A stretch of 64,000 bases of DNA from Eledone cirrhosa (Eukaryota): positions 14,446,001 through 14,510,000 of the forward strand of contig OZ024756.1 in assembly GCA_964016885.1 (NCBI GenBank). Direction: 5' to 3'. Positions 1-64,000 of the stretch are shown here, one piece after another. How positions within the stretch are numbered: position 1 is the first letter of the stretch; the number at the start of each line of letters is the position of its first letter. The notes under the pieces were generated by a model, which saw nothing but the letters and a program-made list of their open reading frames with translations, was not told where the DNA came from and did not search any database. Both the position numbers and the translations under genes were made by a program.

Positions 1-242
1 CTCCAGTTTACTCAGCTGTAGAAATGAGATGATAGGGACTGGGGTCCCTATCATTCCACTGCAAAGTGGTCGTGGAGGTGCCACGGCAAAAAAGCACCCA
101 GCACTCACTGTAAATGAGGTTGGTGTTAGGAAGGGCATCCAGCTGTAGAAATCAAGCCAGAATCAGTTCCCATCCCGCCCTTGCAAGCAGGGAAAAAGCG
201 GACGTAAAATGAAATGAAATGAAAATGATATATACACACACA

Positions 243-1206
243 CAGGGTGTAACAGGTAAATTGGGACCATTTAAATATATTTATTATAATTGGTATAACT
301 CGGAAAAAACAAACACTGTAAATTTTATGTTTATGCCAATTTATTGTGGAGTGTTTAGCATTTATTTAAGTTCAATGTGACTGCCATTTGCTTTCTTTAC
401 CAGTTCAATCTGCTTATGAAATGATACGTATGCCTTGACTATTTCTTCCTTTTTCATTTTGCTGAATGCTTGATTAATGGAAGCCTTCAGTGAAGACAGT
501 TGTGAGAAGTTGTATTGGATATTGCTTCAACTGCAGCCCATAGCCAAATATCACACAGATTCAAATCTGGTGAACTAAAAGGCTAGATATCTTTAGGGAC
601 AAACATGAGTAATTCCTTCTTCAAAAATTCTTGCATCATAATGCTTCTTAATCGAAGGCAATAAAACATCTAAGACTTTGAGATACTCTGCTGTGTTGAA
701 TTTAAGACCAGCTTCAATAAAATGAGGAGGCATCAATTTCCCATCACTTGCAACAGCTCCAAAGACCATAATGGAAGCCAGATTCTTGCTATGCATAGAT
801 GAAGGAACTTGGGAAGGGTTGGTGTGTTTTCACAGTTTGCAACTACGTCTACCTCGAACGTCTTTTCATCCACGAAGAAGCAGACGTTTCCACCATGATG
901 TTTCAGATGATTAACAAGTTTAGGACTTTTTTCAGCTCTAAAAACAGTAGATTTGGCAAACTTTGTGGCTCCAACACTCTCCCCAGCACTTTTACCGGTG
1001 CGGAATATTTCTGCAATTACATTTCTATGGTTTAATTCTTTATTAACATACTACTTTTTTTAAATTTCTTTTTTTTATTTCAGATTGAATAAATTATGAA
1101 TAAGTGATTACTCAAGCTGGTAATATTTAAAATTTAGACTCCAATAAAATCTATACAATTAGAAATATACCCATTTGAAACTTGTACCAATTTACCTGCT
1201 ACACTC
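243..1206 (-). mobile_element. Tc1/mariner-superfamily transposon relic
   Basis: Imperfect TIRs CAGGGTGTAACAGGTAAATTGG / CCAATTTACCTGCTACACTC. Transposase fragments IMVFGAVASDGKLMPPHFIEAGLKFNTAEYLKVL and SSPDLNLCD. Confidence 0.8.
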
Positions 1207-1535
1207 AATGAGGAGGTGCGAAACAGAATTTGGCAAACCCTCCGGCCCTATGAAGACCTGTTGACCATTGTAAAAAAACACAAATTGAGATGGTACGGGA
1301 ATGTGATAAGATCTTCAGGGCTTGCCAAGACGGTCCTGCAGGGAACAGTACAAGGAGGAAGGAAGAGAGGCAGTCAGAAAAAGAGATGGGAGGACAACAT
1401 CCCGGAATGGACAGGCATGAGGCCAGGTGCAACCATGAGGAAGTCAGAGAGGGAAGAGGAATGGAAGAAGCTGGTTACTAGGTCATCTGTGGCACCCCAA
1501 CAGTCCACCAGTCTATGGGACAGATAAGATAAGAA
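1207..1535 (+). mobile_element. RTE-clade LINE 3' fragment
   Basis: KKHKLRWYGNVIRSSGLAKTVLQGTVQGGRKRGSQKKRWEDNI, a typical RTE C-terminus. Confidence 0.8.
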
Positions 1536-1565
1536 AATAAGATATATATATATATAAACACACAT

Positions 1566-2790
1566 ACCAAGCCATGTATAGGGAAGCAGTCAGCAAAGTT
1601 AGGGTTAACAATGGCTATAGCGAGGAATTTAGCATACAGGTCGGTGTCCACGAGTATTGCAGGCTATAACAGAAGAGCTTAAGACCGGATGCCCATGGGA
1701 ACTTCTGTATGCGGATAATCTTTCACTTATAACTGAATCTATGGTGGAACTAGAGAAGACATTCCAAACATGGAAGGGACTAGAAAGAAGGGGTCTTAAA
1801 GTCAACCTAACAAAGACTAAGGTCCTCATAAGTAGACGAGAAAACAAAACCCAGATCCCCTCAGGGAAATGGCCTTGATCAGTATATAAGAAAGGTGTAG
1901 GTAGGAATTCCATGCTCTGCCCCAAATGAGGTACACAAGAGATGTAGTGGGATCTCAGGAAGCTTAGTTAGGAATGTAGGCTTTACATGCAGCAGCAAAC
2001 AGCCACAGGAAAAAAGCACTACCAAACACTGGGAGGGCTCTGTAGAAACAGTAGACAGCTTCTACTACCTAGGTGACCAAATTAGCAGCGGAGGTGGGTG
2101 TTCTGAAAGTACAGTAACCAGGGTAAGAACGGGATGGAAGAAGTTCTACTAGCTGCAAAAGGCCTTTCTCTCAAAATGAAAGGCAAACTGTATGATGCAC
2201 GCATACGAATAGCAATGTTACATGGTAGTGAGACCTGGGCGCTGTGTGTAGAAGACTTGCATAGATTAGAAAGAAACGAAGCCTGCATGCTCTGATGGAT
2301 GTGTAATAGTAATATACGCGAACGGCAAAGTATAAATGAATTGAGAGAGAAACTAGGCTAAGAGGAATCAAATGCTGTGTGCATGAGAGGAGGTTGCGTT
2401 GGTATGGACATGTGATGTGTATGAAGGATGACAGCTGCATAAAAGATGCAGAGCACTAGAAGTTGATGGAAGCCGCAGAGTGGGGAGACCCAAGAAGACC
2501 TGGGACGAGGTGATAAAAGCGGACCTTACCCAATTGCACCTCTCAAGGGCGATGACACACGGCCGTGACCTCTGGCATCATGCAGTAATACAGAAGACGC
2601 GACTTCCCACGGGAACAAGCCAAAACTGAAGCATATAGGCAATATGCCTGCATCTCCTCCCACTCCAAAGTGGTGTCGAGGTGTCACGGCAAAAAAGGAC
2701 CCAGCCCACACTGTAAAGTGGACGTGTAGGCGCCACAAAAAAAAAGCAACCAGCACTCACTGTGAATGAGGTTGGTGTTAGGAAGTTGGT
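1566..2790 (+). mobile_element. Decayed RTE LINE, relative of 3655-6060
   Basis: Frameshifted ELKTGCPWELLYADNL...KGLKVNLTKTKV and downstream RTE C-terminal motifs. Confidence 0.85.
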
Positions 2791-3231
2791 GTGGAGGCAC
2801 ATGGCTTAGTGGTTAGAGCATTGGGCTTGCAATCGAAAGGTTGTGAGTTCAATTCTCAGACCGGATGATGTGTTGTTTCCTTGAGCAAGACACTTTATTT
2901 CACATTGCTCCAGTTTACTCAGCTGTAGAAATGATATGATAGGGACTGGGGTCCCTATCATTCCACTGTAAGGAGGTGCCATGGCAAAAAAGCACCCAGC
3001 ACTCACTGTAAATGAGGTTGGTGTTAGGAAGGGCATCCAGCTGTAAAAATCAAGCCAAAATCAGTTCCCGTATGAGCAAGACAAGGTCACCCGACCTAAC
3101 ATTGCCCACAACAGGACAACCCGTCTAACCCATGCTAGCGTGGAAGAATGGACGTAAAATGATGATGATGATGATGACATACATACATATATGTGTTAGC
3201 AGAAGTAAAAGGTAAATATGTAGAGGCTTAC

Positions 3232-3602
3232 CATTGCATTGATTGTGGCTGGTAATGGTACAAAGCTGCTGGTTGTGGTCTTTGGAATACTAAAGCTTGG
3301 TGGCACTGGTGAGTCAAGATCCTTCACATCCCACCTTCGTTTATTCATTGAAGACAGAGGATCAGCTAATGAGACGGGTGTCACACTATGTGTGACAGCC
3401 TGTCGTCCAGCCAGAGATGGTACGTTAGCCAGCAGTGAACCTGGTGAATTACTGGTATTGGTACTAGCGGTGTGTCTCTGTAGCTCAGGGTTGGCTGCTG
3501 CTGCCGCAGTTCTGTGAGCTGTTGAGATGTGGTCAAATGGTGAGTGGTATGTCTGTGTGAAGTTCGTGGCTGGACAGGTGATAGGAGTATTGCTGGATGT
3601 GT
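3232..3602 (-). CDS. NEDD1: NEDD1 coding exon 12 (DTSSNTPITCP...PLPATINAM)
   Basis: 371 nt open; long pyrimidine tract plus CAG, GTAAGC donor; S/T/P-rich linker. Confidence 0.82.
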
Positions 3603-3654
3603 CTGAAGAAAAGATAAAAAGAGAGAACTATTGAGAAAGTGTTGGTATTAGGTT

Positions 3655-6060
3655 CATCATCATCATCATCATCATCGTTTAACGTCCGTGTTCCACGCTT
3701 GCATGGGTTTGGACGGGGGTTTTCCCACTTGAGGCAAGAGTGATTTGTCTTGCTCGCATAGGACTGTCTGGCAGGTTTTCTACAGTTGGATGCCCTTCCT
3801 AACACCAACCACATTTACAGTGTGGGGCTGGGAGGTTTTTACCGTGTTGCCTACACGGCCACATTACAGCGTGGACTGTGTGTTTTTTGTCGTGACACCT
3901 ACACGATCTCATTTGTTTCGGCCTGGATGGTATGGCACCAACATAACTTTACATAGGAGGGGGTGGTGTGGATGGGGTGGGGGTGGTGGGACGGGGGGTG
4001 TATTTTGTTAGAGATGCCTACTGGCTGTAGTAGGTTTTACTATGTATTTAGGTAAGACGGGTCTTCTCTATTACTGAGTACCGCCAAAGGTCTCGGTCCA
4101 GTGACATTGTCTTGGAGAGGTGTAAGTGTGTGAGGTCGGAGTTTATCAGCTCGTCCCAGGATTTTCTAGGTCTGCCTATTCCGTGGCTACCGTCTATCTT
4201 TATTGCCCTGCACTTTGTTATACAGCTATCGACTTTCATGCGTAGCCTTCTCTCGAGTAAACAACATCTGATCCCTCTTATTTCTAATTTTTTCCTTAGT
4301 TCGTTTATGCTTTGCCGTTCACGTATATTACTATTACACATCCAGCGGAGCATGCAAGCTTCGTTCCTCTCTAGTCTGCATATATCCTCTGCACACAATG
4401 CCCAGGTCTCACTGCCATGCAACATTACTGTTCGTATGCAGGCATCATACAACCTGCCTTTCATTTTTAGGGAGAACCCTTTAGCGGCTAATAGTGGTAT
4501 AAGCTCTCTGAACTTTTTCCATCCAGTTCTGACTCTAGCTACTGTACTTTCAGAGCACCCTCCCCCACTGCTGATTTTGTCACCCAGGTAACGGAAGCTG
4601 TCCACTATTTCTATAGAGCCCTCTGCGCAGTTGTAAGAGCTAGTATTTTGTGGGCACTTGCTGCTACTTATTGCACCAGAGCACCGCCCACATGTAAAAT
4701 CTATGTTCTTAGTTAGCTTACCTGTGATCCCACTACATCTTTTATGCACCCATACTTTGCATTTGGGACATAAAATGGAGTTTCTACCTACGCCTTTCCT
4801 ACACACTGAGCATGGCCATTTCCCGGAAGGGACCGCCGCCTTATTTTCTTTCCTACAAACTAGAACTTTAGTCTTAGCCAGGTTAATTTTAAGGCCTTTT
4901 GATTCTAGGCCGTGCTTCCATGTTTGGAATTTCTTCTCTAGCTCGGCCATTGATTCAGCTATGAGTGTCAGGTCGTCTGCGTATAGGAGTTGCCATGGGC
5001 AGCCGGTCTTGAACTCCTCTGTTATAGCCTGAAGGGCAATAATAAATAGTAGGGGGCTGAGAACAGAGCCCTGATGGACGCCAACTTTTACGCTAAACTC
5101 TTCACTATATTCGTTGTTAATTCTAACCTTGCTGACTGTTTCTTTATACATGGCTTGTATAGCTCTCACAAGCCATTCGTCGACACCTAGTTTTCTAAGG
5201 GCCCACCAGATAATGGAACGAGGGACTCTGTCGAAGGCTTTCTCCAAGTCAACAAAAGCTAAGTAGAGGGGTTTACCTTTAGCTAGGTACTTCTCCTGTA
5301 GTTGACGTACAATGAAAAGAGCGTCTGTGGTACTTTTGCCTGACACAAACCCGAACTGCATTTCATCTAGGTCAATTCTCTCTCTGATTAGTTGCGCTAT
5401 TACTTTTTCCGTGACCTTCATGACCTGGTCGATTAATTTAATGTCTCTATAGTTACTCCTATCTAGGGCATCTCCTTTACCCTTATAACAGTTAACGATG
5501 ATGCTGCTATGCCAGTCCTTCGGAACAACCCCATTCTGTACGACTTGGTTAACTATCCGGGTGACCATAGTGTGTCCCACCGTGCCAGATGCCTTCAGCA
5601 TCTCAGCAACTATTTCCGAAGGCCCAGCCGCCTTACCCGTCATCATATCCTTGATTGCCTTACTTATTATACTACCCTCGACTAACACTGCTGGTCCCTC
5701 TATTGGGTCGATGTGGGGGAGACTGTCTTTCTCCCATTTATTCTCCTCATTTAGTAGCCTTTCATAGTGACACTTCCAAGCTACCTTCTTATCAGCGTCG
5801 GTGATGGCAAGTACGCCGTCAACATTAAGTACACACTTCTCCCCGACAATATCACGGTTTTCCTTGACACATTGCCTAGCAATCCTGAACACCTCACGTT
5901 TTTGGTCCTCGCGTTGTAGAACATGCTTGAACTTTCTTTCCTCTGCTTCCCTTCTTGCGAAGTACACTTGTCTCCTAGCTTCCCTCCTGGCCACTTGATA
6001 GTCTTCTCTACTTCCCCCATCCCGCCATACTTTCCAAGCCTTAATTGACCCCTCCACCTT
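3655..6060 (-). mobile_element. 5'-truncated RTE LINE: 669-codon RT ORF (4048-6057), 3' UTR and (ATG)n tail
   Basis: RT motifs QFGF, AFVDLEKAFDRV, GVHQGSVLSPLLF, YADD, FRYLG; Cys-rich insert; no endonuclease domain present. Confidence 0.95.
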
Positions 6061-6855
6061 ACTATATATGTGTGTTTGTGTGTGTGAGTCCTGGGTTCAA
6101 TCGGGCGTAACCACAGTAAGTAAGGTACTCAATACATTAGTAGAGTATATACAGAATCTAATATAGAAATGACACTTCTACAGGACTAGAACCTTCACTC
6201 AAGTCCTGATGATTTCTTTTGAATGAAACAGCTCTAGTCCTGTAGTCGTGGCACCTCCACGACCACTTTACAGTGGGAGGGGGGGGAGGCATATTGTCTA
6301 TATGCTTCAGCTTCGGCTTGTACCCGTAGGGGGGGTTGAGTCTTCTGTATTACTGCGTGACACAGTGACTGATCGGCCTGATTTGCATATTAGCTGATCC
6401 ACTGATCCAGGCCGATCAGTCACTGTGTATTTTTGAAAATATCATATATTTTCACTAGCTCTGACAGATTGGCAGGTGAACAGTGAGCTGTACTGATGAA
6501 CATTAGAGTCTGTAGTTCTGTTCACATGCCAACAGCAAGAATGAAGTGTTCATTCTACTGACATGGCTATAAAATTGAGGCTTGTTTGCATAATTGAAAA
6601 CGAATCGAATGTTATTAATATTCTAAAAATTCAGATTACATTTATTGTATTCAGACATGTAGAGCAAACATTTTCTGTTTTACAATATACATATATATAT
6701 ATATATACATATATATATACATATATATATACATATATATATACAGAGTCGGATCAGATCGATACAGATCGAACCTTGAGCTGATCAGTGGCGAAACGCG
6801 CGTCACCAACCAATAATTGTAATGAAGGAGTAACCAATCGTCCTTGTTATTTTAT

Positions 6856-6915
<60 letters not shown>

Positions 6916-8052
6916 ATAATAATAAATTTGAAGACTAAAATCCAAAGAGGGCTCGATAAGGAAAAATATATATCAAATATATAAGAACCGTAGAGCAAAT
7001 ATTTATTAAAATAACAGATTAAAGTTTAAGCAAAGAATCGATGCTTTCACCCTTAACGAGATCTTCTGAAACTAAAAAAAATCAATCTGTAAACGCAGAA
7101 GTAAATATTTCGAAAAACATTGCAACCGAAGACGATACTTTGGTTCGTGGAGACGTTCCCTGGCAAAGAACGGAAAACAACGAAGATAATACGTCATTAT
7201 TTGGAGCGGTGAGAACAATTACAAAACCACGTTTATGGTATAAATGAAGTCGTAGACTAATATTCTATTAGGTGGTTCGTGGAGACGTTCCCTGGCAATG
7301 AACGGAAAAAATGAAGATAGTACGTCATATGTGGAGTGATGAGAACAATTACGTGCAAAGACAAAACCACATTTATGGTAAAACTGAAGTTGTAGACTAA
7401 AATTCTATTTAGGAAACTGTTCATTGCCAGGGAATGTTTCCACGAACCACCTAATAGAATATTAGTCTACGACTTCATTTATACCATAAACGTGGTTTTG
7501 TAACTGTTCTCACCGCTCCAAATAATAACGTATTATCTTCGTTTTTTTCCCGTTCTTTGCCAGGGAACGTCTCCACGAACCAAAGTATCATCTTCCTTCG
7601 GTTGCAACGTTTTTCGAAATATTTACTTCTGCGTTTACAGATTGATTTTTTTTATATGTATTTGATGAGGATGGCATACACATATATATATATATATCAT
7701 CAACATCACTGTTTAACATCCATTTTCCATGCTAGCATGGGTTAGATGATTGGTCCTGACATTGTGAGACATGTCAGATCAGATGATTGTGGTTTGTTCA
7801 TACAGAACTGTTTCTGGCTTAGTTTCTATAGCTGAATGCCCTTCTTAATGCCAACCATTTCACAGCATGGACTGGGTGCTTTTTGTCGTGCCACCAGCAA
7901 TACAACCACTTTACAGGGTAGACTAGGTACTTTTTATCATGTCAGCACCACATCCACTTTATAGGGTGGATTGGGTACTGAGAGCACAGATGGAGAGAGA
8001 GAAGAAGTGTGAGAAGGTATAACAGAAATCAAATAAGATTTATTGATCTTAC

Positions 8053-8101
8053 CTTCATCTATTTGTTGTAATAAATGACCATCATGTGAGGCTTGCGGTA
8101 A
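8053..8101 (-). CDS. NEDD1: NEDD1 coding exon 11 (LPQASHDGHLLQQIDE)
   Basis: 49 nt; TACTAAC branch site, pyrimidine tract and CAG; AG/GTAAGA donor; restores phase between exons 10 and 12. Confidence 0.75.
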
Positions 8102-8373
8102 CTGTGTGGGTAGAAAGAAGGTGGACAATGGTTAGTAGTGTGAGTGACCATCATCATTTCACGTACATTTTTCAACGACAGCATGGGTTAGACGAGTTGT
8201 CCTGTTGTGGGCAATGTTAGGCCAGGTGACCATGTCTTGCTCATACAGCACTGATTTTGGCTTGGTTGCTACGGCTGGATGCCCTTCCTAACGCCAACCT
8301 CATTTACAGTGTGTGTGTGTATATATATCTATATACATATATAGTTTGGATGTGTCTTTGCACATATAACCTC

Positions 8374-8463
8374 ACATATCTGATGAGATGTTGAAGAAGA
8401 GTAGGGCCTTGGTCATTATGATTATACTGTGAACTGATTGATATTGAAACAATTGTAATATGT
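8374..8463 (+). ncRNA. Type I hammerhead ribozyme motif, extended stem II
   Basis: ACATAT-CTGATGA-GATGTT...GATATT-GAAA-CAATTG-TA-ATATGT, then AATAAA. Confidence 0.7.
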
Positions 8464-8658
8464 CAATAAAGTTTATATATATGCTGCAACACTGACTTTG
8501 ATCCTACTTACTTTATTTCCACTCTGCATACTACAGCTGCCTTACTGCCTTAACTCTGGAATACTACCCAACATAACATGAACCTTGACACCCCATAGAA
8601 TGCTTCAAACGGCATGCCACCTGTAGCTGTAGTTACACATTTAATTAACACACACACA

Positions 8659-8698
<40 letters not shown>

Positions 8699-10671
8699 AG
8701 TTAATATAAATTAATATATATGATAAACACTAATACAATTATATAAGTGTTTGTATTGTAAATGACCAAGTTAGCTAGATTGAAAAATACTAATTTATAT
8801 TAACTTGTATTTCACGGCTCAGAAATATTTCTTTCTTTGAGCTATTTAATTGTAAAAGACTGAGTTTATAACTCTATATATAGTATATATATATTTGAAA
8901 AAAAGGAAAAGAATGACTTCACTTGTAGTGTTAAATAATTTGATTTAATTTTATAATATTATGAGTTGGTAGATCTAGTAAGTTCTTTGTTAACTTCGGT
9001 GGGAAGAATTTTAAAGATTCCTGGTTAACTTTGTTGGAGAATTTTCTTGCATTCGGCGGTGGCTATTGTCAAACTGAGATGAGGTTGTGTGTGATGTGTG
9101 ACTCTATATATAAGAGAGATTTGGATGTGTGTGGGGTGTGGTATTAATGAGTGTTGATGAAGATTTGGAGGAATTAAAGCATACACACACACATATACGC
9201 ACACACACACACACACACACATACATACACATACACACATATATACACTCAGAAAATTGTGAGGTTGACATCAAGATAAGGGTATTTGAGAAGGTGGTTG
9301 TAAACATCCCCTCCTGCTGGTTTTATTTCATTAGCTGACCCTTGATGAGTATATAATGGCAGGGTGTTTTTCAAATCCGTTTCTTATAGCTGAATCAACT
9401 CTCTTAAATTTATAAAGAATATCTTCTACAAATTTCTATATCAAAGATGAATTTAGGTGCTTGTCTGGTGGCGGTGGTGGGTTTTAATGAGGTGTAAGAT
9501 ACATGTCTTTTGATAAGAATGGGATGACAGTAAAAAGAGGAAAGAAGGAAAGTTTGGGAACATTTGTCAAAGATGTGTTGTTGATATTGGTTTGGGAGAG
9601 GAAGTGTGGGGGGAGGGGGACACATGCTGGCTTACATATTCACTTCCCTATATGTAAATATATCTACAGTCCATATATATTACATACATACACATATATA
9701 TATATATATGTGTGTGTATACATATGTGTGTGTGAATCTTCATCAACACTAACTCCACACCCCAGACACATCCAAATCTCTCATATATAGAGTCACACAT
9801 CACAACACAACCTGATCTCAGTTTGACAATCGCCACCGACGAATGCGAGAAAGTTCTCCAACCAAAGTTAACCAGGAATCTTTAAAATTCTTCCCACCAA
9901 AGTTAACAAAGAACTTATTAGATCTACCAACTCATAATATTATAATATTATAAAATTAAATCAAATTATTTAACACAAGTGAAGTCATTCTTTTCCTTTT
10001 TTTCAAATATACCTAACTGTACCAAGGATCTCACACATTTTCCTATATATATATATATAAAAGTAAGTAGGAATGAAGTCACTGCTGCAGCATATAAACA
10101 ACATTGAATTTGATCCTATTTACACTACAGCTGCCTTTGGAATACAACCCAATATGAGATGGACCTTGTAACGGCATCGACTGCTTAGAATGGTGCACCA
10201 CCTGTAACTGTAGTTACACACTTACCTAACACATATCATCATCACCGTTTTACGTCCGTTCTTCCATGCTAGCATGGGTTAGACGGGTTGTCCTGTTGTG
10301 GGCAGTGTCCGGTCGGCTGACCTTGTCTTGCTCATACAGGAACTGATTCTGGCTTGATTTCTACAGCTGGATGCCCTTCCTAACACCAACCTCATTTACA
10401 GTGAGTGCTGGGCGCTTTTTTTCCGCGGCGCCCCCACGACCACTTTGCAGTGGAATGATAGGCACCCCAGTTCTATCATCTCATTTCTACAGCTGACTAA
10501 ACTGGAGCAATGTGAAATAAAGTGTCTTGCTCAAAGAAACAACACATCACCCAGTCCGAGAATTGAACTCACAACCTTTCGATTGCAAGCCCAATGCTCT
10601 AACCACTAATATATATATAAATATATATATATGGCAAGTAAGTATGTTTTGAAACAGTGAGCGAGTTTGAA

Positions 10672-10871
10672 ATTAGAAAATATATAGCTTTCACCGTATT
10701 TTTGACTAAAGGAATTTTAGCTTGATAACGGGGTTTAGAACCCTCAGATAAATGGAAAAAGATGAGTATTGACGTACTCATCTTTTTCCATTTATCTGAG
10801 GGTTCTAAACCCCGTTATCAAGCTAAAATTCCTTTAGTCAAAAATACGGTGAAAGCTATATATTTTCTAAT
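10672..10871. repeat. Perfect inverted repeat, 97-bp arms and 6-nt loop, between (TA)n tracts
   Basis: 10672-10768 is the reverse complement of 10775-10871; loop TTGACG. Confidence 0.95.
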
Positions 10872-10946
10872 ATATATATATAACAATGATCATAATAATT
10901 TATTTCTACATGGATCAATAAATAAAATATTTGAAACGTGACTGAC

Positions 10947-11074
10947 CTGAAAGGATTGTTCAGTGAATGATGGCCACAATAAACTGGCCATACTTTGGTT
11001 GGAACTGACATCAGAACGGGCAAAACTAGCATTGGCACTGGCGGGAGAAAATAAACAGTGACCTAATACATCAC
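10947..11074 (-). CDS. NEDD1: NEDD1 coding exon 10 (GDVLGHCLFSPASANASF...EQSFQ)
   Basis: 128 nt; ctctattacag acceptor, CAG/GTCAGT donor; FSP motif as in the NEDD1 linker. Confidence 0.75.
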
Positions 11075-11089
11075 CTGTAATAGAGATAT

Positions 11090-11600
11090 GTTGCCATTAG
11101 TTACATGTAGCATATCTTGGTGTTGGCTACATGTGGCATGTGCCCGGTGCTGGCAACATGCGGCAAACCTTGGTGTTTGCTACATGTGGCATGCAATAGT
11201 GCTGGCTACATGCGGCACACCTTGGTGTTGGCTACATGGGGCACGTGCCCGGTGCTGGCAACATGCGGCAAACCTTGGTGTTTGCTACATGTGGCATGTG
11301 CCCAGTGCTGGCTATATGCGACACCTTTGTGTTTGCTACATGGGGCATGCAATGGTGCTGGCTACATGTGGCATGTGCCCGTGATGGCTACATGCAGTAC
11401 ACCTTGGTGTTTGCTACATGTGGCGTGCAATGGCATTGGCTACATGTGGCATGTATTGGTGTTGGCTACATGCAGCATCTGTTGGTGTTGGCTACATGTG
11501 GCATGTATTGGTGTTGGCTACATGTAGCAGCTGTTGGTGTTGGTTACATGTAGAATTTGTTGGTGTTGATGACATGTGGCATGTGTTGGTGTCGGCTACA
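11090..11600. repeat. Degenerate tandem repeat built on GCTACATGTGGCA
   Basis: Recurrent TTGGTGTTGGCTACATGTGGCATG subunits. Confidence 0.85.
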
Positions 11601-12103
11601 TGTAGAGAAACACACACACACACATATACATATAAACACACACACACACACATACATATAGACAGACATACACACACACAATCACACCCACCCACCCACA
11701 TATAGAGACACAACCACACCCACCCACACACATAGACAGACATACACAATCACACCCACCCATACACATATAGACAGACATACACAACCACACCCACCCA
11801 CACATAGACAGACATACACAATCACACCCACCCACACATATAGATAGACATACACAATCACACCCACCCACACACACAGACAGACATACACAACCACACC
11901 CACCCACACACATAGACAGACATACACAACCACAACCACCCACACAGATAGACATACACAACCACACCCACCTCACACAATCACACCCACCCACATACAT
12001 ATAGGCAGACACACAATCACACCCACACACACAATCGCCCCCCCCCCCCCCCCCCCCACACATATGAACATCCAGCTAGAGTGGAAGACAAGGTAATACA
12101 GAC

Positions 12104-12160
12104 CTGGCTGCTGGTCAGCTCCAACAGATAGGAGAGGAGACATGTGAGCAGTGATACCAC
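12104..12160 (-). CDS. NEDD1: NEDD1 coding exon 9 (GGITAHMSPLLSVGADQQP)
   Basis: 57 nt; tttcag acceptor, CAG/GTCTGT donor; phase 1-1. Confidence 0.68.
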
Positions 12161-12189
12161 CTGAAACGATACATCATTGTCATTACTAA

Positions 12190-12378
12190 GGGCAGTGAAC
12201 TGGCAGTATCGGTAGAGGGTCGGACGCCATGCTTTCTAGCATAGTTACGTCCCTTTACTGTCTAAGTTCAAATCCCGTCGAGGTTAACTTTGCCTTTCAT
12301 CCTTACGGGGTCGATAAAATAAAGTACCAGTAATGTACTGTTTAATTGCTGGCCTTGTGCCAAAAGTAGAAACAATTA
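12190..12378 (+). mobile_element. tRNA-derived SINE family B; clusters at 12759-13500 and 13865-14420(-), also 16797-16910, 46261-46433, 62610-62790, 62976-63158
   Basis: B box GTTCAAATCCC, core TTGCCTTTCATCCTTACGGGGTCGATAAAATAAAGTACCAGT, 3' GGCCTTGTGCC...AGAAACAATT. Confidence 0.88.
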
Positions 12379-14588
12379 TCATTACTAGCAGAAAAACCAC
12401 CCTTAGGGTGGTTTTCTGCACGACAAAGAAAGCACCCAGCCCACACTGTAAAGTGGTCGTGTAGGCGCCATGAAAAAGAAAGCACCTAGCACTCGCTGTA
12501 AATGAGGTTGGTGTTAGGAAGGGCATCCAGCTGTAGAAATCAAGCCAGAATCAGTTCCCGTCCCACCCTTGCAAGTAGGGAAAAGTGGACGTAAAATGAA
12601 ATGATTATGATGATGATGATGATTTCATTTGAAGCATTGTTTTCTACAGAGGAAATTCCTGTTTCTCTTTTCCAGTGGTTCGTTTATTAATCTTCTTGGT
12701 CAGCTACTCTTTGGTGAAGTGTAACAGGGGATTCAATGTTAGGAGATTGATTCAAATAATTGTTTCTACATTTGGCACAAGGCCAGTAATTATCCCAGTG
12801 TATTACTGGTACTTTATTTTATCGACCCCATAAGGATGAAAGGCAAAGTTAATCTCGGCGGGATTTGAACTCAGAATGGCAAGGGCCGTAACTCTATGCG
12901 TCAAAGCATGGCGTCCGACCCTCTAACGATACTGCCAATCCATGCCTTCTTGATTGATTCAAATAATAATAATTGTTTCTGATTTAGGCACAAGGCCAGC
13001 AATTTTGGGGGAGGGGCAAGCCGATTACACCAATTTCAGTGTATTACTGGTACTTTATATTATTGACCTCATAATAATGGTTTCTTAGATAGGCACAAGG
13101 CCAACCATTTTGGGGGAGGGGTAAGTCGATTAAATCGACCCCAGTGCGTGACTGGTACTTTTTTTATTTGATTGACCCCATAAGGATGAAAGGCAAAGTT
13201 AACCTCGGCGGGATTTGAACTCAGATCATAAAGGGCCGTAACTCTATGCTGAAAAGCATGTTGACTGATGCCCTACCGATACTGCCAATCTGCTGCCCAT
13301 ATTGACCTCATAATAATTGTTTCTACTATTGGCACAAGGCCAGCAATTACCCCACTACATTACTGGTACTTTAATTTATCGACCACATAAGGATGAAAGG
13401 CAAAGCTAACCTAACCCTGGCGGGATTTGAACTTGGAATGTAAAGGGTCATAACTATGCTGCAAAGCAGGGTGTCCGACTCTACCAATAATGCCAATCCA
13501 CCACCATTTTAATCATCATCACCATCCTTTTACGTCCGCTTTTCCCCTGCTTGCAAGGGTGGGACGGGAACTTATTCTGGCTTGATTTCTACAGCTGGAT
13601 GCCCTTCCTAACACCAACCTCATTAACAGTGAGTGCTGGGTGCTTTTTTGCCGTGGCACCTCCACGACCACTTCACAGTGGAATGATATGGACCCCAGTC
13701 CTATCATCTCATTTCTACAGCTGAGTAAACTGGAGCAATGTGAAATAAAGTGTCTTGCTCAAGGACACAACACATCACCCGGTCTGAGAATTGAACTCAC
13801 AACCTTTCGATGGCAAGGCCAATGCTCTAACCACTAAGCCATGTGCCTCCATTTAATAATAATAATAATTGTTTCTACGTTTGGCACAAGGCCAGCAATT
13901 ATCCAGTACATTACTGGTACTTTATTTTATCGACCCTGTAAGGATGAAAGGCAAAGTTAACCTCGGCGGGATTTGAACTCAGACTGTAAAGGGACGTAAC
14001 TCTATGCGTCAAAGCATGGTATCCGACCCTCTACCGATACTGCCAAATAATAATAATAATAATAATAATTGTTTCTACTATTGGCACAAGGCCAGCAATT
14101 ACCCAGTACATTACTGGTACTTTATAATAATAATAATTGTTTCTACGTTAGGCACAAGGCCAGCAAACTCACCAGTGTATTACTGGTATAATAATAGTAA
14201 GTTGTAAATAATTGAACATTCATATATAATTGATTATCATTCTGTTGTAAATATGATTTTAAACAGATAACTGTTTCTACTTTAGGCACAAGGCCAGCAA
14301 TTACCCAGTACATTACTGGTACTTTATTTTATCGACCCCGTAAGGATGAAAGGCAAAGTTAACCTCGGCGGGATTTGAACTCAGACTGTAAAGGGACGTA
14401 ACTCTATGCTAGAAAGCATGACTGTTCACATTAGTAGAAACAAAATAAGAAACAAACAGTAGCAAACAGTACATTTGTACATTATTCTATGTACTATACA
14501 TGCACCTTTGATGAGTTGTAGTGCACCTGAGCACTGTACACAATAATTTCATTATTATTATTTAAATGACCAAATATGGTATTCTTAC

Positions 14589-14711
14589 CAAATGATATAT
14601 CCGTGTCATCATCTTTGAGAGTGAAACCTTTTCTTGAGGAAGTTTTTCCATCCTCTGTTCCATGGGGGTGGTTAACAGCTGAACTGACAGATGGGACAGG
14701 CAGGACTGGAT
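14589..14711 (-). CDS. NEDD1: NEDD1 coding exon 8 (DPVLPVPSVSS...DDDTDISF)
   Basis: 123 nt; ttgtag acceptor, GTAAGA donor; open in phase. Confidence 0.78.
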
Positions 14712-14736
14712 CTACAATAAATACCGCTTGAATTTA

Positions 14737-15700
14737 CTACCACTGCAACTGACACCACTACCTTCACTACCACTGCTGCTACTGCTACTACTACCACTGC
14801 AACCGACACCACTACCACTGCTGCTACTGCTACTACTACCACTGCAACCGACACCACTACCACTGCTGCTACTGCTACTACTACCACTGCAACCGACACC
14901 ACTACCTTCACTACCACTACTGCTACTACCACCACAACCGACACCACTACCTTCACTACCACTGCTGCTACTGCTACTACTACCACCACAACCAACACCA
15001 CTACTGCTACTACCACCACTACCTTCACTACCACTGCTGCTACTACCACCACAACCAACACCACTACCTTCACTACCACTACTGCTACTACCACCACAAC
15101 CAACACCACTACCTTCACTACCACTGCTGCTACTGCTACTACTACCACCACAACCAACACCACTACTGCTACTACCACCACTACCTTCACTACCACTGCT
15201 GCTACTACCACCACAACCAACACCACTACCTTCACTACCACTACTGCTACTACCACCACAACCAACACCACTACCTTCACTACCACTACTGCTACTACCA
15301 CCACAACCAACACCACTACCTTCACTACCACTACTGCTACTACCACCACAACCAACACCACTACCTTCACTACCACTGCTGCTACTACCACCACAACCAA
15401 CACCACTACCTTCACTACCACTGCTGCTACTACCACCACAACCAACACCACTACCTTCACTACCACTGCTGCTACTACCACCACAACCAACACCACTACC
15501 TTCACTACCACTGCTGCTACTACCACCACAACCAACACCACTACCTTCACTACCACTGCTGCTACTACCACCACAACCAACACCACTACCTTCACTACCA
15601 CTGCTGCTACTACCACCACAACCAACACCACTACCTTCACTACCACTGCTGCTACTACCACCACAACCAACACCACTACCTTCACTGCTGCTGCTACTAT
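14737..15700. repeat. 45-bp (CCA/CTA-derived) minisatellite
   Basis: Unit CCACCACAACCAACACCACTACCTTCACTACCACTGCTGCTACTA. Confidence 0.93.
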
Positions 15701-15981
15701 CACTATATATATATTTATTAAAATAACAGATTAAAGTTTAAGCAAAGAGTCGCTGCTTTCACCCTTAACGGGATCTTCTGAAACTAACAAAGTCAATCTG
15801 TGAACGCAGAAGTGAATATTTCAAAAAACGTTGCAACCGGAGGAAGACAGGAAGACGATACTTTGGTTCGTGGAAACGTTCCCTGGCAAAGAACGGGAAA
15901 AAACGTTTTTTCCCATTCGTCTTCCTCCGGTTGCAACGTTTTTTGAAATATTCACTTCTGCGTTCACAGATTGACTTTGTT

Positions 15982-16032
15982 AGTTTCAGAAGATCCCGTT
16001 AAGGGTGAAAGCAGCGATTCTTTGCTTAAATT
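15982..16032 (+). ncRNA. Variant hammerhead-like motif (CAGAAGA core); copies at 7023-7073(-), 15735-15785(-), 54099-54148(+)
   Basis: AGTTT-CAGAAGA-TCCC GTTAA GGGT-GAAA-GCAG CGATTCT TTGC-TT-AAA(C/T)T. Confidence 0.5.
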
Positions 16033-16952
16033 TTAATCTGTTATTTTAATAAATATTTGCTCTACAGTTCTTATATATTTGATATATATTTATCCTTATC
16101 GAGCCCTCTTTGGATTTTAGTCTTCAAATTTATTATTATTACTATATATATATATATACATATATATATCATTATCATCACCGTTATATGTCAATTTTTC
16201 CACGCTAGCATGGGAAATATGGGTTGTCCTGTTGTGTAGGCAATGCTAGGTCAGGTGACCATGTCTTGCACATACAGAACTGATTTTGGCTTGGTATCCA
16301 CAGCTGGATGCCCTTCCTATATAGATACACAAGTTATCATTTTCAGTTACTCTAGTTCAAGAGTTGGAGTAACCCTTATCAAGGACTGTTTCCCCATACA
16401 GTGGTTATTGACCCAACAAGAGATTTACTTCAGGTGGTTTATCGTAGGGCAATCCTTATAAGGTTCCGTAATCAGTAATCCTTGGAGTAGTTACAAATAG
16501 ATAAATAAAGATTTACAAAGGTTAGCAATACAGTAGAATTTATTTCAAGCATTTTACATATGTTTCATTGGAGTTGAGGGGTTTTGTCTTGAAGCCGCTA
16601 TTCTCAATAATCTGTCAGGGTGAAACATATGTAAATGCTTGAAATAACTCCTACTGTATTGCAAATATGTGTAAATCATCATTTATCTATTTATATGATC
16701 AGTAGAAGTTGTTTTGGCAAAAAACAGGAGTAAGCAGGAGAAAGCTCTCTACATTTGTAGTGTGTAGTTACGATGGAGATTCATTATAAGAATAACATTC
16801 AAATCCCGTCGAGGTTAACTTTGCCTTTCATCCTTACAGGGTCGATAAAATAAAGTACCAGTAATACACTGGGATAATTGCTGGCCTTGTGCCTATGGTA
16901 GAAACAATTATAAGAATAACATTAATAAAGATGCTATTACATAAATCATTTA

Positions 16953-17042
16953 TTCATTATAATTATTTCAATGGTTCACTTGTGCAATCCAAGATGTAAT
17001 GCATGCATTGTTGTTGGTATCGAAACGATATCTTCAGATAAG
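16953..17042 (-). ncRNA. Type I hammerhead motif (inverted-arm copy)
   Basis: Minus strand TAT-CTGAAGA...GAAA-TAATTA-TA-ATGAATAAA; weak stems I and II. Confidence 0.5.
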
Positions 17043-17122
17043 AATCCGATTTTGTGATATGCAGCAGGCCAAAAAAAAAAAATGTCTTTTTATTTGCCTG
17101 CAGCATATCACATAATCGGATT

Positions 17123-17213
17123 TTTATCTGAAGATATTGTTTCCATACCAACAACAAATGCATACGTTACATCTTGGATTGCATAAGTGAACCATTGAAA
17201 TAATTATAATGAA
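17123..17213 (+). ncRNA. Type I hammerhead motif
   Basis: TTTAT-CTGAAGA-TATTGTTTC...GAACCATT-GAAA-TAATTA-TA-ATGAA; palindromic stem III; imperfect stem II. Confidence 0.55.
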
Positions 17214-17302
17214 TAAACAATTTATGAAATATCAGCATCTTTATTAATGCTATTCTTTATCTATTTATATATAGATATATATACATATACATACACACAC
17301 AC

Positions 17303-17460
<158 letters not shown>

Positions 17461-17657
17461 ATATATATATATATGTATATATATATGTATATATATGTAT
17501 ATATATATATGTATATAAGTATATATATGTATATATGTATATATATGTATATATATATGTATATAAGTATATATATGTATATATATATATGTATATATGT
17601 ATATATATATGTATATATATATAAGTGTATATATATTTGTATATAAGTATATATGTA

Positions 17658-17695
<38 letters not shown>

Positions 17696-18697
17696 TATAT
17701 ATACATACAAAACCGTCTAACCCATGCTAGCGTGGAAGATGGACGTTAAACGATGATGATGATGATGATATATATACATATTCCATTTAAGTTATTTTAA
17801 TTACCAATAGGTAGAACTGGTGGTTCTGGGAGACAGATCATGATGCAACAAATTAAAGCAGTCAACGTTATGCAAATCATCCATCGTAGATGTGGTATCC
17901 AGTGGTTGATGTAGGAACAGAGTAAAGTATTTATTAAACGAGAGCAGAAGGCCGGATTGGAAAATGTGCTTTAAAATTTTAACTCCGTGAAATCCCTATA
18001 CATGTTGTTTTGGCCCAGTTCTACCATCCAAATATGATGCAAGACAAGACGATCTCATCAGGCAACTTCAAAAGAATTACATAACAGGGTTATGTTGAAC
18101 CCAAACATATCATGGAAGATAGGGAAAAGAGAAAAGGATATTAAAAAATGAAAATTTTACACAGGGACTGCCTGCAAAAAAACTGTTGTGAGGAGGCTGC
18201 CTATGTAATGTACTAGATCCAATCTTATTAGTTTTTTTTTCAATATAATTAAAAGAAAGTAGTCATTTTATATTACAAAACACTATTAACCTTTTAGCAT
18301 TTAAACTGGCTGTATCCGGCCAGAATTCTCTCACCTCTTTCTGTTCAAACCGGCTGTAACCTGCTGCTCATACTGATGTTAAGGTATTGTTCTCAACATA
18401 GACAATATCAAAATCTTATAGATTTGATATCATGTGAGATATTATGTGAGGTAAAGCCATTACTGTGAAACTATAATAGTATATATATAGAGTAATGTAA
18501 ATGCTATAAGGTTAATGGGGACAAAAAAAAAAGAAAAAAGAATGAAGAGAAAGGGGGTGGACTGATACCACACTCCCAGTCTGTGGGGTGCTTCAAACGC
18601 AACCCACGGACAAATTGGGAAAATGTCCAATTTGTATTGGTGATTCTACAAAACTAATGTTTTCCTCTGCTTATATATTATTAATTACAGCACTTAC

Positions 18698-18788
18698 CTG
18701 ATTGTTGAGTATGTTTTGCTAATAGTTCAGGTGACCTTGTCATGTTGGTACTGAGGTTGAAACTGCCAGTTGAGAATCTCTCTTGATT
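18698..18788 (-). CDS. NEDD1: NEDD1 coding exon 7 (NQERFSTGSFNLSTNMTRSPELLAKHTQQS)
   Basis: 91 nt; pyrimidine tract plus TAG, CAG/GTAAGT donor; open in the required phase. Confidence 0.8.
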
Positions 18789-19139
18789 CTAGAACAGAGA
18801 CACAGAGTTAGAGAAAGGGAGAGAGAGAGTGACAGAGTTAGAGAGAGAGAGTGACAGTGAGAGAGTGGCAAAGAGAGTTAGTGACAGAGAGAGAGTGACA
18901 GAGTTAGGGAGAGTTAGTGAAAGAGAGAGTGGCAGAGAGAGTTAGTGACAGAGAAAGAGAGAGAGTTAGGAAGAGTGAGTTAGAGAGAGTGACAGAGAGA
19001 GAGAGAGAGAGAGAGAGTTAGAGAGAGTGTCAGAGAGAGTTAGACAGAAAGAGGAGACAGCTAGGCGGAGAGAGTTAGACAGAGAGACATAGATAGATTA
19101 GGTGAATATTTAACTGGACAGATACAAACATCTTGATAC

Positions 19140-19191
<52 letters not shown>

Positions 19192-19934
19192 GGAAAATAT
19201 TTAAATAAACAGACATTTTGATTCTAGAAGAGAGAGTCAGACAGGGAGAGACAAGGTAAATATTTAAATGGACAGATGATACATTATCACTGTTTAACAT
19301 ATAGTTCCCACACTTACCTGGGCTAAACAGGTTGTCTTAACATTTGGTACGATGACCTGTACTGTCAGATGACCCCCCCCCCCCTCCCATCTTGCTTGTA
19401 CACTCCGTTTTTTGACTTGGTTTCTATGGCTCGATGCCCTTCCTAATGCCAAACACTTTACAGAATGTACTGAGAGCATTTTATTATGGTTCCAGCATTA
19501 CTACCTTACAGAGTAGACTGGGTGCCTTTTTTGTGGCACCAGACCTACTGCCTTACAGTGCTGACTGGGTGCTTTTTATTGTGACACTAGTACAACCACC
19601 ATACAGGGTAGACTGGGTGCCTTTTTTGTGGCACCAGCACGACCACCTTACAGGATTGACTGGGTGCTCTATTTTATGGCACAAGCTCCACTATCTTAGA
19701 GGGTGGACAGGGTGCTATTTATCATGGCACCAGCACTGCCACCTTACAGGGTGGACTGGGTGCCTTTTATTGTGACACCAGAACTACCATCTTTCTGATG
19801 AAGGAATAAATAAGTAGAAAGACACAGAGTGAAAGATAGAGAGAGAGATTGGGTAAATAAATAGATAGGAATAAAACAAATAGCAGCAAGAATGGACCTC
19901 AATTATAAGCTAAAACATGGAATATTTACCACAG

Positions 19935-20335
19935 GTTATCTCATGGCAGTGAGACCAGGGCTCTGAATGACACTATGACGAACATACTCAGTGTCGCCCA
20001 GCAAAAGATGGAGCGCATCATATTGGGTATCACGCTGCCTGACAAGAAGAAGAACACTTGGATCTAACAACAGACTGGAGTCGGCGACATAACAACAACC
20101 ATCAAGATGAACAAACACAGATGTGCGGGCCACAGTTTGCGACTCAGTGACACATCAGAGTGATAGAGTGGACATCAAGAAAATGGACAAGATCAAAAGG
20201 ACGTCCAAAGACAAGGTGGCGATTTGACCTCACCAACCACCTGGGACCCTCATGGCCAGGACTGGCAAGGGAGAGAAATCAATAGAAGGGGTCCAGAGAG
20301 AGGTTCCTCCTCCATGAATGATTTCAAGACCCTGG
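19935..20335 (+). mobile_element. Decayed RTE LINE 3' fragment
   Basis: QQKMERIILGITL.DKKKNTWI..QTGV remnants with stops. Confidence 0.7.
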
Positions 20336-20473
20336 ATCAAGCATCTCATGTAACAGTGATTATTCACTTTGACAGCCAGTTGAATGAGAGATGAAGAGTG
20401 ACCAGGACTGAATCAATGCCAAGCAAGTACGAGAGAGAGAGAGAGAGTGTGTGTGTGTGTGTGTGTGTGTTAC

Positions 20474-20654
20474 CTTTCGGAACTTAATACAGTTGATGGC
20501 AGATTTGTGGGCAGCTTCTTTATAGATGAGGGCGGACTTCATTGAGCGCCGATCAAATAGATAGAGGGAACCTTGCTTGCTTCCCACACAGATCATATCT
20601 CCACAGACATCGACACATGTTAGCGCTGACTTCACAGATGTCACAGATATTGCA
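20474..20654 (-). CDS. NEDD1: NEDD1 coding exon 6 (AISVTSVKSALTCVD...AHKSAINCIKFRK)
   Basis: 181 nt; ttttag acceptor, AG/GTAACA donor; phase fits exon 5. Confidence 0.9.
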
Positions 20655-20674
20655 CTAAAATGAAACGAAATACT

Positions 20675-23600
20675 GTCAGTAAGGTATGGTTGGCATTAGG
20701 AGAAACTAGCTGTGTTAGTAAGGTAGGGGTTGGCATTAGAAAGGGCAGCTGGCTGTGTTAGTAAGGTAGGGGTTGGCATCAGGAAAGGCAACTGGCTGTG
20801 TTAGTAAGGTAGGGGTTGGCATCAGGAAAGGCAACTGGCTGTGTTAGTAAGGTAGGGGTTGGCATCAGGAAGGGCAGCTGGCTGTGTTAGTAAGGTAGGG
20901 GTTGGCATCAGGAAGGGCAGCTAGCTGTGTTAGTAAGGTAGGGGTTGGCATCAGGAAGGGCAGCTGGCTGTGTTAGTAAGGTAGGGGTTGGCATCAGGAA
21001 AGGCAACTGGCTGTGTTAGTAAGGTAGGGGTTGGCATCAGGAAGGGCAGCTGGCTGTGTTAGTAAGGTAGGGGTTGGCATCAGGAAGGGCAGCTGGCTGT
21101 GTTAGTAAGGAAGGGCAGCTAGCTGTGTTAGTAAGGTAGGGGTTGGCATCAGGAAGGGCAACTGGCTGTGTTAGTAAGGTAGGGGTTGGCATTAGAAAGG
21201 GCAGCTGGCTGTGTTAGTAAGGTAGGGGTTGGCATCAGGAAGGGCAGCTGGCTGTGTTAGTAAGGTAAGGGTTGGCATCAGGAAGGGCAACTGGCTGTGT
21301 TAGTAAGGTAGGGGTTGGCATCAGGAAAGGCAACTGGCTGTGTTAGTAAGGTAGGGGTTGGTATCAGGAAGGGCAGCTGGCCGTGTTTACTAAGGTAGGG
21401 GTTGGCATCAGGAAGGGCAACTGGCTGTGTTAGTAAGGTAGGGGTTGGCATCAGGAAGGGCAACTGGCTGTGTTAGTAAGGTAAGGGTTGGCATCAGGAA
21501 GGGCAGCTGGCTGTGTTAGTAAGGTAAGGGTTGGCATCAGGAAGGGCAGCTGGCTGTGTTAGTAAGGTAAGGGGTTGGCATCAGGAAGGGCAACTGGCTG
21601 TGTTAGTAAGGTAGGGGTTGGCATCAGGAAGGGCAACTGGCTGTGTTAGTAAGGTAAGGGTTGGCATCAGGAAGGGCAACTGGCTGTGTTAGTAAGGTAA
21701 GGGTTGGCATCAGGAAGGGCAGCTGGCTGTGTTAGTAAGGTAGGGGTTGGCATCAGGAAGGGCAACTGGCTGTGTTAGTAAGGTAGGGGTTGGTATCAGG
21801 AAGGGCAGCTGGCTGTGTTAGTAAGGTAGGGGTTGGCATCAGGAAGGGCAGCTGGCTGTGTTAGTAAGGTAAGGGTTGGCATCAGGAAGGGCAGCTGGCT
21901 GTGTTAGTAAGGTAAGGGTTGGCATCAGGAAGGGCAGCTGGCTGTGTTAGTAAGGTAGGGGTTGGCATCAGGAAGGGCAACTGGCTGTGTTAGTAAGGTA
22001 AGGGTTGGCATCAGGAAGGGCAGCTGGCTGTGTTAGTAAGGTAAGGGTTGGCATCAGGAAGGGCAGCTGGCTGTGTTAGTAAGGTAGGGGTTGGCATCAG
22101 GAAGGGCAACTGGCTGTGTTAGTAAGGTAAGGGTTGGCATCAGGAAGGGCAGCTGGCTGTGTTAGTAAGGTAAGGGTTGGCATCAGGAAGGGCAGCTGGC
22201 TGTGTTAGTAAGGTAGGGGTTGGCATCAGGAAGGGCAACTGGCTGTGTTAGTAAGGTAAGGGTTGGCATCAGGAAGGGCAGCTGGCTGTGTTAGTAAGGT
22301 AAGGGTTGGCATCAGGAAGGGCAGCTGGCTGTGTTAGTAAGGTAGGGGTTGGCATCAGGAAGGGCAACTGGCTGTGTTAGTAAGGTAGGGGTTGGCATCA
22401 GGAAGGGCAACTGGCTGTGTTAGTAAGGTAGGGGTTGGCATCAGGAAGGGCAACTGGCTGTGTTAGTAAGGTAAGGGTTGGCATCAGGAAGGGCAGCTGG
22501 CTGTGTTAGTAAGGTAGGGGTTGGCATCAGGAAGGGCAACTGGCTGTGTTAGTAAGGTAAGGGTTGGCATCAGGAAGGGCAGCTGGCTGTGTTAGTAAGG
22601 TAGGGGTTGGCATCAGGAAGGGCAACTGGCTGTGTTAGTAAGGTAAGGGTTGGCATCAGGAAGGGCAGCTGGCTGTGTTAGTAAGGTAAGGGTTGGCATC
22701 AGGAAGGGCAACTGGCTGTGTTAGTAAGGTAGGGGTTGGCATCAGGAAGGGCAGCTGGCTGTGTTAGTAAGGTAAGGGTTGGCATCAGGAAGGGCAGCTG
22801 GCTGTGTTAGTAAGGTAGGGGTTGGCATCAGGAAGGGCAACTGGCTGTGTTAGTAAGGTAAGGGTTGGCATCAGGAAGGGCAGCTGGCTGTGTTAGTAAG
22901 GTAGGGGTTGGCATCAGGAAGGGCAGCTGGCTGTGTTAGTAAGGTAAGGGTTGGCATCAGGAAGGGCAGCTGGCTGTGTTAGTAAGGTAGGGGTTGGCAT
23001 CAGGAAGGGCAACTGGCTGTGTTAGTAAGGTAGGGGTTGGCATCAGGAAGGGCAACTGGCTGTGTTAGTAAGGTAAGGGTTGGCATCAGGAAGGGCAGCT
23101 GGCTGTGTTAGTAAGGTAGGGGTTGGCATCAGGAAGGGCAACTGGCTGTGTTAGTAAGGTAAGGGTTGGCATCAGGAAGGGCAGCTGGCTGTGTTAGTAA
23201 GGTAGGGGTTGGCATCAGGAAGGGCAACTGGCTGTGTTAGTAAGGTAAGGGTTGGCATCAGGAAGGGCAGCTGGCTGTGTTAGTAAGGTAAGGGTTGGCA
23301 TCAGGAAGGGCAACTGGCTGTGTTAGTAAGGTAGGGGTTGGCATCAGGAAGGGCAGCTGGCTGTGTTAGTAAGGTAAGGGTTGGCATCAGGAAGGGCAGC
23401 TGGCTGTGTTAGTAAGGTAGGGGTTGGCATCAGGAAGGGCAACTGGCTGTGTTAGTAAGGTAAGGGTTGGCATCAGGAAGGGCAGCTGGCTGTGTTAGTA
23501 AGGTAGGGGTTGGCATCAGGAAGGGCAGCTGGCTGTGTTAGTAAGGTAAGGGTTGGCATCAGGAAGGGCAGCTGGCTGTGTTAGTAAGGTAGGGGTTGGC

Positions 23601-26600
23601 ATCAGGAAGGGCAACTGGCTGTGTTAGTAAGGTAAGGGTTGGCATCAGGAAGGGCAGCTGGCTGTGTTAGTAAGGTAGGGGTTGGCATCAGGAAGGGCAG
23701 CTGGCTGTGTTAGTAAGGTAAGGGTTGGCATCAGGAAGGGCAGCTGGCTGTGTTAGTAAGGTAGGGGTTGGCATCAGGAAGGGCAGCTGGCTGTGTTAGT
23801 AAGGTAGGGGTTGGCATCAGGAAGGGCAGCTGGCTGTGTTAGTAAGGTAAGGGTTGGCATCAGGAAGGGCAGCTGGCTGTGTTAGTAAGGTAGGGGTTGG
23901 CATCAGGAAGGGCAACTGGCTGTGTTAGTAAGGTAAGGGTTGGCATCAGGAAGGGCAGCTGGCTGTGTTAGTAAGGTAGGGGTTGGCATCAGGAAGGGCA
24001 GCTGGCTGTGTTAGTAAGGTAAGGGTTGGCATCAGGAAGGGCAGCTGGCTGTGTTAGTAAGGTAAGGGTTGGCATCAGGAAGGGCAACTGGCTGTGTTAG
24101 TAAGGTAAGGGTTGGCATCAGGAAGGGCAGCTGGCTGTGTTAGTAAGGTAGGGGTTGGCATCAGGAAGGGCAGCTGGCTGTGTTAGTAAGGTAAGGGTTG
24201 GCATCAGGAAGGGCAGCTGGCTGTGTTAGTAAGGTAAGGGTTGGCATCAGGAAGGGCAGCTGGCTGTGTTAGTAAGGTAGGGGTTGGCATCAGGAAGGGC
24301 AACTGGCTGTGTTAGTAAGGTAAGGGTTGGCATCAGGAAGGGCAGCTGGCTGTGTTAGTAAGGTAAGGGTTGGCATCAGGAAGGGCAGCTGGCTGTGTTA
24401 GTAAGGTAAGGGTTGGCATCAGGAAGGGCAGCTGGCTGTGTTAGTAAGGTAAGGGTTGGCATCAGGAAGGGCAGCTGGCTGTGTTAGTAAGGTAAGGGTT
24501 GGCATCAGGAAGGGCAACTGGCTGTGTTAGTAAGGTAAGGGTTGGCATCAGGAAGGGCAACTGGCTGTGTTAGTAAGGTAAGGGTTGGCATCAGGAAGGG
24601 CAGCTGGCTGTGTTAGTAAGGTAAGGGTTGGCATCAGGAAGGGCAACTGGCTGTGTTAGTAAGGTAAGGGTTGGCATCAGGAAGGGCAACTGGCTGTGTT
24701 AGTAAGGTAAGGGTTGGCATCAGGAAGGGCAGCTGGCTGTGTTAGTAAGGTAAGGGTTGGCATCAGGAAGGGCAGCTGGCTGTGTTAGTAAGGTAAGGGT
24801 TGGCATCAGGAAGGGCAGCTGGCTGTGTTAGTAAGGTAGGGGTTGGCATCAGGAAGGGCAGCTGGCTGTGTTAGTAAGGTAAGGGTTGGCATCAGGAAGG
24901 GCAGCTGGCTGTGTTAGTAAGGTAAGGGTTGGCATCAGGAAGGGCAGCTGGCTGTGTTAGTAAGGTAGGGGTTGGCATCAGGAAGGGCAACTGGCTGTGT
25001 TAGTAAGGTAAGGGTTGGCATCAGGAAGGGCAGCTGGCTGTGTTAGTAAGGTAAGGGTTGGCATCAGGAAGGGCAGCTGGCTGTGTTAGTAAGGTAAGGG
25101 TTGGCATCAGGAAGGGCAGCTGGCTGTGTTAGTAAGGTAAGGGTTGGCATCAGGAAGGGCAGCTGGCTGTGTTAGTAAGGTAAGGGTTGGCATCAGGAAG
25201 GGCAACTGGCTGTGTTAGTAAGGTAAGGGTTGGCATCAGGAAGGGCAACTGGCTGTGTTAGTAAGGTAAGGGTTGGCATCAGGAAGGGCAGCTGGCTGTG
25301 TTAGTAAGGTAAGGGTTGGCATCAGGAAGGGCAGCTGGCTGTGTTAGTAAGGTAAGGGTTGGCATCAGGAAGGGCAACTGGCTGTGTTAGTAAGGTAAGG
25401 GTTGGCATCAGGAAGGGCAACTGGCTGTGTTAGTAAGGTAAGGGTTGGCATCAGGAAGGGCAGCTGGCTGTGTTAGTAAGGTAAGGGTTGGCATCAGGAA
25501 GGGCAACTGGCTGTGTTAGTAAGGTAAGGGTTGGCATCAGGAAGGGCAACTGGCTGTGTTAGTAAGGTAAGGGTTGGCATCAGGAAGGGCAGCTGGCTGT
25601 GTTAGTAAGGTAAGGGTTGGCATCAGGAAGGGCAGCTGGCTGTGTTAGTAAGGTAAGGGTTGGCATCAGGAAGGGCAACTGGCTGTGTTAGTAAGGTAAG
25701 GGTTGGCATCAGGAAGGGCAACTGGCTGTGTTAGTAAGGTAAGGGTTGGCATCAGGAAGGGCAACTGGCTGTGTTAGTAAGGTAAGGGTTGGCATCAGGA
25801 AGGGCAGCTGGCTGTGTTAGTAAGGTAAGGGTTGGCATCAGGAAGGGCAACTGGCTGTGTTAGTAAGGTAAGGGTTGGCATCAGGAAGGGCAACTGGCTG
25901 TGTTAGTAAGGTAAGGGTTGGCATCAGGAAGGGCAGCTGGCTGTGTTAGTAAGGTAAGGGTTGGCATCAGGAAGGGCAACTGGCTGTGTTAGTAAGGTAA
26001 GGGTTGGCATCAGGAAGGGCAACTGGCTGTGTTAGTAAGGTAAGGGTTGGCATCAGGAAGGGCAGCTGGCTGTGTTAGTAAGGTAAGGGTTGGCATCAGG
26101 AAGGGCAACTGGCTGTGTTAGTAAGGTAAGGGTTGGCATCAGGAAGGGCAGCTGGCTGTGTTAGTAAGGTAAGGGTTGGCATCAGGAAGGGCAGCTGGCT
26201 GTGTTAGTAAGGTAAGGGTTGGCATCAGGAAGGGCAGCTGGCTGTGTTAGTAAGGTAAGGGTTGGCATCAGGAAGGGCAGCTGGCTGTGTTAGTAAGGTA
26301 AGGGTTGGCATCAGGAAGGGCAACTGGCTGTGTTAGTAAGGTAAGGGTTGGCATCAGGAAGGGCAGCTGGCTGTGTTAGTAAGGTAAGGGTTGGCATCAG
26401 GAAGGGCAGCTGGCTGTGTTAGTAAGGTAAGGGTTGGCATCAGGAAGGGCAGCTGGCTGTGTTAGTAAGGTAAGGGTTGGCATCAGGAAGGGCAGCTGGC
26501 TGTGTTAGTAAGGTAAGGGTTGGCATCAGGAAGGGCAGCTGGCTGTGTTAGTAAGGTAAGGGTTGGCATCAGGAAGGGCAACTGGCTGTGTTAGTAAGGT

Positions 26601-29600
26601 AAGGGTTGGCATCAGGAAGGGCAGCTGGCTGTGTTAGTAAGGTAAGGGTTGGCATCAGGAAGGGCAACTGGCTGTGTTAGTAAGGTAAGGGTTGGCATCA
26701 GGAAGGGCAGCTGGCTGTGTTAGTAAGGTAGGGGTTGGCATCAGGAAGGGCAGCTGGCTGTGTTAGTAAGGTAAGGGTTGGCATCAGGAAGGGCAACTGG
26801 CTGTGTTAGTAAGGTAAGGGTTGGCATCAGGAAGGGCAGCTGGCTGTGTTAGTAAGGTAAGGGTTGGCATCAGGAAGGGCAACTGGCTGTGTTAGTAAGG
26901 TAAGGGTTGGCATCAGGAAGGGCAACTGGCTGTGTTAGTAAGGTAAGGGTTGGCATCAGGAAGGGCAACTGGCTGTGTTAGTAAGGTAAGGGTTGGCATC
27001 AGGAAGGGCAGCTGGCTGTGTTAGTAAGGTAGGGGTTGGCATCAGGAAGGGCAACTGGCTGTGTTAGTAAGGTAAGGGTTGGCATCAGGAAGGGCAGCTG
27101 GCTGTGTTAGTAAGGTAAGGGTTGGCATCAGGAAGGGCAGCTGGCTGTGTTAGTAAGGTAGGGGTTGGCATCAGGAAGGGCAACTGGCTGTGTTAGTAAG
27201 GTAAGGGTTGGCATCAGGAAGGGCAACTGGCTGTGTTAGTAAGGTAGGGGTTGGCATCAGGAAGGGCAACTGGCTGTGTTAGTAAGGTAGGGGTTGGCAT
27301 CAGGAAGGGCAGCTGGCTGTGTTAGTAAGGTAGGGGTTGGAATTAGGAAGGGCAACTGGCTGTGTTAGTAAGGTAGGGGCTGGTATCAGGAAGGGCAGCT
27401 GGCTGTGTTAGTAAGGTAGGGGTTGGCATCAGGAAGGGCAGCTGGCTGTGTTAGTAAGGTAGGGGTTGGAATTAGGAAGGGCAACTGGCTGTGTTAGTAA
27501 GGTAGGGGTTGGCATCAGGAAGGGCAACTGGCTGTGTTAGTAAGGTAGGGGTTGGCATCAGGAAGGGCAACTGGCTGTGTTAGTAAGGTAGGGGTTGGCA
27601 TCAGGAAGGGCAACTGGCTGTGTTAGTAAGGTAGGGGTTGGCATCAGGAAGGGCAGCTGGCTGTGTTAGTAAGGTAGGGGTTGGAATTAGGAAGGGCAAC
27701 TGGCTGTGTTAGTAAGGTAAGGGTTGGCATCAGGAAGGGCAGCTGGCTGTGTTAGTAAGGTAGGGGTTGGTATCAGGAAGGGCAGCTGGCTGTGTTAGTA
27801 AGGTAGGGGTTGGAATTAGGAAGGGCAACTGGCTGTGTTAGTAAGGTAAGGGTTGGCATCAGGAAGGGCAACTGGCTGTGTTAGTAAGGTAGGGGTTGGC
27901 ATCAGGAAGGGCAACTGGCTGTGTTAGTAAGGTAGGGGTTGGCATCAGGAAGGGCAACTGGCTGTGTTAGTAAGGTAAGGGTTGGCATCAGGAAAGGCAA
28001 CTGGCTGTGTTAGTAAGGTAGGGGTTGGCATCAGGAAGGGCAACTGGCTGTGTTAGTAAGGTAGGGGTTGGAATTAGGAAGGGCAACTGGCTGTGTTAGT
28101 AAGGTAGGGGCTGGTATCAGGAAGGGCAGCTGGCTGTGTTAGTAAGGTAGGGGTTGGCATCAGGAAGAGCAGCTGGCTGTGTTAGTAAGGTAGGGGTTGG
28201 TATCAGGAAGGGCAGCTGGCTGTGTTAGTAAGGTAGGGGTTGGAATTAGGAAGGGCAACTGGCTGTGTTAGTAAGGTAAGGGTTGGCATCAGGAAGGGCA
28301 GCTGGCTGTGTTAGTAAGGTAGGGGTTGGCATCAGGAAGGGCAACTGGCTGTGTTAGTAAGGTAGGGGTTGGCATCAGGAAGGGCAACTGGCTGTGTTAG
28401 TAAGGTAGGGGTTGGCATCAGGAAGGGCAGCTGGCTGTGTTAGTAAGGTAGGGGTTGGAATTAGGAAGGGCAACTGGCTGTGTTAGTAAGGTAAGGGTTG
28501 GCATCAGGAAAGGCAACTGGCTGTGTTAGTAAGGTAGGGGTTGGAATTAGGAAGGGCAACTGGCTGTGTTAGTAAGGTAAGGGTTGGCATCAGGAAAGGC
28601 AACTGGCTGTGTTAGTAAGGTAGGGGTTGGTATCAGGAAGGGCAGCTGGCTGTGTTAGTAAGGTAGGGGTTGGAATTAGGAAGGGCAACTGGCTGTGTTA
28701 GTAAGGTAAGGGTTGGCATCAGGAAAGGCAACTGGCTGTGTTAGTAAGGTAGGGGTTGGCATCAGGAAGGGCAACTGGCTGTGTTAGTAAGGTAGGGGTT
28801 GGCATCAGGAAGGGCAGCTGGCTGTGTTAGTAAGGTAGGGGTTGGCATCAGGAAGGGCAGCTGGCTGTGTTAGTAAGGTAAGGGTTGGCATCAGGAAGGG
28901 CAACTGGCTGTGTTAGTAAGGTAGGGGTTGGAATTAGGAAGGGCAACTGGCTGTGTTAGTAAGGTAGGGGTTGGAATTAGGAAGGGCAACTGGCTGTGTT
29001 AGTAAGGTAGGGGTTGGCATCAGGAAAGGCAACTGGCTGTGTTAGTAAGGTAGGGGTTGGAATTAGGAAGGGCAACTGGCTGTGTTAGTAAGGTAGGGGT
29101 TGGAATTAGGAAGGGCAACTGGCTGTGTTAGTAAGGTAGGGGCTGGTATCAGGAAGGGCAGCTGGCTGTGTTAGTAAGGTAGGGGTTGGCATCAGGAAGG
29201 GCAACTGGCTGTGTTAGTAAGGTAGGGGTTGGAATTAGGAAGGGCAACTGGCTGTGTTAGTAAGGTAGGGGCTGGTATCAGGAAGGGCAGCTGGCTGTGT
29301 TAGTAAGGTAGGGGTTGGCATCAGGAAGGGCAGCTGGCTGTGTTAGTAAGGTAGGGGTTGGCATCAGGAAGGGCAACTGGCTGTGTTAGTAAGGTAGGGG
29401 TTGGAATTAGGAAGGGCAACTGGCTGTGTTAGTAAGGTAGGGGCTGGTATCAGGAAGGGCAGCTGGCTGTGTTAGTAAGGTAGGGGTTGGCATCAGGAAG
29501 GGCAGCTGGCTGTGTTAGTAAGGAAGGGCAACTGGCTGTGTTAGTAAGGTAGGGGCTGGTATCAGGAAGGGCAGCTGGCTGTGTTAGTAAGGTAGGGGTT

Positions 29601-29875
29601 GGCATCAGGAAGGGCAGCTGGCTGTGTTAGTAAGGTAGGGCAACTGGCTGTGTTAGTAAGGTAGGGGTTGGTATCAGGAAGGGCAGCTGGCCGTGTTTAC
29701 TAAGGTAGGGGTTGGCATCAGGAAGGGCAGCTGGCTGTGTTAGTAAGGTAGGGGTGGGCATCAGGAAGGGCAGCTGGCTGTGTTACTAAGGTAGGGGTTG
29801 GCATCAGGAAGGGCAACTGGCTGTGTTAGTAAGGTAGGGGTTGGCATCAGGAAGGGCAACTGGCTGTGTTAGTAA
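20675..29875. repeat. 43-bp minisatellite, about 210 copies
   Basis: Unit GTTAGTAAGGTA(G/A)GGGTTGGCATCAGGAAGGGCA(G/A)CTGGCTGT. Confidence 0.98.
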
Positions 29876-29927
29876 GAGAACTACCAAACAGGGATAGCAA
29901 TGAAATAAACATGTTATGTTTACTTAC

Positions 29928-30154
29928 TTAAAGACAGAACTATCAAACAGGGCTAGCTGACCATCCAGTCCGACACTTGCTAAGATTTGGCTGTCCTGGA
30001 AAAATGACAGGCCTGTTGCTGATGCTGAGTGGATCTGGTTGGCCGAATGTAATAGTTTGGCACGACTAGCATCCCAAATATTAATGGCTCCATCAGATGA
30101 TACGGCTCCAAGAATTGATGTCTTGTGAGGGGAGTAGCAGAGTCTGTTGATAGC
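29928..30154 (-). CDS. NEDD1: NEDD1 coding exon 5 (AINRLCYSPHKTSIL...LALFDSSVF)
   Basis: 227 nt; AAG acceptor after T-tract, GTAAGT donor; two WD40 repeats. Confidence 0.92.
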
Positions 30155-30459
30155 CTTTACACACAAAAAATAGAAAAAGAATATCATTAAAATACATTAA
30201 GAGAATATCATTTTTATTTTATTAAAAAAAAACAAAAAAAAAACGGTGGTATAAAATATCTTTGTTTATTTAGAGAGATATAAGATAGTAAATAAATAAG
30301 TACCAATCTGGACTAATAAGTAAGAGAGTTCATACGTGTGCATGGATCCTTAACTCTTGATGGAGTCATAGGGGTGCTGTAGTGAAAGACAGCATGTTTC
30401 AGGCCTTTTAAAGAAACTTGGTGGAGCCCATCAGATTTGAACATAGCTGATTTCTTGCA

Positions 30460-31092
30460 GAGAAGGAGAGAGGGGAAGAGAAAGGTAGGGAGAAGGAGGA
30501 GAGAAAGGAAGGGAGAAGGGGGAGAGAAAGGAAGGGAGAAGGGGGAGAGAAAGGAAGGGAGAAGGGGGAGAGAGGGGAAGAGAGGGAGAAGGGGGAGAGA
30601 GAGAGAAGGGGGAGAGAGAGAGAAGGGGGAGAGAGAGAGAGGGGAAGAGAGAGTAAGAGAAAGAAGAAAAGAGGAAAGAAGAAGAGAGGAAATGAGAAAG
30701 AGGAAGATAAAAAGGAAGAGAGGAAGAGAGAGAGGAAGAGAGAGAGAGGAGAGAGAGAGGAAGAGAGAGAGGAAGAGAGAGAGGAAGAGAGAGAGGAAGA
30801 GAGAAAGGAAGAGAGAAAGGAAGAGAGAAAGGAAGAGAGAAAGGAAGAGAGAGAGAGGAAGAGAGAGAGAGAGAGGAAGAGAGAGAGAGAGAGGAAGAGA
30901 GAGAGAGAGAGGAAGAGAGAGAGAGGAAGAGAGAGAAAGGAAGAGAGAGAAAGGAAGAGAGAGAGAGGAAGAGAGAGAAAGGAAGAGAGAGGAAGAGAGA
31001 GAAAGGAAGAGAGAGAGGAAGAGAGAGAAAGGAAGAGAGAGAGAGGAAGAGAGAGAGGAAGAGAGAAAGGAAGAGAGAGAGAGGAAGAGAGA
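30460..31092. repeat. Polypurine (GA-rich) low-complexity tract
   Basis: Almost pure A/G with GGAAGAGAGA(GA) periodicity. Confidence 0.95.
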
Positions 31093-31483
31093 TATAAAGG
31101 AAGAATTGACCCCAGAACTAGACTAGTATTTTATTCATCGACCTTGAAAGGATGAAAGGCAAAGTTGACCTCAGTAGGTTTTGACCTCAGAGAATACAGA
31201 GAGTCGGAATAAATACCCCCAAAGCTTGCTATCCTAGATTCTAATGACTTTACCAATTCACCACCCAGAGTTCACATGATCAACTTAATAAAAAACATCA
31301 AAAAACTAAAAAACTCGAGCTTAATGTACTGCCACTGAACCCAGTAAAAGAATAAAAATTGCTGCTAGGTTGTTGCTTTCCCTTTCCAACTAAGAGGCAT
31401 ATTTCAATACACAGAGAATAATTTTCTGTGTATGTCATTTGGTAAAACCCCACTTACTTTAGGTATCTAAATTTATACATTAA

Positions 31484-31801
31484 GGCACATGGCTTAGTGG
31501 TTAGAGCATTGGGCTTGCAATCGGAAGGTTGTGAGTTCAATTCTCAGACCGGGTGATGTGTTATTTCCTTGAGCAAGACACTTTATTTCACATTGCTCCA
31601 GTTTACTCAGCTGTAGAAATGAGATGATAGGGACTGGGGTCCCTATCATTCCACTGCCAAGTGGTCATGGAGGTGCCACGGAAAAAAAAAGCACCCAGCA
31701 CTCACTGTAAATGAGGTTGGTGTTAGGAAGGGCATCCAGCTGTAGAAATCAAGCCAGAATCAGTTGCCGTCCCACCCTTGCAAGCAGGGAAAAGCAGACG
31801 T

Positions 31802-31832
<31 letters not shown>
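31484..31832 (+). mobile_element. tRNA-derived SINE family A; other copies 1-226, 2792-3178, 10236-10606(-), 13516-13850(-), 34550-34881, 38199-38558(-), 46524-46865, 49367-49705
   Basis: A box TGGCTTAGTGG, B box GAGTTCAATTC, central CCTTGAGCAAGACACTT domain, 3' part shared with the RTE UTR, (ATG)n/(AAATG)n tail. Confidence 0.9.
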
Positions 31833-31833
<1 letters not shown>

Positions 31834-32429
31834 ACCATGTAGCTTAAATGGGGTTCCTTTGAAGGATTTTTGGAGTAACATTACTCGATAAAGTATGTAG
31901 CTCGGAAAGTTGCTCCAGATAGAGCTGCTACTTCTCAGAATTGATTGAGAGATCACAGCTCTGATAGTAGGGGCATGTGGTTAGAATCTTGTTCCTTTGA
32001 AGAGTCCATGGAGTAATGTTCTTGATAGAGTTCATAGCTCGGAGATCAAAGTATCGCCACATCTCCAAATTGAGGGATCACAGCTTCGATACTATGGGCA
32101 TGTGGTTGGAATGTCTTAGGAAAGAATCGTTGGACAGATTTTATGAGCAAAACCAACAGGCAGGAGACCCAGGGGTAGACTCCGAGCAAGATGGTTGGAT
32201 AACATCCACGAGCTCGGCTGGTCTCACTTGGGGATCCAACCAGATCAATTGGAAATGGCTGCTTGTGGTAGGACCTGCTGGAAGGAGGGTTTTCAGGACT
32301 CTTCCCCCATGACCCTCAAAGAATATATGGGGTAAAGAAGCAGAAGGACACACTTCAGTTATACCCCCTCCCAATAGCTCACTTTTTTTTTTTTTTTGAA
32401 ATAGCCAAGATACCCCAAGTTACACTTAC

Positions 32430-32570
32430 CTGGACTCTTGGTGCCAAAAGGGGAGTTGATGTATCACGGTATACAAAGTTGGTCAGAATGATTTCACCAT
32501 TGTCTGAGCCTGATGCTATGTGGCTGCTGTTCTCGTTAAACTGGATGCTGGTTATGTTGCTGCTATGACC
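32430..32570 (-). CDS. NEDD1: NEDD1 coding exon 4 (GHSSNITSIQF...LLAPRVQ)
   Basis: 141 nt; CAG acceptor, GTAAGT donor; GH-starting WD40 repeat. Confidence 0.92.
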
Positions 32571-32656
32571 CTGTATATCACACAGAAAGGGCATAGGTTA
32601 ACAAGATTGACAAATAAATTTTAGTAACTTCATAGAAATTGTTAAATTAGGTTAAC

Positions 32657-32880
32657 TTAACCCTTTAGCATTTAAACTGGCTCTATCCAGCCAGAATTCC
32701 GTTACCTCTTTCTGTTCAAACCGCCCATAATTGGCTGCTTATACCAACATTGAGGTGTTGTTCTTAAAATAAATAATGCCATCCTCAAAATCTCATAGAT
32801 TTGATATTATGTGAGATAATAATGCGAGATAAAGCCTTTACCGCAAAAATACAATAGGAATGTAAATGCCAAAGGGTTAA
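32657..32880. mobile_element. TTAA-flanked MITE (piggyBac/Kolobok-type); copies at 18286-18515, 32955-33159, 41351-41566
   Basis: TTAA-CCCTTTAGCATTTA...TAAATGCCAAAGGG-TTAA termini with shared internal sequence in four copies. Confidence 0.8.
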
Positions 32881-33189
32881 TGTTTAATATGATGTTACTG
32901 TATATATAACTGGATGGTTGTTTAGTTGTTGTCATCTAAATAACCATCCAGTTATTAACCCTTTAGCATTCACATTACTCTATATATACTATTATATTTT
33001 CATGGTAAAAGCCTTATCTCACATAATATCGAATCTATGAGATTTTGAAAGTATTTATTTTGAGAACAATACTTTAACATCAGTTTGAGCGACCAGTTAC
33101 AGCCAGTTTCAACAGAAAGAGGTAGAGAATTCTGGCCGGTTTGAACATTAAAGGCTTAAACTAACTGATGGTTCAGTGAAGATACTTAC

Positions 33190-33306
33190 AGAGAGTTTAC
33201 TGGTCTGTCTAGAACCAGTCATGTGGTAGACATATAAGAGATTGTCTTGACCGGCAGTAGCTATCAATTTGTCCCGACTTCCTATAGCAATACACTTCTG
33301 ACCGAC
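33190..33306 (-). CDS. NEDD1: NEDD1 coding exon 3 (VGQKCIAIGSRDKLIATAGQDNLLYVYHMTGSRQTSKLS)
   Basis: 117 nt; acceptor tttccacacag, donor GTAAGT; WD40 strand pattern. Confidence 0.87.
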
Positions 33307-33386
33307 CTGTGTGGAAATTGGAAATAAAGGAATCAGTGTTCAATATTTGAAATATATGGTGGGTGGGGAGGATCAGTGTTGAAAAC

Positions 33387-33420
<34 letters not shown>

Positions 33421-35017
33421 CATACATACTTATATATAACACACATATACATACATATATATATAACACACACACACACACATATATATGCGTGTGTGTA
33501 TATATAGATACATATCTATATACATATATATAAACATTTATATATACAGATATATAACACACATATACATATATATATATATATATAACACATGTATATA
33601 CATATATGTGTGTGTGTGTATGTATATATATATACTAGCTGCAGTACCCGGTAATACCTGGGAAAGGTGGGGTTATTTGCAGTTCCCAGAGTGCACCTGA
33701 AAATGCTAGTGACTCTTGGTGCCCATACTGGATTTTCAATAGCAACCTTTGCTAGGTGTGTTTATGGCAGTTCAATTTTGTGTGTGGAACTATCAATAGC
33801 TGTTTAAGTCACAAGTCCTTCTTCCATCCAGCATTCTCCATTCAGGGTGAATAAGGAGGGGAAGTTTGAGCTCGAAGAGTATCGAACTTATTCAACACAC
33901 TTATGTATAAGAATAGCAAACTTACTGCCTTAACGTTCAAGAACAAACACAGAACAATTGAGGAAGTCATCGCAATTATTGAAGAAATTATGACCAAGTG
34001 AACATATTCAGGTACTGTTCAAGAACCCTTTATATCACCATTTGTAAAGCCCTTCGAATGACTGAAGCAATTCAATACAACCATCCCGTTTTCCCCCTAT
34101 AACCTGAAAAAAACCCCACCATAATAAGTTGGATAAACAATCAGAAGTGTTGGCCCAAAAGAGGGCCTTGTAACATTCACTGTTGCAAAGTGTCAATAAT
34201 GGGGGAGAAGTTACATCTTAATTTGTGTTAATCTTCCCATGATCCGACACAACGAAATATCGACAAAATAAACTCTACTCTCAAAGATGGCATGTTACAA
34301 TTAACATGCCGGGAGTACAGAAATTGCCATTTATATAGTAGATATATATATTTTAAAATATTTATCAATACGTACGAATTATTAATCATATATGTAAGTT
34401 CGTTAACCTGCTATCTGATTTTTCTTTGGCAACACATCTATATATATATTTCGTTTCTGAATTTGTTTAGCAAGATTCTTTATCTGAAAACGTGTGTTGA
34501 AACTGATATTGTTATACTTTGGCAACATGACCCTCCCAAAGTATAACAAAGGCACATGGCTTAGTGGTTAGAGCTTGCAATCGAAAGGTTGTGAGTTCAA
34601 TTCTGAGACCGGGTGATGTGTTGTTTCCTTGAGCAAGACACTTTATTTCACATTGCTCCAGTTTACTCAGCTGTAGAAATGAGATGATAGGGACTGGGGT
34701 CCATATCATTCCACTGCAAAGTGGTCATGGAGGTGCCATGGCAAAAAAGCACCCAGCACTCACTGTAAATGAGGTTGGTGTTAGGAAGGGCATCCAGCTG
34801 TAGAAATCAAGCCAGCATCAATTCCCATCCCACCCTTGCAAGCAGGGAAAAGCGGACGTAAAATGAAATGATGATGATGATATATATATATATATATCCA
34901 AAATTAAGTTAAATTAAGGGTGTCATGTCAGATAAACATGCGCCATATCACCCGTAAAATATGCTCCAAGATTCCAATGAATAGATCCGAGCATTTTATA
35001 TCAACTAGAAATTGATT

Positions 35018-35051
<34 letters not shown>

Positions 35052-35079
35052 CAGTCTTGCATCATATACATATTTTAAT

Positions 35080-35171
35080 ACATATTACACATGTTTCACT
35101 GTCGATCAGCTCGAGGAATGATTTATTAATGATCGAACCTGTCTCTGGAATTGGGAGCTCCTCAGATATGT
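35080..35171 (-). ncRNA. Type I hammerhead motif
   Basis: Minus strand ACATAT-CTGAGGA-GCT...AGT-GAAA-CATGTG-TA-ATATGT, about 30 nt from a (TA)n tract. Confidence 0.68.
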
Positions 35172-36002
35172 TTTAACATGTAGACTCCCAACTGAGAGTG
35201 ATTGAATATTACCCCGATTAATTCTTATATGGTACCACAAATTCTGTCATAGGGGTGTGTCATCGTATTCATTTGTTGGTTTGTTTTTGGTCAGATCACA
35301 GCTGGGGGGGGGGGGCTTCCTATAAATTAGCAGTTGTTATCGCCGTCTTGGTCAAGTTGTCATACGTATCCATGTGTGTCAACCCGTCTACCTGACGTCC
35401 GTTGGTCCGTTGGTGTGTCCATCACTGCAACTTCTACAGTCAAATTTCCCTGTACATGTACTGCACACGTATATTTTCCTACCTGTTAGTTTGCCTGCTA
35501 TCCCACTACATCTCTTGTGCACTCAGGATCTGCATTGTGTGCATTTTATAGAATTTATGCCAGCTCCTTTTCTGCATATCGAACATGGCCATTTCCCCCC
35601 GATGGAATCAGAGTTTTGCCCTCTTTTCTACTCATCATCACTTTTGTCTCAGTTGTACAGAAGACCCGACTGCCATTGCATACAAACCTACAGTCAGTAG
35701 GCACCTCTTAACCGAATGTACACCTCACCGCCACACCATACCCCACTCTCTCTTTCCCATTCCGTCCTTTGTATCGATGACAGTCCACACTGTAAGGTGG
35801 CCATGAAGGAGACATGGTAAAAAGGCTCCCAGTCCACACTGTAAAGTGGTTGGTGTTAGGAAGGGCATGCAGCTGTAGAAAACATGCCAGGGACACTTCT
35901 GTGCGAGCAAGAGACAGTCTCCCGACCATTCCTGCATCAAATAGAATAAAAACCTCTAACCCATGCTAGCGTAGAAGATAGACATTAAACGATGATGATG
36001 AG

Positions 36003-36035
<33 letters not shown>

Positions 36036-36893
36036 TACACATATATATATATATGCATTTATGTTTATAAACACACACACACATATATATATATATACAT
36101 CTATGTACACACACACACATATATATATATACATCTATGTATACACACACACATATATATATATAAATATATACATATACATACATACACACATACATAC
36201 ACACATCACACTAATGGAAGTTATCCTATAAATATTTACAACATTAATGGAAGATATTGATGTAAAGTTATACGACACTAATGGAGGACAGACAGTAAAT
36301 ATTTATCAGGCTAATGGGCAATAACTTGCAAATATATACTCTACATATGTAAGAGATAGTGTATATGTGTGTGTGTGTGTATATATCATCATCATCATCT
36401 TCGTTTAACGTCCATCTTCCACGCTAGCATGGGTTAGACATATATATATGTATATATATACACACACACACACACATGACAAAGGACCGTGACAAGTGGA
36501 GACATGCTGTACTGAATAAGACCCGTCCCACCCTTGCAAGCAGGGAAAAGCGAACGTATGATGATGTTGATGATAATGATAATGATATGTGTGTGTGTTT
36601 TGTGTATGTATATATATATATATAATCAAATAAAGAGATATATGTTTATATATACAGAGAGAGAAAGAGCCATATATCACACAAGAAACACAGTATATTA
36701 TATATATATATATATATACCAAATATATATTCTATAGAAGAATATGTACACAGGTGAAATCATAAGTGAAACCTTACAGCGCTATTTCATACCTGCAGAG
36801 TGTAGCTAAAAATCGATCATCTTTAAACATATTTGATATGTTTTGATTCATTATTTGTACTAGCAGAAAAACCACCCTTCAGGTGGATTTGTA

Positions 36894-37376
36894 CTAGCAG
36901 AAAAACCACCCTTCGGGTGGGTTTCTGCTAGCATGTGTAGAGTGCATATTGATATTATACGCAAGTATATATGCATGTAGATATGATACATCAAATAAAA
37001 TCGTAATTGACAATATATAATACACAGAAATTGAACGAAGACATTGTTACACTGTCTTATTTAATCAGTAACGTAATCCATGATACATTAAAAAAAGACA
37101 ATATTATATATAAACTGCATTAGGAGAAAATTAGTGACAGAAAATTAGTATGTTTATTTAAACGATTGCCAACCGGAAGTGTTGCATTTCAGAAATTTTA
37201 AAGAAGTGAATTTTTAAATAAACAAAATATATTTAATCAACAGCCACGAAATTTAGTAGATAAATTATGTAATATTCATTCATTATTTATTCAAAGTAAT
37301 CTAACTTATTTTACAAAAGGGATAAAAAAAAAAAACCGTACGCAGTCCTGCAGACTTTCCTTTATTATAGTTTAGA
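36894..37376 (-). mobile_element. Non-autonomous Helitron
   Basis: Minus strand starts TCTAAACTATAATAAAG and ends in hairpin CCACCCGAAGGGTGG plus CTAG, inserted between A and T. The 3' end is duplicated at 36860 and also seen at 12385. Confidence 0.75.
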
Positions 37377-37596
37377 TTTAATGGCTCCAAAGCTTTTAAC
37401 TTGTTGAGCTCTGTGGCTAGAATTACCGCTCCTATTTCTAGAGGAGCTATTATCCACCTTATGGATATTTAGTTGCCTCCAGTCTAACGTATTTCACCAT
37501 GCGCTTCTTAGCATGGTGAACGTGTTGGACTTAGCTATGGATATTCCCAGGTATATTGATTTATTTACAATCTTCATTCTATATTTCCCTTAGACT

Positions 37597-37766
37597 AAAC
37601 CTCTGAAGAGTACCTGAGTCTCATGTGGTTTAATCATAATCGATAGTTTGTCTTCGATGATCGAATATATTGATTGATTTTTCTTTCTTTTTCTTCTTTC
37701 GATGATTGATTACATAGATTGATTTTTAGCCACACTCTCCGGGTATGAAATAGCGCTATAAGGTTT
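37597..37766 (+). ncRNA. Type I hammerhead motif with ~135-nt stem II domain
   Basis: AAACCT-CTGAAGA-GTACCTGAG...CTCCGGGTAT-GAAA-TAGCGCTA-TA-AGGTTT. Confidence 0.75.
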
Positions 37767-37984
37767 CACTTATGATTCCACCTGTGTACATATTCTTCTA
37801 TAGAATATGTATTTGGTATATATACAATATAGCGTGTTTCTTGTGTGATTATATGGCTCTTTCCCTCTTTGTGTGTACATATATCTCTTTATTTGGTTAT
37901 TATGGCTCTAACTAAAGTCCATTGAGCTTGCTTATTGAGAAACACAAAATTTTAAACATACTTGATATGTTTTGATTCATTATT

Positions 37985-38015
<31 letters not shown>

Positions 38016-38106
38016 TAGAAAAAAACAAGGAAGTTTCGTTTACATATAAAAGATATTTATTGTGTATCAACCTGTTATGTGCATTTCGCAGAGGATTTGT
38101 CACATC

Positions 38107-38198
38107 ACTAGTCTGAGGAGCAGATCGATAGTGGAGTCAGGTCCATAACTCCTATGGGTGACCTTGAGCCAATCCTTTGCGAAATGTGCATAACAGGT
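38107..38198 (+). ncRNA. Type I hammerhead motif
   Basis: ACTAGT-CTGAGGA-GCAGA...TTTGC-GAAA-TGTGCA-TA-ACAGGT; one mismatch in stem I. Confidence 0.65.
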
Positions 38199-38962
38199 CA
38201 TCATCATCATTTTACGTCTGCTTTTCCCTGCTTGCAAGGGTGGGACGGGAACTGATTCTGGCTTGATTTCTACACCTGGATGCCCTTCCTAACACCAACC
38301 TCATTTACAGTGAGTGCTGGGTGCTTTTTTTTCCGTGGCACCTACACGTCCACTTTACAGTGTGGGCCGGGTGTTTTTTTTGCCGTGGAATGATAGGGAC
38401 CCCAGTCCCTATCATCTCATTTCTACAGCTGAGTAAACTGGAGCAATGTGAAATAAAGTGTCTTGCTCAAGGAAACAACACATCACCCGGTCTGAGAATT
38501 GAACTCATAACCTTTTGATTGAAAGGCCAATGCTCTAATCACTAAGCCATGTGCCTCCATGTCAATACACAATAAATATCTTTTATATGTAAACAAAACT
38601 TCCTTGTTTCTTTTCTATTATATACACTCTGCCTGTGTATAGAGTGCTTGATTTGGTAGCAACACCAGTAATTCACTGAACCACCTACATATATACATAT
38701 ACACACATATATATATATACATATACACACATATATATATATACATATATATATAGTCTGGAACTAGCTGTTGAAAGTGCAAAAGCTCAGCCATTGGGAT
38801 ACAACTCTTTCATATAACCATACTCTACTACTCCAAGTATCAAGTACTCTGATGAGTAATGGTCTAACCAGTTTCTTATTGTATCCATCTTGATTTATGC
38901 ATATATATATATATATATATATATAAGTTATAAGAATCAAAGTTCTGATCAAATCATTTATA

Positions 38963-39009
38963 TGCTTACAATTGTTTCCTCCAAACTGAGGTTTGGATTC
39001 TTCGGAGCA
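38963..39009 (-). ncRNA. Hammerhead motif, CCGAAGA core variant
   Basis: Minus strand TGCT-CCGAAGA-ATCCAAAC CTCA GTTTGGAG-GAAA-CAATTG-TA-AGCA. Confidence 0.55.
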
Positions 39010-39267
39010 ATTTATTAATGGATGATCACATATATGACCTCCTTTTCAACCCAAGAGACATACAGATACATATGCAAACATTGATGCTAGGCAGGTCGAC
39101 AACCAATATAATATTTAGTGTGGCAGTATACATTTAAAGGTTACATTCATATCCAAAGAGGATAAAATAAAAAATTAAGGTTAAAATACAACATGAAATT
39201 AATGCGATAGGATGGTATAACTACAAAAGGTTTTTTGTATTTGCATAACCATAAATAGTATCCTTAA

Positions 39268-39338
<71 letters not shown>

Positions 39339-39408
39339 ACAGATTCGAAACACTCGACAGATTTTCTGGAGTATAATATCAATGATATTAATAAATGGAA
39401 ATTATATT

Positions 39409-39469
39409 TATTCTATTATATATATTTCAAGGGTACCAAAACTTTGGTACGCTCTCATCAGATAAAATA
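39409..39469 (-). ncRNA. Type I hammerhead motif (left arm of foldback)
   Basis: Reverse complement of 39596-39656. Confidence 0.8.
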
Positions 39470-39595
39470 CAAAATTTGTTTTATAAATAGTGACATACCC
39501 TGGAATCAGACCTTAATGGTTCAGATTATCCAGATGGAACTTGAACCGTTAAAGTCTGATACCTGGGTATGTCACTATTTATAAAACAAATTTTG

Positions 39596-39656
39596 TATTT
39601 TATCTGATGAGAGCGTACCAAAGTTTTGGTACCCTTGAAATATATATAATAGAATA
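39596..39656 (+). ncRNA. Type I hammerhead motif (right arm of foldback)
   Basis: TATTTTAT-CTGATGA-GAGCGTACCAAA GT TTTGGTACCCTT-GAAA-TATATA-TA-ATAGAATA, overlapping AATAAA. Confidence 0.82.
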
Positions 39657-39961
39657 AATATGGTTTTTATAAATATAGTTTCCATTTATTAATATCATTT
39701 ATATATATATATTTATATATATAGACATATCTCAGTAACTGAAGATATAAAGCCAACATATCCTATTGCAAGTGTGTATCATATATGACACATTTTAAGG
39801 CAATTTAGCTTAATTAAAGCAGTGGTTACACTTCATCAAAGGTTTGTGGGTCCCATCATCTGTTTTAAGGAAATACTGTACATCTGTCTGCCTTTCCTTG
39901 TGTCAACCCTTTTAGTTACCCCATGCAACACCCTGTGAAAGCTGTCAATAACTTCTAGTGC

Positions 39962-40908
39962 CCACACAGGGATATGGTGTACCTACTATAAACCAGATAC
40001 ACAGGGATACAGTGTATCTATTGTAAACTAGATATACAGGGATATGGTGTACCTATTGTAAACCAGATATATACAGGGATACAGGGTACCTATTGTAAAC
40101 CAGATATAGACACGGATACAGTGTACCTATTGTAAACCAGATACACACAGGGCTACAGTGTACTATTGTAAACCAGATATACACAGGGATACAGTGTACC
40201 TATTGTAAACCTGATATACACAGGGATACAGTGTACCTATTGTAAACCAGATATACACAGGGATACAGTGTACCTATTGTAAACCAGATATACACAGGGA
40301 TACAGTGTACCTATTGTAAACCAGATAGACACAGGGATACAGTGTACCTATTGCAAACCAGATATACACAGGGATACAGTGTACCTATTGTAAACCAGAT
40401 ATACACAGGGATACAGTGTACCTATTGTAAACCAGATATAGATACGGATACAGTGTACCTATTGTAAACCAGATATACACAGGGATACAGTGTACCTATT
40501 GTAAACTAGATATACACAGGGATACAGTGTACCTATTGTAAACCAAGTACACAGGGATACAGTGTACCTATTGTAAACCAAGTACACAGGGATACAGTGT
40601 ACCTATTGTAAATCAGATATATACATGGATACAGTGTACCTATTGTAAACCAAGTACACAGGGATACAGTGTACCTATTGTAAACCAGATATACACAGGG
40701 ATACAGTGTACCTATTGTAAACCAGATACACACAGGGATATGGTGTACCTATTGTAAACCAGATATACACAGGGATACAGTGTACCTATTGTAAACCAAG
40801 TACACAGGGATACAGTGTACCTATTGTAAACCAGATATACACAGGGATACAGTGTACCTATTGTAAACCAGATATACACAGGGATACAGGGTACCTATTT
40901 TAAACCAG
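39962..40908. repeat. 37-bp minisatellite, about 26 copies
   Basis: Unit CACAGGGATACAGTGTACCTATTGTAAACCAGATATA. Confidence 0.95.
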
Positions 40909-41061
40909 TTAACTACAGTAACATGTATATCATTATATATTACATAAGGTAAATTTCTCCAAGTGTATCCATTAGAAAAGATGCACTGTACCCCTGCATG
41001 TCAAGAAACATCTAAAATGGTTGACCCCGGGAAAAGCACCTGGCAGAAAATACAGTGCCTC

Positions 41062-41093
<32 letters not shown>

Positions 41094-42445
41094 AAAAAGG
41101 AAAAAAAAAGACCATATGATGGTTATGAAGCTTATAATGGTGCATTGTAAGGGTAACCCATGCATTTGTAGGGACAATGGTCTTAAAAAGCCTCTGGTGT
41201 ATTATACAGTGATTAAATATTAACTGAATATGAAATGTAAAGTAAAAAAAAATTACTTTACATCATAAAAGATAGTTATTTAGAAGTTCTACTATGTTGG
41301 TATATTTAACAGTTACTTATAAGTTCCAAAGTTACAACATACTGGTATATTTAACCCATTAGCATTTAAACTAGCCGCATCCGGTCAGAATTCCATCACC
41401 TTTTTCTTTTCAAACTGACCGTAACTGGCCACTCATACTTATGTTAAGGTATCGTTCTCAAAATAAATAATATCAAAATCTCATAGACTTGATATTATGT
41501 GAGGTAAAGCCTTTACCATAAAAATATAATAGTAAATATAGAGTAATTTAAATGGCAAAGGGTTAACAGTTACTTATAAGTTTCACTATACTGGTATATT
41601 TAACAGTTACTTATAAGTTTCACTATACTGGTATATTTAACAGTTACTTATAAGTTTCACTATACTGGTATATTTAACAGTTACTTATAAGTTGAACCCT
41701 AACCCTAGTGGTTGCATAGGTGTCAAGACTAAAGCACCCAGCCCACACTGTAAAGTGGTTGTGTTGGTGACACAATAATAAGTGCCCAGCCCACATTGCA
41801 AAGTGGTTGTGTTGGCGACACATCAAAAAGCACCCAGCCCACACTATAAAGTAGTTGTGTTGGCAACACATCAAAAAGCACCCAGCCCACACTGCAAAGT
41901 GGTTGTGTTGGCGACACATCAAAAAGCACCCAGCCCACACTGTAAAGTGGTTGTGTTGGCGACATGACAAAAAGCACCCAGACCACACTGTAAAGTGGTG
42001 TTGTAGGTGTAGGTGACAAAAAGCACCCAGCACACACTGTAAGGTGCAGGTGACAAAAAGCACCCAGCACACACTGTAAATATGGTTGGCGTTAGGAAGG
42101 GCATCCAGCCATAGAAATGAAGCCAGAATCAGTTCTGTGTGAGCAAAACACGGTCCTATGACTTGGATCTCTCACAACGAGACAGCGCGTCCTACCCATG
42201 CTAGCGTGGAAAATGGATGTTTTACGATGATGATGCTGATGATGATGATGATGATAATGATGAAACTGAATATGAAATGTTGATAATGATGTAAAGTAAA
42301 AAAAAATTACTTTACATCATAATGATTTGTGACAAAAGAATTTGGCTGTTATTTCTAGCTGGTCAAGCAGCCACATGCTGGCTTCCTTCGCTTGGTTCTC
42401 CACTATTGGGTAAATAGTGGCTGTGTTTCTTCTACTAGAACTTAC

Positions 42446-42534
42446 CATACATGTATTCTTCAGTATCTGTTCATTGTTCATAATGGAACAATGGAATAAT
42501 GGTCCATAGTTGTTGAAGACACCACAGAGGGTAG
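42446..42534 (-). CDS. NEDD1: NEDD1 coding exon 2 ([30 protein letters not shown])
   Basis: 89 nt, phase 1 in and phase 0 out, exactly as required. Upstream TCCTTGAC branch site and CAG; donor GTAAGT. Confidence 0.8.
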
Positions 42535-42859
42535 CTGAGAGGTGGAGGGGGTCAAGGAGCAACAGTAATACATTATATACATACATACACATATATATAT
42601 ACACATACAATATTATATACATACACATATATACACATATATTTATACACACACATATATATATATACATACACTATTATATATACACACACACATATAT
42701 ATATATATACACTATTATATACACACACATGTATATATATATATATATATATATATACATACACTATTATATACACACACATATATATATATATACACAT
42801 ATTTATACATACACTATTATATAAACACACATATATATATATATACATACATTATATAT

Positions 42860-42898
<39 letters not shown>

Positions 42899-43119
42899 CA
42901 CTATTATATATACACACATGTATATATATATATATATATACATACACTATTATATATACACACACATATATATATACACACATATATATATATATATACA
43001 CACGTGTATATATATATATATATATATATACATACAATATTAAATACACATATATATATATAATTATATACACACATATATATATATACATACAATATTA
43101 TATACACTATCTAATACAT

Positions 43120-43169
<50 letters not shown>

Positions 43170-43238
43170 TATTATATATACACACATGTGTATATAGAAA
43201 ACATACTTTAAAAAAAAAAAAATAAGACACCAGGATTT

Positions 43239-43299
43239 TTTCATTCTGATGATTGAAAGCAACATTTTTTTGCTTTTAAGAAACCACTGGTAAATGAAA
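43239..43299 (+). ncRNA. Type I hammerhead motif
   Basis: TTTCATT-CTGATGA-TTGAAAGCAA CATTTTT TTGCTTTTAA-GAAA-CCACTGG-TA-AATGAAA; 7-bp stem I, 10-bp stem II. Confidence 0.82.
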
Positions 43300-43467
43300 T
43301 AATTGCCTTATGTTGTTTATTACATAACTATTTAGCTCTGTTACCTACATAGAGTACTCTTTTTTCCTGGACTTTTCCGACGGAATTACTTCATTCACAC
43401 ACATATATATCTATATATATCTATATAGATATATATATATATATGTGTGTATATATATATATCTATA

Positions 43468-44336
43468 TCATCATCATCATCGTTTAACGTCCATGTTTCA
43501 CGCTTGCATGGGTTTGGACGGGAGTTTTCCCACTTCAGGCAAGAGTGGTTGTCTTGCTCGCATAGGACTGTCTGGCGGGTTTTCTACAGCTGGATTCCCT
43601 TCCTAACACCAACCACATTTACAGTGTGGGGCTGGGAGGTTTTTACCGTGTTGCCTACACGGCCACATTACAGCGTGGACTGTCTGGCGGGTTTTCTACA
43701 GCTGGATGCCCTTCCTAACACCAACCACATTTACAGTGTGGGGCTGGGAGGTTTTTACCGTGTTGCCTACACGGCCACATTACAGCGTGGACTGTCTGGC
43801 GGGTTTTCTACAGCTGGATGCCCTTCCTAACACCAACCACATTTACAGTGTGGGGCTGGGAGGTTTTTACCGTGTTGCCTACACGGCCACATTACAGCGT
43901 GGACTGTGTGTTTTTTTGTCGTGACACCTACACGATCTCATTTGTTTCAGCCTGGATGTTGTGGCACCAACATAACTTTACATTGAAAGGGGCGGTGTGG
44001 ATGGGGTGGGGGTGGTGGGACGGGGGTGTATTTTGTTAGAGATGCCTACTGACTGTAGTAGGTTTTACTTTGTATTTAGGTAAGGCGGGTCTTCTCTATT
44101 ACTGAGTACCGCCAAAGATCTCGGTCCAGTGACATTGTCTTGGAGGTGTAAATGTGTGAGGTCGGAATTTATCAGGTCGTCCCAGGTTTTTCTGGTTCTG
44201 CCTACTCCGTGGCTACCGTCTATCTTTATTGCCCTGCACTTTGTTATACAGCTGTCGTCTTTCATGCGCATCACGTGACCATACCAACGTAGCCTTCTCT
44301 CGAGTAAACAACATCTGATCCCTCTTATTTCTAATT
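43468..44336 (-). mobile_element. RTE LINE 3' end, same family; 112-bp unit triplicated in the UTR
   Basis: Near-identical to 3655-4290; 5' end abuts (TA)n. Confidence 0.9.
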
Positions 44337-44340
44337 TATA

Positions 44341-44371
<31 letters not shown>

Positions 44372-44386
44372 GCATATATATATATC

Positions 44387-44914
44387 AATATATATGATAA
44401 ACACAAAACGTGTTTGTATTGTAACAGACAAAGTTAGCTAGCATGAAATAAACTAATTAAAGTGAATACAATTTGTCTGTCTCGATATAAGTCAATAAAG
44501 ACAAGCTTATATTGGCAAAAGCTGTGATTCCTGGACAAATTTAAATTTCAAAATCCAAACCCGCTCCGTAGATGAATTTGAACTTCGAAACCCAAATATG
44601 TTTCGCAACGATGGGTTTCGAAGTTCAAATTCATCTACGGAGCAGGTTTGGATTTTGAAATTTAAATTTGTCCAGGAATCACAGCTTTTGCCAATATAAG
44701 CTTGTCTTTATTGACTTATATCGAGACAGACAAATTGTATTCACTTTAATTAGTTTATTTCAAGCTAGCTAACTTTGTCTGTTACAATACAAACATGTTT
44801 TGTGTTTATCATATATATTAATATATAACTTGTATTTCACTGCTCGGAAATGCCTCTTTCTTTGAGCTGATTAATTGTAAACGACTATGAGTTTAATCTC
44901 TAAATATAATATAG

Positions 44915-44915
<1 letters not shown>
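44387..44915. repeat. Asymmetric inverted repeat (~205-bp arms plus tail) between (TA)n tracts
   Basis: 44387-44594 vs 44612-44819; related shorter copy at 8695-8880. Confidence 0.9.
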
Positions 44916-44945
<30 letters not shown>

Positions 44946-44958
44946 GTATATATATATA

Positions 44959-45057
<99 letters not shown>

Positions 45058-45094
45058 CTGTATATATATATATGTGTATATATATATGTATATA

Positions 45095-45126
<32 letters not shown>

Positions 45127-45740
45127 GGTCAAGAAACCCCTTTTTTGTGATTTGTCTCCCCACCACCATCATTTTGTTAGCATTTAATTTTGTTTATAAT
45201 AAAAGTGAAATATAATACAAAGCCCCAAACCTTGTCACAATCCACCCTCCACCCCTTATATCTTTTCCCTTCTCTATCTACCCCACCATTCTCTATGCCA
45301 ATCTGCACCACCTACTATCTATCCTCTTCTTTATCCCCCACCACCTCTACACCCCCCACCACTACCACCATTTATCTGTACCCCCATCCCCTCTATCACC
45401 TACTCTCTCCTTACTTTTCTACCCCCCCCCCCCCCCGACCCTTTCTGCCTCTACTACTGCCATCACTTACATACAGCCCTTACTTAACTACCTTGCCACA
45501 AAGCCAGCAAGAACACAAGAGAAATAGGAATAATAAAGGAAGGAAGGAAGAGAGAAAGGAACTAGCTGCCCTGCCCTGCCCTGCCCTGCCCTCCCCTGGC
45601 AGGCCAGGCTCAGCCAAACCCTGCTCTACCCTACCTTGGATACAGCAATCCTACATCATTTTGTAAAGATGACAGATGTTAATGTAAACATAACACAGCA
45701 TTTATGAGCTTGGCGCCACTGAAGTGTGTGGGAGACATTT

Positions 45741-45778
<38 letters not shown>

Positions 45779-45779
45779 G

Positions 45780-45821
<42 letters not shown>

Positions 45822-45832
45822 TATATATACAT

Positions 45833-45905
<73 letters not shown>

Positions 45906-46949
45906 TATATACATACACACACATATATATATACATACACACATACACATATATATATATACACACACACACATATATATATATACACACACATATATAT
46001 ATACACACATATATATACATACACACACACACACACACATATATATACACACACACACACATATATACATACACACACACACACATATATATACATACAC
46101 ACACACACAGATATATACACACATATATATATATGTACACACACACACACATATATATACATACACACACATATATATATACACACACATATATATATAC
46201 ACACACACACACATATATATATATATACAACACACACACACACATATATATATAGAGAGAGTTTCTACTTTTGGCACAAGACCAGCAATTACCCAGTACA
46301 TTACTGGTACTTTATTTTATCGACCTCGTAAGGATGAAAGGCAAAGTTAACCTCAGCGGGATTTGAACTCAGAACGTAAAGGGCCATAACTATGCTGCAA
46401 AACATGGTGTCTGACGCTCCACTGATACAGCCAAATATATATATATATACACATATATATATATATATACACATATATATATATATATATACACATATAT
46501 ATATATATATATATACACATATATGGAGGCACATGGCTTAGTGGTTAGAGCATTGGCCTTGCAATCGAAAGGTTGTGAGTTCAATTCTCAGACCGGGTGA
46601 TGTGTTGTTTCCTTGAGCAAGACACTTTATTTCACATTGCTCCAGTTTACTCAGCTGTAGAAATGAGATGATAGGGACTGGGTTCCCTATCATTCCACTG
46701 CAAAGTGGACGTGTAGGCGCCACGGCAAAAAAGCACCCGGCACTCACTGTAAATGAGGTTGGTGTTAGGAAGGGCATCCAGCTGTAGAAATCAAGCCAAA
46801 ATCAGTTCCCGTCCCACCCTTGCAAGCAGGGAAAAGCGGACATAAAATGAAATGAATGAATGAATATATATATATAGGATATCTAAAGGGTTAAAACAAT
46901 ATATGCATGCATAGGTTGATGTGTCTGTTTCTATATACACTATACATAC

Positions 46950-47492
46950 ATCATCATCATCACCATTTTACGTCCGTTCTTCCATGCTAGCATGGGTTAG
47001 ACGGGTTGTCCTGTCGTGGGCAGTGTCTGGTCGGCTGACCATGCCTTGCTCATACGGGAACTGATTTTGGCTTGATTTCTACAGCTGGATGCCCTTCCTA
47101 ACACCAACCTCATTTACAGTGAGTGCTGGGTGCTTTTTGGCTGTGGCACCTCCACGACCACTTTGCAGTGAGAGGGTGTAGGGGCATATTGTCTATATGC
47201 TTCAGCTTGTACCCATGAGAGGTCGGGTACTCTGTGTTACTGCGTGACGCCAGAGGTGTAATTGGGTAAGGTTGGCTTTTATCACCTCATCCCAGGTCTT
47301 CTTGGGTCTCCCCACTCCGCGGTTTCCATTGACTTCTAGTGCTCTGCATCTTTTTATGCAGTTGTCATCCTTCATAAGCATCACATGTCCATACCAACGC
47401 AACCGCCTCTCCTGCACACAGCATTTGATTCCTCTTATGCTCAGTCTCTCTCTCAATTCATGTATGCTTTGCCGTTCGCATATATTACTACA
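46950..47492 (-). mobile_element. RTE 3' fragment joined to a SINE-type tail
   Basis: ERRLRWYGHVMLMKDDNCIKRCRALEV...GRPKKTW. Confidence 0.8.
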
Positions 47493-47817
47493 TATAAATA
47501 TATATTTATACATATATCATCATCATCGTCTAAGGTCCATCATCCACACTAGCATGGGTTTTGTTCCATTTGATGCAGGATTGGTCAGGAGACTGTGTCT
47601 CGCAGGTACGGAAGTGTCTCTGGCAGGCTTTCAATGGCTGGATGCCCTTCCTAACACCAACCACTTTTACAGTGTGGACTGGGAGCCCTTTTACCGTGTC
47701 TCCTACATGGCCACCTTACAGTGTGGGCTGTTGCGTCATCGACACAGTGGACAGAATGGGAGAGGGAGGATGTGGTAGGGTGTGTGGGTGGGTGTATATT
47801 GGGTTAAGATATACAAT

Positions 47818-48810
47818 ATCATCATCATCATCAGGTTTAGCGTCCGTGTTCCACGCTTGCATGGGTTTGGACGGGGGTTTTCTAGTTGGATGCCCTTCCT
47901 AACACCAACCACATTTACAGTGTGGGGCTGGGAGGTTTTTACCGTGTTGCCTACACGGCCACATTACAGCGTGGACTGTCTGGCGGGTTTTCTACAGCTG
48001 GATGCCCTTCCTAACACCAACCACATTTACAGTGTGGGGATGGGAGGTTTTTACCGTGTTGCCTACACGGCCACATTTACAGCGTGGACTGTGTGTTTTT
48101 TGTCGTGACACCTACACGATCTCATTTGTTTCGGCCTGGATGTTGTGGGACCAACATAACTTTACATTGAAAGGGGCGGTGTGGGTGGGGTGGAGGTGGT
48201 GGGACGGGGGTGTGTTTTGATAGAGATGCCTACTGACTGTAGTAGGTTTTTACTTTGTATTTAGGTAAGGCGGGTCTTCTCTATTACTGAGTACCGCCAA
48301 AGGTCTCGGTCCAGTGACATTGTCTTGGAGAGGTGTAAGCGTGTGAGGTCGGAATTTATCAGCTCGTCCCATGTTTTTCTGGGTCTGCCTACTCCGTGGC
48401 TACCGTCTATCTTTATTGCCCTGCACTTTGTTATACAGCTGTCGTCTTTCATGCGCATCACGTGACCGTACCAACGTAGCCTTCTCTCGAGTAAACAACA
48501 TCTGATCCCTCTTATTTCTAATTTTTTCCTTAGTTCGTTTATGCTTTGCCGTTCACGTATATTACTATTGCACATCCAGCGGAGCATGCAAGCTTCGTTC
48601 CTCTCTAGTCTGCGTATATCCTCTGCACACAATGCCCAGGTCTCACTGCCATGCAGCATTGCTGTTCGTATGCAGGCATCGTATAACCTGCCTTTCATTT
48701 TTAGGGAGAACCCTCTAGCGGCTAATAGTGGTATAAGCTCTCTGAACTTTTTCCATCCAGTTCTGACTCTAGCTACTGTACTTTCAGAGCACCCTCCTCC
48801 ACTGCTAATT
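47818..48810 (-). mobile_element. RTE LINE 3' end, same family
   Basis: ORF 48261-48810 is nearly identical to the C-terminus of the 4048-6057 ORF; 5' end at (TA)n. Confidence 0.9.
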
Positions 48811-48817
48811 CTTTTTT

Positions 48818-48879
<62 letters not shown>

Positions 48880-48959
48880 CATCCTGTTGAGGGTCTTTGC
48901 CACAAGTGACGTCAGTGAGATCCCCCTGTAGTTGTTGGTGTTAGAGAGATCTCCCTTCT

Positions 48960-49330
48960 TTGGCACTCAGATGGTGGATGGGTGCTACACGAGAATGCTG
49001 AGGATGGCTCTGAACATTAATCAGTATACACTGAGGATGAAAAACTCAGAGCTGTATGGGAGCCTCCCAAAAGTCAGCTCAAAAGTGACACAGAGGAGAC
49101 TGGGGTTAGCTGGACATGCTCACCGACATCCAGAGTTGACATTGCACTCGGTGCTCCTGTGGGAGCCTCTACATGGATGCACTGGAAGAGGAAGACCAAG
49201 GTTAACGTATGTTGATGCCCTAAGGACAGACACTGGTCTGTTGGAGACGCAGGACATGGCAGTGATAATGAGGGACAGAGACCGCTGGAGAGAACTCGTC
49301 CATGGATCTCGGGAATTTTACCCGCTCTAG
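48960..49330 (+). mobile_element. LINE 3' fragment (RTE-related); short inverted copy at 53072-53148
   Basis: DGCYTRMLRMALNI...RRLGLAGHAHRH...GRGRPRLTYVD...DRDRWR. Confidence 0.75.
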
Positions 49331-50884
49331 ATATAGATAGATAGATATATATACATATACATACATGGAGGCACATGGCTTAGTGGTTAGAGCATTGGCC
49401 TTGCAATCGAAAGGTTGCGAGTTCAATTCTCAGACCGGGCGATGTGTTGTGTCCTTGAGCAAGACACTTTATTTCACATTGCTCCAGTTTACTCAGCTGT
49501 AGAAATGAGACGATAGGGACTGGGGTCCCTATCATTCCACTGCAAAGTGGTCGTGGAGATGCCATGGCAAAAAAGCACCCAGCACTCACTGTAAATGAGG
49601 TTGGTGATAGGAAGGGCATCCAGCTGTAGAAATCAAGCCAAAATCAGTTCCCGTCCCACCCTTGCAAGCAGGGAAAAAGCGGACGTAAAATGAAATGAAA
49701 TGAAACATACATATACATATACACCACATACATACCTGTGTGTTTGTGATGTATACAAACATGCTTGCATAGGGAAAAATGGACGTTAAATGTTGATAAT
49801 ATACACATCCTACACCTCCTTCTTCTCACCATCATTATAGTTTTTCCTACTGACATGGGTTGGATGTTCAGTACAATCTGAGTTTTTATTTAAAGTTATG
49901 GCCTGTTAGACAGGTCAGGGAGATCTTTCTCTCTGTCTCATACATCCATTTTGGCATGGTTTCTACAGCTGGATGCCCTTTTTAACATCAACCACTTTTA
50001 CAAAGTGCACTGTGTTCATTTTATCATGGCATCAACACTAAAGACACCTCTCTGCCCTAAGTTGTCTCCCTTTGTTCAAGACGTGACCAAAAGGGTCAAC
50101 AGAAAAGATTGGTGAAAACAAAAGTGAAACCAATATGAGAGGGATAGAGGGAATAACTTGGGCATGGTATAGCAAGCATTGCACATGCCATTGGTACCAC
50201 TTGAAGGGGGATCTCATTTGAATTAGGATCACTTTCTATTAAAGTCAGATAAGCTATCATCAGAGTAAAAATAGAAACTTCTTCAGATATTTGATCTGTC
50301 TTTCATTAATATGGGTGAGACGCACTATGGTGGCTGGATCATGAAACCATTTATATAAACTAGCGGGACCCGTGGAATTCCACGGACGAAAAAATTAAGT
50401 GGAGCTATTTAAGAGACATTTGTCAAGTTGCATATTATCTTGTATCTCCTGTTGTCTTAATCTACCTTGCTCTAGAAAGATATACCTCTGTTCTTCATTC
50501 ATTTCATACACACACTCACACAAGTGTAAGCTAATCTTGGAATGCTTGTCGCTATAGCGTTTTACCACCCCTTCCCTCCTCAATCAAGTGCAAGTTGGAG
50601 ACCACCTTCTGTCGAGTTAATCCTACACCTGCCAGTCACAAAACCGCTTCCAATCCGGATATGCATGTCAATCTTGTGTATGAAAATAATACTTTATGCG
50701 GTTTTGTGCCTAAGTTAAAACATACAATTCAGTATCATTACTACAATTGTTAATACTACAGCCAATACCACCACCAGAACCTATACCACTACCATCAATA
50801 CCACCACCACCACCACCACCACCACTACCTACTACAATCAATAACACCACCAATGTGCATTGCTCGATATATGGTGGTGGTGGT

Positions 50885-52920
50885 GATCAATGCAGAAGGT
50901 ATGGCTAAAACAGTGAAAGATCTCGACACTGAGGTCATATTAGTACAGGAAACCTATATTGGATGTTGAAAGCTGCTCTAAGCTTCGCCTCTATGGGTAC
51001 AAGCTCATTGCTGCAGTTCCCCACTTGAAATATGGTGCTGCCACTTACATTAGGCATGCTATTACAGAATTTTTTGTTCTTCATGAACCCTGCAGGGATA
51101 ACATATTTATCACTACTGTGAGAATTGGGGACCTCACCATCACTAATGTGCACAAGCTGCTAAGAAGTACTTGCTCTGAAAGTCCACTCCCATCTGGAAC
51201 TGCATGCTGACAACTTCAACAGCCATCACTCTCCATGGGGCTATACCACAGATTATGAGACTGGGGAATGGTTTGACACATGGGATTCAGCCTGTGACTG
51301 CTATCTACTCCATGATGCCAATGAACCTGGCATGTTCCATTCTAGTCGCTGGAACCCGGACTGGCTGGCCTCTCTCTTTAGTCATCCACTCAATTGGAGT
51401 TATCCCAAGGTCATCACCATCCTGAAACCTGGGAAACCTGCAAGTTATCAGCCAATATCTCTCCTCTGTACCTCTTACAAGCTATTTAAACAGCTCCTCT
51501 TGGTTAGGCTTGGACCTTTAGTAGAACCAACCCTGCGTAAGGAGCAAGCAGGCTTCAGAGCACAAAGGAGTTGCACTGATCAAGTCCTTGCTCTCACTAC
51601 CTTCATCAAGGCTGGCTACCAATGAGGTCTCAACACAGGGCTGCTCTGACTTCTCTTCTACTTTACATACAATACTGTATGGAGATGCAGCCTCCTTCTG
51701 AAGGCCTGTCATATCATTAAGTGCAGGCAACTGTGAACATCCTTGCTTCCATACTCAGGAACAAATGATTCAGAGTAAGTTCAACCAGAAGCCTGAATGA
51801 TGGCTTTTGCTAAGGTTCCGTCCTGGCACCAATGCTCTTTAACATCTATGTGAGTGATATGCCCAAGACAACCTCGAGGTAATTTGCATACACAGATGAC
51901 CTTGCCTCAGCTACCCAATCTACTGACTTTGACACTCAACTTTACACTCACAGAAGACCCAAAGATGGAGGACTACTACTCCCACTGATGCCTTCAGTCC
52001 AACCCAAGCATGACCACTATGACAGCTTTCCGTCTCGGCTCCAGACAAGCCAGGATGGAACTCAAGGTCTCATTCTGTGGTAGATCTGTCACAAATGAAC
52101 CACACCCCAAATATATTGGTGTAACATTGAATCGCAGCCTGACCTACCGAGAGCACTTAAAGAAGGTTCCTGAAGAGCTCAAGACCAGGATTAATATCAT
52201 CCACAAGCTGGCAGTAAACATCTGGGGGGTCTGATGCACACACACTCTGAATTGCGTGCTTAGCACTTTCATACTCAGTTGTAGATTACTCTTCTCCAGT
52301 CTGGGCAGGGAGCTGCCATGCCAAGCAAGCTGACACCATCCACAACTCAGCAATGAGAATAGTATCTGGCACACTGAAATCTACACCTACTCAGTGGCTG
52401 AGTACCCTTTCTCATATAGCTCCTTCTCATATCCAGCGTCAGTAGATGATTCGCGAAGCAGCAGTTCTTTCCAAGCCCAACCTTCCCCTCAATGAAGATC
52501 TGGAAAAGCTTCCCAACATGTGCTTGAAATCATGCAAACCATTCTGGGAATCAATGAAGACCCTTCAGGACAATAACTTTGATCTAAAGGAAGAGTGGCG
52601 AAGATCGCGGATTGAGTTCAAATTTGCCAACCAGGACCTCGTCCAGTATCCCACTTTGAAACTAGCTGGCTTTGACCTTCCCAGAAAGCAATGGATGTCT
52701 CAAAATCAGATCCACACAACACATACCAAGACAGCCTATCATCTCCATTGATGGAAAATTAATAAGAGCCCAGTATATGACTGTGGGGACCCTGATCAGA
52801 CAGTACTGCACGATGTTCGGGATTGCCCTTTCAGATATTTTCCTGGTGGCCTGGAGGCAGTCCATAATGCTTGATGCCTTGGTCTGGCTCGCCTGCCTAC
52901 TCTGCGTATGTCATACAAGA
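50885..52920 (+). mobile_element. Decayed LINE, Vingi/Ingi-like (EN + RT remnants)
   Basis: VILVQET, DNFNSHH, KPGKPASYQPISLL, EQAGFR, GSVLAPMLFNIY, YTDDL, KYIGVTLNRSLTY, GFDLPRKQW; many stops. Confidence 0.78.
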
Positions 52921-53209
52921 ACCACCACCGTCACTACCACCATCATCAATATCCCCATTAATATCACCATTCCTTCTAGTATAAACATAAACAAAAACAA
53001 ACAACTCTCTATATATATTTACACACACACACACATATATATATACATATATATATATATATACATATATCTTCTAGGGCGGGTAAAATTTCCAAGATCC
53101 ATGGACGAGTTCTCTCCAGCGATCTCTGTCCCTCATTATCGCTGCCAGATAATATATATATATATCAATGATATTAATAAATGGAAACTATATTTATAAA
53201 AACCATATT

Positions 53210-53269
53210 TATTCTATTATATATATTTCAAGGGTACCAACATTTGGTACGCTCTCATCAGATAAAATA
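53210..53269 (-). ncRNA. Type I hammerhead motif (same family as 39409/39596)
   Basis: Same core and stems; differs only in the stem II loop. Confidence 0.8.
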
Positions 53270-53742
53270 CAAAGTTTTTTTAATAAATATTGACATATCC
53301 AGGAACGAGATCTTAACGGTTCAAGTTTTTCCTGGATAGGAAATATCCTTTGCTTATATATATATATATATATATATACATACAGGTAAATTTTACTATT
53401 ACACCCGGTCCCGAGACAGGTGTAAAAGTAACAAAAAAGATTATAGGTTTAGTTAGAATTTTGAAGATTTGAGTTTTTTTTTGTTTTAAACGACAACGGC
53501 TTTCACAAGTGTTGTAAATTATTGGTTTGCAGTAGTTTCCTCATCCGTTAATTCCATAACACACGCCTCGGAAACAGATGGAATAATTTAAAAAACAACC
53601 TAGAATAATCCTCCCACAATACCAACCCACCTTTAATAGAAAAAAAACCAAAACAAACTCCAAGAACAGAGAATCAGAAATATATATATATATATAAATG
53701 AAAGGTATAGAAAACACTGCAGCGAAAAGCCAACAGCACTCC

Positions 53743-53782
<40 letters not shown>

Positions 53783-54057
53783 CATAATCGGAGAAAGCTA
53801 ATAGCGATACTCAGGCCAAATCCCAACTCACTCAACAAACATTAGGAAATACCTGAGTATATTCCCAATTAAACGTTCGGGGTGCGAACTGATTGTATTG
53901 TGTGGAAAATTGGCTGTATCATTTCATATGAGATATATCAAATATATCTCAAATATTATATATATATATATTACACATAGTAGCGTGGAAGATGGACGTT
54001 AAACGATGATTATATATATAGTAATAATAATTATGAAGACACAAATCAGAAGAGGGC

Positions 54058-54097
<40 letters not shown>

Positions 54098-54250
54098 TGT
54101 TTCAGAAGATCCTGGAATAGGGTGAAAGCAGCGATTCTTTGCTTAAACTTTAAACTGTACTACTACTACTACTAATAATAATATAAATATATATATTATT
54201 ATATACACATAAATGATAAAATTAAATATATAAATAGATATAAAGGATAC

Positions 54251-54413
54251 TTTTCGGACTGTTCCATACTATGTCCGTAATTATTGGCGTCTGTTCTGTA
54301 GAATTCCATTGTTTGGTCAATTGTATCGATAAATTATTGCTGTTTGGATCGATATTCTCTTTAAAGACGGGGATATCCCAGAGAATAACAGATTCGGCCG
54401 ACGATGCCAACAT
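54251..54413 (-). CDS. NEDD1: NEDD1 coding exon 1 (MLASSAESVILWDIP...TDIVWNSPK)
   Basis: ATG at 54413; 163 nt; ends at donor GTATCCTTT (U12-type). Confidence 0.85.
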
Positions 54414-54834
54414 AATTATTTCTTCTTCCTTAATATATTAGTTACAGTTGTTGTGTACTGGTTGGTGTTATCGTTACAGTTGAGTTGTGTACAGGTTGAT
54501 GTTATATAATACTTATTGAAGTTAATATATAGTTGTTGGTGTGTATCTCATGACGCCGATGGTGTTATATAGTTATTGTTGTTGAAGTTAATATAGAGTT
54601 ATTGATCTCGTTGTATCTTATATAGATATGTTATATTCATAGGCGTCGTAGTATGTATCTGTTATAATGTGGTTGAACAACTATTGGCTTTGTACAGACA
54701 AATTGTTATATGTTGAGTTGTATATATATACATACATACATACATATATATATGTGGTGTGTGTTATAATAGTGTTCAGTGTTGTTTAACGGTTACTGTG
54801 TCTATTATAATCGTTGTTGTTATTCTACTTACTG

Positions 54835-55060
54835 TTATTACTTGGCGGCAAGACTTGAGAACGGACTAACTCAGCCAAGTTGCTCTGCCGTCTCGAACCT
54901 ATCCACCCCCGCCCGATTTCGTACGGCGCGTGTCAGATTGATAGAGAAGTCCGGATATATAATTCCAAACATTCACACTGAGAGACAAGTGAAAATATTC
55001 GAAAAGTCAGACTGTCTCATTTAAATCTCGCGGTAGCGCCCTCTTACGACACATGTGACT
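54835..55060 (-). promoter_or_regulatory. Putative NEDD1 promoter/5' region
   Basis: CpG-enriched, non-repetitive patch 0.4-0.65 kb upstream of the ATG, with TTGGCGGC and TCTCGCGGTAGCGCCCTCT motifs. Confidence 0.35.
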
Positions 55061-55189
55061 GTCAAGGGAGATCACTATCACATATACACAAACACTAAGC
55101 ACTAAATCTGAAAAAGAAAGTGAGAGTCATCTCCCTTTAATTTGCTTCTTTCTCCCTCTCTATTTCTATCTCTGTGTGTGTAGACACCA

Positions 55190-56500
55190 ATCATGACAGA
55201 CTCTTTTACACCTCCTTCCCTCCTGACCCCTCTCGTCTTCTCTTTACCCTGGACATCACCTTTCTCTATACCGTCAACCCTCATGATGACGGCCTCCCCG
55301 CTCTCCGATACTTTTTAGATTTACGCGCTACCTCTTACCCCAGCACGACCACTCTCCTCCATTTGGCTGAGCTTGTTTTGACCCTCAATTGGTTTTCCTT
55401 TTCCGGTGAATTCTATCAGCAGGTCTCTGGGGGGTAGCGATGGGAACCAGAATGGGTCCAAACTATGCCAACTTGTTTGTTAGCTACGTCGAAGCCCAGA
55501 TCTTCTGCCAGTACGCTAGACCTACTCCTGAGCTATACGGTCGTTATATCGACGACTGTATCGGCGCCACCTCTCTATCACGAGAACAGCTCGACTAATT
55601 GCTATCTTTTGTTCAATATTTTCATCCTGCTCTCACCTTCACTACCTCCGTCTCCGATTCTTCTCTCCCCTTTCTAGATATCTCTCTATCTATATCACTC
55701 TCACCACACCCTCTCTACTTCCATCTTCTATAAACCGATTGACTCCCACTCTTAACTCGACTTCACCTCCTCCGATCCAACTCACACCAAACACTCCTTA
55801 TTCTACTCCCAATTCCTCCGTCTTCGTCGGCTCTATAACCAGGACCACGATTTCGAAACCCATTCCCTTCACATGGTCTCCCGCTTCATCCAGCGTGGAT
55901 ATCCCCCACCCTGATCCAAGCTGCTCTCATCCGCGCCCGTGAAACCGACCGTACCATATCCCTCTCACTTCACCAGCGCCCTCCCAACACCCACCTTCCT
56001 TTCCCTCTCACCCACCACCTCACTCACACTATCACCCTACCTCTCCGTTCCTTCCGCACCCTCTCTTCTGACCCCGTCACTTCTCGCTTTTTTCCTACCC
56101 CACCTATCACCGTATTTAAGCGCGCCCGTAACCTCCGCGACCCCGCTCTAACACTTATCCTTTCATTTCCAACCTCATCACTCTCATAGGCTCCAACAGT
56201 TCATTCCCTATCCGCCACTCCTTCACCCACGTTTGTCTATGCCCTCCGGTCTGCCCTTTGCGGGTCTTTATACATCGGACAAACAGGACGCTGTTTGGTG
56301 AACCATTTTGCTGAACATTTGAGGGATATACGACTCGGTTTGGATACTCCCGTCGACCGTCATTTCCGTTCTCCAGGTCACTCTTCCCTACATGTCTCAG
56401 TCCTGGGTGTCCTTTTACAACACGGATCACAGGCCTCGAGCACCATGACTGAACAGAGTCTGATTTACCGCCTCGGGTCCTGTTTCCCCTCAACTCCCCT
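55190..56500 (+). mobile_element. Decayed Penelope-like element (RT + GIY-YIG endonuclease)
   Basis: LLFTLDITFLYT, ELVLTLNWFSFSGEFYQQVSG, AMGTRMGPNYANLF, RYIDDC, LPFLDI; then LYIGQTGR.LVNHFAEHLRDIR...PVDRHF...EQSLIYRLG. Confidence 0.88.
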
Positions 56501-57119
56501 CCCCCCAATTTATTTAATATTACACATATACGTTCGTACTTACTTCTCTACCCTTTGCCCCGTCACGTTTACCCCGTCAGTTATCACACACATGCTTATA
56601 CATTCACCCCTAGATTCCTAAGGCTCTCTTATGGTCAGAAACATATGCTCGTACAGATGATACAGACCAACAAAATACGCATATACACCTCTACTTTTCC
56701 CTTCACACCTCTGTATACACACATACACTCCCTGTATACACACATACACTCCCTTATATTAACATACTTTTGCTGACAACGTCGTACTTACAAGCACACA
56801 CACACACTCTCTCTCTTTTACTTACATACACACACACATATCCTCTTAGCTTCGTACGGACGTATAACACACACACGCGCGCGCACACGTATAACTCTAT
56901 ATACAAAACGTTTTTTTTTTTTCCTATTTCAGGTAGACGCTCTCTATCATCCACTTTTCTAAAAAAAAAAGTATATCATACACAAACCACCAGCATCAAC
57001 AGTTTTCCAAGAGATGGCAACATGAATGGATCTGTTATTTTTTTTCTAACAACATTTTTCCGATTCCGCCCCGCCCGTCTTTTCAATCTTTCTAATTTCT
57101 CATTCTTTCTTCCGAAACG

Positions 57120-59010
57120 TTAAGACCTTCTTCCTGCTATTTCAAGCGTTAACCTAATATATTCCTTCCATATACTGTACCGCTTAACGCTATTGAAGGC
57201 GTTACGCATGTCCAGCTTCACTAGGAAGTGAGGTGATGTGTGCTCTATGAAGTGTTTGGCTGCATGAATTGCCACCTCACGTCCACAATTAATTCCCAAT
57301 CCAAGCTGGACAGGACTGAATACTTCGCCCAGGTTACCTTGGCTGCAAGTCGCCACCAGACGTTGCTCACTGCAATGAGCCGTATGTCGCCATCAGACGT
57401 TGCTCACTGCAATGAGCCGTATGTCGCCATCAGACGTTGCTCACTGCAATGAGTCGTATGTCGCCATCAGACGTTGCTCACTGCAATGAGCCGTATGTCG
57501 CCATCAGACGTTGCTCACTGCAATGAGTCGTATGTCGCCATCAGACGTTGCTCACTGCAATGAGCCGTATGCCGCCATCAGACGTTGCTCACTGCAATGA
57601 GCCGTATGTCGCCACCAGACGTTGCTCACTGCAATGAGTCGTATGTCGCCATCAGACGTTGCTCACTGCAATGAGCCGTATGTCGCCATCAGACGTTGCT
57701 CACTGCAATGAGCCGTATGCCGCCATCAGACGTTGCTCACTGCAATGAGCCGTATGTCGCCACCAGACGTTGCTCACTGCAATGAGCCGTATGTCGCCAC
57801 CAGACGTTGCTCACTGCAATGAGTCGTATGTCGCCATCAGACGTTGCTCACTGCAATGAGCCGTATGTCGCCATCAGACGTTGCTCACTGCAATGAGCCG
57901 TATGCCGCCATCAGACGTTGCTCACTGCAATGAGCCGTATGTCGCCACCAGACGTTGCTCACTGCAATGAGCCGTATGTCGCCACCAGACGTTGCTCACT
58001 GCAATGAGTCGTATGTCGCCATCAGACGTTGCTCACTGCAATGAGCCGTATGTCGCCATCAGACGTTGCTCACTGCAATGAGCCGTATGTCGCCACCAGA
58101 CGTTGCTCACTGCAATGAGCCGTATGTCGCCATCAGACGTTGCTCACTGCAATGAGCCGTATGCCGCCATCAGACGTTGCTCACTGCAATGAGCCGTATG
58201 TCGCCATCAGACGTTGCTCACTGCAATGAGCCGTATGTCGCCATCAGACGTTGCTCACTGCAATGAGCAGTATGTCGCCATCAGACGTTGGTCACTGCAA
58301 TGAGCCGTATGTCGCCATCAGACGTTGCTCACTGCAATGAGCCGTATGTCGCCATCAGACGTTGCTCACTGCAATGAGCCGTATGCCGCCATCAGACGTT
58401 GCTCACTGCAATGAGCCGTATGTCGCCATCAGACGTTGCTCACTGCAATGAGCCGTATGCCGCCATCAGACGTTGCTCACTGCAATGAGCCGTATGTCGC
58501 CATCAGACGTTGCTCACTGCAATGAGCCGTATGTCGCCATCAGACGTTGCTCACTGCAATGAGCCGTATGCCACCATCATTCTTTCTCAGCGTCGTCAAT
58601 TTGACTGAGAAGAGAAGAGAAGAGGTGACGTGCATGGTGAGGGGGCGTTGGCACGAAGAAGCCTGCTGGTGAGAGCGGTGAAGGATCGGCGCAGCCGTGT
58701 TCCCGCCTCATCAGAGTGTGGCGAAATTAGGTCTCTGCGATGGCCGAGTCCCAGGCCATCCACTCCACCACTGGTGTTCCCTGGGAAGGATCCCTGGGCT
58801 GCTGTCATATCCTCATCGGGAGCGGAAAAGGCAGCAACACTGCCAGGGATCTGAAAGTCCCCGATATCGGCCGGTGGGTCCTGGTGCTTGAGACGGAAAG
58901 CGGCCAGGACCTCTGGTGTGGGCTGGAGTACCGTGTTGCTCGAGGCCAGCCGCACGCACCACACATGAAACGTCGCCCTCGCTTAGTTTGCGCTTAACTC
59001 GGCCACGGAG
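57120..59010 (-). mobile_element. Decayed CRE/R2-type non-LTR retrotransposon interrupted by a VNTR
   Basis: SFPGNTSGGVDGL, LRKNDGGIRLIAVSNV, PVQLGLGINCGREVAIHA, LVKLDMRNAFNSVKR. Confidence 0.8.
57349..58577. repeat. 37-bp minisatellite, about 33 copies, inside an RT remnant
   Basis: Unit GTCGCCATCAGACGTTGCTCACTGCAATGAGCCGTAT. Confidence 0.96.
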
Positions 59011-59127
59011 CAGTTCTGCACTGTCGGAAATGGAAGGGGACTGCGTGCCTGGTATTGGTGTAGGTGTGCAATGTGGGAGAAACGAGGATTTGATTGGTGA
59101 GGAGTTTATTGAAATAGTAAGGGGAGT

Positions 59128-59158
<31 letters not shown>

Positions 59159-60192
59159 TGTTAGCTACTTTTATCGAAGTGAGGGAGGTGCTATTAAATT
59201 GGTGAGGGAAACACTTTGAGTGAGGTGGTGACGGAGTAATTTCTTGAGATGGCAAGGGAGGTAATTTCATTAACGTGATGAGGGGAGTACTTTAGTGAGA
59301 TAATAAGGGAGGTAATTTCATTAACGTGATGAGGGGCGTACTTTATTGAGATAGTAAGGGAGCTAATTTCATTAACGTAGTGAGGGGAGTACTGTATTGA
59401 GATAGTAAGGGGAGTAATTTTATTAAAGTGGTGTGAGGGGTGTCTTCTATTGAGGTGGTGAGGGGAATATGTATATTAATGTAGAGAGGAAGATACTTTT
59501 ATTAAGGGCAGTACTTTGAATTATTGCAGTGAGGGAGTTAAGTTTATTGAGGGAGGGGATGAGGGAGGTAAGTTATTGAGGGAGGAGTGAGGGAGGTAAG
59601 TTTATTGAGGGAGGGGATGAGGGAGGTAAGTTTATTGAAGGAGGGGTGAGGAGAAGTAGGTTTATTGAGGGGGGGGCTTATTGAGGGAGAGGCTGAGGGA
59701 GTTAGAATTATTGAAGGCGTTATAGGATTTTTGTTAACGTAGTAAGGGAGGTGCTATTAAATAAGGGGTAGAGTGTTACTTTAAATAAATAGTGAGGGCT
59801 GTACTTTTATATAGGTAGTGGGGGAGGTACTTATATTGAGGGAGCGAGAGAGGGACTTTTACTAAAGTGGTGGGGTGGGACTTTTATTAAGAGGGCAAGG
59901 GAGGGAGTGGGTAGAAACCTTTATTGAAGGGGTGAAGGAAGTACTGTTACTGGTGGAGGAGGTATTTTTATTTAGGGGACGAGGGAGGGACTTTTATTAA
60001 GGTGGTAGGTGGGTACTTTTATTGAAGGTGCTGGGAAAGGACTTTTATTAAGCGAGGTGAGAGGGAGTATTTCTTTGTTGACCCTAAAAGGCAAAGTGGT
60101 CCTCAGTGGGATTTCAATAGCGACCCCGAGCAAATACCGAAAACTCTAACGACCCTGCCAAATCGACCGCCTATAATAATGAATACGGACAT

Positions 60193-60259
<67 letters not shown>

Positions 60260-60367
60260 TGAGAGCTACATATGGTGGAGTCACGTGATCAGGTCAGCTG
60301 AACACCTGATATGATCACTGCAACTGCTAAATCTATTAGGTTCGAGTAAAGTATGAATGTGTGTTTA

Positions 60368-60413
<46 letters not shown>

Positions 60414-60705
60414 AAAGGATAACAAGGACGATATATATATATAGTAATAATAATAAATTTGAAGACTAAAATCCACTGAGGGCTCGATAAGGATAAATAT
60501 ATGTCAAATATATAAGAACCGTAGAGCAAATATTTATTAAAATAACAGATAAAAGTTTAAGCAAAGAATCGCTGCTTGCACCCTTAACGGTGAAAGCAGC
60601 GATTCTTTGCTTAAACTTTAATCTGTTATTTTAATAAATATATATATATATGTCCCAAGGCTCTGATACCATCAACACTATAAACACAGAGCTGGCATAT
60701 CTAAG

Positions 60706-60761
60706 ACTGCCTGATGAGGTCATAGCCATTCAATGGCTATCATCGAAATATATATAGCAGT
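60706..60761 (+). ncRNA. Type I hammerhead motif
   Basis: ACTGC-CTGATGA-GGTCATAGCCATT C AATGGCTATCATC-GAAA-TATATA-TA-GCAGT, then AATAAA. Confidence 0.83.
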
Positions 60762-60822
60762 AAATAAAGGATTATGAGTTCATGCAATTGATATGTTTCG
60801 TTCATGCAATTGATATGTTTCG

Positions 60823-60859
<37 letters not shown>

Positions 60860-61223
60860 TGGCTGCCAACTCGTTTTCGAGTACGGCCACTACTTTATAT
60901 CCATGTAGGAGAACCCCTACCGATGCGCTGAACGAGTGTGACTTTTTAGTCCAGCCAGCGACTTGAAAACTCTGGTACAAACACTACACTTGTGACAATT
61001 ATTGACACACAGTGCTGGGCCCATGGTGCCATGTGACGACAAGTGCAGAGCGATCTCCAGATATAAAGCAATGCCTGTGCCGTGATGCTTTTATAGTGAG
61101 CAAAGGCACTGCACAAAGCCAGTCCCACTCTCTTAACCAAGATGATATTTACCAAAAAGAAGAACAAGTCAACATCATTGGATACCATCAGGGTTGCAGG
61201 TGTTATATCTAAGTTTCCACTTG

Positions 61224-61303
<80 letters not shown>

Positions 61304-61511
61304 ATATATACAAGTGGAAACTTAGTAAAATCGAAGCTTTGGCTGTGGCCAAGCAAAGTCGACCTACAATAAGGAATGAGTAGCAAAGCACTCAATAAGG
61401 GTAGGTCCTTAGAGTAATAACATTACGTTTAAAAGCTTGACAAATTGGAAATTGCGGCAGGCAAAAAACAACCACACAATACCAAAACAACGAAAGAACT
61501 AATCAGGTTAA

Positions 61512-61559
<48 letters not shown>

Positions 61560-61955
61560 AAAGAAAGATGTTTATTGGCTGGCTCGCTGGTTAAATCACA
61601 CGAAAACTACACACGCACACACAAATACATACACACTCATCTAAAGAGAGAGATACAATTAAAGTGTTAGATATTCAGAGAGAGAGAGACGTCCCACAAA
61701 AGTGATGGTGGAGTTGGTGGGGTAGAGATAGTAGTGTGGGTGGGGGGAGGGGGTTAGAGATGGCGGTAGGGCGGTGTTGAGGTAGTGATGGCGGTGGTGG
61801 TGAGTAGTGATGGTAGTGTGGGGGGGGGGGGGGGTAGAGATGGTGGTAGGGTGGTGGTGGTGGATTGATGGGGGGTGGGGGTGGGGGTGGGAGGTGGTAG
61901 TGAGGCTCTGGTGGCGGTTGCTTGACGTAGCAATTGTTGTATGTGACGGTGGCGG

Positions 61956-61993
<38 letters not shown>

Positions 61994-63476
61994 TTACGAC
62001 GACGACCACTACTACTACTACGACGACCACTACCACTACGACCACAACCACTACCACCACTACTACTACTACCACCACCACTAACACCACCACCACTACC
62101 ACCACCACTACTACTTGAACAATTAGTAAATTAAGATATTAAGTATTTATTTCATGTCCGGCATCTATATGTGATGAAGACAAGATTGCGTTGTTGTTCC
62201 CAACCAATGGAGTCCAATATCCGGTTCCCAGTAATGCATTTATTCTTATTCATGCTTGTATATGCTCTTAACTGATGATGGTGTCGTAGGGACGCCATGT
62301 GGCGTGATATACAGCGTGTCTTGAACATTTACATCTGACAGGGCTTGCCCCTCTCCATGTCGTAACACAGGCGATTATTTTTTACCCAAATGAGATAAAG
62401 CCTGTCGTACCCCCAAAATGTATACACACTTTGATTAGAATAGTGTTGAAGTGTGTATACATTTTTTTGGGGACACCCATAGAAATATTTATTTAGTTTT
62501 GACAACGGCGTCGTCTGTACTCAATATTTTCTCTGCTTCCAAGGAATTTCTCTCACGAAGACGGAATAATTCTTCCAATATTGGTTCGTTTAATTCATTG
62601 AAATAATTAATTGCTTCTACTTTTGGCACAAGGCCAGCAATTATCCAGTGTATTACTGGTACTTTATTTTATCGACCCCGTAAGGATGAAAGGCAAAGTT
62701 AACCTTGGCAGGATTTGAACTCAGAATGGCAAGGGCCGTAACTCTATGCGTCAAAGCATGGCGTCCGACCCTCTACCGATACTGCCAATCCCCCATGTTG
62801 TCTCTTAATTCCAGAAACCGGGGCTGGGGATCGAATTATGGGTAAAACTTATTTTAGTCTGTCTAACTTATATCCTCCAAATCAAGGTTTTGGATTATGT
62901 TCAATATATTTGATCGCTTCTCTCAGTTGATAATTTATGTTTTCATTGAGATGACTTAAAATATTAGAGACAAATAATTGTTTCTACTTTAGGCACAAGG
63001 CCAGCAATTACCCAGTGCATTACTGGTACTTTATTTTATCGACCACGTAAGGATGAAAGGCAAAGTCAACCTCGGCGGGATTTGAACTCAGATCATAAAG
63101 GGACGTAACTATGCTGGAAAGCATGGCGTTCGACCCTCTACCGATACTGCCAATCTACCGATATATATATATGTGTGTGTGTGTGTGTGTACGCAAAAGG
63201 TAAACAGAAATAAAGCAAATGACACAGTACAATGAAGAAATATATTATTAATTTACGTTTGGTATAGTCCTTCAGACACACAAACACACGTACACATCCA
63301 TACACACACTCATGCACCCCCCCCACACACACACACATATATATATATTTTTGAGTTTATGTTGACTCCAGTTCCTCATTGAAATAACAACCCAACAAAG
63401 AACTGGGCATATCAGAGTATTGACAATATTATACACCTCAACAACATATGTACTTGTCTATACCATACTAATTCAA

Positions 63477-63531
63477 ACTGCCTGAAGAGGTCACAGCCAA
63501 AGATGGCTGTCACTGAAATATATATAGCAGT
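63477..63531 (+). ncRNA. Type I hammerhead motif (relative of 60706)
   Basis: ACTGC-CTGAAGA-GGTCACAGCCA AAGA TGGCTGTCACT-GAAA-TATATA-TA-GCAGT-AATAAA; compensatory stem II change relative to 60706. Confidence 0.83.
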
Positions 63532-63575
63532 AATAAACGAAGCTAAATTTTAATCATTTGACTTTTATTTAACTT

Positions 63576-63620
<45 letters not shown>

Positions 63621-64000
63621 TGTTTTGCAAGGTTTTTGATATGAAATCGTGTGTCGAAACAAATATTGTTATACTGAGGTGGGGTGGGGGAAGGGGGGGG
63701 GCATATTGTTGTAATATTGCCAGAAATAATAATGATTTCATTTATTGGCCACAAGGGCCGACATGTAGGGGACAATACAAAGACAGGGACAGTTAGGGGG
63801 GGGGGGTAACATATACAACCTGTAAACAATATAAGTAACAATAACAAAATAACAATAAAAATACAACAAGGAAAATTCCCCAATAGGGGGGGGGGGGATG
63901 AGCACCTAGGGTTCACTCAGGTACTCCACCAATCCTGAACGACCCGACGCTTCGAGAGCACCCGGGAAGGGCACCCCCTCACCCACCTACAGGCGCATGA

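Follow-up and report, generated by a model that had tools for sequence, protein, structure and literature searches.

A 43-bp minisatellite whose unit includes a branch-site motif in intron 5 of NEDD1 of the octopod Eledone cirrhosa

The NEDD1 gene and its fifth intron

The window analysed is a 64-kb stretch of the Eledone cirrhosa genome (contig OZ024756.1), in which intron 5 of NEDD1 lies on the minus strand. The intron runs from 29927 to 20655 of the window sequence, is 9,273 nt in length and is bounded by GTAAGT...TTTTAG. Both flanking exons match NEDD1 of Octopus bimaculoides, with the intron sitting between the two, and the exons on either side encode WD40 repeats (Pfam). The upstream exon is 87% identical to NEDD1 of O. 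bimaculoides and 84% identical to that of O. vulgaris. In the tblastn exon map the intron is placed behind the fifth coding exon found for NEDD1. The junction of exons 5 and 6 is in frame, with FDSSVF before it and NAISVTS after it, and the naming of the gene as NEDD1 in the first-pass annotation, made from the letters alone, is confirmed. The length of exon 6 is 181 nt, and its skipping shifts the frame.

The intron is composed of a 52-nt head, 215 full units of 19 types and a 28-nt tail (Table 1). The head contains a short copy of the end of exon 5, and the 19-mer at this copy is unique in the genome. Judged from its sequence, intron 5 has undergone at least two local duplications, that of the array and a separate one of the exon end.

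Table 1. Features of NEDD1 intron 5 and its flanks (window coordinates)
Feature	Position	Strand	Evidence
NEDD1 coding exon 5, 229 nt, WD40 repeats, upstream of the intron	29928..30156	-	tblastn; Pfam WD40; exact match of run X4 contig
5' splice site GTAAGT; sole GTRAG of the intron	29922..29927	-	sequence; X4 contig departs from the DNA here
22-nt copy (20/22 identical) of the exon 5 end (source 29936-29957); abuts the first unit	29877..29898	-	local alignment
43-bp single-locus minisatellite, 215 full units, 212 TACTAAC	20683..29876	-	TRF; exact 18-mer count
Old variant units 3 (TAGTAAC) and 5 (TAGTAAAC)	29660..29789	-	unit typing
Stretch with six variant units, CAG 28 nt past the branch A	27372..29590	-	sequence
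Terminal degenerate unit; dispersed-element match extends into the branch site	20677..20701	-	nhmmer E=0.007; shuffles 1/200; 14-mer
Likely real branch site TACTGAC, A at -21	20675..20681	-	sequence; inferred from position
U-rich tract and acceptor AG	20655..20672	-	9 T in the 16 nt preceding the real AG
NEDD1 coding exon 6, 181 nt	20474..20654	-	tblastn

An AG that ends at 20673, 42 nt past the last TACTAAC, may serve as an alternative acceptor; it precedes the main one by 18 nt. If used, it would add 18 nt in frame, equal to six residues in a WD40 blade. NEDD1 also contains a second, older array with a 26-bp unit (window 11096-11603, minus strand). The acceptor there is at 11074, and at a distance of about 25 nt from it is ACTAAT, a likely branch site; the array runs right up to this motif but does not take it in.

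Anatomy of the array

The array covers 9.19 of the 9.27 kb of the intron (99%) and has a TRF score of 15,388, which is far beyond chance. It has 216 unit starts; of its 215 full units, 208 are 43 nt long, three 44 nt, three 26 nt and one 39 nt. This head-to-tail order of 43-bp units, with 19 variant types, is that of a minisatellite. On the NEDD1 sense strand TACTAAC occurs 212 times and is directly followed by ACAG in every case (212/212). The three units without it contain TAGTAAC or TAGTAAAC instead, while the remaining 55 kb of the window include TACTAAC just once. The first-pass annotation had counted about 210 copies within about 9.2 of the 9.27 kb, with TACTAAC and then AG in essentially every unit, and had taken the TACTGAC next to the acceptor for both the likely branch point and the last degenerate unit. 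All of this agrees with the present results: the terminal TACTGAC is in register with the array, begins the intron tail and has its A 21 nt from the acceptor.

In the 3.0 Gb of the genome, one 18-mer of the unit has 208 exact matches, each of them on the minus strand, and the 100 of these that were listed are all inside the window array, where 212 units contain the motif. The array is a single-locus minisatellite. A dispersed satellite family was ruled out, the unit 18-mer being confined to one strand and, among the matches listed, to this array.

It is very improbable that the array, though real, is overstated in length by the assembly. Short-read contigs break at the array, and the copy number is known from the assembly alone. 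Against an inflated count, the 19 unit types follow one another in a non-periodic order with regional variants, and no exact internal repeat exceeds 665 bp, a length that long reads can span. No higher-order period was found: across the lags tried, unit-type identity stayed within 0.24-0.35. Units 5 and 199 (the latter at 21350-21393) have the same sequence.

A structured RNA was rejected, as there was no Rfam match within window positions 19000-31000 and the last 261 nt of the intron fold no better than shuffled sequences (z=+1.17). The same weak folding means that the TACTAAC sites are likely to be exposed.

Kinship of the unit to a dispersed element

About 29 of the 43 bases of the unit (about two-thirds) resemble an abundant dispersed element, more than 20 copies of which are present in the rest of the window. 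One 24-mer of the element, picked after inspection of the terminal unit, has 2,301 exact copies in the genome, compared to 0 for the control. A set of 21 window copies was identified independently of this 24-mer. Against these, the unit core has a score of 38, while the maximum among 200 dinucleotide shuffles was 33 (0/200 reach it). The ungapped identity of the core has a median of 23/29, whether 50 copies or just those in the window are compared.

The end of the intron shows the same kinship. The score of the terminal 67 nt against the element copies was matched by 1/200 shuffles, and that of the last 120 nt by 3/200. A profile of 30 element copies (nhmmer) matches the terminal unit from 20701 to 20677, reaching into the branch site, with E=0.007. 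The same profile gives 206 hits in the array at E up to 10, the best listed being about 0.003. The 14-mer CCTAATGCCAACCA of the older dispersed element is kept, among the units, by the terminal unit only. This retention, together with the register of the terminal unit, supports the earlier proposal that the amplified segment included the branch point. The kinship of most of the unit to a dispersed repeat had itself been missed by the first-pass annotation, as had the abundance of long minisatellites in this genome.

At one end of the element there is a (CAT)n run, found in 36/50 copies versus 8/50 for a control stretch. On the likely sense strand of the element an A box of pol III was found in 1/50 and a B box in 4/50 copies. 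The end of the element looks like a retroposon tail and would be antisense to NEDD1; "SINE-like" serves here as a label for an element whose class is not established.

As a frequent seed of arrays at 27-57 nt spacing the element core was rejected, with only four tandem matches at two other loci. The 48-bp part of the element does form arrays, accounting for 2/41 of those in the genome background described below. The dispersed element is also found in 48-bp and 112-bp tandem arrays of its own, with up to 59 copies. These are located at 19454-19793, 41731-42046 and 43565-43907 of the window, and at 3153-5991 of stretch L042 and 327-1291 of stretch L060.

Genome background and chance

The background consisted of 400 kb, half of it neighbouring sequence (200 kb) and the other half 20 stretches of 10 kb spaced apart, with arrays defined by a period of 20-120 and at least five copies. 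It contains 41 arrays, which cover 13.5% of the sequence, and three of these are of at least 5 kb. Long (multi-kb) minisatellites are commonplace in this genome. Within the window there are two unrelated 37-bp minisatellites, at 39964-40908 and 57349-58579; the one at 39964 has a unit similar to a 37-bp array in the neighbour stretch L071, about 48 kb to the left in the genome.

TACTAAC was absent from the background arrays (0/41). When the unit is shuffled, the motif arises on a given strand in 0.53% of cases. Its presence in the NEDD1 unit is one event with a chance of about 0.5%, and not 212 independent events. About 57-95 arrays of at least 5 kb would be expected by chance over a branch site, and about 120 with TACTAAC on a given strand; the estimate is rough, with 150,000-250,000 introns assumed and only three arrays behind it.

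Three TACTAAC at 30-50 nt spacing have 56,322 matches genome-wide, all 100 listed being from one ACT/ACC-rich array. The source of these is a 32-bp array (G000:C1:1530952-1540340) with scores of TACTAAC copies. The pattern read backwards gave 6,074 matches and is not a fair null, because ACT/ACC-rich satellites readily give TACTAAC. Paired TACTAACACAG was found at 13 other loci among the first 100 of 342 matches. Of these matches, 77 are in one stretch of about 17 kb (G000:C4:331522867-331539834), where a CA-rich repeat of roughly 35 bp carries many copies of TACTAACACAG. Both counts agree with a motif that is not rare in arrays.

Within the array, 1/12 of the substitution alleles fall in the 7-nt motif versus 2.0 expected (P=0.40, of low power with 12 alleles). 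The motif shows no more conservation than the remainder of the unit, and at this low power there is no sign of selection.

Splicing potential of the internal copies

Nearly all units have AGs 5 and 9 nt past the branch A, with the next AG at 48 nt. In the mammalian data described in PMC1431707, AGs nearer than 12-15 nt to the branch A can be bypassed. As the AGs at +5 and +9 beside the internal motifs are inside this zone, they are too close for normal use, and the significance given earlier to the AG that follows each motif finds no support. The 16 nt before the AG contain 2-5 T inside the units versus 9 at the real acceptor. From their sequence, the six variant units with a CAG further downstream (G at 29556, 29444, 29272, 29143, 28111 and 27380) are the only candidate decoys with normal acceptor geometry. 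A cryptic exon in the array was rejected, as the nearest donor-like GT past these six is a weak GTAAAC about 6 kb downstream. Recursive splicing, which the first-pass annotation had also suggested, was ruled out at canonical ratchet points: the 9,273-nt intron contains neither AGGT nor AGGC (0 and 0).

Eight sequencing runs were available, none of them on record as RNA, and four were compared with 29878-30400. Run X4, from a second sample of the same organism, yielded a 2,623-nt contig which is identical to 29928-30156 throughout and does not extend over the intron head. The contig extends at least 825 nt to either side of the exon 5 match and has a depth of 8.7. The DNA contigs of X1 and X3, both of one sample which may be the source of the window, stop 31 letters beyond 29878, within the first unit. 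Contigs that enter the array break there, so the main X4 transcript runs from the exon 5 donor to unique sequence. The X4 contig is likely to be cDNA which leaves exon 5 at the normal donor, and it informs on the donor side only. This RNA evidence consists of one low-depth contig from one sample, and contigs drop rare forms.

Run X5 is from another organism, a relative, and differs from the window at 13 positions over 254 nt. The match ends 12 nt into the intron, and the contig continues for 91 further letters which do not fit the window. Contigs of X5 also match the intron head at 29885-29921 at low likeness, joined to a high-copy repeat at 30332-30399; this may be chance. The share of words present in the DNA runs was 0.63-0.67 versus 0.60 expected from the unique part alone, and such shares are no guide to array words in X4 or X5.

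Possible regulatory roles

Binding of QKI or SF1 to the array is likely in the chemical sense, given the motif, and an effect on NEDD1 is putative. In the regulatory reading in cis, the array would load QKI/HOW-type dimers or SF1 beside the real branch site and slow the removal of intron 5 or repress exon 6. Skipping would shift the frame and lower NEDD1 output in QKI-rich tissues or on long alleles. Bipartite sites, consisting of the motif and a half site, are present in 209/212 units, and the nearest TACTAAC is 39 nt upstream of the terminal motif. The genome contains a gene with a STAR dimerisation domain, and both the weak folding of the last 261 nt and the frame-shifting length of exon 6 suit such a role. 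Two ACUAAC copies at the branch site are reported to be enough for QKI to block splicing in RAI14 (PMC13004596). The 3-7 UACUAAC repeats of Gomafu are described as binding SF1 and slowing the in vitro splicing of a weak substrate (PMC3116199; also PMC9221589). On the other side, the X4 contig is unbranched at the donor, albeit at low depth, the motif lacks excess conservation and the intron head of the relative (X5) ceases to match after 12 nt. Regulation in cis is considered unlikely.

The fuller form of this proposal, in which the array is a length-tunable landing strip for QKI/HOW, with length and tissue setting the skipping of exon 6 and the dose of the centrosomal NEDD1, is distinctly unlikely. 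If true, the array would be one of a set of octopod splice-signal arrays which turn repeat length into splicing variation. An effect of array length on the use of exon 6 would tie a hypervariable repeat to splicing through competition between QKI and SF1.

A few nascent molecules would offer hundreds of sites to a much larger pool of protein. This weighs against a sponge acting in trans, in which the nascent intron or lariat would titrate SF1 or QKI and alter the splicing of other genes; the first-pass annotation had suggested that the decoy sites may sequester SF1/QKI-type proteins. The 212 copies do exceed the 3-7 of Gomafu/MIAT (PMC3116199), but the host RNA here is an intron of a protein-coding gene and not a stable nuclear RNA. 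The array also makes up less than 0.4% of the 56,322 clustered TACTAAC matches, counted in DNA regardless of transcription. Titration in trans is extremely improbable. Of the earlier view of the locus as an array of decoys, the anatomy, the counts and the amplification are supported; recursive splicing, the role of the AG and a cell-wide sponge are not, and the decoy reading itself finds no support.

Origin of the array

Given the likeness of the unit to a very abundant dispersed repeat, local slippage within a short intron is the likely mode of growth of the array. With the array removed the intron measures 80-119 nt, and a short ancestral intron is inferred. The ancestral intron 5 would have been of this length, with a fragment of the dispersed repeat next to its branch site. 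In an intron of that size, duplicating 43 nt with the two splice sites left intact would frequently take in the branch site. Two similar words, CTTACT(A/G)AC..AG, may have started the process through slippage or unequal exchange. Later turnover would have homogenised the middle of the array, leaving older variants at both ends. Only the last motif would combine a usable AG with a U-rich tract and, for exon definition, a donor further downstream; the internal motifs, lacking these, would be silent.

Another origin of the motif may be envisaged at the opposite end of the intron, where a mirage-type duplication of the upstream exon end and donor would, after decay, have given rise to TACTAAC, with the terminal unit becoming or replacing the branch site later. 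The 22-nt exon-end copy is directly ahead of unit 1, and units 5 and 199, near both array ends, read CTTAGTAAACA, like exon end plus donor with two gaps. However, the alignment of the intron head to the exon ends after 22 nt, and the terminal unit, which is nearest to the dispersed element, has TACT and not TAGT. Derivation from the donor is very doubtful.

Passive growth of a single-locus minisatellite, from a short intron with a dispersed-repeat fragment beside its branch site, is the probable explanation, the terminal branch site and acceptor still being in use. Two observations run counter to it: the motif is uncommon per array, as the background arrays show, and the array ends exactly at the branch site.

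Comparison with known systems

The NEDD1 array shares features with several described classes of repeat. A search by title and the start of abstracts, with most subscription journals and supplements outside its scope, found no branch-site minisatellite in the literature. The mirages of amphioxus (Adh3 and the globins BflGb6 and BflGb9; PMC3087553) are likewise intronic tandem arrays formed from local splice-signal sequence, and in both cases the ends escape homogenisation. Mirage repeats are reported to leave regular splicing apparently undisturbed (PMC3087553), and for NEDD1 the donor side is clean in one contig. The mirage unit spans the exon-intron boundary, whereas the NEDD1 unit is without exon letters and stops 18 nt short of the acceptor; the unit number is 215 in NEDD1 versus 3-6 in BflGb6 (PMC3087553). 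Identity with a mirage was rejected, as the unit holds no exon sequence and the single 22-nt exon copy is outside the array.

The "sequence stuttering" of avian dot chromosomes, which has intron and exon types (PMC12954441), is similar in that imperfect tandem copies of local sequence fill an intron, and a separate short copy of the edge of the neighbouring exon is found in the same intron. The NEDD1 intron has the marks of intron stuttering, with 99% of its length in imperfect local repeats at a single locus and the terminal unit in register. Both have a G-rich strand with two-tier quadruplex-like motifs, of which NEDD1 has 209, with 0 of three tiers. Unlike the avian cases, the NEDD1 array is from a mollusc and has AT-rich surroundings. 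The stuttering class is described as marked by large length polymorphism in the population, and the word "branch" is absent from the main text of that paper (PMC12954441).

Transposon-derived minisatellites are reported to make up at least 23% of human mini/satellites (PMC3389668). The NEDD1 unit resembles these as part of an abundant dispersed element expanded by local duplication, and its likeness to the element is beyond chance. It differs in that only about 29 of 43 nt match and the class of the element is not established.

Gomafu/MIAT (PMC3116199), RAI14 (PMC13004596) and the NEDD1 array have tandem UACUAAC in common and are in principle able to bind SF1 or QKI. Gomafu is described as a stable nuclear non-coding RNA with repeats conserved from chicken to human (PMC3116199), whereas the repeats of NEDD1 are intronic, belong to a coding gene and are not part of an exon of such an RNA.

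The 37-bp VNTR of human F7 intron 7 (PMC1557585), like the amphioxus mirages (PMC3087553), consists of repeated splice signals of which only the edge copy is used, a use that is putative for NEDD1. In F7 the copies are of a donor and their use was tested by mutagenesis (PMC1557585), while the branch-site copies of NEDD1 are known from sequence. The NEDD1 array is real, large and likely a passive intronic minisatellite, the unit of which happens to include a branch site. On this likely reading it is an ordinary repeat, yet a usable natural experiment on branch-site choice. Over 200 branch motifs of optimal sequence are probably passed over in favour of a slightly weaker one downstream. As with the donors of F7 intron 7, their probable neglect favours the U-rich tract, the AG and exon definition over the strength of the branch motif.

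What the first reader, a model, noticed from the sequence alone, without database searches (positions are those of the whole stretch)
36622..37985. Most complete foldback element: inverted arm, direct terminal repeat and long-stem hammerhead
Layout: inverted partial arm (36622-36817, including the 3' half of the ribozyme), then a 35-bp copy of the element's own 3' end (36822-36856 matches 37951-37985 with one mismatch), a nested Helitron, body, hammerhead 37597-37766 with a ~135-nt stem II insert, and a tail ending in (TA)n. A 3' end repeated at the start fits reverse transcription of a tandem or circular RNA template, as proposed for pLTR/retrozyme elements.
Basis: partly seen in the sequence, partly recalled or inferred. 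Interest (0 to 1): 0.7.

Follow-up and report, generated by a model that had tools for sequence, protein, structure and literature searches.

The report
Penelope-type insertion of hammerhead repeat
This is one decayed copy of a 609-base non-coding jumping repeat that carries a predicted self-cutting RNA motif and was likely pasted into TA repeats by Penelope-type transposon enzymes; its layout matches the published layout of such insertions, so it is a new example of a known kind.

Summary
The layout is real. The 35-bp 'terminal repeat' is the start of a second lap of a ~609-nt non-coding unit. The tail-to-head junction recurs in 17 of 20 copies that reach it in a search not aimed at it, and the lap varies in length, so it is not a target duplication. 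The insert is a separate Helitron-type family (A|TC...CTAG|T). Arms end at two fixed sites 89 nt apart, mostly before (TA)n. Of 24 two-armed insertions with both ends on these sites, 23 have one short and one long end. This is the published Penelope-like (PLE) layout: partial tandem, inverted 5'-truncated copy, one-sided tail. The type I hammerhead has a palindromic stem III, a long stem II and a possible 8-bp pseudoknot; covariation does not exceed shuffles and cleavage is untested. No tandem array, partner element or RNA run was found. Linear versus circular template is unresolved; long-end arms stop soon after one lap, a mixed hint for a circle. This scan reported the same two-armed pattern for other families in this genome. 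Verdict: new member of a known kind; not a DNA foldback element.

The parts
36605..36622 (.). Left (TA)n target tract
   Evidence: sequence
36623..36818 (-). Inverted 5'-truncated arm (unit positions 339-521). Ends at the 'short' 3' site; holds only the 3' half of the hammerhead
   Evidence: 85% to 37717-37900; class
36822..36859 (+). Partial second lap: last 38 nt of the unit (pseudo-LTR-like tail-to-head repeat)
   Evidence: junction in other copies
36853..36933 (+). 34-bp tandem duplication (2.4 copies) spanning target bases and the Helitron 3' end; inferred to postdate the Helitron insertion
   Evidence: other family members lack it (matches start at query position 25-35)
36860..37376 (-). 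Nested non-coding Helitron-type element (483 bp, 36894-37376, plus the duplication), inserted at A|T exactly in the tail-to-head junction, no target duplication
37377..37985 (+). One full lap of the ~609-nt non-coding unit, ending at the 'long' 3' site
   Evidence: 43 of 591 bases differ from the family majority
37597..37766 (+). Type I hammerhead motif: 6-bp stem I, CUGAAGA (37603), 7-bp stem II with about 120 further nt, GAAA (37747); predicted cut between 37760 and 37761
   Evidence: activity untested
37617..37624 (+). 3' strand of a possible 8-bp pseudoknot (or inactive hairpin) with the sequence 5' of stem I; the window copy has lost 9 nt that include part of the partner strand
   Evidence: no covariation support
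37750..37759 (+). Palindromic stem III (10 nt); predicted to pair as a dimer (-13.1 kcal/mol) and not to fold alone
37900..37985 (+). One-sided 'tail' between the short and long 3' end sites (89 nt in the family majority)
37981..38015 (.). Right (TA)n target tract

Best explanation
This is one insertion of a non-coding, hammerhead-bearing 609-nt repeat, likely mobilised in trans by a Penelope-like retrotransposon and later interrupted by a Helitron-type element. Shown: unit, dispersed family, two fixed 3' ends, TA targets, head-to-head arms, second lap, nested insert. Inferred: the PLE endonuclease nicks both strands of a (TA)n tract. Reverse transcriptase then starts at two internal RNA sites 89 nt apart, one for each strand. 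Both cDNAs stop early and are joined 5' to 5'. In this copy the long-site cDNA ran one full lap plus 38 nt (the 'direct repeat') and the short-site cDNA ran about 195 bp (the inverted arm). The template must have been more than one unit long with an intact hammerhead: an uncut tandem transcript (about 0.55) or a circle (about 0.45). The ribozyme would cut best as a dimer.
For: Junction: in the search, whose query did not span it, 17 of 20 loci that reach the head have tail directly upstream. 12 exact junction-pattern hits against 0 for the reversed control. Lap starts range from unit position 150 to 597. Ends: 58 of 165 arm ends fall at 601-609 and 42 of 165 at 511-530; a TA/TG run follows 37 of 47 long and 22 of 33 short ends. 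Of 59 two-armed events, 23 are short+long, 1 long+long, 0 short+short (p=1.5e-6 on these 24); 35 had an end elsewhere. Opposite arms share polymorphic letters at 205 of 260 sites against 50% for other loci. This matches the PLE layout in PMC3846280 and PMC8557442 (passages) and the two internal RT starts with extension of both strands in PMC11167929 (parts 1-2 of 4). Uninterrupted 826-850-aa ORFs with RT-like and GIY-YIG-like motifs lie in 4 of 20 fetched stretches (motif labels from my own knowledge).
Against: No autonomous partner found: 50 PLE-type loci share only TA-rich low-complexity matches with the unit. Pfam support for those ORFs is weak: GIY-YIG 17.6 bits, below the 22.6 cut-off; no RT family hit; no PDB hit. 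The tail is 89 nt, not the 30-40 bp of the papers. No target-site duplication can be read in (TA)n. No locus has two full hammerheads on one strand, so no source array was seen. The predicted minimum-energy fold of the majority hammerhead is not the active one (-47.3 against -40.5 kcal/mol, pseudoknot not scored). Covariation does not exceed shuffles (7 pairs against 8.1 +/- 1.8).
Confidence: 0.88

Rival explanations
1. Sub-model: the template was a circular monomer made by hammerhead cleavage and ligation, and RT stalled on its own cDNA shortly after one lap.
For: Long-end arms that enter the previous unit stop within 89 nt in 12 of 15 cases against 38% expected from the first-lap rate (p=0.001); short-end arms in the same stretch stop at the base rate, 7 of 15. 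Stop positions differ by arm class (medians 566 and 502, p=0.007; p=0.014 for the 19 arms whose own end was read) while total lengths do not differ significantly (p=0.15). The unit folds stably as a circle, z -8.0 on 40 shuffles.
Against: Short-end arms that pass their own start do not stop faster (4 of 8, p=0.36). The arm lists are hand-curated, 15 per class, partly classed by the partner rule and partly recruited by junction queries. The antisense strand also folds well (z -5.3). A second primer on a linear tandem RNA would give the same long-arm stops. No copy with two ribozymes to release a monomer was found.
Confidence: 0.45
2. The unit is the detached terminal repeat (pLTR plus 3' UTR) of an autonomous PLE that was not found, not a self-standing non-autonomous family.
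For: One copy (L026) lies about 450 bp downstream of a decayed GIY-YIG-like remnant. Animal retrozymes are reported to be related to pLTRs (preprint 10.64898/2026.07.22.740005, parts 1-3 of 5).
Against: The tail joins the head directly, with no ORF between, in 41 loci. In L026 a truncated second Helitron separates remnant and unit. None of 8 other 10-kb stretches around relatives of that remnant holds the unit. Shared flanks between copies looked like other common repeats. Descent from a pLTR remains possible.
Confidence: 0.07
3. A DNA foldback/MITE-type element with the 35-bp repeat as target duplication, or a later local inverted duplication.
For: Inverted arms flank the insertion and some copies are near-perfect palindromes.
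Against: The repeat is element sequence of variable length. Arms are unequal, 5'-truncated and obey the short/long end rule; a later duplication cannot explain that rule.
Confidence: 0.02
4. Single-cDNA snap-back (self-priming) made the inverted arm from the first arm.
For: Palindromic inner junctions in several copies. Self-priming is proposed in PMC3846280 (passage).
Against: In many events the short arm covers sequence absent from the long arm (L178, L190, L204, L206, L276, L280), which needs a second priming on the template.
Confidence: 0.08

Closest known systems
Insertions of endonuclease-bearing Penelope-like elements (PMC3846280 passages; PMC8557442 passages; PMC11167929 parts 1-2 of 4)
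   Same: Partial tandem (pLTR), adjacent inverted 5'-truncated copy, tail on one end only, two fixed 3' ends, AT-rich/(TA)n targets, hammerhead inside the repeat.
   Different: No ORF; whole unit is 609 nt; tail is 89 nt rather than 30-40 bp; partner element not identified.
Metazoan non-LTR retrozymes (PMC7229834 passages; preprint 10.64898/2026.07.22.740005 parts 1-3 of 5)
   Same: Non-coding, low-GC unit with a type I hammerhead, head-to-tail junctions, length within the reported 51-972 bp, PLEs present in the same genome.
   Different: No dimer or multimer with two ribozymes found, so it fails the preprint's 'active retrozyme' definition; expression and circles untested; copies are old (8.0% from majority).
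Hammerheads of PLE pLTRs (PMC4209133 parts 1-2 of 4; PMC6765202 passages) and pseudoknotted hammerheads (PMC3088659 passages)
   Same: Type I, palindromic stem III suited to dimers, 7-bp stem II base; pseudoknots between stems I and II are reported for about 40% of hammerheads.
   Different: Stem II carries about 110-120 extra nt; no extra base before stem II; G-U at 10.1-11.1 in place of the usual G-C; the pseudoknot here lacks covariation support. I saw no stem II this long in the passages read, but supplements and the Lunse et al. paper (seen only as a reference line) were not read.
Non-autonomous Helitrons (defining ends recalled from my own knowledge)
   Same: 5' TC, 3' hairpin then CTAG, A|T target, no duplication.
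   Different: This copy has a 34-bp duplication over its 3' end; no Rep/helicase partner was sought.

Membership tests
PLE-mobilised insertion | Partial tandem (tail-to-head) of variable length | tested here: met
   41 loci in all; 17 of 20 in the search not aimed at the junction
PLE-mobilised insertion | Adjacent inverted 5'-truncated copy | tested here: met
   59 two-armed events tabulated
PLE-mobilised insertion | Tail at one end only / two fixed RT start sites | tested here: met
   23 short+long, 1 long+long, 0 short+short; 35 unclassed; tail 89 nt, longer than published
PLE-mobilised insertion | AT-rich or (TA)n target | tested here: met
   37 of 47 long and 22 of 33 short ends run into TA/TG repeats
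PLE-mobilised insertion | Sequence shared with an autonomous PLE partner | tested here: inconclusive
   none in 50 PLE-type loci, a small share of 71132 first-look candidates
Autonomous PLE | RT + GIY-YIG ORF between the repeats | tested here: not met
   tail joins head directly; unit is 609 nt
Non-LTR retrozyme | Non-coding repeat unit with type I hammerhead | tested here: met
Non-LTR retrozyme | Tandem copies with two or more complete hammerheads | tested here: not met
   none in 111 loci or among 67 and 29 exact pattern hits; diverged or unassembled arrays could be missed
Non-LTR retrozyme | Expressed, self-cleaved monomer and circular RNA | not testable with these tools
   needs RNA reads or bench work
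Type I hammerhead | CUGANGA / GAAA / UH core with stems I-III | tested here: met
   window copy is 1 of 10 of 69 arms with intact core, stem I and stem II; core positions differ 4.4% against 8.0% overall; no Rfam hit
Type I hammerhead | Covariation of the helices and pseudoknot | tested here: inconclusive
   not above shuffles in 60 of 69 arms aligned; 4 of 4 common non-CpG variants at paired hammerhead positions keep pairing, but only 10 of 24 over the whole unit
Type I hammerhead | Self-cleavage | not testable with these tools
   bench assay needed
Helitron (nested insert) | 5' TC, 3' hairpin + CTRR, A|T target, no target duplication | tested here: met
   19, 18 and 19-20 of 20 loci
DNA foldback / MITE | Matching terminal inverted repeats with a target-site duplication | tested here: not met
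   arms unequal, with different fixed ends

The most novel reading that the evidence does not exclude
The family spread with no genomic tandem source: a 609-nt, highly folded RNA circle with a pseudoknotted, long-armed hammerhead was kept as a variant population at RNA level and copied from both ends of a TA-repeat break by a Penelope dimer, each RT stalling on its own cDNA after one lap. Arm-length statistics would then be a genomic record of circular-RNA retrotransposition, which the papers read propose but do not show.
Probability: 0.15. Interest if true: 0.65.

Novelty: new member of a known kind. Interest (0 to 1): 0.3.

Why it matters
It is a clean, countable example of how Penelope-type enzymes insert: one short-site and one long-site arm in 23 of 24 classable events, in line with a two-strand, two-start-site mechanism so far shown in vitro for one lizard element (PMC11167929). 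If a full census confirms that arms stop just after one lap, it would test the long-proposed circular RNA intermediate from DNA alone. The long stem II also shows why family-library scans miss such hammerheads. The locus itself is a decayed repeat with no sign of a host function.

Tried and rejected
Rfam scan: no hammerhead hit in the window. Sequencing runs: no RNA holder listed; three contig runs of one sample. Laying them showed family-wide mixed cover only and no piece spanning the locus. Partner search: the GIY-YIG-like remnant beside L026 led to decayed relatives without the unit, and 50 further PLE-type loci showed no homology. The protein atlas did not answer, so the ORFs' RT label rests on motifs. 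A sister family with a short stem II: upstream flanks of arms starting at 280-400 and 28 tail-side pattern hits showed none. A hard 5' wall at the ribozyme cut site: not seen; 1 of 23 lapping arms passes it against 2.4 expected, so the test has no power. RT stalling at the base of stem II: 21 of 164 starts at 341-380, a weak excess confounded by pattern selection; not claimed. One-RNA twin priming as a general rule: 16 of 23 events overlap within one unit and 7 have gaps of 7-58 nt; placements on a multimer remain possible, so it is undecided. Two apparent short+short events (L278, L288) end in the internal TA run at 494-498 and were reclassed as unresolved. Literature: 'retrozyme + cephalopod' and 'hammerhead + Penelope + octopus' (taxon words were a guess) listed no paper on such a family; the library lacks most subscription journals and repeat databases were not searched.

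Full report
Observation. The inverted arm 36622-36818 matches 37900-37717 at 85%, and 36822-36856 matches 37951-37985 with one mismatch. The hammerhead core lies at 37603 and 37747 with 137 nt between the halves. (TA)n follows at 37981-38015. The window comes from a 3.0-Gb eukaryotic assembly, G000.

The unit. A search with 37380-37985 gave 1236 first-look candidates, 40 of them scored; dispersed copies were 78-88% identical over long matches. With further DNA and pattern searches I collected 111 distinct loci and 17 more flagged new, plus L278 added by hand. An exact 22-mer occurs 67 times; a few hundred copies is my inference. The family majority is 609 nt. Copies differ from it by 8.0% and fall into at least three groups. 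Below, position 1 follows the long end; the short end is at about 520 and the predicted cut is after 382.

The direct repeat is a second lap. Tail joins head directly in 36 loci by BLAST and in 5 more with 13-30-nt tails. Some of these were recruited with junction queries. In the first search, which did not span the junction, 17 of 20 loci reaching the head have the tail upstream. The lap starts anywhere from position 150 to 597, so it is neither a fixed terminal repeat nor a target duplication. In the window it is 38 bp.

The nested insert. 36860-37376 belongs to a separate family with 4396 candidates and 92-95% identity among the best hits. Its ends are those of a Helitron in 18-20 of 20 loci (defining ends from my own knowledge). 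It sits at the A|T of the junction, with a 34-bp duplication over its 3' end. It is inferred to be later and unrelated to the element's mechanism.

Two fixed ends, one per arm. Of 165 arm ends, 58 lie at 601-609 and 42 at 511-530, mostly before TA/TG runs. Of 59 head-to-head events, 24 have both ends on these sites: 23 short+long, 1 long+long, 0 short+short (p=1.5e-6). The other 35 have an end elsewhere, and only 1 of 59 has both arms past the short site. Opposite arms share polymorphic letters at 205 of 260 sites against 50% (this count includes a few non-adjacent pairs), so they come from like templates in one event. The window copy fits the rule: short inverted arm, long main arm. I had noted the two ends before the look-up; the one-of-each test was prompted by earlier notes of this scan, which are leads and not support.

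Comparison. PMC3846280 (passages) gives the typical Penelope structure as two direct pLTRs, an adjacent inverted pLTR and an optional tail on one of them. PMC8557442 (passages) describes the same, with a microsatellite bias. PMC11167929 (parts 1-2 of 4) shows a PLE protein cleaving and extending both strands at AT-rich DNA and starting RT at two internal RNA sites that bound the tail; uncut RNA was the main substrate in vitro. PMC4209133 (parts 1-2 of 4) proposes circles as templates for more-than-unit copies. PMC7229834 (passages) shows circles for tandem retrozymes, and the 2026 preprint (parts 1-3 of 5) ties these to pLTRs. No supplements were read; they may hold similar long-stem motifs.

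The ribozyme. It is type I, with a 6-bp stem I, a 7-bp stem II base and a 10-nt palindromic stem III that is predicted to pair only as a dimer. The 124-nt stem II domain of the majority folds with z -4.7; the window copy's region has z -2.1. The 8 nt before stem I can pair with the 8 nt after stem II. This would be a pseudoknot of the kind described in PMC3088659 (passages), or an inactive hairpin. The window copy has lost 9 nt there. Against: the unconstrained fold is not the active one and covariation does not exceed shuffles. Common non-CpG variants keep pairing in 4 of 4 hammerhead positions but in only 10 of 24 over the whole unit; rare ones keep it in 461 of 1471. Ten of 69 arms, the window's among them, keep core, stem I and stem II.

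Template. Full-lap copies contain an intact ribozyme, so the template was uncut or re-ligated there. No locus has two full ribozymes on one strand. The longest arms are 751 nt, or 797 and one doubtful 981 when inserts are bridged. Long-end arms stop within 89 nt of completing a lap in 12 of 15 cases (38% expected, p=0.001). Short-end arms in the same stretch stop at the base rate (7 of 15), and they do not stop faster after their own start (4 of 8). The first two results fit a circle and the third does not; a second primer on a linear tandem RNA also fits. Samples are small, hand-curated and partly biased. I put the circle at about 0.45.

Partner. Young PLE-type elements exist: 149 matches to an endonuclease-side fragment, and uninterrupted 826-850-aa ORFs with RT-like motifs, a cysteine-rich linker and a GIY-YIG-like end in 4 of 20 stretches. 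Library support is weak and none shares sequence with the unit.

Verdict. A real, old, non-autonomous PLE-type insertion with the textbook layout and a later Helitron. It works like a non-LTR retrozyme monomer or pLTR-only element, but it does not meet the tandem criterion for an active retrozyme. New member of a known kind; interest 0.3.

Noticed in passing
window 8380, 39604, 43246, 60711, 63482 (+); about 53261, 39461, 35165 (-): Eight more type I hammerhead-like motifs of other sequence families; two have 59-61 nt between the core halves; 39461/39604 form an inverted pair.
   Followed up: partly
L026 (= L111), head of the unit: A second, different Helitron-type family (95% to its own copies, 84% to the window's) sits at the same A|T of the junction, truncated, next to a decayed GIY-YIG-like remnant. 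L002 and L148 carry SINE-like inserts at the junction too. May be chance at an AT-rich site.
   Followed up: partly
window 38009-38067 and 38565-38624: 60-bp inverted repeat (95%) right of the element, framing about 500 bp of other repeat DNA.
   Followed up: no
L242, L243, L245, L246: Uninterrupted 826-850-aa PLE-type ORFs of two families (58% identical to each other); one family has many copies at 93-97% identity, so it was recently active.
   Followed up: partly
L257:2456 and 2987 (-): Two identical hammerhead motifs 531 bp apart on one strand with a 51-nt stem II region: a tandem retrozyme-like repeat of another family.
   Followed up: no
L037, Helitron insertion site: A copy of the window's Helitron family is inserted inside the core of another hammerhead family, between GAAA and the palindrome.
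   Followed up: no
window 21108-29876; 39964-40908; 57349-58579: Satellite arrays: 43 bp x 204 copies; 37 bp x 26; another 37 bp x 33.
   Followed up: no
window 2802-2859: tRNA-like match just above gathering score (31.2 bits), probably the head of a SINE.
   Followed up: no

Follow-up and report, generated by a model that had tools for sequence, protein, structure and literature searches.

Back-to-back hammerhead motifs in Eledone cirrhosa as the two arms of one Penelope-like insertion, probably made by twin priming

Results

A locus with two outward arms

In the window, which is the whole stretch of 64,000 nucleotides of Eledone cirrhosa DNA analysed here, two hammerhead motifs lie back to back on opposite strands between positions 39,271 and 39,723. 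We consider it probable that they belong to one short insertion of a Hydra-clade Penelope-like element (PLE), whose two outward arms, each with a hammerhead motif, were made by twin priming. The locus is not a double ribozyme: judged by its sequence, each arm is a 5'-truncated pLTR of such a retrotransposon. Its parts, and those of a second insertion in the window, are given below, with offsets counted from the core nucleotide C3 of the hammerhead, set to 0.

39271-39338, no strand: (TA)n target tract at the 3' junction of the left arm, 34 repeat copies
39335-39524, reverse strand: left arm, a 5'-truncated pLTR from -63, with hammerhead, 15-nt deletion and about 45-47 nt of the 88-nt tail
39339-39376, reverse strand: small hairpin with a bulge, where the tail begins, some nucleotides past the short end (-7.0 kcal/mol, z -2.25)
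39409-39469, reverse strand: left type I hammerhead motif, core C3 at 39461, predicted cut after 39417 (H17)
39525-39699, forward strand: right arm, pLTR that begins at the 5' wall (-79 or -77) and continues through the hammerhead to the short end (about +95)
39596-39656, forward strand: right type I hammerhead motif, predicted cut after 39648, from core, folds and covariation in related families
39700-39723, no strand: (TA)n-like tract at the 3' junction of the right arm
53166-53339, reverse strand: third copy, running from -78 to the short end, with its hammerhead core at 53261 and an (AT)n junction at 53152-53165
53341-53354, forward strand: inverted 14-nt tail tip (long end) of the third insertion, followed by (TA)n

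The original prediction placed identical 61-nt hammerheads on the two strands, with 3' ends pointing outward into (TA)n: alignment finds 39409-39469 (reverse) identical to 39596-39656 (forward), and a (TA)n tract at the 3' junction of each arm. It also gave the left arm an extra tail of about 45 nt. The extra nucleotides exist, and are about the first half of the 88-nt family tail, but a 15-nt deletion directly after the hammerhead had been overlooked. The left arm passes into the (TA)n tract near +143, at a TA-rich stretch of its own, and ends at neither of the two positions usual for the family, +96 and +184. Slippage into the tract has probably shortened what was a long arm. The right arm has the usual form of a short arm.

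The arms are identical over 103 nt, and both hammerhead cores are intact. The identity of the two 61-mers is unremarkable, because both equal the family majority base at every position. The arms differ by 3.0%, and 36 of 142 unrelated arms are closer; neither gene conversion nor selection is needed to explain them. The locus is thus not the "cleanest example" it had been called: in insertions L076, L079 and L176 the arm-to-arm difference is 0, and here the left arm carries a deletion and half a tail.

Since the motifs lie on opposite strands, any one transcript contains the motif once in sense and once as its complement. A read-through RNA over both arms is predicted to form a single hairpin of -212.7 kcal/mol in which the ribozyme is buried, so that the two motifs of the locus would be unable to act together in cis. 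The special "twin" device implied by the original prediction dissolves into an ordinary inverted-pLTR layout.

Other copies in the window and in the genome

A third copy, said to lie near 53160-53340 and to differ in the loop of stem II, does so (AUG vs AGUU) and keeps the core and stems. Its insertion is likewise two-armed, with a long arm that consists of tail only. Hammerheads of sister families, at 60711-60756 and 63482-63526 on the forward strand, keep the C.C mismatch and the stem III sequence AUAUAUAU and have other stems; both give good predicted folds (z -2.5 and -3.1). Just upstream of the first of these, a separate palindrome of ~110 nt, at about 60530-60645 between TA-rich tracts, probably represents the inverted ends of another Penelope-like family.

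The window also holds, at 4048-6096 (reverse), a 682-aa open frame with reverse-transcriptase motifs, which we take to be an RTE-like LINE, with fragments at 48261-48911 and 44065-44433. A GIY-YIG-like remnant at 56190-56621 (forward), with a YIG motif and nearby Cys/His, presumably belongs to another Penelope-like clade. A tandem array of 8.8 kb (21108-29876) contains 204 copies of a 43-bp G-rich unit with 95% matches, and a weak tRNA match at 2802-2859 (forward; 31.2 bits, gathering 29) is likely a SINE head.

In the 3.0-Gb genome, a 21-nt signature has 1,518 exact matches, and a pattern for the shared hammerhead architecture has 19,643; the controls, reversed in the case of the signature, have 0 in both cases, so the motif is not a product of chance. 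The matches listed for the shared-design pattern represent five or more sequence families; the window holds two of these, at 60711 and 63482. The first 100 listed exact matches all lie on contig C1; 22 of them make up 11 back-to-back pairs less than 1 kb apart, and the same hundred matches include no convergent or tandem (same-strand) pairs within 1 kb. The inverted partner carries a hammerhead in 23 of 87 scored rows, three of which duplicate others. A back-to-back hammerhead pair is ordinary for Penelope-like elements.

It is very improbable that the pair at 39,271-39,723 is a selected unit, whether a ribozyme cassette that works in both directions or a gene for a hairpin RNA that the host has retained. 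Such a unit would agree with the 103 nt of identity and the intact cores, and miRNA-precursor models of Rfam do match the fold-back; these matches are below threshold and reflect its shape. The arms, however, merely equal the family majority and differ to an unexceptional degree, pairs of this kind are common, and the predicted hairpin buries the ribozyme.

The parent element

Each of the two arms is a part of the pLTR of an element with reverse transcriptase (RT) and GIY-YIG endonuclease (EN) that is present in the E. cirrhosa genome. Copy L070 has the order inverted pLTR, pLTR with hammerhead, 88-nt tail, ATG near +229, ORF, 3' UTR, pLTR; its hammerheads are in sense with the ORF and 3,913 nt apart, a ~190-nt insertion included. 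The parent unit measures about 3.7-3.9 kb, of which the 3' UTR takes about 1.2 kb. With the upstream sequence alone as query, 25 of 30 loci have a hammerhead downstream on the same strand. An ORF antisense to the hammerhead, once suggested by an inverted piece in L002, is ruled out by these 25 loci and by the layout of L070.

The motifs YRDD, FLD and IYKC..YIG were read by eye in copies L063, L064, L065 and L070. L070 has DKT, L063 has HKT, and DKTNNLY occurs also in Hydra-1_Obim, an element that the N-terminal part of the parent tracks motif by motif, again by eye. The open stretches of L065 and L070, inspected in the same way, contain the CxCX5C linker and CxxC and CxH around E and N, with no CCHH. 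At the RWK position the two copies read have RRLRW followed by C or H (RWC/RWH), so that the motif is partly kept. Pfam has no hits for any of the four ORF pieces searched, and PDB none for the ORF pieces. The ORF copies examined are broken; among the related copies listed, open frames reach about 700-790 aa.

The Hydra clade is characterized by DKT, CxCX5C, CxxC and CxH, no CCHH, and (TA)n targets (PMC8557442 section 11), in elements that the same source calls "generally <3 kb", a typical and not a strict size. The parent is larger than that, and its copies are inserted in (TA)n; they have the inverted 5'-truncated pLTR and one-sided tail found in EN+ Penelope-like elements. On this comparison of motifs by eye, from which both the RT/EN identity and the clade placement derive, the parent would be a new family of Hydra-clade Penelope-like retrotransposon with a known layout. 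It is another family than Hydra-1_Obim, whose hammerhead differs.

The existence of an RT-bearing parent effectively refutes the idea that a near-palindrome in TA-rich DNA is a MITE or a fold-back DNA transposon with a chance hammerhead-like motif, an explanation to which we attach next to no credit: the outer ends of the arms differ, one short and one long, single-armed insertions are frequent, and the sequence runs on into the RT ORF.

The flanks of L063, L065, L069 and L008 hold other Penelope-like families, nested in or beside the copies, among them a second Hydra-like ORF, 43% identical over 153 aa.

The hammerhead motif

The right hammerhead has CUGAUGA at 39604, GAAA at 39637, and the triplet AUA with H17 at 39648. 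Stem I has 8 bp, stem II has 3 bp, a C.C mismatch and 7 bp, and stem III is a perfect self-complementary palindrome, AUAUAUAU. With the core CUGANGA, GAAA and UH arranged around three helices, the motif reads as a type I hammerhead. The cut was predicted after AUA at 39648, a position that the core motif and compensatory changes across related families both support.

Those changes come from an alignment of 11 hand-picked representatives of related families. The core (the same in 11 of 11 sequences), the C.C mismatch and stem III are invariant, and stems I and II covary: 12 of 19 pairs are changed on both sides, and 90.9% of the cells are paired, against 32-50% in slid controls. The covariation score was reached in 0 of 500 shuffles, a count that amounts to no probability, the sequences being related and hand-picked. 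Within the family, the core varies less than loop II, with 16/468 (3.4%) vs 12/164 (7.3%) (p = 0.047), a weak and little telling contrast in a biased sample whose AT-rich stems are equally quiet. This sample comprises 43 of 46 collected arms; of the 46, 17 had been chosen for lacking the exact 21-mer.

The most variable column of the family is position 10.2 (39612), with A 24, G 10, T 5, C 3 and gap 1 (n = 43), partly a sampling effect; it faces a nearly fixed U. Position 11.1 is U in the studied family, giving G10.1-U11.1, and C or U in the sister families.

The hammerhead fold of the monomer has an energy of -7.6 kcal/mol vs -12.0 for the MFE. That the active fold is not the predicted minimum is as expected for dimer-dependent PLE hammerheads of the kind described in PMC4209133, and we predict that the motif would cut only as a dimer or with the help of a protein. 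Copies on opposite strands cannot supply the dimer in cis. Rfam has no hammerhead family matching at the gathering score, nor at E<=10.

Two fixed 3' ends and the pairing of arms

The scoring covered 84 distinct insertions, obtained from the first 100 listed matches after one unfetched insertion and three segmental duplicates had been set aside; as exact 21-mer matches from one contig, they are biased to young copies. The family has two fixed 3' ends joined to (TA)n, short at +96 and long at +184, and the tail is the 88 nt between them. The junctions in the parent, TCATTG/ATAT for the short end and TTTGCT/TATA for the long one, each have a 4-nt TA microhomology. By eye, a small hairpin lies 7-8 nt past each end; the folds are weak, with z from 0.71 (L063) to the value listed above for the window copy.

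Two-armed insertions with both ends on site number 32: 30 are long+short, 2 are long+long and none is short+short (p=1.1e-7). These classes were curated by hand; an automatic procedure counts 27 long+short insertions, with false calls from TA-rich matches. The other 52 insertions are single-armed, have an end that is disrupted or off-site, or extend beyond the fetched DNA.

In 10 of the 30 long+short insertions, the long arm is tail only: it begins between +116 and +171 and has no sequence in common with the short arm, and therefore cannot be a fold-back copy of it. In 20 of the 30, the arms overlap widely. Arms of one insertion differ by 4.1% on average, vs 6.1% for the median unrelated arm; the sister arm is closer than the median unrelated arm in 25/30 and is the nearest arm of all in 4/30.

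At the ORF side of the same sites, the ORF-bearing copies L214, L220 and L227 begin at the long-end site (+181/+182), two of the three beside (AT)n, and L210 begins at +91, near the short end. The endonuclease may cut its own pLTR-ORF junction, or later insertions may land there.

The pairing bears directly on an explanation that keeps the same element but obtains the palindrome from fold-back self-priming of one cDNA, or from an antisense template, with the EN trimming the tail from one arm. Fold-back has been proposed for inverted junctions of PLEs (PMC3846280), and the tail has been ascribed to resolution by the EN (PMC8557442). The hairpin at -79..-36 provides microhomology at a few junctions (L084, L093, L161), and the three ORF copies that begin exactly at the long-end site look as if that site were cuttable at the DNA level. 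However, the 10 insertions with non-overlapping arms do not fit, and junctions are spread over many positions instead of being fixed at the hairpin. We hold this explanation to be unlikely for the family as a whole, and fold-back may contribute to the cases of overlapping arms.

A wall at the 5' side

Of the arms that extend at least to -62, 79 in number, 55 end no more than about 25 nt further upstream (-59 to -83 in a count that reads 1 too low), 6 end within the following ~160 nt, and 18 continue beyond -250; the 55 vs 6 supersede an earlier hand count of 57/60. Seven arms stop exactly at -79, the A of ACTATCC, and one of the 55, L156, looks like an internal deletion. The right arm of the window locus (-79 or -77) and the third copy (-78) sit at this wall. 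The ORF-bearing copies that reach -78 are divided: 2 of 4 stop at the wall (L204 and L236), L234 runs to -194 and L070 to about -449.

It is likely that -79 is the transcription start. The wall, however, coincides with the base of the predicted hairpin at -79..-36 (-14.3 kcal/mol in L186, z -0.13 in the window copy), so it need not be a start site. Two other ideas about the wall were rejected. A spliced intron, with polypyrimidine tract and CAG, fails since ends cluster 5' of AG, there is no common upstream exon, and one subfamily lacks the AG; an extra cap-derived G, seen at the wall in 4 of 7 cases, is in all four templatable by the partner arm.

The wall could also be the internal promoter of a self-propagating, non-autonomous mini-element, mobilised in trans, of which the short copies would be the members. 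Short copies do predominate, an internal pLTR promoter has been cited for Penelope (PMC8557442), and an Inr-like TCACT has been noted in pLTRs (PMC3846280). We find this improbable: long ends need the tail, which is located at the pLTR-ORF junction of the parent, and the sequence of the short arm is common to the ORF-linked copies.

A model by twin priming

The fixed end points likely mean that the two arms of a pair go back to two set start sites on a single uncut RNA. Under twin priming, the endonuclease would cut both strands of a (TA)n tract. The RNA would offer two internal sites past the hammerhead, downstream of it, and each cut end would prime reverse transcription at one of them. Copies span the predicted cut site at +44, and the template would be uncut or re-ligated RNA. 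Copying would run to or near the 5' end of the RNA at -79, the two cDNAs would be joined head to head, and the hammerhead would be a passenger of the pLTR. Against twin priming, the widely overlapping arms of 20/30 insertions would need strand displacement or two RNAs.

A more detailed version seems to us to have about an even chance: most short copies would be run-off cDNAs from the first ~175-265 nt of uncut RNA; the (TA)n ends would be assigned non-randomly, one to +96 and one to +184, by ordered twin priming and not by fold-back; and the genomic copies would show where transcription begins (-79) as well as the two positions at which RT starts.

The origin of the inverted repeats and tails of PLEs is named as an open question in PMC8557442 and PMC11167929. 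The rules on the ends make the copying mechanism testable, and the family statistics give predictions at the level of the base: an RNA 5' end at -79, RT starts at +96/+184, one per target strand, and a template uncut at +44. In addition, the roughly 20,000 motifs that share one hammerhead design, the C.C mismatch being invariant, form a natural series of variants for dimer-dependent cleavage. Among the papers listed in searches of the open literature, none on PLEs explains such insertions by twin priming or by a start-site wall.

Comparison with known systems

Inverted 5'-truncated copies with a one-sided tail have already been described in PLEs (PMC8557442, PMC3846280). The closest relatives are the Hydra-clade C-terminal EN+ elements of Craig et al. 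2021 (PMC8557442), such as Hydra-1_Obim and Penelope-13_HM, the latter listed with a hammerhead on both strands. As portrayed there, they share with our family DKT, CxCX5C, CxxC/CxH, (TA)n targeting, a sense type I hammerhead near the 3' end, and the inverted 5'-truncated copy with its one-sided tail. The tail, however, is 88 nt here vs 30-40 in those elements, and our family has a 3' UTR of about 1.2 kb, the stem III sequence AUAUAUAU and the C.C mismatch; a 12-nt signature is absent from the PMC8557442 supplement.

Dual hammerheads on opposite strands, about 100-700 bp apart, are reported from Schistosoma mansoni (Cervera and de la Pena 2014, PMC4209133). The minimal PLE hammerheads of that study have, like ours, a type I fold, a short palindromic helix III and predicted dimer activity; here stem I, at 8 bp, is longer, U occupies position 11.1, and activity is predicted. 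The metazoan non-LTR retrozymes (bioRxiv 10.64898/2026.07.22.740005; PMC7229834) also have a type I hammerhead and are PLE-related, but they are head-to-tail tandem units, whereas the locus consists of inverted truncated pLTRs of a coding element. A non-LTR retrozyme was rejected as the identity of the locus on two grounds: 0 same-strand pairs within 1 kb among the first 100 listed matches, and the link to an ORF.

In the twin priming of L1, reportedly described by Ostertag and Kazazian in 2001, two target ends are said to prime one RNA, at the poly(A) and at a variable internal site, leaving a head-to-head inversion joined by microhomology, with arms that do not overlap. In our family, by contrast, both sites are fixed and the arms often overlap.

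The nearest parallel to the copying proposed here is Poseidon_Ac (Frangieh et al. 2024, PMC11167929), in which RT starts at two internal sites, cleavage and extension take place on both target strands, and the template is mainly uncut RNA. As proposed for our family, two RT starts downstream of the hammerhead define the tail, and the target is AT-rich; the sites of Poseidon_Ac are inside the ORF, whereas here both precede the ATG (+229). The available portion of that paper reports neither a one-long-one-short rule nor a 5' wall. The twin-priming model fits the in vitro behaviour of the Poseidon element described there.

Follow-up and report, generated by a model that had tools for sequence, protein, structure and literature searches.

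Metazoan Penelope-like elements (PLEs) carry minimal hammerhead ribozymes of type I, with a short stem I, a long stem II and a palindromic stem III that needs a dimer; they are located in the pLTRs, occur as thousands of mostly solo copies and as inverted pairs, and form variable families with covariation (Cervera and de la Pena 2014, PMC4209133; this and the other sources cited below were covered in part). The PLE hammerheads themselves, their dimer design and the existence of within-genome families with compensatory changes are already published in that work. The two hammerheads described here, A and B, share all of these features. Unlike in the published set, stem II here consists of 3 bp, a C•C mismatch and a further 5-10 bp; it lacks a bulged extra base, G10.1-C11.1 is not fixed, and stem III is a purely AU 8-mer that is the same in all families.

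The Hydra-clade elements (Craig et al. 2021, PMC8557442) agree with those described here in several respects: their proteins have the DKT and RWK motifs, a CxCX5C linker and, at the C terminus, GIY-YIG with CxxC and CxH; they target (TA)n; and the basal position of stem II in their hammerheads is a loose N•Y. U•U is common at this loose first pair in their hammerhead rows. In the 20 rows covered, stems II are continuous, stems III have 3-4 bp, and there is no C•C, unlike here. These elements are generally shorter than 3 kb, whereas the unit described below measures 4.1 kb and has a 3' UTR of 1.1-1.2 kb. Poseidon of Anolis (Frangieh et al. 2024, PMC11167929) resembles the present elements in that its hammerhead is part of the pLTR and precedes the ORF start, and in having two alternative 3' ends (a tail) downstream of the cut site, but it belongs to another clade, and its tail is 30-40 nt long compared with ~90 nt here. 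Animal non-LTR retrozymes (Cervera and de la Pena 2020, PMC7229834; Li et al. 2026, preprint) are also of type I, with a weak stem III and very many copies. They are short non-coding tandem arrays, whereas the copies here are dispersed truncated ends of coding elements; no short non-coding head-to-tail array with a hammerhead in each unit was found within the window.

Hammerheads of the window

The window, i.e. the whole stretch of 64,000 nucleotides of Eledone cirrhosa contig OZ024756.1 that was analysed, contains the two minimal hammerheads A and B and further copies of a family C (Table 1). In A and B the type I core (C3 U4 G5 A6 N7 G8 A9, G12 A13 A14, A15.1-U16.1, H17; rule of PMC3088659, in the part covered) is complete, stem II is composed of 3 bp, the C•C and 7 bp, stems I and III are identical, and the strand is the same.

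Table 1. Coordinates of the hammerheads and of the truncated element ends that hold them (positions in the window).
Feature	Positions	Strand	Remark
Copy A, family A minimal type I hammerhead	60706..60761	+	predicted cut after A60756 (AUA)
Copy A, parts	stem I ACTGC 60706-60710 / GCAGT 60757-60761; CTGATGA 60711-60717; GAAA 60745-60748	+	
Copy A, distal helix of stem II	ATAGCCA 60722-60728 / TGGCTAT 60734-60740	+	
Copy A, C•C mismatch	C60721•C60741	+	closes the distal 7-bp helix of stem II
Copy A, ATATATAT palindrome	60748..60755	+	intermolecular stem III
Family A truncated Penelope-like 3' end holding copy A	60651..60828	+	between (TA)n runs; contains an upstream hairpin, the hammerhead, AATAAA and a 22-nt internal duplication at 60778-60823
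Copy B, family B minimal type I hammerhead	63477..63531	+	predicted cut after A63526 (AUA)
Copy B, parts	stem I 63477-63481 / 63527-63531; CTGAAGA 63482-63488; GAAA 63515-63518	+	
Copy B, distal helix of stem II	ACAGCCA 63493-63499 / TGGCTGT 63504-63510	+	
Copy B, C•C mismatch	C63492•C63511	+	closes the distal 7-bp helix of stem II
Copy B, ATATATAT palindrome	63518..63525	+	intermolecular stem III
Family B truncated Penelope-like 3' end holding copy B	63364..63580	+	followed by (TA)n
Family C hammerhead with C•C	39598..39654	+	right arm of inverted pair
Family C hammerhead with C•C	39411..39467	-	left arm of inverted pair
Family C hammerhead with C•C	53212..53267	-	

The stem II arms of both copies lie where the first-pass annotation had placed them, stem I and the GAAA are kept as it stated, and the differences that it read between A and B, namely a U-A to C-G double change, a changed loop and a changed N7, are seen in the sequence, together with two pair-keeping single changes. 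The annotation had also listed a change of the first stem II pair from G-C in A to G-U in B. The change is real, and its weight as evidence is small, because C stands at that place in 19 of 65 copies of family B and the position is paired in 12 of 15 families only. The second stem II pair, absent from that account, differs too (G-U in A, G-C in B). The C•C that had been ascribed to the fourth stem II position of the family at 39596 is present in the copies at 39.4/39.6 kb and 53.2 kb, for which narrower limits of 39425-39461 (-), 39604-39640 (+) and 53226-53261 (-) also apply.

Single-strand folds of the window hammerheads have z values from -1.9 to -2.6, and 14 loose core matches are found in the window, with 2.4 expected by chance. 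One core-pattern match (48998-49042) sits inside another repeat, and its stems do not form; it is probably fortuitous. Rfam gives no hammerhead match at the gathering score in the window, and between 60500 and 63700 none at E<=10, where only sub-threshold hairpin matches are returned.

A and B are separate truncated insertions into (TA)n and not one element. Their reading as the two pLTRs of a single element was rejected, as the families differ and no ORF lies between them; other repeats make up the DNA between the copies, in which nothing matches the element protein. A look-alike of a tRNA primer-binding site at 60661-60672 was also rejected, as it is one arm of the family A hairpin.

The neighbourhood is rich in other repeats. 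At 60431-60640 another (TA)n-inserted family shows a near-perfect 50-bp hairpin from an inverted truncated end. The segment 60858-61225 is a young repeat (95-97% identity to other loci, sharp start at (TA)n), whose compact, hairpin-rich end allows two alternative pairings and may be a structured RNA. A further (TA)n-flanked repeat at 61310-61520, with copies in loci L040, L136 and L114, has a start that makes up a short inverted repeat together with 61205-61225. A SINE-like repeat that is abundant (>100 matches among the fetched loci) is present twice, at 62600-62790 and 62970-63160. Elsewhere in the window, a tRNA-like Rfam match (31 bits) at 2802-2859 is probably the head of a tRNA-derived SINE, and 20674-29876 is an array of a 43-nt tandem unit (>200 copies, ~95% identity) with a strong G skew.

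Parent elements and genomic copies

The structure of the parent element can be read from locus L108, in which a family B hammerhead (1030) is followed by an ATG (1282), a frameshifted ORF that ends near 3930, and a second hammerhead (5127), giving a unit of 4.1 kb. The ORF contains the RWK, DKT, YRDD, CxCX5C, YIG, CxxC and CxH motifs; the linker, YIG, CxxC and CxH are readable in L106 too. For family A, a related frame on the same strand ends ~1,130 nt upstream of the hammerhead in L105 and L106. In the two families the hammerhead is found 1.1-1.2 kb downstream of an RT-endonuclease frame. Location in terminal repeats flanking an RT-endonuclease ORF is seen in L108 for family B, the window copies being truncated and devoid of an ORF.

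The first-pass annotation described the flanks of A and B as much more diverged than the hammerheads. More diverged they are, yet the two families are homologous: identity is 74% in a 194-nt stretch around the hammerhead and 68%, at the DNA level, in a 420-nt stretch of the coding region; for most of the 3' UTR no alignment of A with B was obtained. By sequence, the two families are sisters among Hydra-like Penelope retroelements, the assignment to the Hydra clade resting on the motif list, with reference proteins compared by eye only. With Pfam, only a sub-threshold GIY-YIG match was returned, and RT fragments were not recognised. The top named protein relative of a linked ORF is from Argonauta hians.

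The core pattern combined with the AU palindrome has 47,852 matches in the 3.0-Gb genome (94 for the reversed pattern), i.e. one motif per 63 kb, clustered in (TA)n. The exact family B pattern has 6,765 genome matches and the family A flank motif 3,177; a DNA search with copy B, subject to a common-word filter, returned none. Matches of the pattern in metagenomes (24 loci) and viruses (2 loci) were rejected as instances of the motif, as they do not fold accordingly. Copies are dispersed or inverted, with inverted 5'-truncated pairs and an optional 3' tail present. All of them span the cut site; they end ~50 or ~140-150 nt beyond it, and AATAAA is found within 28 nt in 284 of 330 copies.

The optional tail of ~90 nt (just past the hammerheads in L107, L110, L070 and L225) is alike in families A and B, and in L108 it runs into the 5' UTR of the next unit. 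The two families also have in common an upstream hairpin (60655-60700 and 63369-63407) with different arm sequences, whose end is marked by a GG(Y)ATRTC-like motif; many families have this motif again, at 26-78 nt upstream of the core. On contig C1, family B hammerheads in direct orientation occur ~500 nt apart (34397994 and 34398488; 35423285 and 35423785), and these pairs are possible short retrozyme-like units.

Covariation of stems I and II across families

The family set comprises 338 distinct motif copies from the fetched loci, deliberately enriched for rare variants, of which 330 were assigned to 15 hand-seeded families (two with 2-3 copies only) and 8 were left unassigned. Columns were fixed by their offset from the core boxes, without alignment fitting, which gives 12 pair columns in 15 families.

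Among the 180 family cells 167 are paired (93%). When the 3' letters are dealt out at random the number is 117.7 ± 4.4 and none of 10,000 permutations reaches 167, while slid registers give 27-51% paired. In a tree null, with columns evolving independently, the means are 120 and 127, and none of 3,000 simulations reaches 167 at either of two rates; parsimony on the tree requires at least 24 co-changes. The tree was built from the same columns as were tested, and the test is not R-scape. That 12 of 12 pairs show a double change was rejected as evidence, because 2,869 of 10,000 permutations also reach 12.

The first stem II pair (G10.1-C11.1) is loose, with 3 families having G-C, 5 G-U, 4 A-U, 2 U•U and 1 A•A; U•U at the closing pair is known in natural hammerheads (PMC7229834, PMC3088659, in the parts covered). 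No unpaired extra nucleotide is found 5' of stem II, as the unshifted register pairs 15 of 15 families at positions 2 and 3, and the shifted register 13 and 6 of 15, respectively (counted by eye).

The difference between A and B had been taken as evidence of selection on RNA structure. Two copies alone prove little, since only one double change separates two transposon families; in the larger set of 15 families the pairing is far above the permutation, slid-register and tree-aware nulls, and the view that the base pairs of stems I and II are kept by selection on RNA structure is supported.

The C•C mismatch of stem II

Position 4 of stem II is unpaired in all 15 families, as C•C in 14 and as C•A in one. 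The majority base is C on the 5' side in every family and on the 3' side in 14, and the distance of the mismatch from the core is fixed while stem II with its loop spans 22-31 nt. Across the genome, 44,038 of the 47,852 matches (92%) have C at both sites; the 5' C is missing in 2,169 and the 3' C in 1,818, i.e. mutants at each C make up ~4% of copies and are mostly scattered changes across families. The paired C-G form occurs in 244 of the 47,852 copies, scattered over families, and a suspected C-G subfamily was rejected (98 C, 1 G and 1 T among 100 of 796 matches listed). The family with C•A has 8 copies (L160, L167, L168 and L323-L327) and A•A at the first stem II position.

On the tree the 5' C never changed and the 3' C changed once, compared with 1-6 changes in paired columns. 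With the mean stem rate, the probability that two columns together change at most once is 0.009, and with the rate of the neighbouring columns it is 0.09; the invariance of the two Cs is only suggestive. No invariant G partner was found in the flanks of stem I.

The C•C at position 4 is absent from 56 rows of Fig. S3 of PMC4209133 (inspected by eye) and from 20 Hydra-clade rows of File S2 of PMC8557442, a count that leaves out ~6 rows. Published searches could miss it because they used continuous-helix descriptors. No prior report was among the papers that literature searches listed; Lunse et al. 2017, figures, and the supplements of PMC4209133 or of bioRxiv papers may hold one. Within the literature covered, the fixed C•C is a new aspect of a known kind of hammerhead, A and B being ordinary truncated insertions.

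Level of selection

Copies of families A and B were chosen through a motif in the flank, without regard to the core (B, 70 of 5,787 places; A, 70 of 3,177), as the first among the matches listed, all on contig C1. Inverted partners were dropped (4 B, 2 A), the window copy was added, and badly mismatched windows were masked. Variants present in at most 2 copies are called private, and alleles present in at least 4 copies shared.

Private variants are as frequent in the hammerhead as outside it. In family B they fill 36 of 3,349 hammerhead cells (1.07%) and 69 of 6,299 cells of flanks and loop (1.10%, p=1.0), and in family A 74 of 3,462 (2.14%) and 66 of 3,733 (1.77%, p=0.27). Shared alleles are found in 1 of 102 hammerhead columns vs 20 of 155 other columns (p=3e-4), the single one in the hammerhead being a pair-keeping U/C at 11.1. 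This signal comes almost wholly from family B (1 vs 18; family A 0 vs 2, p=0.23). In the contigs of a further run, X2, which may not be independent of the assembly, 10 of the 12 differences listed are upstream, 1 is in the loop, and 1 is the U/C at 11.1. The hammerhead is intact in 56 of the 67 copies of family B and in 48 of the 69 of family A.

Private mutations at the flank rate mean that individual copies, A and B included, are without host-level constraint. Inherited variants avoid the ribozyme while private ones do not, which indicates that selection acted on the transposing source elements. The genomic copies decay neutrally and the constraint lay on the source elements. In this conclusion, taken jointly with the identity of the elements, we have high confidence.

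Dimers and the proposed mechanism

In the predicted folds, stem III of a monomer costs ~3 kcal/mol, and the 8-bp helix of the palindrome common to all families forms in 3 of 3 cofolds, with the first pair of stem II loose in the drawn register. Dimers in which the strands are fully swapped are 4-6 kcal/mol less favourable than the cofold minimum. The A and B folds are predicted to cut only as dimers. Small PLE-associated hammerheads reportedly do cleave as dimers, as the title of the 2017 study by Lunse and colleagues has it.

If a source element is arranged in tandem, its transcript carries two hammerheads, which would swap strands through the 8-nt AU palindrome, and cutting at both repeats would give a unit-length RNA, which may circularise or be rejoined; rejoining has been proposed before (PMC4209133, in the part covered). 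The cut site lies within every copy, so the RNA that served as template was either uncut or rejoined, and reverse transcription would start on it ~50 or 140-150 nt downstream of that site. The C•C may make cutting conditional by docking either a tertiary partner or the protein of the element itself; this is the favoured role for it, though on this step our opinion is evenly divided. The lizard Penelope hammerhead cleaves only with its protein, and its mutants still inserted in vitro (PMC11167929, in the part covered), which supports protein gating and also calls for caution on the necessity of the hammerhead for insertion. Taken as a whole, a reading of the motifs as Penelope 3'-end hammerheads that cut as dimers, with selection on the source elements and the C•C as likely contact site, appears to us quite probable.

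A bolder version is doubtful. Here the C•C would be the docking site by which the RT-endonuclease switches on a silent hammerhead, and the families would form a split-ribozyme network cutting read-through transcripts, since a single AU palindrome serves as stem III in all 15 and stem I is common to some of them. If true, tens of thousands of dispersed copies would cut read-through RNA, e.g. in the 2,770-nt stretch between A and B.

Alternative explanations

The C•C could instead be a brake or hinge, weakening or bending stem II so that cleavage is slow and some RNA persists uncut to serve as template, with the identity of the bases secondary. Pairing at position 4 would stabilise stem II by a predicted 6.4 kcal/mol, which fits a brake, as do the cut site being spanned by all copies, the dominance of unprocessed RNA as template in the lizard element (PMC11167929, in the part covered), the lack of any amplified paired subfamily, and the tolerance of C•A in one family. 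We nevertheless hold this explanation to be rather unlikely: it predicts varied mismatches and positions, yet 14 of 15 families have C•C at one and the same position. The fixed identity and position of the mismatch despite a variable stem II fit a specific contact better than generic weakening, without being a proof, and the C•C is likely such a contact site. Less probable than a brake is a frozen accident inherited from one ancestral element, with the pairs selected and the mismatch merely tolerated. All families come from one lineage in one genome, the columns next to the C•C changed only twice on the tree, so that 0 and 1 changes are not decisive (p ~0.09), and the published Hydra-clade rows covered often have the same 5' C, paired with G. 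Against this, the stem columns changed 1-6 times on the same tree, mutants at either C do arise, and neither a pair nor, at the 5' C, a transition has become fixed in any family.

Two further alternatives bear on the double changes and on the pair A and B. Correction of hairpins at the DNA level, by template switching in short inverted repeats, could produce double changes with no RNA selection, and these elements readily form inverted repeats on insertion; however, G-U pairs, which are mismatches in DNA, persist together with the C•C, the strands of stem I covary at a distance of 45 nt, and inherited changes avoid the unpaired core, which makes this explanation very improbable. It is just as hard to credit that A and B are host-selected ribozymes acting together on a 2.8-kb read-through RNA. 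Their strand is the same, their stems I and III are identical and their cores intact, and an A:B heterodimer can be drawn at -35.0 kcal/mol, but most copies of either family are intact anyway and decay neutrally, the spacer is a patchwork of unrelated insertions without a matching ORF, and neighbours are common at the genomic density of the motif and its clustering in (TA)n.

Biological significance

A class of ~48,000 predicted hammerheads escapes Rfam in this genome. Why Penelope elements carry hammerheads is a puzzle, as these ribozymes cleave slowly and one in vitro assay of insertion could do without them. Inherited changes that avoid the ribozyme, while dead copies decay neutrally, are population evidence that the fold matters during transposition, and the invariant C•C offers a single site where precise and inexpensive mutations could show whether cleavage is gated by the protein of the element.
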